A DNA stretch of 48,414 bases from NCBI GenBank assembly GCA_905234465.1, contig CAJOHU010000002.1:1-48414 (forward strand), written 5' to 3'. The translations under genes and the position numbers were made by a program. Positions 1-48,414 of the stretch are shown here, piece after piece (the first letter of the stretch is position 1; each line of letters opens with the position of its first letter). A model generated the notes under the pieces. It saw only the letters and a program-made list of their open reading frames with translations. It was not told the DNA's origin and searched no databases. Source of the stretch: an uncultured Alphaproteobacteria bacterium (GTDB lineage: Bacteria; Pseudomonadota; Alphaproteobacteria; Rs-D84).

Positions 1-109
1 AATTATCCGCAAATACCGCAGACGCCGCAAAAATTGCGGATATTACGATAAATATGCGTTTGATACTCATCTGATACTTCCCTTTCCCTTAATTTCCAAC
101 ACTAAAAGT

Positions 110-135
110 ATAACAAAAAGGTACCTTTTTGTTAT
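110..135. repeat. 26-nt perfect palindrome ATAACAAAAAGGTACCTTTTTGTTAT (copy 1 of a 20-nt palindromic core)
   Basis: Read directly. The core ACAAAAAGGTACCTTTTTGT (113-132) recurs at 246-265. Confidence 0.85.
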
Positions 136-165
136 GCCCCGAAACCGGCAAAAATGGGCGAACAC

Positions 166-185
166 AAAAAGTGGCTGCGTGCCAC
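166..185 (-). terminator. putative intrinsic terminator (GTGGC-ACGCA-GCCAC + TTTTT on minus strand)
   Basis: 5-bp stem at 171-175/181-185 followed on the minus strand by a T5 run (170-166). The middle arm can alternatively pair with GTGGC at 193-197. Confidence 0.35.
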
Positions 186-204
186 GGAATCTGTGGCTTT
201 GCGG

Positions 205-238
205 AAAAAATTAAAAAAATTAAAAAAAGTTAAAAAAA
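205..238. other. four phased A6-7 tracts (starts 205, 213, 222, 232)
   Basis: Sequence is aaaaaattaaaaaaattaaaaaaagttaaaaaaa. The 8-10 bp spacing is typical of intrinsically curved DNA. Confidence 0.7.
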
Positions 239-270
239 GGGGTGGACAAAAAGGTACCTTTTTGTTCCAC
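232..270 (-). terminator. intrinsic terminator: long GGTACC-centred hairpin + CCC + T7 (minus strand)
   Basis: The minus strand reads GTGGAACAAAAAGGTACCTTTTTGTCCAC CCC TTTTTTT. The stem is 13-14 bp with one bulge. Confidence 0.6.
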
Positions 271-323
271 TCAACGGCGCAGAAATTGCGCCTTATAAGT
301 GATTATTCCAGAGAGCCGGTTCT

Positions 324-514
324 CCTCCGGTAATCACCCACAAAATTTTTCAAATTTTGCGGGGCCCGATAGAGGAGTACGGTGCGGAACACCGGGAGGT
401 GGTTAGAGCATTCGTTATTATTTTGTATTCTCTGACCACCCCGGCGGGTGCTACCCGCCACCCCTCCGGTAATCACCCACAAAATTTTCCAAATTTTGCG
501 GGACCCGATAGAGG
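324..514. repeat. two 51-52-nt direct repeats (324-375 and 463-514), period 139 bp
   Basis: CTCCGGTAATCACCCACAAAATTTT(T/C)CAAATTTTGCGGG(G/A)CCCGATAGAGG, 49/51 identical. Each contains the hairpin CCCACAAAATTT/AAATTTTGCGGG. Confidence 0.9.
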
Positions 515-643
515 GGAACTTACACCGCCCGGTCTGCGGTGTGACGATTTTCTGGAACCCCCCTACCCCGGTGCCGTTCGGCACCACCCCTTCCCACAGG
601 TAGGGGGACTTAACACTAACCACTATTATAGGTAAAGGGAATC

Positions 644-664
644 AAAAAGGTGGCATTTGCCACC
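644..664 (-). terminator. intrinsic terminator of the 700..1590 gene
   Basis: The minus strand reads GGTGGCA-AA-TGCCACC followed by TTTTTGA. It lies 36 nt after the stop codon. Confidence 0.7.
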
Positions 665-699
665 GTACTAACCACCCCAGCGTACAAAATTCTAAACAA

Positions 700-1590
700 T
701 TAATATTCTATCTCTTGCGCTAATTCTTTCGCGTATGCCGAACCACGCCCCAACGGTCCGATAGCCAAAACTCTGGCTTTTAAAGTTCCTAACCTTAATT
801 CCGCTGTTTTTCTGGCATTGGTTTCTTTTGCCAAATTTTTCTTAAGTTCTTCTATCTCTGCTTGCAGCTCTTCAATTGTTGGCTCTGCTTTTTTTGATTT
901 GTTCAACTTTCGTGCCATTTCACGCATAATTTCTTCGTAATTATCCGGGTATTTCAGACTCTGTACTTCGTGTTCTAAAGAAACCCGTATCCCTTCTCTA
1001 TCAGCTTTGGTTGAAACCTTGGTACCATAATGTTTATCATTCCATTGGGTTTCTTCGGCCTGTTTAAATTTAGTTATTTTTTCTATGATTGGTGTATACG
1101 GTTCATTTGCTGCATTTGGGACACTCCAATATTGAACCAGTATTTGTGGATCCACCTTATCAATTAATTTGTGATAGATAGTAAAGAATGTCTTTGGGTC
1201 ATCACATTCATCGGTAATAATCCATGGACCAGATTCTTTTGGGTCCGCATTTATCATATGTTCTTTTTTCACAGATTTTAAGACTTTTTTATCTTCAATT
1301 TCATTTAATATATCTTCAAATTTTTTATCGCCACTCATATATTTTAAAAGCCGATATAAATCGCGTAAAAAGTGTTTTCCCAAAACAGATGTGGAATTTT
1401 CCTTGGCGGAGCGTATCTCGCTGTCCAATCTGTTTAAAGATTTGTCGTGCCAAATCATAGATGAAATGTCTTGATTAACTTTTTTCCCTTCTAATGTTTG
1501 TATAAACACCTTTTTAACATCCACGTTCGTCTTTCCAGACAACAATAAACTGGCTGCTTCTTTTACCGATAGATACTTCATTTGTGGCAT
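700..1590 (-). CDS. hypothetical protein, possible N-terminal HTH and C-terminal coiled coil
   Basis: 296-aa ORF with an ATG start and AAGGAAAG RBS, 25 nt after the nlpD-like stop. The N-terminus KYLSVKEAASLL resembles an excisionase/MerR-type helix. The C-terminus EELQAEIEELKKNLAKE is heptad-like. No family recognised. Confidence 0.7.
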   Translation of the reverse strand: MPQMKYLSVKEAASLLLSGKTNVDVKKVFIQTLEGKKVNQDISSMIWHDKSLNRLDSEIRSAKENSTSVLGKHFLRDLYRLLKYMSGDKKFEDILNEIEDKKVLKSVKKEHMINADPKESGPWIITDECDDPKTFFTIYHKLIDKVDPQILVQYWSVPNAANEPYTPIIEKITKFKQAEETQWNDKHYGTKVSTKADREGIRVSLEHEVQSLKYPDNYEEIMREMARKLNKSKKAEPTIEELQAEIEELKKNLAKETNARKTAELRLGTLKARVLAIGPLGRGSAYAKELAQEIEY

Positions 1591-1615
1591 TTTCTTTCCT
1601 TTTGGTTTTATAATT

Positions 1616-3103
1616 TTATTTCTTTAAATAATTTGTCGGGTTATATGATTTGGTTCCTTTACGAATTTCAAAGTGCAATTGAGGCTGATTAACTTTACCG
1701 GTTTGCCCAACAGTTCCTATTTTCTGCCCCACAGAAACACGTACACCGCGCCGCACACTCATAGAATTCAGATGTGCATAAACCGTCATCCATCCACCGG
1801 CATGCTGAATTATAATCAGATTCCCCATACCGCGGACTTCATTACCCGCATATGCGACAACACCATTTTCCGCCGCGACGACCCCCGTTCCCAACGACGC
1901 CGAGATATTAATTCCATCGTTATACAGCCCGCCTGTCTTGGCACCATAGTGCGATAAAACTGTTCCGCGCACCGGCCAAGTAAATTTGGAAGATGAACGT
2001 GCCGCAATTTTTTCTGGTTGCGACTTGGTGGTTGCAGATGTTTTTGGGTTGGTTGCGGGTTTAGGCTCTTGCTTTTGCTTTGTCTTTTTTGCATCAGAAT
2101 TTGTCTTTGTTTGCTTTTGTGTATTTTTCTGGGCTGGCTTTGGCTCCGGTTTCGCCTTAGGCTTATCGGTTATAACATTTTTTGATACTTTTGATTCTGG
2201 CAAATTTGGGACCCGCAATTTTTGCCCGACAGTTAGTGCAAATGGCGCACGCAGTCCATTCATAACCGCCAAATCGTTCACCGGAATTTCATACCGCCGC
2301 GACAAAGAATACAGTGTATCACCACGCGCCACAGTCACGGTCTTTAACGGCACGCGCACATCGGTTGTTTTTTTCGGTGCCGATTTTGCCGAGGATTTTT
2401 CTTGAGCATTTTTTGCCACGGGCGTTTGTTTCATCGGTTTTGTTTCCGGTTCTTTGACCGATTCGGTTTTTGGTTTATCGGCGACTTTGACCGGTTCAGA
2501 TTTTAATTTTAAAACCTGACCTATTCTTATTGTGTATGGCGATTTCAGATTATTCGCGCGTGCCAATTCATCAACCGTCGTATTATTATCGCGCGCAACC
2601 GAATACAGTGTATCACCACGCCGCACGATAATCATTCCCACCGCCGCCCGTACCGGCACATTTAATTCTTGATTTTTATATTCAGGAATATCCAAAACAT
2701 CATCAGGTTCGAATTCAGATTCCGATTCGGTTTCTATTTCCGCCGTTGGTTCCGATTCTTGGACATCATCCGGTTTAATCGGTTCAACCGATTCCGATTC
2801 ACCCGGCGCCTTTTCTGCATCTGGCTGCGGTTTTAATACATAATCATCAACCGCGGCATAATTTACATAATCATCCATTCCAACCGAACCGTATAATTCA
2901 GGGGACGCATACATTCCGTAATCAGACACCGCAGAATTATAAATTTCTGGTTCTGTATCTGGGTCTGCCAACATGGCGGGATATCGTTCAGATATAAATT
3001 CCCCAACCGTATCCGGCAATGCGGTTATTTTTGGCTGTAAATCACATGACGCAAAAATTGCGCCAATCGCACATATCCACAATGCCATAAAAATTTTTCT
3101 CAT
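1616..3103 (-). CDS. nlpD: LysM-domain M23 metallopeptidase lipoprotein (NlpD-like)
   Basis: Lipobox IFASC. Two LysM repeats (RRGDTLYSVARDNN.., ARGDTLYSLSRRYE..). A K/P/E-rich linker. C-terminal M23 core (GINISASLGTGV.., HAGGWMTVYAHL, PQLHFEIRKG). Confidence 0.9.
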   Translation of the reverse strand: MRKIFMALWICAIGAIFASCDLQPKITALPDTVGEFISERYPAMLADPDTEPEIYNSAVSDYGMYASPELYGSVGMDDYVNYAAVDDYVLKPQPDAEKAPGESESVEPIKPDDVQESEPTAEIETESESEFEPDDVLDIPEYKNQELNVPVRAAVGMIIVRRGDTLYSVARDNNTTVDELARANNLKSPYTIRIGQVLKLKSEPVKVADKPKTESVKEPETKPMKQTPVAKNAQEKSSAKSAPKKTTDVRVPLKTVTVARGDTLYSLSRRYEIPVNDLAVMNGLRAPFALTVGQKLRVPNLPESKVSKNVITDKPKAKPEPKPAQKNTQKQTKTNSDAKKTKQKQEPKPATNPKTSATTKSQPEKIAARSSSKFTWPVRGTVLSHYGAKTGGLYNDGINISASLGTGVVAAENGVVAYAGNEVRGMGNLIIIQHAGGWMTVYAHLNSMSVRRGVRVSVGQKIGTVGQTGKVNQPQLHFEIRKGTKSYNPTNYLKK

Positions 3104-3127
3104 ACCTGAATTATATCACAAAAAACG
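3104..3127 (-). promoter_or_regulatory. extended -10 promoter module TTTTTTGTGATATAAT, 6 nt before the ATG (leaderless geometry)
   Basis: The minus strand reads CGTTTTTTGTGATATAATTCAGGTATG. TATAAT is at 3115..3110 and the ATG at 3103. A near-identical copy lies at 5357-5381. Confidence 0.55.
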
Positions 3128-3141
3128 ATATTCCCAAACGG

Positions 3142-3169
3142 AAAACAAAACCCCACCCGATTGGTGGGG
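3142..3169 (-). terminator. intrinsic terminator after the 3205..3834 gene
   Basis: The minus strand reads CCCCACC-AATC-GGGTGGGG followed by TTTTGTTTT. Confidence 0.75.
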
Positions 3170-3204
3170 ATTAAGATAATTTTTATTTCTTATTATCAGC
3201 AATA

Positions 3205-3834
3205 TTATTTATAAGGACAAACAAATACCGCGCTTGGTATATCATCAGTTTTTAATGAATCTTTTTTGTTGTATGTTATGAAGTCACCCTGTAGAACCGA
3301 CGCGAAATCAGCAATGTCGTTCATTTTTTCATCAAAAGAAGCATCATCTACAGAAACATAAAGCAGAGAAGCACTTCTGCTTCCGTGATGATATTGCAAA
3401 TCTTGGGGATTATAACCATACGCAGTAACAGAATACCTAAGATTCATCAAACAGTCTGATTGTGAATCCGTTGAGTCTTGAAGGAACGCAATATATCCAC
3501 CATCGTTTGTTTTTATTCCAACGACATTACTAGAAACTTCTATTACCTCTGATATGGCAGTTTTCCTAACTTTATTAAGATACATATCAATAATCATATT
3601 GCGTTTTTCGGTATCGGACGGCAAAATAATTTCATTAAAACAATACGCATCACGAATAGTATCATCGTTAGATTCGCACGGATTAATTGGGACACATGCC
3701 AGAGTCTTTTCCACCCAAACATATTTGTCTGGATATTTTTCACATAAACTTCTTCTGTCTGCCGCACTTGGCACCGCAGACGCCGCATTTACCACCGCCA
3801 AACCGGCGATTATTGATAACAAAGTTTTTTTCAT
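3205..3834 (-). CDS. secreted Cys-containing protein, paralogue B2 (unknown function)
   Basis: Start taken at MKKTLLSIIAGLAVVNAASA (ATG 3834, RBS AAAGGAGAAAAA), not the ORF-track start 3915. A signal peptide is present. The N-terminal ~60 aa are shared with the 3878..4570 product. Confidence 0.8.
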   Translation of the reverse strand: MKKTLLSIIAGLAVVNAASAVPSAADRRSLCEKYPDKYVWVEKTLACVPINPCESNDDTIRDAYCFNEIILPSDTEKRNMIIDMYLNKVRKTAISEVIEVSSNVVGIKTNDGGYIAFLQDSTDSQSDCLMNLRYSVTAYGYNPQDLQYHHGSRSASLLYVSVDDASFDEKMNDIADFASVLQGDFITYNKKDSLKTDDIPSAVFVCPYK

Positions 3835-3861
3835 TTTTTCTCCTTTTTTTATTTTGTTTCT
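3689..3861. repeat. ~173-bp segment duplicated at 4425-4597 (5' UTR + N-terminal coding part of the paralogues)
   Basis: Long identical runs by eye, e.g. ccacccaaacatatttgtctggatatttttcacataaa and gataacaaagtttttttcattttttctcctttttttattttgtttct. Confidence 0.85.
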
Positions 3862-3877
3862 GTTTATCAAGATTTTG

Positions 3878-4570
3878 CTAATCGCCCCACCAAAACTCTT
3901 CATCAACGGCGGCATTAGCCCCCTCTATCCAACACACTTTGTGACCTTCGTAATCCGGATCATACGTATACTTCATTGTTTTGCCATTTAAATCAGATAC
4001 AAAATGTGCCAAATCTGCGCACTCTGCCTTACCTCCATCAAGCATGAGGCATGGCATTTTCTTTGGTTCTTCAAAAACATCCTCAATACCCCGCATAAAA
4101 TTACCACCATATACTTTACAAGCGGCACCATTAGCAGTATAAATAGCGTCATAACCATAAGGAATTTCTACATATGTACCATCATAATTTACCAACAACA
4201 CCGGAGCAGACTCGCAAAAGAACTTGCTCAGTTGCCACGATTCTACCCAAACACAATCATTATGACTATCTTCTATTTTTGTGATATTACGTGTATTTAA
4301 TGCCTTTTTCAACAATTTATCACGTATCGCCACATCTTTCAAAGCTGCCTCTTCCACATAGAGAAATATGTGATCACAATATGCACTACGAATATCCCAA
4401 TCATTAGACGCACAAGGATGTATCGGGACACATGCCTGGGTTCTTTCCACCCAAACATATTTGTCTGGATATTTTTCACATAAATTTTTTCTTTCTGCCA
4501 CACTTGGTACCGCAAATGCGGTCCCCATTACCATAAATCCCGCAATTATCGATAACAAAGTTTTTTTCAT
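3878..4570 (-). CDS. secreted Cys-containing protein, paralogue B1 (unknown function)
   Basis: 230 aa. Signal peptide MKKTLLSIIAGFMVMGTAFA. The conserved block LCEKYPDKYVWVERTQACVPIHPCASND is shared with the next gene. Identical RBS region. Confidence 0.8.
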   Translation of the reverse strand: MKKTLLSIIAGFMVMGTAFAVPSVAERKNLCEKYPDKYVWVERTQACVPIHPCASNDWDIRSAYCDHIFLYVEEAALKDVAIRDKLLKKALNTRNITKIEDSHNDCVWVESWQLSKFFCESAPVLLVNYDGTYVEIPYGYDAIYTANGAACKVYGGNFMRGIEDVFEEPKKMPCLMLDGGKAECADLAHFVSDLNGKTMKYTYDPDYEGHKVCWIEGANAAVDEEFWWGD

Positions 4571-4597
4571 TTTTTCTCCTTTTTTTATTTTGTTTCT
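4425..4597. repeat. second copy of the ~173-bp duplicated 5' segment
   Basis: See 3689-3861. Confidence 0.85.
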
Positions 4598-4599
4598 TA

Positions 4600-5052
4600 T
4601 TACTTTTCACACGGACATCCATCCGCGGCACAACAATCAGTATCGTGATCACAATCTTTCACTTTGTAACCCTGCATTTCACACTGACGTTCCCACAAAC
4701 AAATTTCGTTCATTCCACATGGGTCACTACCCTGTCTGCCGGCGCCGCCACCGCCGCCATACGATGACCCGCCGCCGCGACCTTTTAGGGTCTTTTGTTT
4801 TTCTATCTCTTGTGCCAATTTTATATTTCCTGCAACACCAACGCCCGTTGCTGCAATCGTTGATATGCCCGCAATTTTATATCCGCGCGTATTTTTTTCA
4901 CAACTTTCCAAATCTGCCCGCAATTTATCACGACGCGATGTCAGTTCCGCAATCTGGGCATCCAATTGCATGTCTATATAATCAACCGTATCCGCATTCG
5001 CACCGAACACGACAAACATTCCAATAAAGATTATCGCTTTATTTATTTTCAT
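4600..5052 (-). CDS. secreted protein, paralogue A2: coiled coil, Gly/Ala-zipper-like hydrophobic segment, Gly-rich linker, Cys-rich C-terminus
   Basis: 150 aa with a signal peptide. AQIAELTSRRDKLRADLESC aligns with the upstream paralogue. Linker GRGGGSSYGGGGGAGRQGS. The last 39 aa carry 8 Cys. Confidence 0.75.
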   Translation of the reverse strand: MKINKAIIFIGMFVVFGANADTVDYIDMQLDAQIAELTSRRDKLRADLESCEKNTRGYKIAGISTIAATGVGVAGNIKLAQEIEKQKTLKGRGGGSSYGGGGGAGRQGSDPCGMNEICLWERQCEMQGYKVKDCDHDTDCCAADGCPCEK

Positions 5053-5356
5053 CTTTATTGTCCCCGGTGGTTTCTTTATTTTCCGCCGAATTTTCGCGTT
5101 TCAATTTATTTAATTTTACGCCTTGAATAATTGCCGCGGTTCCTGTTGTGGCGACACCCGCCGCACCTATCCATGTTGCGGTTTTCCAATTTTTATTCTT
5201 GCGGCTGCATTCCGCCAATTTGATTTCCAATTCGCTGATTTCGCGTTTCAGTGACGCGATTTGCATTTGCCGTGATGTATCAACCGAATAATCGCCCGCA
5301 CGCACCATCGGCGACATCAACAAAGAAATTAAAAAAACGGTCAGAAATTTTCCCAT
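5039..5356 (-). CDS. small secreted protein, paralogue A1 (coiled coil + Gly/Ala/Thr-rich hydrophobic segment)
   Basis: 105 aa with a signal peptide. MQIASLKREISELEIKLAECS and WIGAAGVATTGTAAII align with the 4600..5052 product. The ATG lies 6 nt after a TATAAT. Confidence 0.7.
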   Translation of the reverse strand: MGKFLTVFLISLLMSPMVRAGDYSVDTSRQMQIASLKREISELEIKLAECSRKNKNWKTATWIGAAGVATTGTAAIIQGVKLNKLKRENSAENKETTGDNKDENK

Positions 5357-5381
5357 ACACGAATTATATCACAAAAAACCG
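5357..5381 (-). promoter_or_regulatory. extended -10 promoter module, leaderless geometry (copy 2)
   Basis: The minus strand reads CGGTTTTTTGTGATATAATTCGTGTATG. TATAAT is at 5368..5363 and the ATG at 5356. Confidence 0.55.
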
Positions 5382-5403
5382 AATAAAAAAAGAAATAACC
5401 ACG

Positions 5404-5431
5404 CACACTAACACTAACCACTATCCACTAT
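5404..5431 (-). repeat. stop-codon-abutting TAGTGG/TTAGTG repeat module (hairpin-less form)
   Basis: The minus strand reads TAGTGGATAGTGGTTAGTGTTAGTGTG, with TAG being the tatC stop. The flanks are identical to the module after thrS (15649-15699). Confidence 0.8.
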
Positions 5432-6132
5432 TTCTTCATGAACAAAATACTTACCTCAAACAATGCCCACATCGGCAACGCCAATAATATCTGGGAAACT
5501 ACATCCGGCGGGGTCAGCACCGCCGCAGCAATCACAATAACTATTATCGCATAGCGCCGCATGGCAACCACCCGCGCGCGCGACAATATACCCGCACGAT
5601 TTAACAGAACCATAATTAACGGTAATTGAAACGCAATACCAAAAACCTTTAACATACCAATCGCAAAAGATAAATAATCACGTGCCGCCGGCATTATTAT
5701 CGCCGGCACCGGTGCAGATTCATTTAGTTCTATAAAAAATTTGAACACAGTCGGAAACAAAACATAAAACGCAAACGCGGCGCCACATAAAAACAATACC
5801 GGCGACACGATGAAAATAGGCAAAACGAAACTGCGTTCGTTCTTGTGCAAACCCGGGGCAACAAACGCCCAAATTTGATACAATGCAAACGGTGTCGTGA
5901 ACATTATCGCAACCAACATCGCCAAAGACAAATCTATCATTAAACCATCGGTAATTCCTGTATATATTAATTGTGCATCATCCCACACGCTTAATAACGG
6001 CGCAGTTAAGAATTCTTGAATAAATGGCGCAACAAACCAACCCAACCCAAACGCAATCAAGAAAAATAACACAGTCCACAAAATGCGGCGACGCAATTCA
6101 GAAAAATGCTGCATTATTGTCATTTTTTTCAT
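5428..6132 (-). CDS. tatC: twin-arginine translocase subunit TatC
   Basis: 234 aa, polytopic. N-terminus HFSELRRRILW is typical of TatC. A 4-bp overlap links it to the upstream tatB-like gene. Confidence 0.9.
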   Translation of the reverse strand: MKKMTIMQHFSELRRRILWTVLFFLIAFGLGWFVAPFIQEFLTAPLLSVWDDAQLIYTGITDGLMIDLSLAMLVAIMFTTPFALYQIWAFVAPGLHKNERSFVLPIFIVSPVLFLCGAAFAFYVLFPTVFKFFIELNESAPVPAIIMPAARDYLSFAIGMLKVFGIAFQLPLIMVLLNRAGILSRARVVAMRRYAIIVIVIAAAVLTPPDVVSQILLALPMWALFEVSILFMKK

Positions 6133-6404
6133 TTCTTGGTTCCACCTTTTCTGCGCGGTCTTTTAACCGAGAATGTGTCCAACACATCTTTGGTTGTAGT
6201 ATTAACAATGTCATTTATGGGTTCTTCCAATTCAATTTGTTCTTTTATTTTTTCGCCTGCATCAGAAATTTTCCAAACAATTCCACGAATAAATTTAACC
6301 AACCGCGCAATTGCCCGCGCCACATCCGGCCAATAACGAGACGGCACAACCAAAATTGCGACCAATAAAATAACTATAAATTCTGCCCAACTTATTCCGA
6401 ACAT
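6129..6404 (-). CDS. tatB: twin-arginine translocase subunit TatB (TatA/B family)
   Basis: MFGISWAEFIVILLVAILVV TM segment plus an amphipathic helix. Positioned directly upstream of tatC. Confidence 0.8.
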   Translation of the reverse strand: MFGISWAEFIVILLVAILVVPSRYWPDVARAIARLVKFIRGIVWKISDAGEKIKEQIELEEPINDIVNTTTKDVLDTFSVKRPRRKGGTKK

Positions 6405-6406
6405 AT

Positions 6407-7021
6407 TTAATCATAAAAATCATCACCGCCACTGGTACTGATTGTTTTGTGACGCTGAATTTGAAAATAATTTTTACCAAAATCTGTTTTGGTTTTCAAA
6501 TTATTGAATTTAACATCTGTCTTGTTTCCAACCGCGTCAACGATTGTCCAAGAATTCAGCAAAACAGGTTTTTTATTAAACACCACAGACATATTCCCAA
6601 GTCCTTCTTGTCCACGCAGATTCATCTTTAACGTAAAATTATCTTTTGATTCAGATGTATCCACCACATGAATATCTGCGTTTTGCAAATCTATTTTTTT
6701 ACGCACCAATATCCCCGCAGGCGTACTGGTCAACGGGACAGTCGTAATTTGATCCAAAGATTTATCATAGAAATATAAATCTGCGCCATCAGCCATTAAT
6801 TGCACCGGCATATTTTTATAATCTAACCGAACCCGCCCCGGGCGCAACATTGAAAAAGTTCCTGTTTCGTTTTTACCGTTATTTGTCTGAACAAAATCCC
6901 CAGACAACCCAGTCACAGAATTCAAATATTTTTCTGCGCGCGCAATCAAATTCTTATCAACCGCACCAAACGCAGATGTTGCACACAACACACAAAAAAA
7001 CAAAATACAAACTCTCTTCAT
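6407..7021 (-). CDS. lolA: LolA-like outer-membrane lipoprotein carrier
   Basis: Signal peptide. The motifs GLSGDFVQ, MLRPGRVRLDY and DLYFYD match the LolA fold family pattern. Confidence 0.7.
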   Translation of the reverse strand: MKRVCILFFCVLCATSAFGAVDKNLIARAEKYLNSVTGLSGDFVQTNNGKNETGTFSMLRPGRVRLDYKNMPVQLMADGADLYFYDKSLDQITTVPLTSTPAGILVRKKIDLQNADIHVVDTSESKDNFTLKMNLRGQEGLGNMSVVFNKKPVLLNSWTIVDAVGNKTDVKFNNLKTKTDFGKNYFQIQRHKTISTSGGDDFYD

Positions 7022-7974
7022 TTTATAACCTTTTTGAATAAATCCAGAATACGTACTTTTACATTTTCAAGGCTGTCTTGAACAATGGCGCCGGCGGCAA
7101 ATTCATGCCCACCGCCCCCCAATTCAGATGCGATTTCATCAACCGGCTTTGACCGTCCACGCAATGATACGCCGATTTGATTAGGTTTTTGTTCCTTTAA
7201 CAATGCGATATATTCCAAACCGTGTATCTGACCCAGCAAGTTCAGAACTGTTTCCCCGCGTCCATCAAGATTTTTGTATTGGCGCGAATCAATAATTGCA
7301 ACCGCCAATTTATTTCCATAAAAGAATTCTGTGGCACCAACAGATGCGGCCTCGGTCAAAATAGTTTTTCGTGGTTTATTCGCCAATTCATTTATAATAC
7401 TTTGTATATCAACCCCATTATCCACCATATCTGCGACCATACGCATAACACGACCGTGCTTTACATATTTGAAACAACCTGTGTCAGTGATTATCCCCGT
7501 CATAATCAGGCGCAACACCGCCGTATCATATTTCCACCCCATCGTAATCATAATTTTATATATGATTTCCGTGACCGACGCCGCAGATTCATCATCCAAA
7601 CACAACATGCCAATTTTATCATCATTTATATGATGGTCTATTTCTATAACAAAACTTGCGCGTTCAATAAACTTACGCGGGCCACCAATATTACGTTTAA
7701 TTCCATAATCCAGTACAATGGCGACATCCACAGGCGTGTTATCTGGGATATGTTCAAAGAATTTTATCTTTTTGCGCATCGGCACATTATCCAGATTATC
7801 AGGAATATTTCCATCGTACATGCACAAAACTTCTTTCCCATAATTTGTTTCAATTAATTGTGCCAACGCCAATACGGCGCACAACGCGTCACCATCTGGA
7901 TTCTTGTGCGCGCACAGAACAACAGACTTCGCCGCCCTGATTTTTTCATCAAAAATTTTCATTTGCTTTATCAT
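7018..7974 (-). CDS. DHH/DHHA1 phosphoesterase (NrnA-like)
   Basis: Motifs HKNPDGDA, IDHHIN and GGGHEFAAGA. ATGA overlap with the recJ stop. Confidence 0.8.
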   Translation of the reverse strand: MIKQMKIFDEKIRAAKSVVLCAHKNPDGDALCAVLALAQLIETNYGKEVLCMYDGNIPDNLDNVPMRKKIKFFEHIPDNTPVDVAIVLDYGIKRNIGGPRKFIERASFVIEIDHHINDDKIGMLCLDDESAASVTEIIYKIMITMGWKYDTAVLRLIMTGIITDTGCFKYVKHGRVMRMVADMVDNGVDIQSIINELANKPRKTILTEAASVGATEFFYGNKLAVAIIDSRQYKNLDGRGETVLNLLGQIHGLEYIALLKEQKPNQIGVSLRGRSKPVDEIASELGGGGHEFAAGAIVQDSLENVKVRILDLFKKVIK

Positions 7975-9719
7975 AACGCAATATCTTCCAATATAAACTG
8001 TGCATTTGTGCGACCGTTATAAGAATTTTCTTTCAACCGTCCCAACACCATTATTTTAGTGTTTATGTTCGCATCGTCCAGTAAAAAATTACCGACCGAC
8101 GTTCCGACCATATTAAAACCCACAAATTCCAGACGCGTTCCCGCCGAAGTGCGAAAATCGCCACGCAAATGTGCCCCGCCCCGCCCCATTATAATCGCAC
8201 GGTTCAATACCGCACCATGCAACGCCAATATGGGTTCTGGATTGCCTTGGCCAAACGGTTCCATTTGTTCCAATTTTTTGACCAGATTCATTGTCGCCCC
8301 CCCAGAATCCATTTCCATATCAACAACTATATCCGATGCGGGCATACGTCCATTTAATTGGTCCAACACAGACCGTTCCAAAAATTCACAAAATTCATGT
8401 TCTTTATCAGATGTCAACGAAAACCCCGCCGCCGCCGCATGACCACCACCTTCACAAATCAGACCATGCGACAACGCATCATGTATTATTGCACCCAAAT
8501 TCACCCCCGGCACAGAACGCCCCGAACCGTTTATCATACCATCTGCGCGTGTCGCAACACATGTTGGCAAATTATACTTATCTTTCAAACGTCCGGCAAT
8601 AATTCCCATAACTCCACCATGCCAATTATCACCACAAATGAACAGACTGCATCGTCCATCAGCGCAGAATTTATCCGCCATGTCCACAGCCTGGGTCATG
8701 ATGACATTCTGAATATTTATTCTTTCTTGGTTCATCACATCCAATTTATTTGCCAAATCATACGCAACAAGCGGATTATCCGTCAGCAACAATTCCAACG
8801 CCGGTGCCGCAGAATCTAACCGTCCCGCTGCATTCAACCGCGGTCCCAGAACAAATCCTGCGGTATATACGGAAACTTTATCCACATGTGCAACATCCAT
8901 CAAAACACGCAGTCCCAAATTTTGCCGCAGATTCAGTACCTTCAATCCTGTTGCCACGAACGCGCGGTTTAATCCGACCAATGACATAGTGTCACATATC
9001 GTTCCCAAAGTCACACAATCCAGAAAGTTTAATAAATTTATTGATTGTATTTTTTCTATCACATCTGTGCGACCAGAATTTTTCAATTCACGATTTACCG
9101 CAACCAGTGTCAAAAACGCGACCCCAACGCCCGCCAAATAAGACAACCCTGATTCATCATCTTCGCGTTTTGGGTTTACAACTGCATCTGCATTTGGCAA
9201 CTGATTATCAGGCGAATGGTGATCAGTCACGACAACACGCATTCCCAAAGATTTTGCCAAATCAACCTCGGCGCCACCACTTATACCACAATCAACCGTA
9301 ACCAATAATCGTGCGCCATCTGCGGCAATAGATTTCACTGCATCTGCATTCAGTCCGTATCCTTCGCCTTCACGTGTAGGCAGATGCCATATGACATCGG
9401 CACCAATGTGGCGCATATATCTAACAAAAATCGCCGTAGATGTTATTCCATCAACATCATAATCGCCATATACCGCGATTTTTTCATGTTTCAATATTGC
9501 ATCGGCAATTATTTTTGCAGCATCACGCATATCGTGCAAAACGAACGGGTCAGGCATATATTCTTTGACCGACGGATTCAAGAATTTTTCTATATCTTGT
9601 TTACCAATTCCGCGATTCAACAATATGCGACGCACCAAATCGTCTTCACCCGAATATGTATTATCATCTGCCGCAACCCATGTCCGACCAGACATGGATT
9701 TTTCCACTATCTTTCTCAA
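7971..9719 (-). CDS. recJ: single-stranded-DNA-specific exonuclease RecJ
   Basis: Motifs YGDYDVDGITS, VTDHH and GGGHAAAAG. The ORF-track start is a TTG at 9719; an ATG at 9695 (MSGRTW) is an alternative. Confidence 0.9.
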   Translation of the reverse strand: MRKIVEKSMSGRTWVAADDNTYSGEDDLVRRILLNRGIGKQDIEKFLNPSVKEYMPDPFVLHDMRDAAKIIADAILKHEKIAVYGDYDVDGITSTAIFVRYMRHIGADVIWHLPTREGEGYGLNADAVKSIAADGARLLVTVDCGISGGAEVDLAKSLGMRVVVTDHHSPDNQLPNADAVVNPKREDDESGLSYLAGVGVAFLTLVAVNRELKNSGRTDVIEKIQSINLLNFLDCVTLGTICDTMSLVGLNRAFVATGLKVLNLRQNLGLRVLMDVAHVDKVSVYTAGFVLGPRLNAAGRLDSAAPALELLLTDNPLVAYDLANKLDVMNQERINIQNVIMTQAVDMADKFCADGRCSLFICGDNWHGGVMGIIAGRLKDKYNLPTCVATRADGMINGSGRSVPGVNLGAIIHDALSHGLICEGGGHAAAAGFSLTSDKEHEFCEFLERSVLDQLNGRMPASDIVVDMEMDSGGATMNLVKKLEQMEPFGQGNPEPILALHGAVLNRAIIMGRGGAHLRGDFRTSAGTRLEFVGFNMVGTSVGNFLLDDANINTKIMVLGRLKENSYNGRTNAQFILEDIAL

Positions 9720-9762
9720 CTTAATACTCTTTTTTTATTATCAGGATAATTATAATACAAAT

Positions 9763-11388
9763 TTATTCAAATAGCAACGGCAGTATACTGTCCAAAATTC
9801 TTCCTGCGGTTGGCACCGCATTCCACGCCGCCGTCCGCAGACCAAAAGATTCTTCTGTACCCTTGGGTTCGTCCAATACGACCAGAATAGTATACTGTGG
9901 TGCAGCAACCGGAAATATTCCTACAAATGCGGTTAAATTCTTAAATTTATCTATCTTACCGTTTATACGTTTTTCTGCTGTTGCGGTTTTACCACCAATT
10001 TGAATTCCAGCGATACGCGCCTGTTTCGCGGTTGTTTCTTCGGCGATGCGCAACATAATTCCACGCAATCGCGCCGATATTTCATCACTTAACACCCGTT
10101 CCCCACGCAGTGGTCCAAAATTGCGTTTCTGTAATGTTGGATAAATATAAATTCCACCATTTGTCATAGAATTTATTGCCAACAAAAGATGCATCGGTGT
10201 GACCGAAATACCATGTCCAAAAGACACCGTTGCGCGTTCTGTCGGACCCCATTTGCGTGGTATCAACGGAGATTCTGTTTTTCCAAATTCCAAATTCAAC
10301 GGTTCATCCAAATGCACACGATGAAAGAATTCTGGCTGTGCGCCATCGGGCAAATCCAGTGCAATTTGGACACTGCCAACATTACAAGAATGCAGCATTA
10401 TTTCTTCAACCGACAGATTCGGGCGTGGCGGTTTAAAACTGCGGACATCGTGAATTGTTGCGGCAACGCGTCCGAATTTATCACGGATTTTGAATGGCTC
10501 TTTGACATAGTATTCTTTATTTATTCCATTCTCCATCGCCATTGCTGTATTAAACACCTTGAAAATAGACCCCATTTCAAATACCCCGCGCATAGGCACA
10601 AACATACGTTTTGACACAGAATCTGATGACAGATTTTCTGGGTCAAAATCAGGCAAAGACACCATCGCAATCATTTCGCCCGTACTGGAATTCATCAATA
10701 ATCCCATTGCGCTTTTCGCCTGGTACTTCTGCATTGCCGCGGATAATTGATCATAAAACACAGATTGAATTCGCGAATCCAAAGACAGTTGTAATGGCGC
10801 ATTGCTGTCACGCAGATAAGAATCATATGTGCGTTCCGCGCCTTCTAATCCATGTCCATCATTTCCAACAAAACCGACAACATGGGAAAACAACCTGCGT
10901 TTTGGATACCGCCGCGCCTGAACAGATTCTATATCAACACCCGGAACTTTGGCAGATAAAATTTTTTCACGCACCGAATCGGAAACAAATTTCTTGATAT
11001 AAATAAACCGTCGTCCGGAATCTAATAACCTTAGAACCTCTTTTACAGAATATTCGTATGGCAAAACATCATGAATTAATTGTGCGACATCGTCTTTATT
11101 TTTAACTTGTTGTGGTCGCAGAGTGATATGCCCCGACATAACATTTTTTGCCAAAATATCGCCATTACGGTCAACTATATCCGCACGATTCACGCCCCAC
11201 GCGCCGTCCGCCCCAACAGGACGCGCGCGATTAGTTCCTTGGATTCCCAACTGTAATGTGCGACCAGCAAAAACCACAAACGCCACCAAAAAGAAAAAAT
11301 AAACCAATCGCAATCTGCTGTGTCCCAGTGCGTTTCCACCAACACCTGTAAAACCATGCTTAAAAATATCCCTGCCTACTTCAAACAT
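9763..11388 (-). CDS. ftsI: class B penicillin-binding protein (FtsI/PBP3-like transpeptidase)
   Basis: N-terminal TM segment. Motifs SIFK (SxxK), HSCN (SxN) and GGKTATAE (KTG-like). ATG at 11388 overlaps the ftsL TGA; a GTG at 11391 is also possible. Confidence 0.85.
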   Translation of the reverse strand: MFEVGRDIFKHGFTGVGGNALGHSRLRLVYFFFLVAFVVFAGRTLQLGIQGTNRARPVGADGAWGVNRADIVDRNGDILAKNVMSGHITLRPQQVKNKDDVAQLIHDVLPYEYSVKEVLRLLDSGRRFIYIKKFVSDSVREKILSAKVPGVDIESVQARRYPKRRLFSHVVGFVGNDGHGLEGAERTYDSYLRDSNAPLQLSLDSRIQSVFYDQLSAAMQKYQAKSAMGLLMNSSTGEMIAMVSLPDFDPENLSSDSVSKRMFVPMRGVFEMGSIFKVFNTAMAMENGINKEYYVKEPFKIRDKFGRVAATIHDVRSFKPPRPNLSVEEIMLHSCNVGSVQIALDLPDGAQPEFFHRVHLDEPLNLEFGKTESPLIPRKWGPTERATVSFGHGISVTPMHLLLAINSMTNGGIYIYPTLQKRNFGPLRGERVLSDEISARLRGIMLRIAEETTAKQARIAGIQIGGKTATAEKRINGKIDKFKNLTAFVGIFPVAAPQYTILVVLDEPKGTEESFGLRTAAWNAVPTAGRILDSILPLLFE

Positions 11389-11678
11389 CACTTTATTCTA
11401 TCTGGTAATTGCCCAATTTCAACAGATTTATGAAAACTTATAACTTCTGCGCGCCTCACCGCGCCCGACACCAAGTTCCTAAGGCTTTCTGGACGCACCA
11501 GTGCCGCAAATTTTGCCTGGGACACCGCAATATCTTGCTGGGTCTGCACAATTTCGCGGCGCACGCGTTCACGTTCACGATTTTGCGCACGATAACAAAC
11601 CTGTAATGCGACCGTGACTGCAACCATCGCTATCAACATACCAACGCCGATACGAAACATTCTTTCATCTTCATTCAT
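11388..11678 (-). CDS. ftsL: FtsL-like small bitopic division protein
   Basis: 96 aa with a single TM segment (IGVGMLIAMVAVTVALQV), directly coupled to ftsI. The call is by position and topology only. Confidence 0.55.
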   Translation of the reverse strand: MNEDERMFRIGVGMLIAMVAVTVALQVCYRAQNRERERVRREIVQTQQDIAVSQAKFAALVRPESLRNLVSGAVRRAEVISFHKSVEIGQLPDRIK

Positions 11679-11713
11679 TTTATTCTTCCGATTAAATTCT
11701 TATGTATATTTTA

Positions 11714-12091
11714 TCACAAATTCTTAAAAAAACGAATCATAGAATTCAGACCATTCAATCGCGCAGCACCAATATTTATTTTCAGCCCCATAAACATATT
11801 TTCTAAATCTAATTCGCGTATTTGCTTTGGTGATTTTCCATCAACCATAGATATAATTATTGCGACAATTCCACGCACTATTGCAGAATCTGCGGTGGCA
11901 TAAAATTTATTTCCATCACGGCATATTTGAACAAACGATGTACATCCTTGAATTTCTGTACATTTAGCAGAACTTGGCACAGGCGGCAACTGTTTACCAA
12001 TATCCATAACCATTTCTAACTTGGTTGCGGGGTCATCAGAAATTTCCAATAATTTTTTCACCTGTTCAAAATTCATATTACCAACCTTCAT
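11714..12091 (-). CDS. sufE: SufE-like sulfur acceptor
   Basis: EIQGCTSFVQI active-site Cys context and RGIVAII. The alternative ATG at 12076 (MNFEQV) would give TAA-t-ATG coupling to sufT. Confidence 0.75.
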   Translation of the reverse strand: MKVGNMNFEQVKKLLEISDDPATKLEMVMDIGKQLPPVPSSAKCTEIQGCTSFVQICRDGNKFYATADSAIVRGIVAIIISMVDGKSPKQIRELDLENMFMGLKINIGAARLNGLNSMIRFFKNL

Positions 12092-12392
12092 TTGTTAAAT
12101 CTAATTCCAAACGCGCCGCATCAGACATTCGGGACAAATCCCATGCAGGTTCCCAAACCAAATCAACCTGCACATCGGTTGGTGCAACAACGCGTGATAC
12201 TGCGGACTTTACCTGATTCAAAATATCTTCCATCATGGGGCATGTCGGACTGGTAAAAGTCATTTTTATTATGACCATATTACGTGATATCACAATATCA
12301 TACACCAAACCCATATCCCAAATGTTTACAGGAATTTCTGGATCAAACACAGTCTTTAATGCGCCAACAATATCGTCTTTTGTGAATGCCAT
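12078..12392 (-). CDS. sufT: DUF59/SufT-type Fe-S assembly protein
   Basis: Motifs FDPEIPVNIWDMGLVY and TSPTCPM. Confidence 0.75.
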   Translation of the reverse strand: MAFTKDDIVGALKTVFDPEIPVNIWDMGLVYDIVISRNMVIIKMTFTSPTCPMMEDILNQVKSAVSRVVAPTDVQVDLVWEPAWDLSRMSDAARLELDLTNEGW

Positions 12393-12393
12393 T

Positions 12394-13509
12394 TTATCTC
12401 AATATCTTTTTTATTACCGACAAAAATTTTTTAATATCCGCAACCTTGTTCCACGAACCAACCGATATACGAATTGAACCTGCAATTTTCAATCTTTGGT
12501 GAATCCACGATGCGCACATATTCCCCGCACGCACACATATATCATATGCCCCCAACATCGCCCCAACATCCAACGGGTGCATACCATCAACAACAAAAGA
12601 CAAAATTGCCGCATCACGTTTGGTTAAAATTTTTACACGTGGCAATTTTGATAATTCATCATATGCATATTTTATTAAATCTAAATTCGGACGATTTTTT
12701 TCAAGATAATCTATCGCCGGAATCAAACCTGCAATCTGGGTCAGTGGCAATGTGCCGGCCTCCCATTTTTCGGGTGCATCATTCAACACGAAATTGTCTT
12801 TTGAAACACTCATCACCATTCCACCACCGAATTTATCGGGAAAATATTTTTCTGGATTGCGAATATATAAAATTCCGACACCTGTATCCGCGCCAATTTT
12901 ATGTCCCGAAAACACCATAAAATCACAGTCCCATTTTTTCACATCTATTTTTTTGTGAACAACGTATTGCGATGCATCAACGATTGTAATTACATTTAGA
13001 TTTTTTTTGCGCGCGGCGGCAATTATTTTTTTAACATCCTGGGCCCGACCTAAAACATTGGACATCGCGGTTATAATTAAAAAATCTGTTTTTGGAATTT
13101 TATTTGAATTTATATCAAAAATTTCATCTAATTCGCACATGAACATTTTTTTTATTTTGCCGCGGCATAATAATTCTTGCCACGGCAACCTCGCAGAATG
13201 ATGGTCAAGGTCAGACACCGCAGCAGTTGCAGATTTTTTATATTCCGATTGCCCCGTCACAATATTTACAACACGATTCAATCCATCGGTTGCCCCCGAT
13301 GTAAAGACAATCTGATTCGGTTTGGCGTTTATGAAATTCGCAACACGCGCACGCGCATGCGAAACCATATCATCAACCGCCACTGCACGGGCGCAAACAC
13401 CCCGCCCCGCGTTGGCATAAGATTTACGCATAAACCCCGCCTCCGCAGCAATAACTTGGTTCGGTTTTAGTGCACTGGCCGCGGCATCTAAATATATGAT
13501 TTTATTCAT
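12394..13509 (-). CDS. sufS: cysteine desulfurase (SufS/class V aminotransferase)
   Basis: Start taken at MNKIIYLDAAASA (ATG 13509). PLP-Lys context FSGHKIG and catalytic Cys RAGNMCA. The ORF-track start 13599 would overlap trxA. Confidence 0.85.
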   Translation of the reverse strand: MNKIIYLDAAASALKPNQVIAAEAGFMRKSYANAGRGVCARAVAVDDMVSHARARVANFINAKPNQIVFTSGATDGLNRVVNIVTGQSEYKKSATAAVSDLDHHSARLPWQELLCRGKIKKMFMCELDEIFDINSNKIPKTDFLIITAMSNVLGRAQDVKKIIAAARKKNLNVITIVDASQYVVHKKIDVKKWDCDFMVFSGHKIGADTGVGILYIRNPEKYFPDKFGGGMVMSVSKDNFVLNDAPEKWEAGTLPLTQIAGLIPAIDYLEKNRPNLDLIKYAYDELSKLPRVKILTKRDAAILSFVVDGMHPLDVGAMLGAYDICVRAGNMCASWIHQRLKIAGSIRISVGSWNKVADIKKFLSVIKKILR

Positions 13510-13584
13510 TTTATGATTTCTCTTGCTTTTTGTTTGAATTATAATACACTTGTCCGAAATATCAACATCAAAGGAGAAAAAATT

Positions 13585-13899
13585 ATGGCTATACAACACG
13601 CAAACGATGATAACTTTTCAGAAATGATTGGTGGCGAATTAACATTGGTTGACTTTTGGGCGCCGTGGTGTGGTCCATGCCGTATGTTTGGTCCAATATT
13701 TGAATCCACATCCGACGAGATATCCGATGTAAAATTCATAAAATTTAATGTAGAGGAAGGCAAACGCACACCTGCAAAATTTGGCATTCGTGGTATCCCA
13801 AGCGTTTTGGCGTTTAAAAATGGCGAATTAGTAGAAGCACGCAGTGGTCTTATGGATCAAGAAACATTAACAGATTGGATTCGTGAATTAAAAGGGTAA
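13585..13899 (+). CDS. trxA: thioredoxin
   Basis: WCGPC motif. RBS AAAGGAGAAAAA lies before the ATG at 13585. 104 aa. Confidence 0.9.
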   Translation: MAIQHANDDNFSEMIGGELTLVDFWAPWCGPCRMFGPIFESTSDEISDVKFIKFNVEEGKRTPAKFGIRGIPSVLAFKNGELVEARSGLMDQETLTDWIRELKG

Positions 13900-13902
13900 A
13901 AA

Positions 13903-14331
13903 ATGGCGAAAATAAATTACAAGAATATTGAATTAGCACCAAAATATACACCAAAGAAATCTGAACCATATATGTGTCCGGAACATTTGGCATATTTTTA
14001 TCAGTTGCTTAACGCACAAAAAGAAGAGATATTACAGCAAAGTGCATCTGCGTTAAATTCTGTCAGTGCCAAGAACAAAACAAATTCAACCATTACCGGC
14101 GACGATTCGGATATTGCGGTTGCCGAGCAAGAAACATCCATGACATTGCGCATGGCGGAACGCGATAATAAATTATTGGCGAAAATAAATGCTGCGCTTG
14201 ACCGCATGGAAAACGGGACTTTTGGATACAGTGTTATTTCCGGCGATGAAATTGGTCTGTCGCGTATGTTGGCGCGACCACTGGCAACCATGACCATAGA
14301 AGAACAAGAAGAACACGAAAAAAGACAATAA
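13903..14331 (+). CDS. dksA: DksA-family RNA-polymerase-binding factor, Cys-less zinc-finger variant
   Basis: Coiled-coil tip DDSDIA (DxxDxA). The C-terminal GTFGYSVISGDEIGLSRMLARPLATMTIE aligns with the DksA C4 finger, but all four Cys are absent. Confidence 0.75.
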   Translation: MAKINYKNIELAPKYTPKKSEPYMCPEHLAYFYQLLNAQKEEILQQSASALNSVSAKNKTNSTITGDDSDIAVAEQETSMTLRMAERDNKLLAKINAALDRMENGTFGYSVISGDEIGLSRMLARPLATMTIEEQEEHEKRQ

Positions 14332-14342
14332 AAAAACAAGTT

Positions 14343-14372
14343 AAAAAATGGCGGTAAAAACCGCCATTTTTT
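14343..14372. terminator. bidirectional intrinsic terminator between dksA and tatA
   Basis: AAAAAATGGCGGT-AAAA-ACCGCCATTTTTT. Confidence 0.8.
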
Positions 14373-14604
14373 ATTTCTTTCTGACAACCCTGCGTTTTGT
14401 TGCGGTTTTTTTTGCCGCCAATTTTTTTGCAGGCTCTTTTTTGGATTCCGTTTTTTTGGCATCGTCATCTTTCATTTCTTTCTTGAAAGTTTTGATACCA
14501 CCCGCCAAATTTTTCATCATATTTGGTATTTTTGCGTGACCAAACAATATGACCAACAGCAAAACGATAACCAGTATTTCCAACCAACCCAATCTTCCGA
14601 ACAT
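14371..14604 (-). CDS. tatA: twin-arginine translocase subunit TatA/E
   Basis: [24 protein letters not shown] segment plus an amphipathic helix. 77 aa. Confidence 0.85.
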
Positions 14605-14626
14605 TTTTATCTCCTTTTAATAACCA

Positions 14627-15397
14627 CTATTTCGCGACATAGCAATCCAAACCATCAGATTTAGCATTGCGGCAGAAACCATTTGCATCATTTGATGTTG
14701 CGAATGCTATACGCAGACGATATGTTGTCTGACCGTTTGGCAACACCGCCGCCAATATAACAAACTGTTTTCCACTGAACAGATTTTGATGCCCGGCGCG
14801 CATTTTTTTCTCGGCGGCTTCGGCGGCGGCTCTCGTACCATAAGAACCAAATTGAACATACCAACCACCATTTGCGACCTTTTGCGGGGCGGGCTTTGGC
14901 GCCGGTTTCGGCGTTGTCGGTGTTTTTACAGTTTTCGGCGCGGGCGCAGGTATAACCTTTGGTGTCGCCGCGGCGCGATTCGGTTCAAATTTTACATCTT
15001 TGCGGTCTTCTATGACGCGCACATTTTGATTTTGAATTGCAGGCTGTGGCTGAACAACTGGTTGTGGTGCAACCGCTGGTGCCGGTATTGGTTGCGGTGC
15101 CGGTTGTGGAATCTGTTGTTGCACAGGCTGCGGTTGTGGCGCAGGTTGTACATCAACCACACGTTCTTCCACGATAACAGGTGCACCCAAATCAACATCT
15201 ATGGAAGATGAAGAATTAGTGCCAACTACACGAACAATGATAAATACCGCCAAAACGATTATTGCAACACCGATTATCAACAGCAACCACGGACGGTGTG
15301 GCCGTGGTGCCGCAAAAGGCGTTGCATCAGGCAAATTGTCATCAACCGCCGTATCGGCATCATCTAAATCCAGCAAGTCTAAATTTTCATCATTCAT
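14627..15397 (-). CDS. SPOR-domain protein with Pro/Gln-rich linker
   Basis: One TM segment. A PQP/APQP low-complexity stretch. C-terminal SPOR-like GWYVQFGSYGTRAAAEAAEKKM...YRLRI. Confidence 0.8.
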   Translation of the reverse strand: MNDENLDLLDLDDADTAVDDNLPDATPFAAPRPHRPWLLLIIGVAIIVLAVFIIVRVVGTNSSSSIDVDLGAPVIVEERVVDVQPAPQPQPVQQQIPQPAPQPIPAPAVAPQPVVQPQPAIQNQNVRVIEDRKDVKFEPNRAAATPKVIPAPAPKTVKTPTTPKPAPKPAPQKVANGGWYVQFGSYGTRAAAEAAEKKMRAGHQNLFSGKQFVILAAVLPNGQTTYRLRIAFATSNDANGFCRNAKSDGLDCYVAK

Positions 15398-15423
15398 TAT
15401 AATCTCTCCCTTTTAACGGACAT

Positions 15424-15432
15424 ATTATACCA
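15424..15432 (-). promoter_or_regulatory. extended -10 (TGGTATAAT) for the SPOR gene
   Basis: The minus strand reads TGGTATAAT, then a ~20-nt leader with a GGGAGAG RBS before the ATG at 15397. Confidence 0.45.
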
Positions 15433-15453
15433 TAAAAAAGAGATATTACAAAA

Positions 15454-15597
15454 TTATTTTGCAGGTCGCGCACCAAAGTTTGGTGGCACAATTAATTTAT
15501 GATTTTCTTCTACGATTGGTTCACTTTCACATGTATGTGAACACGCTGCGAAAATAACAGGTGCCAACATCACGATAACCAAGATTATTTTTTTCAT
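15454..15597 (-). CDS. small lipoprotein (47 aa)
   Basis: MKKIILVIVMLAPVIFAAC lipobox. RBS AAGGAAAG lies before the ATG at 15597. The longer ORF-track start at 15651 has no RBS. Confidence 0.55.
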   Translation of the reverse strand: MKKIILVIVMLAPVIFAACSHTCESEPIVEENHKLIVPPNFGARPAK

Positions 15598-15649
15598 ACG
15601 CTTTCCTTTTCTTTTCATATTGGTGTCCGGCGTTTTACCGCCGAACACC

Positions 15650-15700
15650 ACACTAACCCCTGCCCCACGAAGCCTTGGCGAAGTGGGGACTATCCACTAC
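15650..15700. repeat. 51-nt hairpin-containing repeat, copy A (abuts the thrS stop codon)
   Basis: ACACTAACCCCTGCCCCACGAAGCCTTGGCGAAGTGGGGACTATCCACTAC. It is an inverted copy of 17630-17680. Confidence 0.85.
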
Positions 15701-17430
15701 AGTGGCAATTTAATCGCATCTTTCATTTGTTCAACAAAATCTGCCAATGGGATTGTTTCTTGTTTTTCAATTCCCAACCTGCGCAATGTCACCGTCTTGT
15801 CACAAGATTCTTTTTCACCGACAACAGCGATGATTGGTGTTTTTGCCAAAGACAATTCGCGCACTTTATAATTTACCTTTTCATCGCGCAAATCTGCACG
15901 GGTATAGATACCTGCCGCACGCAAATCTGCGACAACCGATTCGGCATATTCACGATATTTTTCAGAAATCGGCACAACCACAACCGGTTCCGGCGACAAC
16001 CACAGTGGCAAATTACCACCGGTTGATTCAAGGAAAATACCCATAAACCGTTCAATAGAACCCAACATTGCACGATGCAACATAACCGGACGATGACGTT
16101 CGCCGTCTTCGCCTATATACGACAAATCAAATCGTTCCGGCAAATTCATATCTAATTGAACCGTACCACATTGCCAAGTCCGTCCCATAGAATCTTTCAG
16201 ATAGTTATCAATTTTTGGACCATAGAACGCGGCATCATTTTCTGCAATTTCATACTCAATGCCGTTTGTATCCAGTGCGTGTTTTAATGCGCCTTCTGCC
16301 CTATCCCAAACTTCATCTGAACCTATGCGAAATTCAGATAAAGGGCGTGTTGCCAACTTCATAGAAATTTTTTCAAATCCAAATGCGTTGTATATATCTT
16401 TAATCAATTTCAATATTTTTACAACTTCTGCTTCCAGTTGGTCTTCTGTACAGAATATATGTGCATCATCTTGGGTAAATTCACGCACCCGCATCAACCC
16501 CGCCAAACTTCCTGCGGCCTCGTACCGATTCACCTTGCCAAATTCTGCCAGATATAATGGCAAATCTTTGTAAGATTTAATTCCTTGACCGAACACCAAC
16601 ATTCCACCTGGACAAGACATAGGCTTTACACAGAAAACTTTACCATCTTGGGTTGTACCTGAATAATTATGTGCACCATATTTTGCCCAATGTCCGGAAC
16701 GTTCCCACAAAGACCTGTCCATAACAGACGGGGTAGAAATTTCCAAATACCCCTCACGATTTTGGCGCGCGCGTATATAGTCAATTAATCGGCGATAAAT
16801 CTTAAACCCTTTATCGTGCCAAAACACCGCACCCGGCGCATACTCTGGTTCAAAATGGAACAAATCCATTTCGCGCCCCAGTTTTCGATTATCGCGCGCG
16901 GCGGCTTCTTCCTGCATTTTAAGGAATTCATCCAACGCGTCTTTGCTTTCAAATGCATCAACATAAATACGTTGCAACATTTTATTTTTAGAATCACCTT
17001 TCCAGTATGCACCGGCAACATTGCGAATCTTGAACCCATCACGTGGTAAATCTTTACTTGATTCCACATGCGGCCCACGGCACAAATCGGTAAAGTCACG
17101 GAAAGTATACACAGATAATTTCTCACCCGCGGCATCGTATTCGTTCAACCATTCCATTTTGTATGGTTGGTCCGCAAAGATTTTCTTGGCTTCATCTAAA
17201 TCAACGATTTTTTGTTCAAAACGCCCATTTGATTTAATCAAATCGCGCATTTCTTTTTCTATTTGCGCAAAATCGGCTTCGGAAAAGCGATAATCGGTAT
17301 CAAAATCATAATAAAACCCGTTTTCAATCGCCGGACCACCCGCAAATTTAACATCCGGGTGTAATTTTTTAACCGCCGCCGCCATAACATGTGCCAAAGA
17401 ATGGCGTATCATTTCAATTGGATAAGACAT
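15697..17430 (-). CDS. thrS: threonine--tRNA ligase lacking the N-terminal TGS domain
   Basis: Begins at the editing domain (IRHSLAHVMAAAV, GFYYDF). Class II core (CRGPH, RVREFTQDDAHIF, WQCGTVQLD) and anticodon-binding domain are present. AGAGGA RBS. In-frame TAA stops lie 6 and 9 codons upstream. Confidence 0.9.
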   Translation of the reverse strand: MSYPIEMIRHSLAHVMAAAVKKLHPDVKFAGGPAIENGFYYDFDTDYRFSEADFAQIEKEMRDLIKSNGRFEQKIVDLDEAKKIFADQPYKMEWLNEYDAAGEKLSVYTFRDFTDLCRGPHVESSKDLPRDGFKIRNVAGAYWKGDSKNKMLQRIYVDAFESKDALDEFLKMQEEAAARDNRKLGREMDLFHFEPEYAPGAVFWHDKGFKIYRRLIDYIRARQNREGYLEISTPSVMDRSLWERSGHWAKYGAHNYSGTTQDGKVFCVKPMSCPGGMLVFGQGIKSYKDLPLYLAEFGKVNRYEAAGSLAGLMRVREFTQDDAHIFCTEDQLEAEVVKILKLIKDIYNAFGFEKISMKLATRPLSEFRIGSDEVWDRAEGALKHALDTNGIEYEIAENDAAFYGPKIDNYLKDSMGRTWQCGTVQLDMNLPERFDLSYIGEDGERHRPVMLHRAMLGSIERFMGIFLESTGGNLPLWLSPEPVVVVPISEKYREYAESVVADLRAAGIYTRADLRDEKVNYKVRELSLAKTPIIAVVGEKESCDKTVTLRRLGIEKQETIPLADFVEQMKDAIKLPL

Positions 17431-17579
17431 AATAAAATCCTCTAATTATTTTTGTTATTTTTTTGACTGATTGATTATATAAACGCGCCATTAAAAACGC
17501 AAATAAAAATTACCGCACCCCAAACGGGGTTGTAGTTGTCACGGTTGCGAAAGATAACAAAATGTTTTCCATACCCACT

Positions 17580-17607
17580 ATTATATTCCCCAAAAAAACA
17601 AAGTCAA
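17580..17607 (-). promoter_or_regulatory. sigma70-type promoter for thrS (TTGACT-16 nt-TATAAT)
   Basis: The minus strand reads TTGACTttgtttttttggggaaTATAAT. This predicts a ~140-nt leader containing the CCCCGTTTGGGG hairpin. Confidence 0.6.
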
Positions 17608-17611
17608 TATA

Positions 17612-17640
17612 TTAGTGTTAGTGGTTAGTGTTAGTGGTAG
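17612..17640 (+). repeat. TTAGTG/TTAGTGG tandem units (4.5 copies)
   Basis: TTAGTG TTAGTGG TTAGTG TTAGTGG TAG. The orientation is opposite to all other copies of the motif in the window. Confidence 0.85.
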
Positions 17641-17680
17641 TTTCCACTTCGCCAAGGCTTCGTGGAACAAGGGTTAGTGT
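17630..17680. repeat. 51-nt hairpin-containing repeat, copy B (inverted relative to copy A)
   Basis: The reverse complement is ACACTAACCCTTGTTCCACGAAGCCTTGGCGAAGTGGAAACTACCACTAAC. Stem CC/GG in copy A becomes TT/AA here, a compensatory change. Confidence 0.85.
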
Positions 17681-17771
17681 TCCAGAGAGCCGTCACACCG
17701 TATTATTAAACCCCGCCCTTGCGGCGGGGTCGCAGAGTGCAAGCGTAACGTGGCACGATGCGGGGGCGGGT
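17681..17771. other. GC-rich structured spacer sharing a 22-nt module with the 300-640 block
   Basis: GTTCCAGAGAGCCGTCACACCG matches 19/22 to the reverse complement of 537-558. CCCCGCC-CTTGC-GGCGGGG hairpin. The distal GGGGGCGGG can pair with CCCCGCCC. Confidence 0.5.
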
Positions 17772-17796
17772 AAAAAAAACGGTGGCAACCGCCACC
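17772..17796 (-). terminator. intrinsic terminator of the 17816..18430 gene
   Basis: The minus strand reads GGTGGCGGTTGCCACC G TTTTTTTT. Confidence 0.8.
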
Positions 17797-17815
17797 GTTT
17801 ACTAACCACTAACAC

Positions 17816-18430
17816 TTACAAATATGTACCACTTAAAGTATTCACTGTCCACAGCGTACAATCTTCCGCATCGCACCCAGACGGGTTTGATGCATAAGTA
17901 CTGTCACTGCACGCGGCACATGTCATATGTCCATTAAATGCCTGCGTGACCGCAGTATTTACATGATTCGCCAGGGCAAGATTGTTCGCCGTACCATTTT
18001 GACCCGTGGTATATGTACCCGCATATATTGCCTTATGATCTGTGGGGGCGCCACCGTTTGCATACAAAACAACCTGACCGTTGTAAGTACCGTCACCAAT
18101 TTTATCCTGTTTATCGGTCAACTTATCTTTAATCACACCCGTGGTCACCAACTTGGGTGAATTGTCGGCTTCATCGTCAAAATCCTGTGAATCATCTATA
18201 ATCACGCGCGAATTCGGATTTCCACCAGCATTAGGACCATCCGGATATGTGACCGCCGCACCTTCTGTACCACTCATAGCGTTTTGCAAATTGCCCACCG
18301 CGGATGTAACGTAACTGACACTGGTGACCGTCTTATAATCATTCGGATTATTAACCGGATCATCAACCGCGAACGCCCCAGAATTTGCCAAAACCGCCAT
18401 CATTGCGATAAATATATATTTAATTTTCAT
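17816..18430 (-). CDS. secreted protein of unknown function (fibre/adhesin-like motifs, Cys-containing C-terminus)
   Basis: Start at MKIKYIFIAMMAVLANSGAFA (ATG 18430, RBS AAAGGAGAA). An acidic stretch is followed by LVTTGVIKDKLTDKQDKI. C-terminus CAACSDSTYASNPSGCDAEDC. Confidence 0.7.
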   Translation of the reverse strand: MKIKYIFIAMMAVLANSGAFAVDDPVNNPNDYKTVTSVSYVTSAVGNLQNAMSGTEGAAVTYPDGPNAGGNPNSRVIIDDSQDFDDEADNSPKLVTTGVIKDKLTDKQDKIGDGTYNGQVVLYANGGAPTDHKAIYAGTYTTGQNGTANNLALANHVNTAVTQAFNGHMTCAACSDSTYASNPSGCDAEDCTLWTVNTLSGTYL

Positions 18431-18602
18431 GCATATTCTCCTTTCCCAAGTTTCTTGATATATACAGTATAACAAAAACGCATATTTGTGTCCACACCTT
18501 TTTTTGATTTTTTTATTTTTATTATAAACCCACTATTTTCTCTTTACTTTTTGGGCTTTTTTTTCTAATCTGAGCCGTGAAATATTAAAAAGGAGAAAAA
18601 TT

Positions 18603-18905
18603 ATGGAACAAGTAAATGTTGCTGAACCCGTCACAAATGTTGCCCAACAAAATGGTTGGGGCGGACTGTTCGTGTACTGTCTGGTTGCATTTGCGATTAT
18701 ATACTTTCTTATTGTGCGACCAAACAAAAAGCGTATGGCAGAATATCAAAAAATGATTGATTCTGTTGCCACCGGTGACCGTGTTATGGCGGCGGGCATT
18801 TACGGCAAAGTGAAAAAAATTAGCGATAAAACAATAGAAATGGAAATTGCCAAAGGCGTCGTTATTGAAGTCAGTAAAAACGCCATCGGCGCGGTTGAAA
18901 AATAA
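18603..18905 (+). CDS. yajC: preprotein translocase subunit YajC
   Basis: One TM segment, then RPNKKRMAEYQKMIDSV..GDRV..GIYGKV. Located upstream of secD. Confidence 0.9.
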   Translation: MEQVNVAEPVTNVAQQNGWGGLFVYCLVAFAIIYFLIVRPNKKRMAEYQKMIDSVATGDRVMAAGIYGKVKKISDKTIEMEIAKGVVIEVSKNAIGAVEK

Positions 18906-18916
18906 AAGGTTATATA

Positions 18917-20473
18917 ATGCTGAAAAAATTATTGGTTATTTTTGTGGCGGTGTTCGGTGTGCTGATGGCGGTGCCAACGATGGTACCAAATGCGACGAAA
19001 TATTTTCCATCTTGGATGCATCCGATATCATTGGGTCTGGACCTTAAAGGCGGTGCCCAGTTATTACTGGAAGTTGATACAACAACCATGCTGCGCGAAA
19101 AATCTGAACAGTTGTATGACGAAGTGCGCAGTGCCATGATTGACAGAAACAAAGGCGTAATTCGCTTTTCCAATTTGCGCGATGCCGACGGTGTTGTATC
19201 GTTTTCTTTGCGCGAAGGCGAAGATATATCCAAGGCCAAAGGTCGTTTGAAAAGTGTTTTTGGAAATACTGTTGATATATCTGTATCGGGACGCAATTTC
19301 AAATTGTCTTATTCCGATAAACAAAAACAGGAAATGACCGCAGACGCATTGGCACGCAGTATTGAAATTGTTCGTCGCCGTATTGACGCGTTGGGCACCA
19401 AAGAACCATCTATTCAAAGTCAAGGCGGCAAATATATATTGGTACAATTACCCGGTGTAGATAACCCAGAACACATCAAAGAACTTATTGGGAAAACCGC
19501 AAAAATGACTTTCCATTTGGTAAATGAAAATGTGTCCAGCGAACAGTTGGCGTCTGGGGTCGCACCGGCAGGAACGGAATTTTTGCCGTATATGGAATCA
19601 GAATGGAACAAAGTGCCGGTATATTCAAGAATTGAAGTTTCTGGGGAAAGCCTGAAAGATTCCCAGGCAGATTTTGACCAAAATAATATGCCGGTTGTGA
19701 CAACTGTATTTGATACTGCGGGCGCACGCCGATTTGCAAAATTAACCACAGAACACGTAAATGAAAGATTCGCAATCGTTTTGGATGGCAAGGTTTTATC
19801 TGCACCAACAATTCGCGAACCAATTCCCGGTGGACGCGGTCAAATATCGGGCGGATTCACATTACAGGGTGCAAAAGATTTGGCGGTCTTGTTGCGCAGT
19901 GGCGCATTGCCTGCCCCATTACAGGTCATTGAAGAACGCACCGTTGGTGCCGGACTTGGCGCAGACACAATCGCCCAAGGTAAAATTGGGTCTGCGATTG
20001 GGGTACTGTTGGTATTGTTGTTCATGGTAATTGTATATCGCAGTTTCGGATTGATTGCCGATATCGTTTTAATGGTTAATTTGGCGATGATTATCGGCAT
20101 GTCTGCATTGTTGGGCGCAACATTAACATTGCCTGGAATTGCTGGTATCGTGTTAACACTTGGTATGGCGGTTGATGCCAACATTTTGCCATTTGAACGC
20201 ATACGCGATGAAATGCGTTCGGGCGCAACGCCTTTGCGCGCAGTAGATTTCGGATTTAATCGTTCAATGAAAACTGTTTTGGACGGCGAATTAACAAACT
20301 TAATCTGCGCATTGATTTTGTTCCAATTTGGTGCAGGTCCGATTCGCGGATTCGCGGTGACACTGTCTATTGGTGTTATTACGACATTGTTCACATGTCT
20401 GATGTTATCGCGCGTATTGATAGATTGGTATATGGGCGGGAAAAACAAAAAAATTGGTTATATAAAAAAGTAA
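18917..20473 (+). CDS. secD: protein translocase subunit SecD
   Basis: 518 aa with a periplasmic domain plus six C-terminal TM segments. Motifs LGLDLKGG and GIAGIVLTLGMAVDANIL. Confidence 0.92.
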   Translation: MLKKLLVIFVAVFGVLMAVPTMVPNATKYFPSWMHPISLGLDLKGGAQLLLEVDTTTMLREKSEQLYDEVRSAMIDRNKGVIRFSNLRDADGVVSFSLREGEDISKAKGRLKSVFGNTVDISVSGRNFKLSYSDKQKQEMTADALARSIEIVRRRIDALGTKEPSIQSQGGKYILVQLPGVDNPEHIKELIGKTAKMTFHLVNENVSSEQLASGVAPAGTEFLPYMESEWNKVPVYSRIEVSGESLKDSQADFDQNNMPVVTTVFDTAGARRFAKLTTEHVNERFAIVLDGKVLSAPTIREPIPGGRGQISGGFTLQGAKDLAVLLRSGALPAPLQVIEERTVGAGLGADTIAQGKIGSAIGVLLVLLFMVIVYRSFGLIADIVLMVNLAMIIGMSALLGATLTLPGIAGIVLTLGMAVDANILPFERIRDEMRSGATPLRAVDFGFNRSMKTVLDGELTNLICALILFQFGAGPIRGFAVTLSIGVITTLFTCLMLSRVLIDWYMGGKNKKIGYIKK

Positions 20474-20485
20474 AAGGGTTGTGTT

Positions 20486-21349
20486 ATGAAATTGCATTTT
20501 ATGAAATATCGTAAATTATCTTACTGGGTTTCCGGTGTGTTGATTTTATTGTCTGTGATATCACTGGCGGTCAAGGGTCTGAATTATGGCATAGACTTTG
20601 CCGGCGGTATATCTATGGAGGTTAAATCTGTGGACACTGGATATGGTGTGGACAAAATGCGACATGATTTGGCGGCATTTAAGCCTGAATTGCAATCTGT
20701 TGATAATGATTCTATTTTGATTCGTGTTGGGTTGCCAAAGGGTGCAACCGATGCAGAACAAAATCAACGTGTACGCGAAATCAAAGACATTTTGGGAAAT
20801 CGTGTAGAATATTCCCAGGTACAAATTGTCGGACCAAAAATCGGTGGTGAATTGGTGCGTGGGGGTATTTTGGCGGTATTAGTTTCATTTATACTGATGG
20901 CGGTCTATATTTGGATTAGGTATCGTGGTGGATACGCGGTCGGTTCATTTGTATCTTTGGTTTTAGACTTTATATTGATGTTCGGTTTCTTTTCAATAGT
21001 TGGTTTGGAATTTAATCAGACCGCAATCGCAGTTATATTAATGGGTATCGGATATTCTATCAATGATAAAGTTGTGAACTATGACCGAATTGATGAAAAT
21101 ATAAAAAAATATCACAAAATGCCGATGGATGATTTAATAGATTTGTCGGTTAATGAAATGCTGTCACGTACATTGATGACCAGTATCACGACAATCTTGG
21201 CATTGATGGGGTTATTCGTATTTGGTGGTTTGGCTTTGCGCGACTTCGCCATTGCAATGACATTTTCGGTTATTATGGGAACACTTACCAGTATCTATAT
21301 TTCCAATGTTATTTTGTATCACTTTAATTTGCGTGAAACAAAATATTGA
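20486..21349 (+). CDS. secF: protein translocase subunit SecF
   Basis: GLNYGIDFAGG motif, C-terminal TM bundle, adjacent to secD. Confidence 0.92.
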   Translation: MKLHFMKYRKLSYWVSGVLILLSVISLAVKGLNYGIDFAGGISMEVKSVDTGYGVDKMRHDLAAFKPELQSVDNDSILIRVGLPKGATDAEQNQRVREIKDILGNRVEYSQVQIVGPKIGGELVRGGILAVLVSFILMAVYIWIRYRGGYAVGSFVSLVLDFILMFGFFSIVGLEFNQTAIAVILMGIGYSINDKVVNYDRIDENIKKYHKMPMDDLIDLSVNEMLSRTLMTSITTILALMGLFVFGGLALRDFAIAMTFSVIMGTLTSIYISNVILYHFNLRETKY

Positions 21350-21381
21350 TAAATTGACGCGGAATACAAAGGGGGGAATGT

Positions 21382-22890
21382 ATGAAGATTATAAAAATTT
21401 TTTGCGGAATATTGATTGGGGTGTTTGTGGCATGCGCCGCAGATGCGGATTCGTTGTTCTTTGATGACGAGCCAATTCAAGACGGCATAAATGTCGCACA
21501 GATGTCACGTGGATTCGCCGATATATATGAAAAATTGGATGGTGTAAAGTGGGGCGGTAAAAACATTGATGTTGCGATTGAAAGTTTGGAAAATATGAAC
21601 ACTCGTGCACATATCGCCGCAACAGATGAACGGGTTGTATTGGTATGGGGCGACACTATTATTGCGAATTATCCACGACCATCGGCACGCGATTGGAACG
21701 CGTTTGGTGAAATTACAACAGCACTGGTTTTAAAAATGCGTGAACGCGATGCGGGTCTGCGCGCCGCGGGTGAATCTGAAATTTATCGTGCGGTTGTTGA
21801 TGGTCTTATGCGCGGCATAGATGAAAGTGGTCGGTATATTTCATCCAACGATGCCGCCGCAGAAGATGGAAAAATATTAACCAGTATTGGCATAGAAGGC
21901 ATGCGTGACGAACGCGGGAACTTTCGCGTTTTGGGTGTGTATCGCGGATCACCGGCGGATGATTCTGGAATATCTGCGGGTGACTTGATTGGTGAAATAA
22001 ATGGGACATTGGTTTCAGATATGTCTGATTCGGTTCTGGCGTCAATGATGTCTGGGTTTAATTCTGGGACATTAAAAATGACATTGATGACACCGGGCGG
22101 AACAAGACGTGTGGTTGTACGCCGTGCCACCATCGTTTTGGCAGATACAGATATTGTTTTTATGGATGATGATAATGGCGGAATAATGGAAATCGTCGTA
22201 AACCGGCTGTCCAACAATACCGTTTCTATTGTAAGTGAAGCGTTAAATAAACATCCGAATTTGTCAGGAATCATTCTTGATTTACGCGCGGCATTTGGCG
22301 ACGATGAACGTGCGGCGGCAAAATTGGCAGGACTGTTTATTGGCGCGCATCCTGTTATGCGTGTTGTGGAAACCGCCGGTTCAGAATTAGAAGTCGTTCC
22401 ATCTGGGGTGGCGGTGACAGATGCACCGGTTGTAGTGGTTGTTTCAAATATGACCCGTGGCACCGCCGAAGCAGTTGCAATCGCATTCTATGAAACAGAA
22501 CGCGGTGTTTTAATTGGGACACCAACCGCGGGAACCGCACGCATCGCATCACATATAAAATTAGAAAATGGCGGCGTGTTGGAATTATTAAACAAGTCTA
22601 TCAAAAGTGGTAACGGCATCATAATTGATGGTCGCGGTGTATTTCCGATTGTATGCCTGTCTAACATACGCACATCACAACAACAAAATGCATTTTTCTT
22701 GAATGTAATAAACCGCGATTTTCGCGCCCAGAATTTTAATGATTATCCCGATATTGATGTTGAATCTGTGCGGCGCGGTTGCCCCACAATCACCAATGGC
22801 GAAGATGAAGATTTGTTGGCACGTTCAGTTGCAGTTCAAATATTAACAGATTCAAAAGTGTATAATCGCTTGTTAGATATCAGTGAATAA
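21382..22890 (+). CDS. S41 (C-terminal processing peptidase)-like PDZ protein, probable loss of the Ser/Lys dyad
   Basis: Signal peptide. PDZ segment (VLGVYRGSPADDSGISAGDLIGEING). S41 core ILDLRAAFG... is present. The SASASE position reads TRGTAE and the FGKG position reads AGTA. Confidence 0.7.
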   Translation: MKIIKIFCGILIGVFVACAADADSLFFDDEPIQDGINVAQMSRGFADIYEKLDGVKWGGKNIDVAIESLENMNTRAHIAATDERVVLVWGDTIIANYPRPSARDWNAFGEITTALVLKMRERDAGLRAAGESEIYRAVVDGLMRGIDESGRYISSNDAAAEDGKILTSIGIEGMRDERGNFRVLGVYRGSPADDSGISAGDLIGEINGTLVSDMSDSVLASMMSGFNSGTLKMTLMTPGGTRRVVVRRATIVLADTDIVFMDDDNGGIMEIVVNRLSNNTVSIVSEALNKHPNLSGIILDLRAAFGDDERAAAKLAGLFIGAHPVMRVVETAGSELEVVPSGVAVTDAPVVVVVSNMTRGTAEAVAIAFYETERGVLIGTPTAGTARIASHIKLENGGVLELLNKSIKSGNGIIIDGRGVFPIVCLSNIRTSQQQNAFFLNVINRDFRAQNFNDYPDIDVESVRRGCPTITNGEDEDLLARSVAVQILTDSKVYNRLLDISE

Positions 22891-22905
22891 TCAAAGGAAG
22901 TTTTT

Positions 22906-23559
22906 ATGTTTTTAACATCAGAAAATAAATTAAATTTTAATCGGTTGATATTTGGTGCGACACTGACATGTGTTCTGGTATTGACCGGTATTTTTTGGTT
23001 TGATATTCCCTTGTTTATGTTTTTACGCAGTTTTAATTGCGGAATATGGGATACCATCGGCACAATTTTTTCAGTCAAAAGTTGGCTGGTTGTATCTTTG
23101 TTGGTCGTGTTGATTTTCTATATCAAGAAAACCGTCCGTACGAAACCAAGACTCAGTTTGGTTGACTTTTATAATAAAGTAAAAGCAAGTTATGCGTTCT
23201 GGATTTTTTCAGCGGTATTTTTGGCTATATCAACTGGGGCAATTTTGAAATTTATAATTGGTCGTATGCGCCCCGTGTTTTTTGAAGCGTTGGGAATAAC
23301 TGGATTTTTCCCATTCACATACGATGATGCGTTTCATTCTATGCCATCTGGACATACAATGGCTTCCTTTGCGGGATTGGTCATGATTGGAATGTTGGCG
23401 CCACGGTGGAAATATTTTTCATGGGGGTTGGCAACTATCATTGCGATTTCACGCGTATGTGCCGGCATGCATTGGCCATCAGATATTATATTTGGGGCAT
23501 TTTGGGGTATACTGTGTGCAGAACTGGTTCATGCATGGATGGTTCGCCGTATAAAATAA
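22906..23559 (+). CDS. PAP2-family membrane phosphatase
   Basis: Motifs KFIIGRMRP, PSGH and SRVCAGMHWPSD. Confidence 0.85.
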   Translation: MFLTSENKLNFNRLIFGATLTCVLVLTGIFWFDIPLFMFLRSFNCGIWDTIGTIFSVKSWLVVSLLVVLIFYIKKTVRTKPRLSLVDFYNKVKASYAFWIFSAVFLAISTGAILKFIIGRMRPVFFEALGITGFFPFTYDDAFHSMPSGHTMASFAGLVMIGMLAPRWKYFSWGLATIIAISRVCAGMHWPSDIIFGAFWGILCAELVHAWMVRRIK

Positions 23560-23585
23560 AATTTACAGCAGACTGTTATTTTGTC

Positions 23586-23611
23586 TTTTTTTGTGATACA
23601 ATGCCCATGAT
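23586..23611 (+). promoter_or_regulatory. extended -10 promoter module TTTTTTTGTGATACAAT, 9 nt before the ftsK ATG
   Basis: TACAAT at 23597-23602 and the ATG at 23612. No SD sequence lies between them. Confidence 0.45.
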
Positions 23612-25822
23612 ATGAGCAAACAATCTAAATTTTTACCAGACAGTATGTCAGGCGCATTAAAGGCTATGGTTGGCAAATTAATGGGGGTCGGAATTTGCCT
23701 GATTGTGACGTGGGCGATATTCGCACTGGTTTTCCATAATCCGTATTTGAATGGGGTTGCAAGTGCCAGTAATTTAGGCGCTCAATCTGTAATGGGAAAT
23801 GTGGTTGGTTTCTTGCGATACGCGATTGGTTTTGTGCCGGCATTATTTTTATTACTGTGTTTGGGACGATATGGTTTGACTCTGTTGATTTCTGCGGATT
23901 GCGATTCAACCCCCGAATACAATATATTGCGAGGTTTTATAGGTTTGTGTTTGGGGTCAGCGGGGTTTGGCATGATTGCGCCAAATTCAACATTTGGTGG
24001 TATGGTGGGTGCCATCGCATCAGCAGATGTGCATGGAACGATTGGCGGATTCAGTATATTGGTTGGCGCATTATGCTTAATCGGTTTTTTTATAATTGCG
24101 GGCATACTGTTGCATATAAGCGTTGGCGACATAATTCGTATTTTACGGACGGTTTGGCATATAATTCGCTATGTATTAACAGCTTTCCATTTGATGCGCG
24201 CGCCTGATTACGAAGAAGATGAAGAAGTTGAAGAATCAGAAGAAGAAACCGAAGACGAAGAAGAAGAAAAACCTAAACCGCGGCGTAAACCCGCACGTCG
24301 GCGCAATGCGGTACAAAGCACAGACGCGATTGAATACGAATTACCTGACCCAGAATTTTTGGAAAAATCTAATTTTGGAAAAAGTATCGTCACACCTGAA
24401 TTAAAACAAAACGCCCGCGCAATGGAAATACATTTTTCTGAATACGGTGTTAACGGACATGTGACCGGCATAAGACCGGGACCCATTGTCACCCTGTATG
24501 AATTTATGCCAGACAGTGGTACGCGTATGGTTGATGTTAATAAAACTGTCAAAGATATGACGCGCGCAATGGCAACAGAAAATATCCGCATTGCGCACAT
24601 CCCGTCAACCCAATTAATTGGTGTTGAAATGGTGAACCTTAATCGCCAGACTGTACGATTCCAAGGTTTGGTTGCAAATGACGCGTTTGTAAATTCTAAG
24701 TACAAGATACCGTTGGCATTGGGGGTGGACATTGGCGGCAACCCAATGTATTTTGATTTGGCAAAAATGCCGCACGTGTTGATTGCAGGCCGCACAGGTT
24801 CGGGTAAATCTGTGTTCGTTCAATCTATTATTCTTTCGGTCTTGTATCATTTTACGCCAGACAAATGCAAATTAATGATTATTGACCCCAAGGGTGTGGA
24901 CTTTGGATTTTGGGATGACATTCCGCACTTAATTACGCCTATTATCAAACTGGACCCGAATGCGGCAGTTAACGCATTAAAATGGTCTGTTCAAGAAATG
25001 GAATTGCGATACAAACGCTTGTTAGATTTTGGCGTTCAGAATATAGAAGCATATAACCAGGCTGTGGCGGCTAAGCGTGCGGCGGGTGAAGTTGTGACAA
25101 AACAGGTTGCAGTTGGCACAGACCCAGAAACAGGCGAATTAGAATTTGAAACCCAAACGGTTGATTTGTCTGATATGCCGTATATGGTTATCGTTATTGA
25201 CGAGGTTGCCGACCTTATGGGTGTCGCCCGCAAAGAAGTAGAAGCATGTGTTCAACGTTTGGCACAAAAGGCGCGTGCGGCGGGCATCCACCTTGTTATG
25301 GCAACCCAACGTCCAGACGCGACCACAATTACCGGTGTTATCAAGGCGAATTTCCCAACGCGTATTTCTTTCCAGGCACGCAGTAATATTGACAGTATGA
25401 CAACACTTGGCGAAAAAGGCGCAGAAAACCTGTTGTCATGTGGCGACATGTTGTTCAGTGAGGCGGGGCGTGTGCCGGTGCGTATACATGGTGCATTTAT
25501 AGAACCCGCAGAAATGACACGGGTAGCAGATTTCTTGCGCGCCCAAGGCGAACCAGAATATGTTGCGGGTGTCATTGATGGCGACAGCCCAGATGGCGGT
25601 GGCGCCCAAATACCAGGAATGCCATCATCGGGCGGGGATAAAGATGCGGACCTTTACGCCCAGGCAAAAGAATATGTATTGCGCGACAAAAAACCGACCA
25701 TTTCTTATATTCAACGCCGTTTAAGTGTTGGGTATAACAAGGCGGCAGGATTCATGGAACGCATGGAACAAGAAGGCATAGTAAGCGCACCAGATCCGAA
25801 CGGAAAACGACACATATTATAA
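23612..25822 (+). CDS. ftsK: DNA translocase FtsK
   Basis: N-terminal TM segments, then an acidic/basic linker. Walker A GRTGSGKS, Walker B VIVIDEVADL, and gamma domain YIQRRLSVGYNKAAGFMERME. Confidence 0.93.
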   Translation: MSKQSKFLPDSMSGALKAMVGKLMGVGICLIVTWAIFALVFHNPYLNGVASASNLGAQSVMGNVVGFLRYAIGFVPALFLLLCLGRYGLTLLISADCDSTPEYNILRGFIGLCLGSAGFGMIAPNSTFGGMVGAIASADVHGTIGGFSILVGALCLIGFFIIAGILLHISVGDIIRILRTVWHIIRYVLTAFHLMRAPDYEEDEEVEESEEETEDEEEEKPKPRRKPARRRNAVQSTDAIEYELPDPEFLEKSNFGKSIVTPELKQNARAMEIHFSEYGVNGHVTGIRPGPIVTLYEFMPDSGTRMVDVNKTVKDMTRAMATENIRIAHIPSTQLIGVEMVNLNRQTVRFQGLVANDAFVNSKYKIPLALGVDIGGNPMYFDLAKMPHVLIAGRTGSGKSVFVQSIILSVLYHFTPDKCKLMIIDPKGVDFGFWDDIPHLITPIIKLDPNAAVNALKWSVQEMELRYKRLLDFGVQNIEAYNQAVAAKRAAGEVVTKQVAVGTDPETGELEFETQTVDLSDMPYMVIVIDEVADLMGVARKEVEACVQRLAQKARAAGIHLVMATQRPDATTITGVIKANFPTRISFQARSNIDSMTTLGEKGAENLLSCGDMLFSEAGRVPVRIHGAFIEPAEMTRVADFLRAQGEPEYVAGVIDGDSPDGGGAQIPGMPSSGGDKDADLYAQAKEYVLRDKKPTISYIQRRLSVGYNKAAGFMERMEQEGIVSAPDPNGKRHIL

Positions 25823-25832
25823 TAGTTTAATA

Positions 25833-27572
25833 TTATCTTTCAAACCATGTGTCCATTTCATTTAACGGAATAAATTTATATACAGGTCGCCCGTGATTAC
25901 ATTCACCGCCACGTTCGGTATTTTCTATTTCACGCAACAACGCATCCATCTGCGCCATATCCAATTTTTGCCCTGCCCGCACAGAATGATGGCATGCATA
26001 ATTCGCCAATTTTAAATGCAATCGTTCACCCAATTCACTGGAATGACCATATGCCCGAACTTCATCTGCGATATCGTGTAAAACATTTGCCCAATTCATA
26101 TCCCAATCAGCAGGCTTTTCAAAAATAGCGATTGCATCTTCGCCGAATGCGTCCAGTCCCAATCCGCATGCCCGAATTTCTTTTGATATAGATAAAACAG
26201 CCGTCACATCTTCGGTGCGCATCTGAACAATAATCGGGGTCAACAATGGTTGAACCTTAATCGTACCATGACGCATTTTTTCATATGTTATGCGTTCATG
26301 TGCGGCGTGTTGGTCAACAACAACCAGACTTGTTTCCGTTGCCGCCAATATATATTTGTTTGCAATTTGACCAATAACACGTCCCAATGGTCTTGATTCA
26401 AAAATATTTTCTGCGGGGGTAATATTCTGAACATTTGGTTGTGCATTGTTGGGACGAACAAAATCAGGATTCGGCACAGATGAAATATTACTTTGGCGTG
26501 ATGGCTGATGAAAATATTGCGTACCATGCGACATACCCACATTTGTATTCGTCACAATCGGTCCACGAAAAGACATTTTGTTTTCGTCCGCGGGCTGAAC
26601 CATAGTTTGTGCCAACACATCGCGCAGACTTTTTATAATGAACGCACGCACATGATTCGGTTCCAAGAAATGAACATCTGTTTTGGTTGGTGACACATTA
26701 ACATCAACCGCCCCCGCCGGCAAAGTCAGATATAATGCGCACAGTGGAAATTCGCGCGCATGCATAACATCCATGTACGCCGCCCGCAACGCACCGACCA
26801 ATACTTTATCTTTGACCGGTCTGCCATTTACAAATAAAAATTGGTCAACAGATGATGCGCGCCGCAGCACCGGGTCAGAAATATAACCAGATAATTTCAT
26901 TCCGCCTGTTGCCCCTGATTGCGAATCAACGGCATGCATACGCCCGCGCACATCTTCACCCATAACGGCGATTATGCGTTCCATTAATGGTTGATTTTTT
27001 GGAAACCGCCATTTGTTATTAAGAACGAATCCGACATCGGTACGCGCCATCGCAAGGCGTTTGACAACATCCAATACCGACATCAATTCTGCCCTGTCGC
27101 CACGCAAGAATTTTAAACGCGCCGGTGTTTTTGCAAACAAATTCTGAACACGAACACGTGTCCCCGATTGCCAATCAGACGGCATTATTTCGCCCGTATT
27201 ACAATCCAATCGCCAACCATTTGAATCCACACCATTACATGTATCTATGGTCATATCAGACACAGACGCGATTGACGGTAATGCTTCGCCACGGAACCCC
27301 ATAAAATTTATATTCATTAAATCATCATTGGGCAATTTAGATGTCGCGTGTCGCATAACAGATTGTGCCAAATCTGCGCGCGACATTCCCGAACCGTTAT
27401 CAACAATGTTTATCAGTGTTCGCCCACCATCCGCCACATCAACAATTATTTGGTCTGCGCCCGCGTCCAGTGCATTTTCAATGGTTTCTTTGACGACACT
27501 GGCACCATTTTCCACAACTTCACCGGCGGCGATTTGGTTTATTAAATAATCAGGCAACAAACGAATTGACAA
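25833..27572 (-). CDS. mutL: DNA mismatch repair protein MutL
   Basis: Motifs NQIAAGEVVENGASVVKETIENALDAG and DNGSGM, with C-terminal QHAAHERI and CNHGRP. The start is a TTG, 8 nt after the greA stop. Confidence 0.9.
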   Translation of the reverse strand: MSIRLLPDYLINQIAAGEVVENGASVVKETIENALDAGADQIIVDVADGGRTLINIVDNGSGMSRADLAQSVMRHATSKLPNDDLMNINFMGFRGEALPSIASVSDMTIDTCNGVDSNGWRLDCNTGEIMPSDWQSGTRVRVQNLFAKTPARLKFLRGDRAELMSVLDVVKRLAMARTDVGFVLNNKWRFPKNQPLMERIIAVMGEDVRGRMHAVDSQSGATGGMKLSGYISDPVLRRASSVDQFLFVNGRPVKDKVLVGALRAAYMDVMHAREFPLCALYLTLPAGAVDVNVSPTKTDVHFLEPNHVRAFIIKSLRDVLAQTMVQPADENKMSFRGPIVTNTNVGMSHGTQYFHQPSRQSNISSVPNPDFVRPNNAQPNVQNITPAENIFESRPLGRVIGQIANKYILAATETSLVVVDQHAAHERITYEKMRHGTIKVQPLLTPIIVQMRTEDVTAVLSISKEIRACGLGLDAFGEDAIAIFEKPADWDMNWANVLHDIADEVRAYGHSSELGERLHLKLANYACHHSVRAGQKLDMAQMDALLREIENTERGGECNHGRPVYKFIPLNEMDTWFER

Positions 27573-27580
27573 TGTTTACC

Positions 27581-28051
27581 CTATTCTTTGAATTTTACTT
27601 CCAATATCTCGTATTCACGTTCCCCGGACGGCAACCGAACCATACATGTATCACCAACACATTTACCAATCAACGCGCGCCCAACCGGTGAAGTACAAGA
27701 TATAACCTGTTTACCATCAGATTCAACATCGGACAGTATACGACACTGCATACGGTTTCCATCTTCATCTTCGCATACAACACGCGCACCGAACACGACC
27801 CGGTCACCCGATAAAGAATCAACATCTATCACAGACGCATTGTTTATAACATTTTCAATATATTGAATGCGTTTATCAATTTGGCGCTGTTTTTCACGGG
27901 CGGCACTGTAATCAGCGTTTTCAGATAAATCGCCCAACGAACGCGCCCATTGAACAACCTTTAAAATTTCTGGGCGTTCAACTTCTTGTAATTGTTTTAA
28001 TTCTTTAACCAGGTCTTCAAATCCCTGTCTTGAAATTGGTTTTTTATCCAT
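27581..28051 (-). CDS. greA: transcription elongation factor GreA
   Basis: 156 aa. The motif GDLSENADYSAAREKQ plus a C-terminal FKBP-like domain. Confidence 0.9.
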   Translation of the reverse strand: MDKKPISRQGFEDLVKELKQLQEVERPEILKVVQWARSLGDLSENADYSAAREKQRQIDKRIQYIENVINNASVIDVDSLSGDRVVFGARVVCEDEDGNRMQCRILSDVESDGKQVISCTSPVGRALIGKCVGDTCMVRLPSGEREYEILEVKFKE

Positions 28052-28159
28052 TTTAATACTTCCTGTTTATTTCACCACGATATTATAAGTATTCATTTTA
28101 ATTTTGCAATTAGGAAATAAACAGGTTATACTTTATAGGATAAGCAACGGTAATATAAA

Positions 28160-29218
28160 ATGGCGATACCCAGAATTATATCAAGATTCTTGTTCCGCAG
28201 ATTTTTCAGCGGCGTTGGATTGGTATTACTGATTGTATGCGGAATTATTTTCGCCGTGACTTTTGTAGAACGATTGCCAAGTAATTCTGATATCTTTGCG
28301 GCATTAAGTGACGCATGGGTACGATTAATAGAATATGTCCCACTGTTCTTGCCGTTGGCGGTATTTATGGGAACATTGGTTGCATACTATACCCTTACCC
28401 GTTCAAGTGAAGGCATAATTATATCTGGCGCGGGTCTTTCGCCATATCAAATTGCACGCCCATTTTTGCTTGGCGCGTTCTTGATTGGCGTATTTGCAAC
28501 AGCAATAATTAATCCGTATTCGGTAAAACTTAGTTCACAAAACATTACAAACGACAAATTAAAATTGGTTGATAACGCGATATGGCTGCGTGAATCTTCG
28601 GACAAAGGTTATATCACACTGGTCGCAGAAAACATGAAGAAAGACGGTGAAACATTGGTGTTTTCCAAATCAACCATTTATGTTCAAAACCCAAATTTCA
28701 AATTACAAAGTCGCATTGATACAGACACCGTGACATTATCAACATCGGGGTTGCAGACAAAAAATGCAACAATATTTGATGCATCTGGAAAAACATCCAT
28801 TGGTGCGTGGAGTTCTGAAACAATGATAACACCGCAAACTGTTCTGGACCGATACCTGCAACCTGACCAAATATCATTTTGGGATTTGCCACCGTTTATA
28901 AAAAAGATGTCCCAGATTGGGGTTCCCGTACGGGGTCATTTTGTTCAATTTTGGACATTACTGTTTTTACCACTAACCATGATTGCGATGGTCACATTGG
29001 GGGTTGCTTTTTCCCAAACACGCCAACGCCGCAATCACAGTTTCGGGAAAAAATTCAGTCTTGGTATATTAACCTGTTTCGTATTGTATTTTTTATTAAA
29101 TATATTCAGTGCACTGGGGTCAAACGGAACATTACCGACATTATTGGCAATTATTGCGCCACCACTTATAATTATATCTGCATCAGGGGTATTTATTGCC
29201 GGGTTTGATACAATATAA
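28160..29218 (+). CDS. lptG: LptF/LptG-family LPS export permease
   Basis: YjgP/YjgQ topology: three N-terminal TM segments, a periplasmic beta-domain, and three C-terminal TM segments. Confidence 0.75.
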   Translation: MAIPRIISRFLFRRFFSGVGLVLLIVCGIIFAVTFVERLPSNSDIFAALSDAWVRLIEYVPLFLPLAVFMGTLVAYYTLTRSSEGIIISGAGLSPYQIARPFLLGAFLIGVFATAIINPYSVKLSSQNITNDKLKLVDNAIWLRESSDKGYITLVAENMKKDGETLVFSKSTIYVQNPNFKLQSRIDTDTVTLSTSGLQTKNATIFDASGKTSIGAWSSETMITPQTVLDRYLQPDQISFWDLPPFIKKMSQIGVPVRGHFVQFWTLLFLPLTMIAMVTLGVAFSQTRQRRNHSFGKKFSLGILTCFVLYFLLNIFSALGSNGTLPTLLAIIAPPLIIISASGVFIAGFDTI

Positions 29219-29229
29219 AGGAACACAAC

Positions 29230-29361
29230 ATGCCATTAAAAAAAAGAAACAGCAAACGCAACAAAATTATTATGTGGACACTTATCATTGTATTGCTTGT
29301 GTTAATGATAATATACTTTCCACCAACCCAAAACGTGACCGAGGTTGTTTTATACGAATAA
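29230..29361 (+). CDS. possible 43-aa single-TM protein
   Basis: MPLKKRNSKRNKIIMWTLIIVLLVLMIIYFPPTQNVTEVVLYE, translated by hand. It fills the lptG-xerD gap. There is a positive-inside N-terminus but no clear RBS. Confidence 0.35.
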   Translation: MPLKKRNSKRNKIIMWTLIIVLLVLMIIYFPPTQNVTEVVLYE

Positions 29362-29375
29362 AGCAAACAAATATA

Positions 29376-30242
29376 ATGAACTATGTTGATGTATTTTTAG
29401 AAGCCATGTCCGCCGAAAAGGGTCGCAGCCGAAACACATTGGTGGCATATGCGAACGATTTAAATCATGCGAACGAAAATATTCCAGGCGGATTATTGGG
29501 CGCCACAGAATCAGACATACAGAAATATCTTGCCGACACCGATGCATGCGCATCTTCTGTGGCACGCCGCGCCAGTGCGCTGCGCAGTTTTTATAAATTT
29601 TTAATGCTGGAAAAAATCATAAAAACTAATCCTACATCAAACATTGAATTACCAAAACGCACCAAACCGTTACCAAAATTATTAACACCCCAAGAAATTG
29701 AATTATTAATATCTTCGGCGGGGGATATACGAACATCGGTAAGATTGCGTGCAATGATAGAATTACTTTACGCATCGGGGCTGCGTGTATCAGAACTGTG
29801 CGAATTACCGATGACGGCGAACCTTGGCGACAGATTGTTGATTCACGGCAAAGGCGCCAAAGAACGTATGGTACCAGTCCATACAGCGGCACAAATCGCA
29901 TTAAAAAAATGGTTGGACATTCGCACGCCCGATGATTCTAAATACGTGTTTCCATCTAATTCTGCATCGGGACATATCACGCGCGACGGTTTTTTCAAGA
30001 TATTAAAAAAATGCGCAACACTGGCTGGAATATCGCCAAATCGTGTGACGCCACATGTATTGCGTCATTCCTTTGCTTCGCACCTGTTGGCACACGGCGC
30101 GAATCTGCGGGCGATACAAACCATGCTTGGGCACGAAGACATTTCTACGACCCAAATTTATACCCATGTATTGCCGGAAAAACTGACCCAGGTTGTTTCG
30201 GAACACCACCCACTATCTGATACCAAGGTTGATAAAAAATGA
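29376..30242 (+). CDS. xerD: tyrosine recombinase XerD
   Basis: Start at MNYVDVFLEAM (ATG 29376). Motifs RHSFASHLL and LGHEDISTTQIYTHV. Confidence 0.88.
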   Translation: MNYVDVFLEAMSAEKGRSRNTLVAYANDLNHANENIPGGLLGATESDIQKYLADTDACASSVARRASALRSFYKFLMLEKIIKTNPTSNIELPKRTKPLPKLLTPQEIELLISSAGDIRTSVRLRAMIELLYASGLRVSELCELPMTANLGDRLLIHGKGAKERMVPVHTAAQIALKKWLDIRTPDDSKYVFPSNSASGHITRDGFFKILKKCATLAGISPNRVTPHVLRHSFASHLLAHGANLRAIQTMLGHEDISTTQIYTHVLPEKLTQVVSEHHPLSDTKVDKK

Positions 30243-30730
30243 TAAAAAAATGTGACTTTCCTGGCTGTCAAAAAGCAGGCACATGTCGTGCACCCAAGAC
30301 GCGCGATTTGCGTGAATATTGGAATTTCTGTCAAGAACACGCCGCCGAATATAACAAGAATTGGAATTTCTATGCGAACATGACACCCGAAGAAATAGAA
30401 GAAGATTGGGAACGACAAACATTTGGCGAACCAATAAATAAACGCAGCGCCCAAGACAGCGCGGATTACATAAAATTCCTTAACGATTTTATAACAGGTC
30501 GCAGCACATTTGATAAAATGCCACCAAAAAAATCTATGCCTGAAAATATATTATCTGCGTTCAAAACATTGGGATTACCGATTAGCGCATCTTGGCGCGA
30601 AATTGGGGCAAAATATCGCGCACTGGCGAAAAAATACCACCCCGACACCGCAAAACAGAATGCCAATGCATCCGAATTTGCAAAAATATCGTCGGCATAC
30701 CAGACACTAAAAAAACATTTTGGCAAGTAA
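30239..30730 (+). CDS. J-domain protein with N-terminal Cys/His-rich module
   Basis: N-terminus CDFPGCQKAGTCRAP...FCQEHAAEYNKNWNF. The C-terminal J domain carries KKYHPDT. ATGA overlap with xerD. Confidence 0.75.
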   Translation: MIKKCDFPGCQKAGTCRAPKTRDLREYWNFCQEHAAEYNKNWNFYANMTPEEIEEDWERQTFGEPINKRSAQDSADYIKFLNDFITGRSTFDKMPPKKSMPENILSAFKTLGLPISASWREIGAKYRALAKKYHPDTAKQNANASEFAKISSAYQTLKKHFGK

Positions 30731-30802
30731 GAAAATTAACCAATTTTTTATGGCGAACCACACAAACTTATGATATGTTTAACCCACAAAGGATGTTATA
30801 AG

Positions 30803-31705
30803 ATGTATGATGTTATTATATTGGGCTCTGGCCCGGCGGGATTAACGGCGGCACTGTATTGTGGTCGCGCCAACAAGAACACATTGGTTATGGCGGGCGA
30901 TACATTGGGGGGCCAAGTGTCTTCAATCGCGACACTTGAAAACTATCCGGGCTGGCGTGGCAGTGGTATGGAACTTATTGAATTTATGAAGTCCCAGGCC
31001 GAATCTTTTGATGCAAAGGTAAAAATGAAAACTGTCGCGCATATTGACAATAATGCCGATGGCACATTTACTGTCACTGACACACATGGGGAAAAATACG
31101 ACACACGCACCATTATTTTGGCAACGGGCGCGTCACCACGAAAACTGGATATTGCGGGCGCGCGTGAATTTTTCGGTCGCGGCGTTTCGTACTGTGCGAC
31201 ATGTGATGGATTTTTCTTTACAGACAAAACCGTATTGGTTATTGGCGGCGGTAATTCTGCGCTAAATGACGCACTGTATTTGGCGGACATTGCCAAGACG
31301 GTAAAAATTATTTATCGCAAATCATCATTCACCCGTGCCGAAGCGATACTGCGTGACCGCGTTGCGGCAAAGAAAAACATTGAATGCATATTCAATACAG
31401 AACTGAAAGAAATATCTGCACGGTCAAATTCTGACAGTGGCGAATTAATCGCAACCACAACAGATGGCGAACAGATTATATGCGATGGAATTTTTGTTGC
31501 CATTGGACACGAAGCAAACACAGATTATTTGACCGAAGATATTAAACGTGACGATATGGGACGTATCGCACCTGAATCGTTGCCGGCGGGAATGTTTGTT
31601 GCGGGCGATGTTCATTCAGACATAAAAATGCAGGTTGCAACCGCGGTTGGTACTGGATGCACGGCGGCAATGGATGCGATTGCTTATTTAAATAAAAACG
31701 CATAA
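30803..31705 (+). CDS. trxB: thioredoxin-disulfide reductase
   Basis: Start at MYDVIILGSGPAG (ATG 30803, RBS AAAGGA). Motifs CATCDG and GGGNSA. Confidence 0.9.
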   Translation: MYDVIILGSGPAGLTAALYCGRANKNTLVMAGDTLGGQVSSIATLENYPGWRGSGMELIEFMKSQAESFDAKVKMKTVAHIDNNADGTFTVTDTHGEKYDTRTIILATGASPRKLDIAGAREFFGRGVSYCATCDGFFFTDKTVLVIGGGNSALNDALYLADIAKTVKIIYRKSSFTRAEAILRDRVAAKKNIECIFNTELKEISARSNSDSGELIATTTDGEQIICDGIFVAIGHEANTDYLTEDIKRDDMGRIAPESLPAGMFVAGDVHSDIKMQVATAVGTGCTAAMDAIAYLNKNA

Positions 31706-31723
31706 TGTAAAAAAGGAATCAAT

Positions 31724-33004
31724 ATGTTGGATATAAAATTCATTCGCGAAAATCCAGACACCGTAAAAAACGCATGTCGGACAAAAAATTTTCCAGATGT
31801 GGTTGATGATATTTTGTCTTTGGATGTGCGTGTACGCGAACTGAAAACGATTACGCAGACCAAAACCGCCGAAAAGAACAAAATTTCACGCGAAATCCCA
31901 ACCGCCACAGACAAGGCACCGTTGATAACAAAATCAAAACAAATCAGTGATGAAATCGCGGCTGATTTGGCGGAATTAACCGATAAAGAAGCATTGTTAA
32001 ATGATTTACTGCACCGCGTTCCCCAGATTCCAGACGCATCGGCACCGGTTGGCGCGGATGATTCTGCAAACATTGAAATTCGTCGTGTTGGCACACCGCG
32101 CAATTTTGATTTTACCCCACGTCCACAATGGGAACTATTAGAAATGAATGGTTGGTGGATGCCGGAAAAAATCGCGGGTATTTGTGGCACGCGCGTCTAT
32201 GCATTGGCGGGCGAATTGGCGGAATTATCTTTGGCGATACAAACCTATGTTATTCAAAAGTTGATTAGCAAAGGTTTCAAATACATTGAATGTCCTTCTA
32301 TATCCAAACCGCAAACAATATTCAATGCAGGACATTTTATGGGTTCTGATTTATCTGTTATGAATAATGATGTATTTATGTTGACCGACACAGACCGCTG
32401 TTTAACAGGCACGGCGGAAATAGTGTTAAATTCATTGCATTCGGATGAAATTTTATCTGAAAACGAATTACCAATAAAATACGCTGGATTTTCGCCATGT
32501 TTTCGCAAAGAAGCCGGTGCCGCCGGACGCGACACCCGCGGAATTGTCCGTGTTCATCAGTTTAATAAGGTTGAACAATATGTTTTCTGCAAACCAGAAC
32601 AAAGCGACGAGATGCACGAACATCTGTTAAGCAACCTGTGCGAAGTTATGGAAGATTTGGAATTACCGTATCGTGTAATCGCGAACAGTACTGGCGACAT
32701 GGGATTTAACAAAGTTAAAATGAACGATGTTGAAGCATGGTTTCCATCGGAAAACGCATACCGCGAATTAGGTTCTTGTTCGTCTATTGGTCAATTTCAG
32801 GCGCGCCGCACAAATACACGCTATCGCGAAAATGCGACAGGCGAAGTAAAATTTGTTGCGACATTGAATAATACCGGCATCGCCCTGCCACGTGCATTGG
32901 TACCAGTAATTGAAAACCACCAAAACGCAGACGGTTCGGTGAACATTCCAAAAAAACTGCAACCTTTGATGGGTGGCAGAACCAAGATTGGTGGTAAACA
33001 CTAA
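31724..33004 (+). CDS. serS: serine--tRNA ligase
   Basis: N-terminal coiled-coil arm. Class II motifs FSPCFRKEAGAAGRDTRGIVRVHQFNKVE and TLNNTGIALPRALVPVIENHQ. Confidence 0.93.
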   Translation: MLDIKFIRENPDTVKNACRTKNFPDVVDDILSLDVRVRELKTITQTKTAEKNKISREIPTATDKAPLITKSKQISDEIAADLAELTDKEALLNDLLHRVPQIPDASAPVGADDSANIEIRRVGTPRNFDFTPRPQWELLEMNGWWMPEKIAGICGTRVYALAGELAELSLAIQTYVIQKLISKGFKYIECPSISKPQTIFNAGHFMGSDLSVMNNDVFMLTDTDRCLTGTAEIVLNSLHSDEILSENELPIKYAGFSPCFRKEAGAAGRDTRGIVRVHQFNKVEQYVFCKPEQSDEMHEHLLSNLCEVMEDLELPYRVIANSTGDMGFNKVKMNDVEAWFPSENAYRELGSCSSIGQFQARRTNTRYRENATGEVKFVATLNNTGIALPRALVPVIENHQNADGSVNIPKKLQPLMGGRTKIGGKH

Positions 33005-33010
33005 AATAAA

Positions 33011-33040
33011 ATAACCGCCCAATCGGGCGGTTATTTATAT
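33011..33040 (+). terminator. intrinsic terminator after serS
   Basis: ATAACCGCCC-AATC-GGGCGGTTAT followed by a T-rich tail. Confidence 0.8.
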
Positions 33041-33114
33041 AAATTTGTATATTTTGTTGAAAATCAGAAAAATTAGTGTACCCTGTACGCTTAGGGCAAA
33101 AAAGGGCTAAATGT

Positions 33115-34950
33115 ATGAAAATAAGAAATATCGCAATTATCGCGCATGTTGACCACGGGAAAACAACCCTGGTTGATAACATGCTGAAACAGGCGGGAAC
33201 ATTCCGCGAAAATGAACGCGTTGAAGACCGCGTCATGGACAGCGGTGACATTGAACGTGAACGCGGCATCACTATTTCTGCGAAGCCGACATCCATATTA
33301 TGGCATGATTATAAAATCAACATTGTTGACACCCCTGGGCACGCAGATTTTGGCGGCGAAGTTGAACGCATTTTATCTATGGTTGATGGTGTGGTGTTGT
33401 TGGTGGACAGTGCCGAAGGTCCCCTGCCCCAAACAAAATTTGTGTTAAGCAAGGCGTTAAAACTTGGACTGCGCCCGATTGTTTGCATAAACAAAGTTGA
33501 CCGTTCTGACGCCCGCCCTGATGAAGTTTTATCTGAAACATTTGATTTGTTTGATAAATTGGGTGCCGATGACGCACAGCTTGATTTTCCATACCTGTAT
33601 GCGGTTGGACGCGATGGATGGGCGGTGCGCAACCTGAATGACGAACACAAAGATTTGACACCACTGTTCCAATTAATTGTTGACCATGTACCGGCACCAG
33701 ACTGTAATGGTTCACGTTGCCAACTGAATGCACCGTTTACCATGCTGGCGACAACATTGGAATCAGACCCGTATGTCGGTCGCATTTTGACCGGAAAAAT
33801 TGAATCTGGAACTGTTCGCGTTGGACAATCTGTCAAGGCGATAAATATGCGCGGCGAATTTATTGAGAACGCGAAAATTACAAAAATTATTGAACATCGC
33901 GGAATTGAAAAAATTTCACGCGAATCTGCATCGGCGGGTGACATTGTTGTTGTCGCTGGTTTCACCAAAGCGACGGTGGCGGACACCCTGTGTGACCCGT
34001 CGGTCACCGAACCAATTCCGGCAATGCCTATTGATCCGCCAACACTGACCATGACATTTTTTGTGAACACTTCGCCACTGGCGGGGCAAAGCGGCAAAAA
34101 ATTGACTTCGCGCATGATTGGCGAACGTCTGTTCAAAGAAGCCGAAACAAACATCGCCCTGCGTGTCACACAAAGTGAAAACAAGGAATCTTTTGAAGTG
34201 TCTGGCCGCGGCGAATTACAGTTAGGTATTTTAATTGAAACAATGCGTCGTGAAGGTTTCGAACTTTCTGTATCGCGTCCACGCGTCGTAATGCAGACCG
34301 GACCAAACGGCGAAATGTTGGAACCGATTGAAGAAGTTGTCGTTGATGTTGATGATGAATTCAGTGGTGTTGTCATAGAGAAAATGACCAAACGCAAAGC
34401 AACAATCACTGAAATGAAGGCATCCGGTGCCGGAAAAACCCGAATCGTGTTTTCTGCGCCATCACGTGGATTGATTGGTTACTTGTCAGAATTCAGAACC
34501 GACACACGTGGCACAGGCATTATGAATCGGGTGTTTGATAAATACGATGTTTATCGCGGACCTATTGTTCAATATCGCCCGGGGGTTTTGGTATCAATGG
34601 AAAAGGGTTCAACTGCGACATACGCACTACACAATTTGGAACCGCGCGGTGTTCTGTTTGTTGGCCCCCAAACCGAGGTTTATTCCGGCATGATTATTGG
34701 CGAACACAGCAAAGAAAATGACTTGGAAGTGAACCCTGTCAAAGGCAAAGAACTGACCAATGTGCGCAGTGTCACGGCTGATGAAAAATTGTTTTTGGCG
34801 CCACCACGCAAAATGTCTTTGGAAGAAGCTTTGTCTTATATCCAAGACGATGAATTGGTAGAGGTCACGCCTGCGACAATTCGTCTGCGCAAAAAAGAAT
34901 TAGACAGTGGTAAACGCAAAAAACTTGCCCGTGGCAAAGAAGAAATATAA
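33115..34950 (+). CDS. typA: translational GTPase TypA/BipA
   Basis: Start at MKIRNIAIIAHVDHGKTT. Motifs DTPGHADF and NKVD. 611 aa. Confidence 0.93.
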   Translation: MKIRNIAIIAHVDHGKTTLVDNMLKQAGTFRENERVEDRVMDSGDIERERGITISAKPTSILWHDYKINIVDTPGHADFGGEVERILSMVDGVVLLVDSAEGPLPQTKFVLSKALKLGLRPIVCINKVDRSDARPDEVLSETFDLFDKLGADDAQLDFPYLYAVGRDGWAVRNLNDEHKDLTPLFQLIVDHVPAPDCNGSRCQLNAPFTMLATTLESDPYVGRILTGKIESGTVRVGQSVKAINMRGEFIENAKITKIIEHRGIEKISRESASAGDIVVVAGFTKATVADTLCDPSVTEPIPAMPIDPPTLTMTFFVNTSPLAGQSGKKLTSRMIGERLFKEAETNIALRVTQSENKESFEVSGRGELQLGILIETMRREGFELSVSRPRVVMQTGPNGEMLEPIEEVVVDVDDEFSGVVIEKMTKRKATITEMKASGAGKTRIVFSAPSRGLIGYLSEFRTDTRGTGIMNRVFDKYDVYRGPIVQYRPGVLVSMEKGSTATYALHNLEPRGVLFVGPQTEVYSGMIIGEHSKENDLEVNPVKGKELTNVRSVTADEKLFLAPPRKMSLEEALSYIQDDELVEVTPATIRLRKKELDSGKRKKLARGKEEI

Positions 34951-34978
34951 AATCGCCCATTCGGGCGGTTTTTATTTG
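34951..34978 (+). terminator. intrinsic terminator after typA
   Basis: AATCGCCC-ATTC-GGGCGGTT followed by TTTATTT. Confidence 0.8.
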
Positions 34979-35015
34979 TATTAAACAATATTTGCGTTTA
35001 TAATCTGTATGAAAC

Positions 35016-35864
35016 ATGAAGCCCAAAAGATTATTTTTATTTGCGGGATATGATAAACAATGTGTCATTGATGACGCGCTGATTTATTATGTGTCTAACA
35101 TGGCGCGGTTCGGCGATATTATCTTATATATGGATTGCGATGCGAAAAAATCAGAGATGAATAAGGTCAAAAAATATTGTCTGTATGCGAACGCCACCCG
35201 TCACGGTGAATATGATTTTGGCTCATATAAACGCGCGTACATTTGGGCACGCGATAATGATATTTTGAAAAATTATGATGTGGTTTATCTGATAAACGAT
35301 TCTGTTTTTGGTCCATTACAAAATATTAGAAAGACACTGGATGATTTAGAATCTATAAAATCAGATGCAGCGGGATTGGTTGTATCCAAACACAGAACAC
35401 ACAGTTATATGGAATCTTGGTTTGTGCGATTAAACCGCACGGTATTTTTATCAAAATGGTTTGATGAATTTATGTGTTGTATAACACACGAATCATCAAA
35501 AACAGATATCACCATAAAATACGAACACGGGCTAAGCAATTTGATAACAAAAAATGGTTGTTCTTGGGGTGGCGTGTACAAAATCAATGGTCGTTATACA
35601 TACAATCACCCAAAGGCTTTATTCTTGCGCGGATGTCCGTTTATTAAAAAGATGTCTTTTACACGTCACAATGGCGCCGTTGGAAATCAGATAAAATATA
35701 TACTGGCGCATGCGAACACAAATGCGGTGCGCGCGATAAAAAAATCTGCGTCACGTGTTTACGGTGATAAATATATGAAATGGTTATTAACATATAGCCC
35801 ATTTAAGATAATCTTGCGTAATATCATATATGCAACAAGCAAAATAACAGGCAACAAAAAATGA
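35016..35864 (+). CDS. RgpF/COG3754-like polysaccharide biosynthesis protein (putative glycosyltransferase)
   Basis: RHGEYDFGSYKRAY and YLINDSVFGP resemble rhamnan-synthesis-F family motifs. A TATAAT at 34999-35004 leaves only ~4-5 nt of leader. Confidence 0.5.
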   Translation: MKPKRLFLFAGYDKQCVIDDALIYYVSNMARFGDIILYMDCDAKKSEMNKVKKYCLYANATRHGEYDFGSYKRAYIWARDNDILKNYDVVYLINDSVFGPLQNIRKTLDDLESIKSDAAGLVVSKHRTHSYMESWFVRLNRTVFLSKWFDEFMCCITHESSKTDITIKYEHGLSNLITKNGCSWGGVYKINGRYTYNHPKALFLRGCPFIKKMSFTRHNGAVGNQIKYILAHANTNAVRAIKKSASRVYGDKYMKWLLTYSPFKIILRNIIYATSKITGNKK

Positions 35865-36691
35865 CAAAAAAAATTGCTGCCATTACAATGGCACGGAACG
35901 ATGAATTCTTTTTATCACGATGGGTTAAATATTATGGCCGCGAATTAGGCATAAAAAATTTATACATTATTTTGGACGGCACAGACCAAGAACCACCCAA
36001 AAATGCACGGGGCGCAAACATTATAAAATTACCACATCGTGACATGTCACGCGCCGCGGGTGACAAATACAGGATTGGCAAAATATCCGACATTGCAGCA
36101 GATTTATTCAAAAAATATGACATAGTTATCGGATGTGACAGTGATGAATTTCTAATTGTTGACCCCGGGGCAAAAAAATCTCTACGCGAATATTTGTCAC
36201 AATCAAAATACAAAACAAATGTATCTGGGCTTGGGCTTGACATTGGGCAAAACATGCGAACAGAAAAAACACTGGACAGAAAAAAAACAATGTTGGCTCA
36301 GCGCGAATATGCATTATTATCAACCCGATACACTAAACCGGTGGTTCTGTTTCGTCCCGCCCGTTGGGGCAGTGGTTTTCATCATGTAAAACGTCACAAT
36401 TTTCACATAGATAAAAATTTATACTTATTACATTTCGGCGCGGTTGACATGGACATGTTGATTGCCAAGGCGGCGCACCGCGGTTCTGATTGGGTAAATC
36501 ATTTGCGCCGGCGTGGGAATGGAACAATAAATATTGTCACCAACAAACACGCACATGATGAAACATACATAAAAATTGCGCGCACGATTCAGCGCATATG
36601 TCGTCCAATTTATGCCCCCGGCAAACCATGTATGCTTGGTATCAAATGGGTTATAAAAATTCCGTCACGTTTCAAAAGGCAAAGGATATAA
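35861..36691 (+). CDS. glycosyltransferase family 2-like protein
   Basis: ITMARNDEFFLSRWVKYYGRELGIKNLYIILDGTDQ and GCDSDEF (DxD-like). ATGA overlap with the upstream gene. Confidence 0.6.
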   Translation: MTKKIAAITMARNDEFFLSRWVKYYGRELGIKNLYIILDGTDQEPPKNARGANIIKLPHRDMSRAAGDKYRIGKISDIAADLFKKYDIVIGCDSDEFLIVDPGAKKSLREYLSQSKYKTNVSGLGLDIGQNMRTEKTLDRKKTMLAQREYALLSTRYTKPVVLFRPARWGSGFHHVKRHNFHIDKNLYLLHFGAVDMDMLIAKAAHRGSDWVNHLRRRGNGTINIVTNKHAHDETYIKIARTIQRICRPIYAPGKPCMLGIKWVIKIPSRFKRQRI

Positions 36692-36693
36692 CA

Positions 36694-37704
36694 ATGAAAG
36701 ACATAAAAATAGATATAGTTTATCTTTGGGTTGATAGCACCGACAAAAACTGGCAAGCGGAAAAAAATAAATGGTATGAAAAAATTACCGGCGAGACACC
36801 TATTTATTCTGGTGCGGCGGGCGATGAAAGATACCGCGACAATGGTGAGTTTTTATATTCTTTGCGCAGTGTGGCTGAAAATATTCAATGGGTAAATCAT
36901 ATTTATATTATAACCGGGTTCAACCAAGTTCCAAAATGGTTAAACACAAAACACAAAAAAATCACTATTGTTCCACACGAACAGATTATGCCCAAAGATG
37001 CAATTCCTACATTCAACGCAACCGCAATAGAAATGTGCATGCCAAACATTCCTGGGCTTAGCGAACATTTTATTCTGATGAATGATGACATGTTCATAAA
37101 TAAAAATTTAAAACCTTCTTTCTTTTTTGATAAGCGCGGTCGCGCAATTGTCCGATTCAGCGCGCCCCATAAACGTCAACGAAACATTGCGCGTTGGATG
37201 GAAAAATCGGATAAATATGTTCAGACATTGATATTATCTGCCAAAATGATTGCGGACGCGTATGGGAAAAAATATTATTGGGCGCGCCCATCACATGGGG
37301 TTGACCCGTACATAAAATCTTCTTGGTGCGAATGCCGCAATCATCCGCTGTTCAATAAACAAATAGATTCCCAAATTCGCAATAAATTCCGAACCAACAA
37401 TGAAATTCAACGATGGATGATGAATCTGTATGACCTGGCGCATGGGCGTGCAAAGTTTATACATTCACGCGGACATAAAAATGGGCGACATAAAATAATA
37501 AATATGATTTATAATTTTATATATTTTATGAAAACCAGAAAATCTAATGTATGCGTTCCGAATGTCCACGACCAAGCAGAACATTTATCAACTGCGGCAA
37601 CATTCTGTATAAACGACTGTCCGTCAAATACCGCTGAAATATTGCGCGAAAATCGTGAATTCTTAGAATCTCGTTTTCCAAAAAAATGTGAATTTGAAAA
37701 ATAA
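36694..37704 (+). CDS. Stealth-family hexose-1-phosphoryl transferase (capsule phosphotransferase-like)
   Basis: Start at MKDIKIDIVYLWVD (ATG 36694). Stealth CR1 IVYLWVDSTD, CR2 YRDNGEFLYSLRSV, then ILMNDDMF. Confidence 0.75.
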   Translation: MKDIKIDIVYLWVDSTDKNWQAEKNKWYEKITGETPIYSGAAGDERYRDNGEFLYSLRSVAENIQWVNHIYIITGFNQVPKWLNTKHKKITIVPHEQIMPKDAIPTFNATAIEMCMPNIPGLSEHFILMNDDMFINKNLKPSFFFDKRGRAIVRFSAPHKRQRNIARWMEKSDKYVQTLILSAKMIADAYGKKYYWARPSHGVDPYIKSSWCECRNHPLFNKQIDSQIRNKFRTNNEIQRWMMNLYDLAHGRAKFIHSRGHKNGRHKIINMIYNFIYFMKTRKSNVCVPNVHDQAEHLSTAATFCINDCPSNTAEILRENREFLESRFPKKCEFEK

Positions 37705-37730
37705 AAAAGTGCAGAAACTGCACTTTTTTT
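37703..37730. terminator. bidirectional intrinsic terminator between convergent glycan genes
   Basis: AAAAAAGTGCAG-AAA-CTGCACTTTTTTT. Confidence 0.85.
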
Positions 37731-38742
37731 ATAAACCAATAAATTTATAAATTTTTTCACGCAATCCGTACCATTCATCAGGCACACTGTCAAACACCCC
37801 CATTTTATTCATGCGTACAAACTCATCACGCGCCGTATCCAATTCTTGCGCCGTCTTCAAATATTTAATTTTACGGTATGCCCAATTCACAAACAACCAC
37901 ATAAATTTTTCTTGCCACATTTTCATCTGATAATCAGATGCAGATTTTTTATACAGGCTGTATGCATTGGAAATCCCCGTACACAACGATTGCATTATTC
38001 TTAATTGTTTCGCCGACAAAACAATTCCACCAAAATTCGGTAAATAATAATATAACGGTAAATTTATAATTGTCACACGCGGCGCCTTTAACATTATCGC
38101 ACTCCACCATGGGAAATCTTCAAACAATATTCCTTTGATAAACGGCGTATTTTCTATCAAAGATTTTCTGTACATGTTTTTCCACACCTGACAATGCTTA
38201 ATCAACCAACGCCGATTTTTATTTCCCGCATTATGCGCGCGTTCAGTTGCATATTCAAAGACATTATCTGTGGTACGTGATTTTATCTTTTTAACATCGT
38301 ATTTTTTGCCAATTCTCCATGGGCGAATATCATCTGTATTCATACCCAATTTATGCATAACCATCAAACGCGGACGATAAATTCTGTCATATGTAAACGA
38401 TACTATATCAGATTCATCCCGAATCGCCATCGCATAGGCAATTTCCATTGTTTGTGGATGAATAAAATCATCACTGTCCAGGTACATAATATATTCGCCC
38501 TTGGCGTATTTCATTCCGACATTTCGCGCATCAGACAAACCACCGTTTTCTTTGTGAATAACAATAAAGCGTTTATCCTTCTTGGCGTATTCTTCGGCAA
38601 TTTTTCCAGAATTATCGGGTGACCCATCATCCACACAAATCGCCTGAAAGTCAGAAAAAGTTTGATTTTTAACACTGTCCAAACACCTGCGCAGATATTT
38701 TTCAACATTATACATTGGAATAATTATAGATATAGCCGGCAT
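37729..38742 (-). CDS. GT2-family glycosyltransferase
   Basis: Motifs ISIIIPMYNVEKYL, CVDDGSPDNS and YLDSDD. Confidence 0.85.
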   Translation of the reverse strand: MPAISIIIPMYNVEKYLRRCLDSVKNQTFSDFQAICVDDGSPDNSGKIAEEYAKKDKRFIVIHKENGGLSDARNVGMKYAKGEYIMYLDSDDFIHPQTMEIAYAMAIRDESDIVSFTYDRIYRPRLMVMHKLGMNTDDIRPWRIGKKYDVKKIKSRTTDNVFEYATERAHNAGNKNRRWLIKHCQVWKNMYRKSLIENTPFIKGILFEDFPWWSAIMLKAPRVTIINLPLYYYLPNFGGIVLSAKQLRIMQSLCTGISNAYSLYKKSASDYQMKMWQEKFMWLFVNWAYRKIKYLKTAQELDTARDEFVRMNKMGVFDSVPDEWYGLREKIYKFIGL

Positions 38743-38760
38743 ATTTAGGTCCTTTTCTTT

Positions 38761-39669
38761 TTACATTTTGTTAACCATCACATCTGCGAATGTTCCGGGT
38801 ACAATATCTTTAACCCACGGACTGTTATAAGTTGTTTTCTGGAAAAACGCACCAGATGTCACTTTATCAAAAATCTTTTTATTAAATGGTTTTGCGCCAT
38901 AATCCCACCACAGCGCATGCGTTGGGTCTTGGTCTATGTGCGGCATTTTTGCGAAATATTTTTTTGCCCGCACATCATTTTGAACCAATGTCTTGAATAA
39001 TAATTGATGCATAAAGTAATCAAAATTATGGTTTTCATGCATCCAATAATCAAGAATCATCGCACGCCACGCATCCAACAGATATGCACCTTTGCGTGCA
39101 CGGATAAAGCAATTTTGCATATAACTGTACGGACTGCCAACCTTTTGACCCGCCATGTATACAAAGAAATCTTCTTTAACAATCCAATCTGGAATTGGCG
39201 CGGTGACAAACCCGGTTGAATCAAGCCAGAATCCGCCATGCTCGTACAGCAATTCAACGCGGCAAATATCTGCAAAATGTGCATGCTTAATTTTACCCTG
39301 TTTACGTTTTTCCATAATCTGGGGCGGCAAAGTTATATAGTCAAAAATAGTATCTTCATCCAACACGACTAATTCTTGTTTACAGTGCTTACGAATACTG
39401 CGGAAACACGCCTTTACTAAATCTGGTGCATTTTCTTCGCCCTGCAACCACAGTGTCCAAATCTTTTCACCTTTATCATTTTTTACAACTTTGCGTTCTG
39501 GAATCGCGGCGGCGGCGGGCAAATATCGCCGAAAATATTTTGGAATACGTTCTGCCAAAATATCGCTGCGAATTTTGCGGCGCACTTCGCGCGGGCGCCA
39601 AAACCAATTCAAAACATGCGCATGCAATACAATACCCGACAAAGCCCACATTCTTTTAAGATTCATCAT
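38761..39669 (-). CDS. capsular polysaccharide synthesis (Caps_synth/DXD sugar transferase-like) protein
   Basis: Motifs IWTLWLQGEENAP and HFADICRVELLYEHGGFWLDST. RBS AAGGAG. The second ATG at 39666 is also possible. Confidence 0.65.
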   Translation of the reverse strand: MMNLKRMWALSGIVLHAHVLNWFWRPREVRRKIRSDILAERIPKYFRRYLPAAAAIPERKVVKNDKGEKIWTLWLQGEENAPDLVKACFRSIRKHCKQELVVLDEDTIFDYITLPPQIMEKRKQGKIKHAHFADICRVELLYEHGGFWLDSTGFVTAPIPDWIVKEDFFVYMAGQKVGSPYSYMQNCFIRARKGAYLLDAWRAMILDYWMHENHNFDYFMHQLLFKTLVQNDVRAKKYFAKMPHIDQDPTHALWWDYGAKPFNKKIFDKVTSGAFFQKTTYNSPWVKDIVPGTFADVMVNKM

Positions 39670-39684
39670 CTACTCCTTTGCATT

Positions 39685-39714
39685 GAAATCAGGCGGCAAA
39701 TACATGCCGCCTGA
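39685..39714 (-). terminator. hairpin after recA
   Basis: The minus strand reads TCAGGCGGCA-TGTATT-TGCCGCCTGA followed by TTTCAAT. The stem is 10 bp but the T tail is weak. Confidence 0.55.
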
Positions 39715-39720
39715 CAAGAC

Positions 39721-40797
39721 TTATTCGTCCACGCCTTCGCCCGAAGAACTGTCATCATCATCAGACGGTCCCATGGTCATTTCTTCGACAATACCATTCG
39801 CACGCGCCATAATTTTTTCTAACAATTCGGCCTGGGCATCTGGATGGTCGCGCAACCATTGACGTGCATTTGCTTCGCCCTGACCTATGCGTTCATTGTT
39901 ATAAGAATAGAAACTGCCGGCTTTATCAATAAAGTCGTATTTTACACCCATATCTAAAATTTCACTGATACGAGAAATGCCTTCGCCATACATAATTTTG
40001 AAGTCAACCGTACGGAATGGTGGCGCAACTTTATTTTTCACAATCTTAACACGGGTTTCATTACCGATAACATTTTCTTTGTCTTTGATTGCACCTGTGC
40101 GGCGAATATCCAAACGAACCGACGCATAGAACTTTAACGCATTTCCGCCACTGGTTGTTTCCGGATTACCGAACATAACCCCTATTTTCATACGAATCTG
40201 GTTAATGAATATCAGCAAAGTATTACTGCGCGAAACAGACCCTGCTAATTTTTTAAGTGATTGACTCATTAATCTGGCGGTTGTTCCAACAAAACTATCG
40301 CCAATATTACCTTCTAATTCAGCCTTGGGTACCAATGCCGCAACCGAATCAATTACAACTACATCAACCGCACCAGATTTGATAAGCGTATCGGCAATTT
40401 CCAATGCCTGTTCACCCGAATCGGGTTGTGATATAATAAGGTTTGCTACATCTACGCCCAGTTTTTTCGCATAACTTGGGTCCAATGCATTTTCTGCGTC
40501 AATATACGCACATGTGCCACCCTTCTTTTGTGCTTCGGCAACGGCGTGCAATGCCAGTGTTGTTTTACCACTGCTTTCCGGGCCGTATATTTCAACGATA
40601 CGACCACGCGGGTACCCACCAATGCCCAGCGCAATATCCAAACCCAAAGACCCCGAAGATATTGCCTCTATATTCTGTTGGGAACCGTCGCCCATTTTCA
40701 TAATTGCTTCTTTACCAAATTGCTTTTGAATTTGTGCCAATGCAGATTCCAATGCAGGATTTTTTGCCCCTGTTGCAACAACTTCTTTCTTTGCCAT
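39721..40797 (-). CDS. recA: recombinase RecA
   Basis: Motifs GPESSGKTT and [14 protein letters not shown], with an acidic tail [13 protein letters not shown]. Confidence 0.95.
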
Positions 40798-40854
40798 AAA
40801 AAATACCCCTTTTCTTATATTTCAGATGATACAAAGAAAAAACCGCCTGTGCAA

Positions 40855-42039
40855 TTATTTTTTAGCCATTAATACCCCGACAGACAAAACCCCAATGGCA
40901 AATGTGACCAACCACACCGCAGATGTCGCGCCAAAGAAAGTTATACATGTTGCCCCAAGGACCGGGACAATAACATTTGGAAAATTCACACTTGTACGAA
41001 ACACACCGTAAAACCGGGCTTGCTGATTTTTCTGGGTATTATCAAAGAACAACAAATCATGCACAGGTTCCATGAATGCGCCTGAAATCTGCCATAAAAC
41101 AAATATCACCAAAACAGGAAAACCTGTGGCAACCGTTGCCCACGCAGAAAACGCTGCAAAAGATCCAAATCCCAAAACCAGCCATATTTTTTTACCGAAT
41201 CGCCGCACCAATCGCCCCATAACATCGGACAGCAGCAAATATGGTATTATACCCAAACTAAGCACCCATCCCAATGTATCGCGACTAAAACCGTTTTCTA
41301 TGACAACAATTGGCACATACAGGTATCGCATCGCCCGCAAAGAATAAAACCCAAAATTTACTGCATATGCGCGCAACATTCCTGGTGTACGAAAAAACAG
41401 TCTGGTATTACGCCACAACGCCCGCATTGTTATTCGTGGGTTCACGGGCTTTATTTTCTTGTCTTCTTGACTAAGGCGAAAATACTTAAAGAACACCCAC
41501 GCCGCCATATATATCGCAGATGACAGAAAAAATGCCGACCTGTTACCGAATCTGGTTGCCACGGTCACCGCCAACATTGGCGCCAACAACGCCCCGACAT
41601 TTACCCATAAATGGTATCGGGCATTTAAACGCGCCATACCAATATTACCCGCAAAATCTGACATAAATAACGGCACCAACATCGCCGTAAGGATAATTGC
41701 AAAACCACTTGTATAATCCAACACGATAAAAGTACGTGGCAACACCGAAAAACCCATCATCGCATAACACGCGACCAACATAAGCAACGAAAAATAGAAA
41801 ACTTTTACCTTGGAAAACTGACGAAAAATCTCGTTAGCAAACAGTCCGACAATTACACAAAACACAGAATAAATTGCGACATAGATACCAACAATCGCGG
41901 AACTTTTGAATATTTCTAATATAACCAGAGAATACACCGCATTATAAATACCATCGGCAAACCCAGTAAATATACCAAGGTTTGCGAATGAAAAACCGTT
42001 CAACGACCCCCGCCCAGAAATATATTTCTCTTTGGCCAT
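40855..42039 (-). CDS. MFS transporter
   Basis: 394 aa with ~12 hydrophobic segments. The loop motif GRLVRRFGKK is typical of MFS TM2-3/8-9. Confidence 0.75.
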   Translation of the reverse strand: MAKEKYISGRGSLNGFSFANLGIFTGFADGIYNAVYSLVILEIFKSSAIVGIYVAIYSVFCVIVGLFANEIFRQFSKVKVFYFSLLMLVACYAMMGFSVLPRTFIVLDYTSGFAIILTAMLVPLFMSDFAGNIGMARLNARYHLWVNVGALLAPMLAVTVATRFGNRSAFFLSSAIYMAAWVFFKYFRLSQEDKKIKPVNPRITMRALWRNTRLFFRTPGMLRAYAVNFGFYSLRAMRYLYVPIVVIENGFSRDTLGWVLSLGIIPYLLLSDVMGRLVRRFGKKIWLVLGFGSFAAFSAWATVATGFPVLVIFVLWQISGAFMEPVHDLLFFDNTQKNQQARFYGVFRTSVNFPNVIVPVLGATCITFFGATSAVWLVTFAIGVLSVGVLMAKK

Positions 42040-42060
42040 ATACTCTCTCCGTGTTCTGTA

Positions 42061-42077
42061 ATAATATCACAAAAAAG
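42061..42077 (-). promoter_or_regulatory. extended -10 promoter module TTTTTTGTGATATTAT for the MFS gene
   Basis: The minus strand reads GCTTTTTTGTGATATTATTACAGAACACGGAGAGAGTATATG. Here a ~15-nt leader carries a GGAGAG RBS. Confidence 0.45.
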
Positions 42078-42096
42078 CATAAATCGCAAAACCCAA

Positions 42097-42121
42097 CAAA
42101 AAAACGCACCGTTTGGTGCGT
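42097..42121 (-). terminator. intrinsic terminator after secB
   Basis: The minus strand reads ACGCACC-AAAC-GGTGCGT followed by TTTTTTTG. Confidence 0.8.
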
Positions 42122-42141
42122 TATATATTTAATGTGCTAAA

Positions 42142-42573
42142 TTAAGCCTTTTGTTGTTGACGTTTTTCATACATATCTGCGAAATCAACCGGCTGCATCG
42201 CAAACGGTGGGAAACCGGATTCTGCCGTCAACCGTGTCACCAACGCCCGAACAGCAGGGAACAATAACGCCGGCACATCAATCAATAATGTGCGTTTTTT
42301 GGCTTCTTCGTCTTTTTCTTCTTCCATCTGAACTAAACCAGTGTATGTTGTCTCAATCAAGAATATAGATTTAGAATCAGCCTTTAATTTAGAATGAATT
42401 TTTGTAATCAAATCAACCATATACAGATTTTTTTCTGAACCTTTGACCTGCATATCAATGTTTATTTCCAATTCGGCCTGACCGTTATCCTGTTTAAAGA
42501 ATAAATCTGGTACATTTGGGCTTTCAAAAGAAATGTCTTTAAGAAATTGAGATATAATGTTGAACTTTGCCAT
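42142..42573 (-). CDS. secB: protein-export chaperone SecB
   Basis: 143 aa. FNIISQFLKDISFESPNVP and LLFPAVRALVTRLTAESGFPPFAMQPVDF match SecB. Confidence 0.88.
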   Translation of the reverse strand: MAKFNIISQFLKDISFESPNVPDLFFKQDNGQAELEINIDMQVKGSEKNLYMVDLITKIHSKLKADSKSIFLIETTYTGLVQMEEEKDEEAKKRTLLIDVPALLFPAVRALVTRLTAESGFPPFAMQPVDFADMYEKRQQQKA

Positions 42574-42654
42574 TACGATTGCTCCTTTTTTTATGACTCG
42601 TTTTATGATAATATAGCATTATAGAGAAATTTTACAAGTGGGGGATGAAATAAA

Positions 42655-43761
42655 ATGCAAACACAGGTTTTCAGACAGATAATCCGCATTGCAACGTTGG
42701 GGGTATTTGGATTTATATTGGCATCATGCGACCTGTCAACACCGACACACAGTGGCGACGATTCGGTCATACCAACAAATAATCTTAAAAAAGTATCTTA
42801 TTCGGATCTGCCCGATTGGGACAAAGACGATGTCAGATATGCACTCCAAGCATTCCGTAATTCATGCAAGGCAAAAATTCAATACCGCGGACGTGTTATT
42901 CCTGACCGGGCATTGTTTGAAGAAAAATGTGCTATGTTGCCCAGTGCCAGTGCCGATACCGCAACCGTGCGCACATGGTTTGAATCACATTTTCAACCAT
43001 ATAAGGTATACAATGATAACGGCACATCACGGGGGACATATACAGGGTACTATTCCCCGGTGATTCCGGGCTGTCGCACCAAAACGGCGGAATGTAACGA
43101 ACCATTAATGGGCATACCAACAGATGGTCGCAATTTCAAAGGCGTATCAAAAAAAGAAATAGTAGAAAATAAAATTGGTCGTGTTCTTTATTGGGCAAAC
43201 ATCGTTGATGTCCAAAACATTCAGATTCAAGGCAGTGGCATGTTAAAATTATCTGACGGCACAATGGTAAAGTTAAACTTTGCGGCGGTAAATGATATGC
43301 CATTCAAATCTATTGGGGAACAACTGCGTAATCGTGGCATACGACCCGATGGTGGTTATTCTGCGGATGCGGTGTGGACCCACTTAAAGAAAAATCCAAA
43401 ACTTGCACACGAAGTTATTTACAATAATCCGCGGTATGTTTATTTCTATGAATCGGTTCCCCCAGATGTGATTGGTAAACTTGGAACACCATTGTCAAAA
43501 ATACGCAGTGTCGCAATGGACGATTCGCTGTATACGTTGGGATTGCCCGTATACATAGACACGAACCTGTCCAACGGACAAAAATTCAGACGTCTTATGA
43601 TTGCCCAAGACACCGGCAGTGCAATTCGCGGTTTTGTACGTGCTGATATATTCTTTGGCAAAGGCGATGAAGCGTATCAATATGCCCATGGTCAACATGC
43701 CCAGGGCGAGATGTATATTTTAATGCCAAAAGAATACACTTATGCCAAACACCAAAAATAA
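42655..43761 (+). CDS. mltA: murein transglycosylase A (MltA-like lipoprotein)
   Basis: Lipobox ILASC. MltA and 3D-domain motifs YYSPVIPG, VAMDDSLY and AQDTGSAIRG. Confidence 0.85.
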   Translation: MQTQVFRQIIRIATLGVFGFILASCDLSTPTHSGDDSVIPTNNLKKVSYSDLPDWDKDDVRYALQAFRNSCKAKIQYRGRVIPDRALFEEKCAMLPSASADTATVRTWFESHFQPYKVYNDNGTSRGTYTGYYSPVIPGCRTKTAECNEPLMGIPTDGRNFKGVSKKEIVENKIGRVLYWANIVDVQNIQIQGSGMLKLSDGTMVKLNFAAVNDMPFKSIGEQLRNRGIRPDGGYSADAVWTHLKKNPKLAHEVIYNNPRYVYFYESVPPDVIGKLGTPLSKIRSVAMDDSLYTLGLPVYIDTNLSNGQKFRRLMIAQDTGSAIRGFVRADIFFGKGDEAYQYAHGQHAQGEMYILMPKEYTYAKHQK

Positions 43762-44074
43762 AGATTTTATTACGCACACCAAACGCCCACAAAGTATTGC
43801 GGGCGCACTGGGTGGGCTGTTCAAAATATTTGGGGTGCGTGCATCTGATTCAGACCTTGTTGCGCGGTGGGCAGAAATAATCGGACCAGAAATATCATCC
43901 ATGGCGGATATTTGTGCAGTAAAAAAAACACGCACCGGTGAATATAATATTGTGTTAAGACCGCGGAATCCGGCGTATACATTAAAATTATCTTATATGA
44001 CGGACGAAATAAAACAGAAAATAAATAAATATTTTGGCGCACCCTGTGTCGGCAAAATCAGTTTCAGGAGGTAA
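43742..44074 (+). CDS. DUF721/DciA-like protein
   Basis: 110 aa. LVARWAEIIGPEISSMADICAVKK...L.LRPRNPAYTLKLSYMTDEIKQKIN fits the DUF721 pattern. It overlaps the mltA end by 20 nt. Confidence 0.6.
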   Translation: MPNTKNKDFITHTKRPQSIAGALGGLFKIFGVRASDSDLVARWAEIIGPEISSMADICAVKKTRTGEYNIVLRPRNPAYTLKLSYMTDEIKQKINKYFGAPCVGKISFRR

Positions 44075-44077
44075 GAA

Positions 44078-44503
44078 ATGAAGAAATCAAAATATATGTT
44101 GTTTCTTGTTATTATATTACTGGTTATGTTGGCATTGCAATATTTAATTGATGATGTACTTGTACCTGGTGGAAATATATTTTCAAAAATATCTAATATA
44201 ATCTCATGGGCAATAATTGTATTTTTCCTTGTTATGCCATGGATATCCATTAAAACATACAAAATAACAATAAAAACAAAAACTTCGGCAACCGTTATAT
44301 CAAAAACATATGACGCGATTCAAACAACAGACAAACACATTTTTCTTAACACGGATGATATAATTCCATGGAAAAGACATTCTGATAAATTACAGCAACG
44401 ACTAAAAATCGGCAAAACATATATCATTAAAACTTACCGTCCATGGCTGGCTGTAAATTATAAAAATATATTATCTGCGACCGAGGTAAAAAATAAAAAA
44501 TGA
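44078..44503 (+). CDS. hypothetical two-TM membrane protein, very AT-rich
   Basis: Strong CAGGAGG RBS. Two hydrophobic segments are followed by a Lys/Thr-rich soluble part. ATGA coupling to ruvC. Confidence 0.65.
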   Translation: MKKSKYMLFLVIILLVMLALQYLIDDVLVPGGNIFSKISNIISWAIIVFFLVMPWISIKTYKITIKTKTSATVISKTYDAIQTTDKHIFLNTDDIIPWKRHSDKLQQRLKIGKTYIIKTYRPWLAVNYKNILSATEVKNKK

Positions 44504-44991
44504 CAACACGAATTTTGGGAATTGACCCTGGACTTTTACATACGGGTTGGGCAGTAATTGAAACGAACGGCAACGCCCGCAAATATATTGCCAGTGGCGT
44601 AATACTGCCAACAAAGACCGGCGAATTATCAGAACGTTTGGCAATTATTTTTAACGAAGTTTCAAAATTGGTTAACACTTTTGCGCCCGATGAGGCCAGT
44701 ATGGAAATAACATTTGTAAACAAAAATCCGACAACGACGCTTATACTTGGGCATGCGCGCGCGGCGGCAATGGTCGCGATATCTGTTCATAATATACCAA
44801 TATCTGAATACGAACCGAATCGGGTCAAAAAGATTTTAACTGGTGCAGGTCATGCCGACAAAACCGCGGTTGATAAAATGGTGCGAATATTATTACCCGC
44901 TGCAAATCCAAAAACCCCGGACGAAAGTGACGCCATCGCAATCGCCCTGGCACACAGCAACACAACAAACTTTACAAAATTTATAGCATAA
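44500..44991 (+). CDS. ruvC: Holliday junction resolvase RuvC
   Basis: Motifs ILGIDPGLLHTGWAVI and DESDAIAIALAH. Confidence 0.92.
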   Translation: MTTRILGIDPGLLHTGWAVIETNGNARKYIASGVILPTKTGELSERLAIIFNEVSKLVNTFAPDEASMEITFVNKNPTTTLILGHARAAAMVAISVHNIPISEYEPNRVKKILTGAGHADKTAVDKMVRILLPAANPKTPDESDAIAIALAHSNTTNFTKFIA

Positions 44992-45012
44992 AACCGCCCG
45001 TTTGGGCGGTTT
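44991..45012. terminator. bidirectional hairpin between ruvC and yebC
   Basis: AAACCGCCC-GTTT-GGGCGGTTT, followed by CACTAACCACTAATTACTAA, which abuts the yebC stop. Confidence 0.75.
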
Positions 45013-45028
45013 CACTAACCACTAATTA

Positions 45029-45745
45029 CTAATTTGCGGCGGTGAACACTTTCTGAACATCGTCATTGGCATCCAGCGCATCAACTAATTTCTCAATTTT
45101 TGCGTATGCTTCTTCGTCCAAATCCATCGGCATATTTGGCACCCATGTCAATTCAGCATTTTCAGGTTCACCCAACACATCTGCAATTTTCTTTTGAACA
45201 TTCATAAAATCATCTGGTTTTGTTGTGATTATAAAGCCTTCATCAGATGTTTCCAGGTTATCCGCCCCTGCGTCCATAACTATTTCCATCATTTCGTCTT
45301 CGGTTTTACCGATTGACGCAGGATAGAAAATTTGTCCAGCACGCGTAAACATAAATACCACACTGCCCTCTTCGCCCATATTGCCACCGTTCTTGGCAAA
45401 GATATTACGAACCTCTGGCACTGTGCGCCGCGGATTATCGGTCAATGCTTCAACAATAACCGGAACGGCACCTGGACCATAGCCTTCATACCGAACCGCC
45501 ACATAGTTTTCTGTATTTGAACCTGACGCTTTGTCAATAGCACGTTTAATGTTATCATTCGGCATAGAATTCTTGCGCGCCTGTAAAATAGCCAATCGCA
45601 ACCGTGGGTTATTGTCTGGATTTTTATCGCCCAACTTTGCCGCCATAGTAATTTCACGCGCCAATTTTGTAAACAAACCACTGCGTGCCGCATCTGCCAG
45701 CCCCTTTTTGTGCTGAATATTATGCCATTTGCTGTGTCCACTCAT
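45029..45745 (-). CDS. yebC: YebC/PmpR-family transcriptional regulator
   Basis: Start at MSGHSKWHNIQHKKG (ATG 45745). 238 aa. Confidence 0.9.
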   Translation of the reverse strand: MSGHSKWHNIQHKKGLADAARSGLFTKLAREITMAAKLGDKNPDNNPRLRLAILQARKNSMPNDNIKRAIDKASGSNTENYVAVRYEGYGPGAVPVIVEALTDNPRRTVPEVRNIFAKNGGNMGEEGSVVFMFTRAGQIFYPASIGKTEDEMMEIVMDAGADNLETSDEGFIITTKPDDFMNVQKKIADVLGEPENAELTWVPNMPMDLDEEAYAKIEKLVDALDANDDVQKVFTAAN

Positions 45746-45796
45746 AATTTGACCTTTTGATTTAATTAAATTAAAATTACCACAAAAGGATAACAA

Positions 45797-46372
45797 ATGA
45801 TTGGAAAATTGCAAGGCATTGTTGATTATATTGCGTCTGACCACATAATTTTGATGGCAGGCCCTGTCGGATACAAGGTTTATACCCCGGATACCGTGAC
45901 ATTAGGCACGAATATTACAATGTGGATTGAAACGGTTGTTCGCGAAGATTCCATTCGTTTATTTGGCTTTTCCACTCAATCGGCGATGAATCTGTTTAAT
46001 ATGTTAACAGGTGTATCCGGTGTTGGTCCAAAGGTTGCTATGGGTATAATGGGCGCGATTAAGTCCGATACACTTATGACCTCGATTGCAACTGGGGACG
46101 CAAAAACCATTGCGACTGCACCGGGCGTCGGCAAAAAAGTTGCAGAAAAAATTATCGTTGAATTAAAAACCAAGGTCGGCGGCGGCGCATTTACAATGGA
46201 TTTAACAAACGACAATGGCGCATTGCCTGATTTGCTGTCTGCATTGGAATCATTGGGATACAGACGCATGGACATTATTGACATGGCGCAAAAATTGGTT
46301 GCCCAGAACCCGAACGCAGATGTGACAAAATTGGTTCCGATGGCATTAAAAGAAATAAGTGGGAACAAATAA
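45797..46372 (+). CDS. ruvA: Holliday junction branch migration protein RuvA
   Basis: MIGKLQG start, with HhH motifs GVSGVGPKVA and APGVGKKVAEKI. Confidence 0.9.
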   Translation: MIGKLQGIVDYIASDHIILMAGPVGYKVYTPDTVTLGTNITMWIETVVREDSIRLFGFSTQSAMNLFNMLTGVSGVGPKVAMGIMGAIKSDTLMTSIATGDAKTIATAPGVGKKVAEKIIVELKTKVGGGAFTMDLTNDNGALPDLLSALESLGYRRMDIIDMAQKLVAQNPNADVTKLVPMALKEISGNK

Positions 46373-47673
46373 TGAATGACAAAGATACAATATTTGCATT
46401 AAGTTCCGGGCACGGAAAATCTGGTGTTGCGGTGATTCGTATATCTGGCAAAGATTTGGAATCGTTCGCAAAAAAAATTGCTGGTCGCGCCACCTTGGTG
46501 CCCCGGCATGCGTATTTTACAAACTTGACCGACGATGTGCGCGAAATTATTGACCAATGTGTTATTATATACTTCGCCGCCCCAAACAGTTTTACCGGCA
46601 CCGATGTTATTGAAATTCAATGTCATGGCGCACCGGCGGTAATAAACAAGATTTTTGAATTTTTGCGGGCAAACAATATGCGAATCGCCACGCCCGGGGA
46701 ATTTTCACGGCGTGCGTTTTATAATGGGAAAATGGATTTATCTGATGTTGATGGGCTTGCGGCATTATTGGATGCAGAAACCGACAAACAGCGTGCAGCG
46801 GCGTTGCGCTCTATGATGGGCGGAGACGGCGCAGTATACGCCGATTGGCGTAACCAAATGTTAGAAATTTCGGCATACGCGGCGGCAATGACAGATTACC
46901 CGGCGGACGATTTACCGGCGAATATATCTGACAAAATTATGGAACGCATAAAAATGCTGTATACGGCGATTTCCGGTGCATTGGTAAAATATAAAACCGC
47001 ACGCGCAATATCACATGGGGTAAACATAGTATTGGTTGGCGAAACAAATGTTGGAAAATCATCACTGTTTAACCGAATCGTCGGTGCATCACGTGCGATT
47101 GTATCTGACACCCCGGGAACAACGCGCGATGTTGTATCTGCAACAATGGATATTGATGGATATTTGGTAAAATTATCTGATACAGCGGGTCTGCGTGAAA
47201 CAGACGATACAGTGGAACGAATCGGCATAGAACGTACGAACGACGAAATTGAAAATGCGGACATATTGATACACATAATAACACCGAAAGACCAAAACAC
47301 AAAGATACGCGATGATGAAATCTTGGTTATAAACAAATCAGACACAACCGATTCTAAAAAAACAAAAGGCGCAATTTATGTATCTGCCAAGACCGGCGAC
47401 GGCATGGACGAAATGATACAGGCGATTATTTCACGCATAAACGCGGTCACAGATAACGGCGAATCGGTTTTAATGATAAACGCACGCACATACGATTTGT
47501 TAAAAACGGCATCAGACGAATTACAAAACGCGATAGAAAAATCAGACGGCGATTATGACATATTGTCTGAACACGTCCGATATGCGGCGAATGCGATTGG
47601 AAAAATACTTGGCACAATCAGCACATCAGAAATATTGGACATGACATTTTCACAACTGTGTTTGGGGAAATAG
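46372..47673 (+). CDS. mnmE: tRNA modification GTPase MnmE
   Basis: Motifs DTIFALSSG, G1 GETNVGKSSLFN, G3 DTAGLRET and G4 NKSD, with C-terminal CLGK. Confidence 0.92.
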   Translation: MNDKDTIFALSSGHGKSGVAVIRISGKDLESFAKKIAGRATLVPRHAYFTNLTDDVREIIDQCVIIYFAAPNSFTGTDVIEIQCHGAPAVINKIFEFLRANNMRIATPGEFSRRAFYNGKMDLSDVDGLAALLDAETDKQRAAALRSMMGGDGAVYADWRNQMLEISAYAAAMTDYPADDLPANISDKIMERIKMLYTAISGALVKYKTARAISHGVNIVLVGETNVGKSSLFNRIVGASRAIVSDTPGTTRDVVSATMDIDGYLVKLSDTAGLRETDDTVERIGIERTNDEIENADILIHIITPKDQNTKIRDDEILVINKSDTTDSKKTKGAIYVSAKTGDGMDEMIQAIISRINAVTDNGESVLMINARTYDLLKTASDELQNAIEKSDGDYDILSEHVRYAANAIGKILGTISTSEILDMTFSQLCLGK

Positions 47674-47676
47674 TAT

Positions 47677-48414
47677 TTAATTTCCCACAACCGCCGGTCC
47701 GGCGATAAATTCGCCCGCACCTTGATTCGTAAAGAATTGCCCGCTGACAGTATCATACATACCAACAACACCGGACGAATTTTTCGCCGGAACAAGATTA
47801 CGGACAATGGAATTACTTGAATTGTCTTTTATCACAAATGAATACACTTTACCTATACCGATATAATTTGATGTTCCCGGTGTATTGAACACGCCAATAG
47901 TATTATTTATTTCATATGGTGACACTAATACCAAGTCAAAAGAATCAGCGTTGTTAATAATTACTTTGTGTTCTGGGGTATTAAACGTAACTTCAAATAC
48001 ATCATACGGTATAGTGATTGTTACTACATTTTGTGAAGAATTATACATTGACATATAATAAGAATTTTCGGTTGTTCTTGTTACGAGTCCTTGATAGTGA
48101 CCGCCACCCCCAATAACGTAACCAAATTTAGTAAAAGAGTTTGTTGTTTTTCCAAACTTAACTTTTGTTTGAATATTTTCACCAATATTTACCCCCGTAT
48201 CAATATATTGCGTACCTGTTGATTCAATATATTCCAACTGGGTGTATCCCGCCGGTAAATAACTAAGTGCAACCACAGTATCGGCAATTTCCCACAACGT
48301 ACCGTTGTTATCCAGTTCACCATTCGCATTCACACGCCGCAAAGAATGATTTACCGCATTAATAACACCACTGTTAACACTTTCCGCCGTGACAAGTGAA
48401 TCTTCATCACGAAT
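47677..48414 (-). CDS. tail-fibre/adhesin-like protein, 5'-truncated by the window edge
   Basis: The frame stays open to position 48414 (hand translation IRDEDSLVTAESVNSGVINAVNHSLRRVNANGEL...). The ORF-track M at 48342 is an internal TTG. The C-terminal module has LEYIESTGTQYIDTG ... GMYDTVSGQFFTNQGAGEF. Confidence 0.6.
   Translation of the reverse strand: MRDEDSLVTAESVNSGVINAVNHSLRRVNANGELDNNGTLWEIADTVVALSYLPAGYTQLEYIESTGTQYIDTGVNIGENIQTKVKFGKTTNSFTKFGYVIGGGGHYQGLVTRTTENSYYMSMYNSSQNVVTITIPYDVFEVTFNTPEHKVIINNADSFDLVLVSPYEINNTIGVFNTPGTSNYIGIGKVYSFVIKDNSSNSIVRNLVPAKNSSGVVGMYDTVSGQFFTNQGAGEFIAGPAVVGN

Follow-up and report, generated by a model that had tools for sequence, protein, structure and literature searches.

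The GC-rich block at positions 300-640 of the window (the whole analyzed stretch of 48,414 nucleotides from an uncultured alphaproteobacterium) is read here, with about even confidence, as an array of hairpin modules resembling BOX and REP elements, which would fold in gene-sense RNA and which lies between the upstream gene's terminator and an invertible promoter's outer inverted repeat. The original prediction had proposed a discrete transcript of about 390 nt with its own promoter and terminator; a separate RNA gene of this kind was not supported, as neither the promoter and terminator nor a global fold is conserved. On present evidence, the block is not a new class of structured RNA, nor is it a member of a curated family.

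Host and Flanking Genes

The host is a gut alphaproteobacterium with a reduced genome and is placed near Candidatus Enterousia. Judged by ThrRS, it is closest to a Candidatus Enterousia sp. (85% identity) and to a related MAG of a gut alphaproteobacterium (83%). Candidatus Enterousia genomes are smaller than 1 Mb and about 90% coding (PMC12306168), and in a genome of this kind a non-coding stretch of 630 nt is costly and probably not idle. The window, which forms one end of the ENA metagenome contig k141_1622348 (48,545 bp), is core chromosome, with genes for PBP2, RecJ, LolA, TatABC, SecDF, ThrRS, RecA and others.

Read along the minus strand, the gene for a 296-aa protein (1590..700) is followed by its terminator, the block, and a hairpin with T-runs (270..232). 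Two further hairpins, a promoter-like site (135..107) and a gene start at position 70 come next. The features at the two ends of this stretch are:

640..664, minus strand: intrinsic terminator of the upstream 296-aa gene (hairpin 664..649 plus T5), GGTGGCAAATGCCACC plus T5
1..70, minus strand: 5' end of the controlled gene (the rest lies beyond the contig), encoding MSIKRIFIVISAIFAASAVFADNSSVT.., with a signal peptide

The terminator is one copy of a recurring module, GTGGTTAGTA(AA)CGGTGGC-loop-GCCACC-T run. Only two relatives were found to have the 296-aa gene (71% and 56% identity), and both have a tRNA-Lys(CTT), on the opposite strand, at the intergenic position that the block occupies in the window. 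A tRNA-Lys remnant or attachment site was considered for the block and rejected, as local alignment to the tRNA-Lys(CTT) of L004 produced chance matches only.

Composition, Folding and RNA Family Searches

The GC enrichment noticed in the original prediction was confirmed, with GC fractions of 0.52-0.65 over 301-600 and of 0.34-0.44 on either side. All the sequence features that it had listed were found where it had placed them, and the two direct repeats (325-375 and 464-514) differ at just 2 of 51 positions. The repeats extend to 57 nt (324-380 and 463-519, 93% identical) and have only these two occurrences in the 48-kb window, for a chance expectation of 0. Each of them forms a long irregular hairpin, termed R1 (322-377) and R2 (461-516). 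The other proposed stems (380-394, 398-440, 443-459, 522-542 and the nested stem at 559-607) were all recovered by folding. The exception is CCGG-N7-CCGG at 316-330, which is present but trivial as a stem, because CCGG is self-complementary. When the region 230-700 was folded and compared with shuffled sequences, the z-scores were -9.53 for the plus strand and -7.10 for the minus strand, and none of 100 shuffles was as stable.

R1 and R2 fall in different frames of the open reading frames over the block, so that conservation at the protein level, already dismissed in the original prediction, does not account for the repeats. The gene caller left the region empty, and a protein-coding reading of the block was rejected.

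No known RNA family had been recognized in the block by eye, and a covariance-model search of the whole window with Rfam 15 likewise returned no match at the gathering score. For the region 1-900, lowering the threshold to E ≤ 10 added far-sub-threshold chance matches only. Among the related arrays described below, there was one spurious match to a miRNA precursor (34.5 bits versus a gathering score of 150). ARAGORN found no tRNA or tmRNA genes in the window. The likeness of the block to the structured RNAs of Rfam 15, to tRNA and to tmRNA extends only to GC enrichment relative to the genome and to the many stems.

Several specific identities were also rejected. For tmRNA (including the alphaproteobacterial two-piece form), RNase P and 6S RNA, there was neither an Rfam or ARAGORN signal nor a conserved motif. 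The repeat anatomy does not fit integron attC sites, CRISPR or DGR repeats, and a riboswitch leader is at odds with the separate promoter between block and gene. Patterns for the R hairpin, exact or gapped, had no match in 185,579 GTDB species genomes, JGI metagenomes and IMG/VR viral contigs, and a BLAST search of 230-700 against plasmids and phages gave no match. In the closest GTDB genomes (L008 and L009), the flanks of thrS have only the thrS leader in common with the window, and the block is absent.

Modules of the Block and Its Near-Identical Copies

In the direction of transcription of the flanking genes, the block can be divided as follows:

610..630, minus strand: TATAAT box (630..625), then a heptamer-like motif AGTGGTTAGTGTTAA (624..610); not conserved
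559..607, minus strand: H6, a nested GC-rich hairpin and variable module (H6' in its place in L006, none in L007)
520..557, minus strand: start module A, TTCCAGA-N5-GTCA (557..542), with hairpin H5 (544..520); recurs elsewhere
461..516, minus strand: R2, irregular hairpin, repeat copy 2; base stem CCCCUC/GAGGGG, with a conserved minus-strand G.U pair
443..459, unstranded: H4, hairpin GGCGGGT-GCT-ACCCGCC; invariant in three copies
395..442, unstranded: H3, stem of 11-13 bp, loop AT-rich and about 21 nt long; the one wobble pair favours the plus strand
380..394, minus strand: H2, hairpin with a minus-strand G.U pair in the window; U-A is replaced by C-G in the L110 homolog
322..377, minus strand: R1, repeat copy 1; base stem CUCCUC/GAGGAG
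305..318, plus strand: A', partial inverted copy of the start module, TTCCAGAGAGCCG; pairs with 545-557
276..292, unstranded: small hairpin GGCGCAGAAATTGCGCC in the spacer, the spacer having 66-69% identity to L006 and L007

The pairing of A' with the start module gives the block an apparent closing helix, and this resembles terminal inverted repeats. The helix (306-315/548-557) evidently derives from the partial inverted copy of the start module, and it is not conserved.

Two short ENA contigs, L006 and L007, were found by a protein search with the translation of a spurious 106-aa ORF that runs across the block. When the window and these two contigs were aligned, the core (305-558) was almost unchanged. 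Identities among the three are 97-99% for 324-523, 66-69% for 269-303 and 75-90% for 84-223. The genes upstream of the core are of three kinds (the 296-aa gene, the C-terminus of an OmpA-like protein, and a hemolysin-III-like protein). All three contigs share what lies downstream, the switch included, up to the ATG of the MSIKR gene.

Outside and even within the core, the copies are not equivalent. In L006, the distal 39-nt tip of R1 is missing, and the same base stem closes on an ACA loop. At the position of the TATAAT box, L006 reads TAGAAT, without a -35 box. The homology to L007 starts only at TCCAGA (about position 556), so H6 and the TATAAT region are absent from it. The TATAAT at 630..625 is present as originally described, but the promoter role proposed for it found no support: the box is not conserved, has no -35 and was missed by a promoter scan.

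A core identity of 97-99% would need strong constraint, very recent spread or gene conversion. An array of modules does not by itself explain such conservation, unless spread or conversion was recent, and this keeps alive the rival explanations that are weighed below.

Pairing Conservation and Strand

Compensatory changes in diverged copies support the conclusion that hairpins R, H5 and H2 are real and under selection for pairing. In the base stem of R, position 2 is U-A in R1 and C-G in R2, L091, L110 and L102, and position 6 is either C-G or U-A. The tip of R has three altered pairs in L091, including U-A to A-U and U-A to C-G. In H5, the loop-closing pair is G-C, A-U or C-G, two further positions covary, and four of the five copies have a GAAG loop. 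H2 covaries as well (U-A in comparison with C-G in the L110 homolog). The test for a global fold gave a different picture, since only local hairpins are common to the homologs; the closing helix, H3 and H4 are without informative variation in the three copies.

The mismatch in the repeat hairpin was correctly predicted to become a G.U pair on the minus strand. Together, R and H2 have at least nine G.U pairs on the minus strand, where A.C mismatches are absent from them. All long copies of R retain one of these G.U pairs in common, and the R hairpin of L091 forms a perfect 27-bp helix on the minus strand only (-44.1 versus -34.5 kcal/mol). The plus-strand preference claimed for the 398-440 stem (H3) is borne out by its single wobble pair, and wobbles in the closing helix and at the ends of H5 favour the plus strand too. 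Strand assignment by wobble pairs is split about evenly in the three near-identical copies, and it is clearer for R and H2, for which diverged copies are available. As all the non-Watson-Crick pairs of R and H2 are minus-strand G.U pairs, the hairpins most likely act in the gene-sense (minus-strand) RNA.

Module Reuse at Other Loci

The modules of the block are found at unrelated loci in variable order, number and orientation, and the array is in this respect BOX-like. Two further occurrences are in the window itself:

17613..17815, plus strand: second, partial inverted array with heptamer repeats, H6', an A module TTCCAGAGAGCCGTCACACCG, X hairpins and a terminator module
15650..15699, minus strand: further H6'-type hairpin CCCCACTTCGCCAAGGCTTCGTGGGG, directly after the stop codon of thrS

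The second array sits between thrS and the gene of a paralogous secreted protein (17816..18430). The start module, TTCCAGA-N5-GTCAYNCCGC, occurs at 557..536 and, inverted, at 17680-17701, and the 48 kb contain a total of two A modules and two R hairpins.

In all, the A-H5 module was found in at least seven further contexts and in both orientations. Beyond the window, the modules A-H5, R, H2, H6', X and the terminator are distributed among L006, L007, L088-L098, L110 and L126-L128, and only the three near-identical contigs showed the H4-H3 core. The original prediction had stated that dozens of copies without covariation would reduce the block to a plain REP or MITE element. The data go in that direction, as modules recur, inverted and duplicated, but they do so in a handful of contexts rather than in dozens, and covariation is present.

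A search with the paralog returned orthologs of the paralog only, and none of the downstream gene. The contigs of these orthologs break 136-442 nt past the gene, and the DNA in between is a mosaic that begins with a terminator, followed by TA/TTCCAGA-N5-GTCAYMCCGC-loop-GCGG. The start module follows the paralog orthologs in L088-L093 (with two starts in L090-L093), and it is inverted in L094, L096, L097, L126 and L127. The array of L091 ends with a diverged R hairpin and then GTTGAGTGGAACAAAAAG, a sequence also found after the block in the window.

In the JGI contig L110, the interval from the start module to GTTGAGTGGAACAAAAAG holds a different set of hairpins and ends with CCGG-H2-GUAC-(short R)-GAC; H2 and a shortened R hairpin thus still come last before the inverted repeat. 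The gene upstream of this array is itself a family member, so that cassettes stand in tandem. In L102, a short R hairpin is all that is found at the array position, and in a second organism with the same switch there is no array. Hairpins homologous to R1, of the form GUAC-stem-(G)AAC and with other tips, occur in L091, L102 and L110. A U-rich tract comes after the R hairpin in L110, is less clear in L102 and L091, and is absent in the window; without U-tracts, a role of the R hairpins as terminators is not evident in the window.

With other hairpins between the same start module and inverted repeat, the six-way junction and the closing helix are lost in the other arrays. Because the same modules appear rearranged elsewhere, the block is best described as one arrangement of reusable modules.

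Adjacent Invertible Promoter

Between the block and the downstream gene, the following features were recognized:

243..271, unstranded: distal inverted repeat GTGGACAAAAAGGT/ACCTTTTTGTTCCAC; in the present orientation a minus-strand hairpin followed by T-runs
133..245, unstranded: invertible segment with phased A-tracts (205-238), TGGACA (243-248) and two small hairpins
107..135, minus strand: proximal inverted repeat, with a perfect 26-nt palindrome at 110-135; overlaps the -35 and -10 elements

The two repeats are perfect palindromes around GGTACC with centers 133 bp apart. They share the 20-mer palindrome ACAAAAAGGTACCTTTTTGT (113-132 and 246-265), which lies inside 26-nt arms (107-132 and 246-271). 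At the proximal site, a weak -35 (ATAACA, 135..130) is combined with a good extended -10, TGtTATACT, whose -10 is at 112..107. TGGACA at 243-248 is -35-like, lies on the plus strand and faces away from the gene. Simulated inversion between the GGT/ACC centers joins the A-tracts and TGGACA to the -10 box TATACT and so places A-tracts-GGGGTGGACA-17 nt-TATACT before the gene. This simulated ON promoter differs little from the fixed one that the paralog has at 18431-18545.

A scan of JGI data with the palindrome ACAAAAAGGTACCTTTTTGT gave 27 loci, many of them at contig ends. L101 has exactly the predicted ON junction before the orthologous gene (MNIRQIFITIAAVMLTSAVFADTSSVTSKKYVD..), which encodes a protein of at least 368 aa without a Pfam match; no Pfam domains were found in the members of the secreted-protein family. 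The window, L006, L007 and L102 have the OFF orientation, and L110 has a single palindrome site. The second organism has OFF junctions and the same switch core with another family of Cys-rich secreted proteins. In its contig L112, one segment lies between two divergent genes and is ON for one of them, which amounts to an ON/toggle junction. Positions 107-271 therefore have the make-up expected of an invertible promoter, for which ON, OFF and toggle junctions were all found, across metagenome contigs and not at one locus in one sample. The sequence data suggest that the controlled gene encodes a phase-variable secreted (adhesin- or fibre-like) protein.

The hairpin and T-runs at 270..232 are present as originally described, but their interpretation as the terminator of a small RNA had to be revised, as they consist of the invertible promoter's outer inverted repeat and its UP-like A-tracts. 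On the minus strand, this distal repeat and the T-runs look like a strong intrinsic terminator as long as the switch is OFF. No site-specific recombinase or transposase was found among the 30 ORFs of the 48-kb window that were scanned for domains. In Bacteroides and Mycoplasma penetrans, the recombinase of such switches is encoded elsewhere in the genome (PMC2268961), and this may also be the case here.

Proposed Role and Alternative Explanations

The probable role of the array is to stop or buffer read-through. It would pause, terminate or stabilize read-through transcripts from upstream and so form a barrier of sense-strand RNA before the switch. The orientation of the switch would then be the only determinant of downstream gene expression, and in the OFF orientation strong termination would be added by the distal repeat with T-runs. 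As semi-selfish repeats, the modules probably spread along with the gene cassettes.

A stand-alone small RNA on the minus strand, of about 360-390 nt, with a promoter near 630 and an end at the hairpin and U-run 270..232, is unlikely. The very strong predicted structure, a core far more conserved than its flanks, the minus-strand G.U pairs of R and H2, the TATAAT upstream and the hairpin with T7 downstream would all agree with it. However, the homologs have no conserved promoter and terminator for such an RNA: L006 reads TAGAAT and has no -35, L007 lacks the box altogether, and the supposed terminator is an inverted repeat of the switch. The 3' end of the RNA would depend on the orientation of the switch, because the terminator exists only in the OFF state. 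The global fold and the module content differ in other arrays at the same position, and H3 and the closing helix prefer the other strand. We consider a plus-strand RNA very improbable. It would be made in the OFF state from the promoter half with the A-tracts and TGGACA, both of which face the block, and would be expressed reciprocally to the gene, much as one segment toggles two divergent genes in the related L112. The plus-strand fold has the better z-score, and H5 followed by UUUUCU is terminator-like on this strand. Yet the matching -10, TCCACT, lacks the key A at position 2 and is equally poor at other loci. R and H2 have A.C mismatches when read on the plus strand, and other A modules do not conserve the U-tract that follows H5.

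Two further readings concern the DNA itself. The block might be a MITE, with a unit from TTCCAGAGA... to ...TCTCTGGAA (305-557) that is moved by a transposase encoded elsewhere and duplicates a TA target; this is improbable, although terminal inverted repeats are present (306-315, TTCCAGAGAG, and 548-557, TTTTCTGGAA; 7-10 bp depending on the strand). TA stands on both sides in L006 and L007 and before most A modules, but the window copy is without TA on the H5 side (GGGGGG/TTCCAGA). The nearly identical core in three upstream contexts is what transposition would leave, but all three copies have the same downstream neighbor and may therefore be orthologous. R1 and H2 have homologs in L102 and L110 that lack the second inverted repeat, which argues that the supposed unit was not inserted as a block, and the search for a transposase in the window and for an empty site was negative. 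Also decidedly doubtful is an element acting as DNA, in which the R tips (CCCGCAAAATTT-N3-AAATTTTGTGGG, 139 bp apart) and other palindromes would be bound by the invertase, by an accessory protein or by a regulator of the adjacent switch. In its favor, the core is almost invariant in sequence and not in structure alone, the diverged L091 copy retains the palindromic half-sites CCCGCAAAA/TTTTGTGGG, and the array directly adjoins the distal inverted repeat. However, the center of the R palindrome changes by compensatory substitution, a pattern of hairpins rather than of operators. L006 works without the R1 tip, and the same switch is found without such an array in L102 and in the second organism.

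Going further than the hairpin-array reading, the array could be a functional RNA or insulator part of a phase-variation cassette whose type would be new, in gut alphaproteobacteria with reduced genomes, and the switch would set the 3' end of a structured minus-strand RNA; we regard this as a long shot. If true, a single DNA inversion would switch reciprocally from a structured non-coding RNA to a surface protein and back, and the same A-tracts would serve as a promoter UP element one way and as a terminator U-tract the other way.

Comparison with Known Systems

The REP/BIME clusters of enterobacteria are mosaics of extragenic imperfect palindromes that lie in both orientations after genes and terminators. 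BOX and REP/BIME are the known elements that come closest to the block in kind. The block has in common with REP/BIME the mosaic clusters, the two orientations, the place after genes and terminators, and the proposed stabilization of transcript 3' ends and termination. Unlike REP/BIME, it has no GTAG-type motif (its flanking motifs are GUAC/GAAC and GTCA), and no RAYT transposase was identified, with no transposase domain in the 30 ORFs of the window. Its hairpins are longer and more heterogeneous, and its copy number is not in the hundreds in the data at hand.

Correia elements and other TA-flanked MITEs have inverted-repeat ends and form long hairpins that are possible substrates of RNase III. 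Inverted ends, long hairpins and, in two of three copies, TA flanks are also seen in the block. In contrast to these elements, its internal parts are homologous to hairpins without inverted-repeat ends, and neither matched filled and empty sites nor a cognate transposase were found.

The BOX elements of Streptococcus pneumoniae are modular repeats of the type boxA-(boxB)n-boxC and are thought to affect the genes that share a transcript with them (Croucher et al. 2011, PMC3049150). Like BOX, the block is intergenic and modular, with variable internal modules, end modules that can pair, extensive predicted secondary structure and restriction to one lineage (PMC3049150). Large BOX copies create spurious ORFs on both strands (PMC3049150), and the block does the same (P0004, P0005 and the 106-aa and 92-aa ORFs). 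REP/BIME, Correia-like MITEs and BOX are all unrelated to the block in sequence; from BOX the block also differs in phylum, and far fewer copies of it were seen. Unlike BOX, the present arrays go with a single kind of gene cassette, where they stand upstream of an invertible promoter.

The switch resembles those of the Mycoplasma penetrans mpl genes and the Bacteroides capsule loci, where a short promoter segment lies between inverted repeats (PMC2268961). Further common points are that each gene has its own switch, that the genes are scattered or in tandem, that the genome is reduced and that no recombinase is encoded alongside (PMC2268961). The present switch differs in that its repeats are perfect palindromes centered on GGTACC and in that the crossover splits the promoter between -35 and -10. 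It would also differ in the dual use of its A-tracts, which may act as an UP element when the switch is ON and as the U-run of a terminator when it is OFF.

These cassettes offer a first view of surface variation in uncultured, probably partner-dependent gut bacteria. They also call for caution with GC-rich, strongly folding islands in AT-rich genomes, which can be mosaics of repeats and not new RNA genes. Cassettes in other MAGs can be sought with three motifs, the palindrome ACAAAAAGGTACCTTTTTGT, TTCCAGA-N5-GTCA and the R hairpin. The same motifs help to explain breaks in assemblies, as contigs break repeatedly in or beside the hairpin arrays, which points to repeats or heterogeneity at these sites.

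Invertible promoter and its counterparts

The promoter switch of the window has counterparts at several loci, among them L101 (ON junction), L102 (OFF), L110 (single site), L112 (one segment between two divergent genes) and further JGI loci.

Window 107-271: invertible promoter, 133 bp, with a copy of the palindrome ACAAAAAGGTACCTTTTTGT at either boundary

Depending on the metagenome contig, the switch was found ON, OFF, deleted or arranged as a toggle between two genes, and its core is also used by a second organism, with a second gene family. The recombination crossover would cut the promoter in two, with the -35 on one side and the -10 on the other. With the switch ON, the A-tracts would serve as an UP element; with it OFF, they would supply a terminator U-run.

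Contigs from many samples end inside inverted repeats or hairpin arrays, or within ~140 nt of them (window start; L006, L007, L088-L093, L099, L101, L104, L105, L108 and L116). The window's own contig stops ~135 nt past the centre of the proximal repeat, near k-1 for k=141. Mixed orientations or repeats would cause such breaks.

The 20-nt palindrome of the switch, as CACAAAAAGGTACCTTTTTGTG, also turns up at six loci whose context is unrelated (L106, L107, L111, L113, L121, L122), where repeats of the motifs GTGTGAAG/CTTCACAC flank it. These six loci probably represent a different element, present in other organisms.

Secreted-protein families

Window 1-70 (-): 5' end of the switch-controlled member
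Window 17816-18430 (-): its paralog
L101, L102 and L110: further members
Window 3205-3915 (-) and 3878-4570 (-): two neighboring paralogous secreted proteins (MKKTLLSIIAG..CEKYPDKYVWVE..)

Pfam matches were found neither for the switch-linked family nor for the paralogous pair, the 5' parts of which (3640-3861 versus 4376-4597) share 81% DNA identity over 225 nt. Short members of the switch-linked family have ~185-210 amino acids, and the L101 member has at least 368; a conserved N-terminal part ('..TSxxYVxxxV..KQ..') and a cysteine-containing C-terminus ('..CxLWxVN.LSGTYx') are common to the family. The genes are arranged as cassettes, in tandem or scattered, with a fixed promoter in one paralog and switches in the others.

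Intergenic surroundings

L003 7160-7220 and L004/L005 4941-5016: tRNA-Lys(CTT), opposite strand
Window 17431-17600: conserved thrS leader, also in L008/L009 (closest GTDB genomes by ThrRS), L094 and L096
Window 610-624, 5408-5422, 17620-17634 and 45009-45023; L094 3590-3650: heptamer-like motif (GTTAGTG)n, e.g. AGTGGTTAGTGTTAG

In the two relatives that have the 296-aa gene, tRNA-Lys(CTT) occupies the intergenic position of the hairpin block, where the window's lineage has no tRNA; the junction has therefore been rearranged.

The thrS leader, which lies downstream of a strong promoter (TTGACT-17-TATAAT) and contains the hairpin ACAACCCCGTTTGGGGTG, retains ~74% identity even in GTDB Enterousia genomes. 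No Rfam family matches this leader, which may be autoregulatory for ThrRS.

The heptamer-like motif is placed immediately 3' of stop codons or adjoins -10 boxes, with 5 matches in the window versus 0.56 expected. Several of its reading frames include stop codons, and the number of repeat units differs among strains (~7 in L094 versus ~2 in the window).
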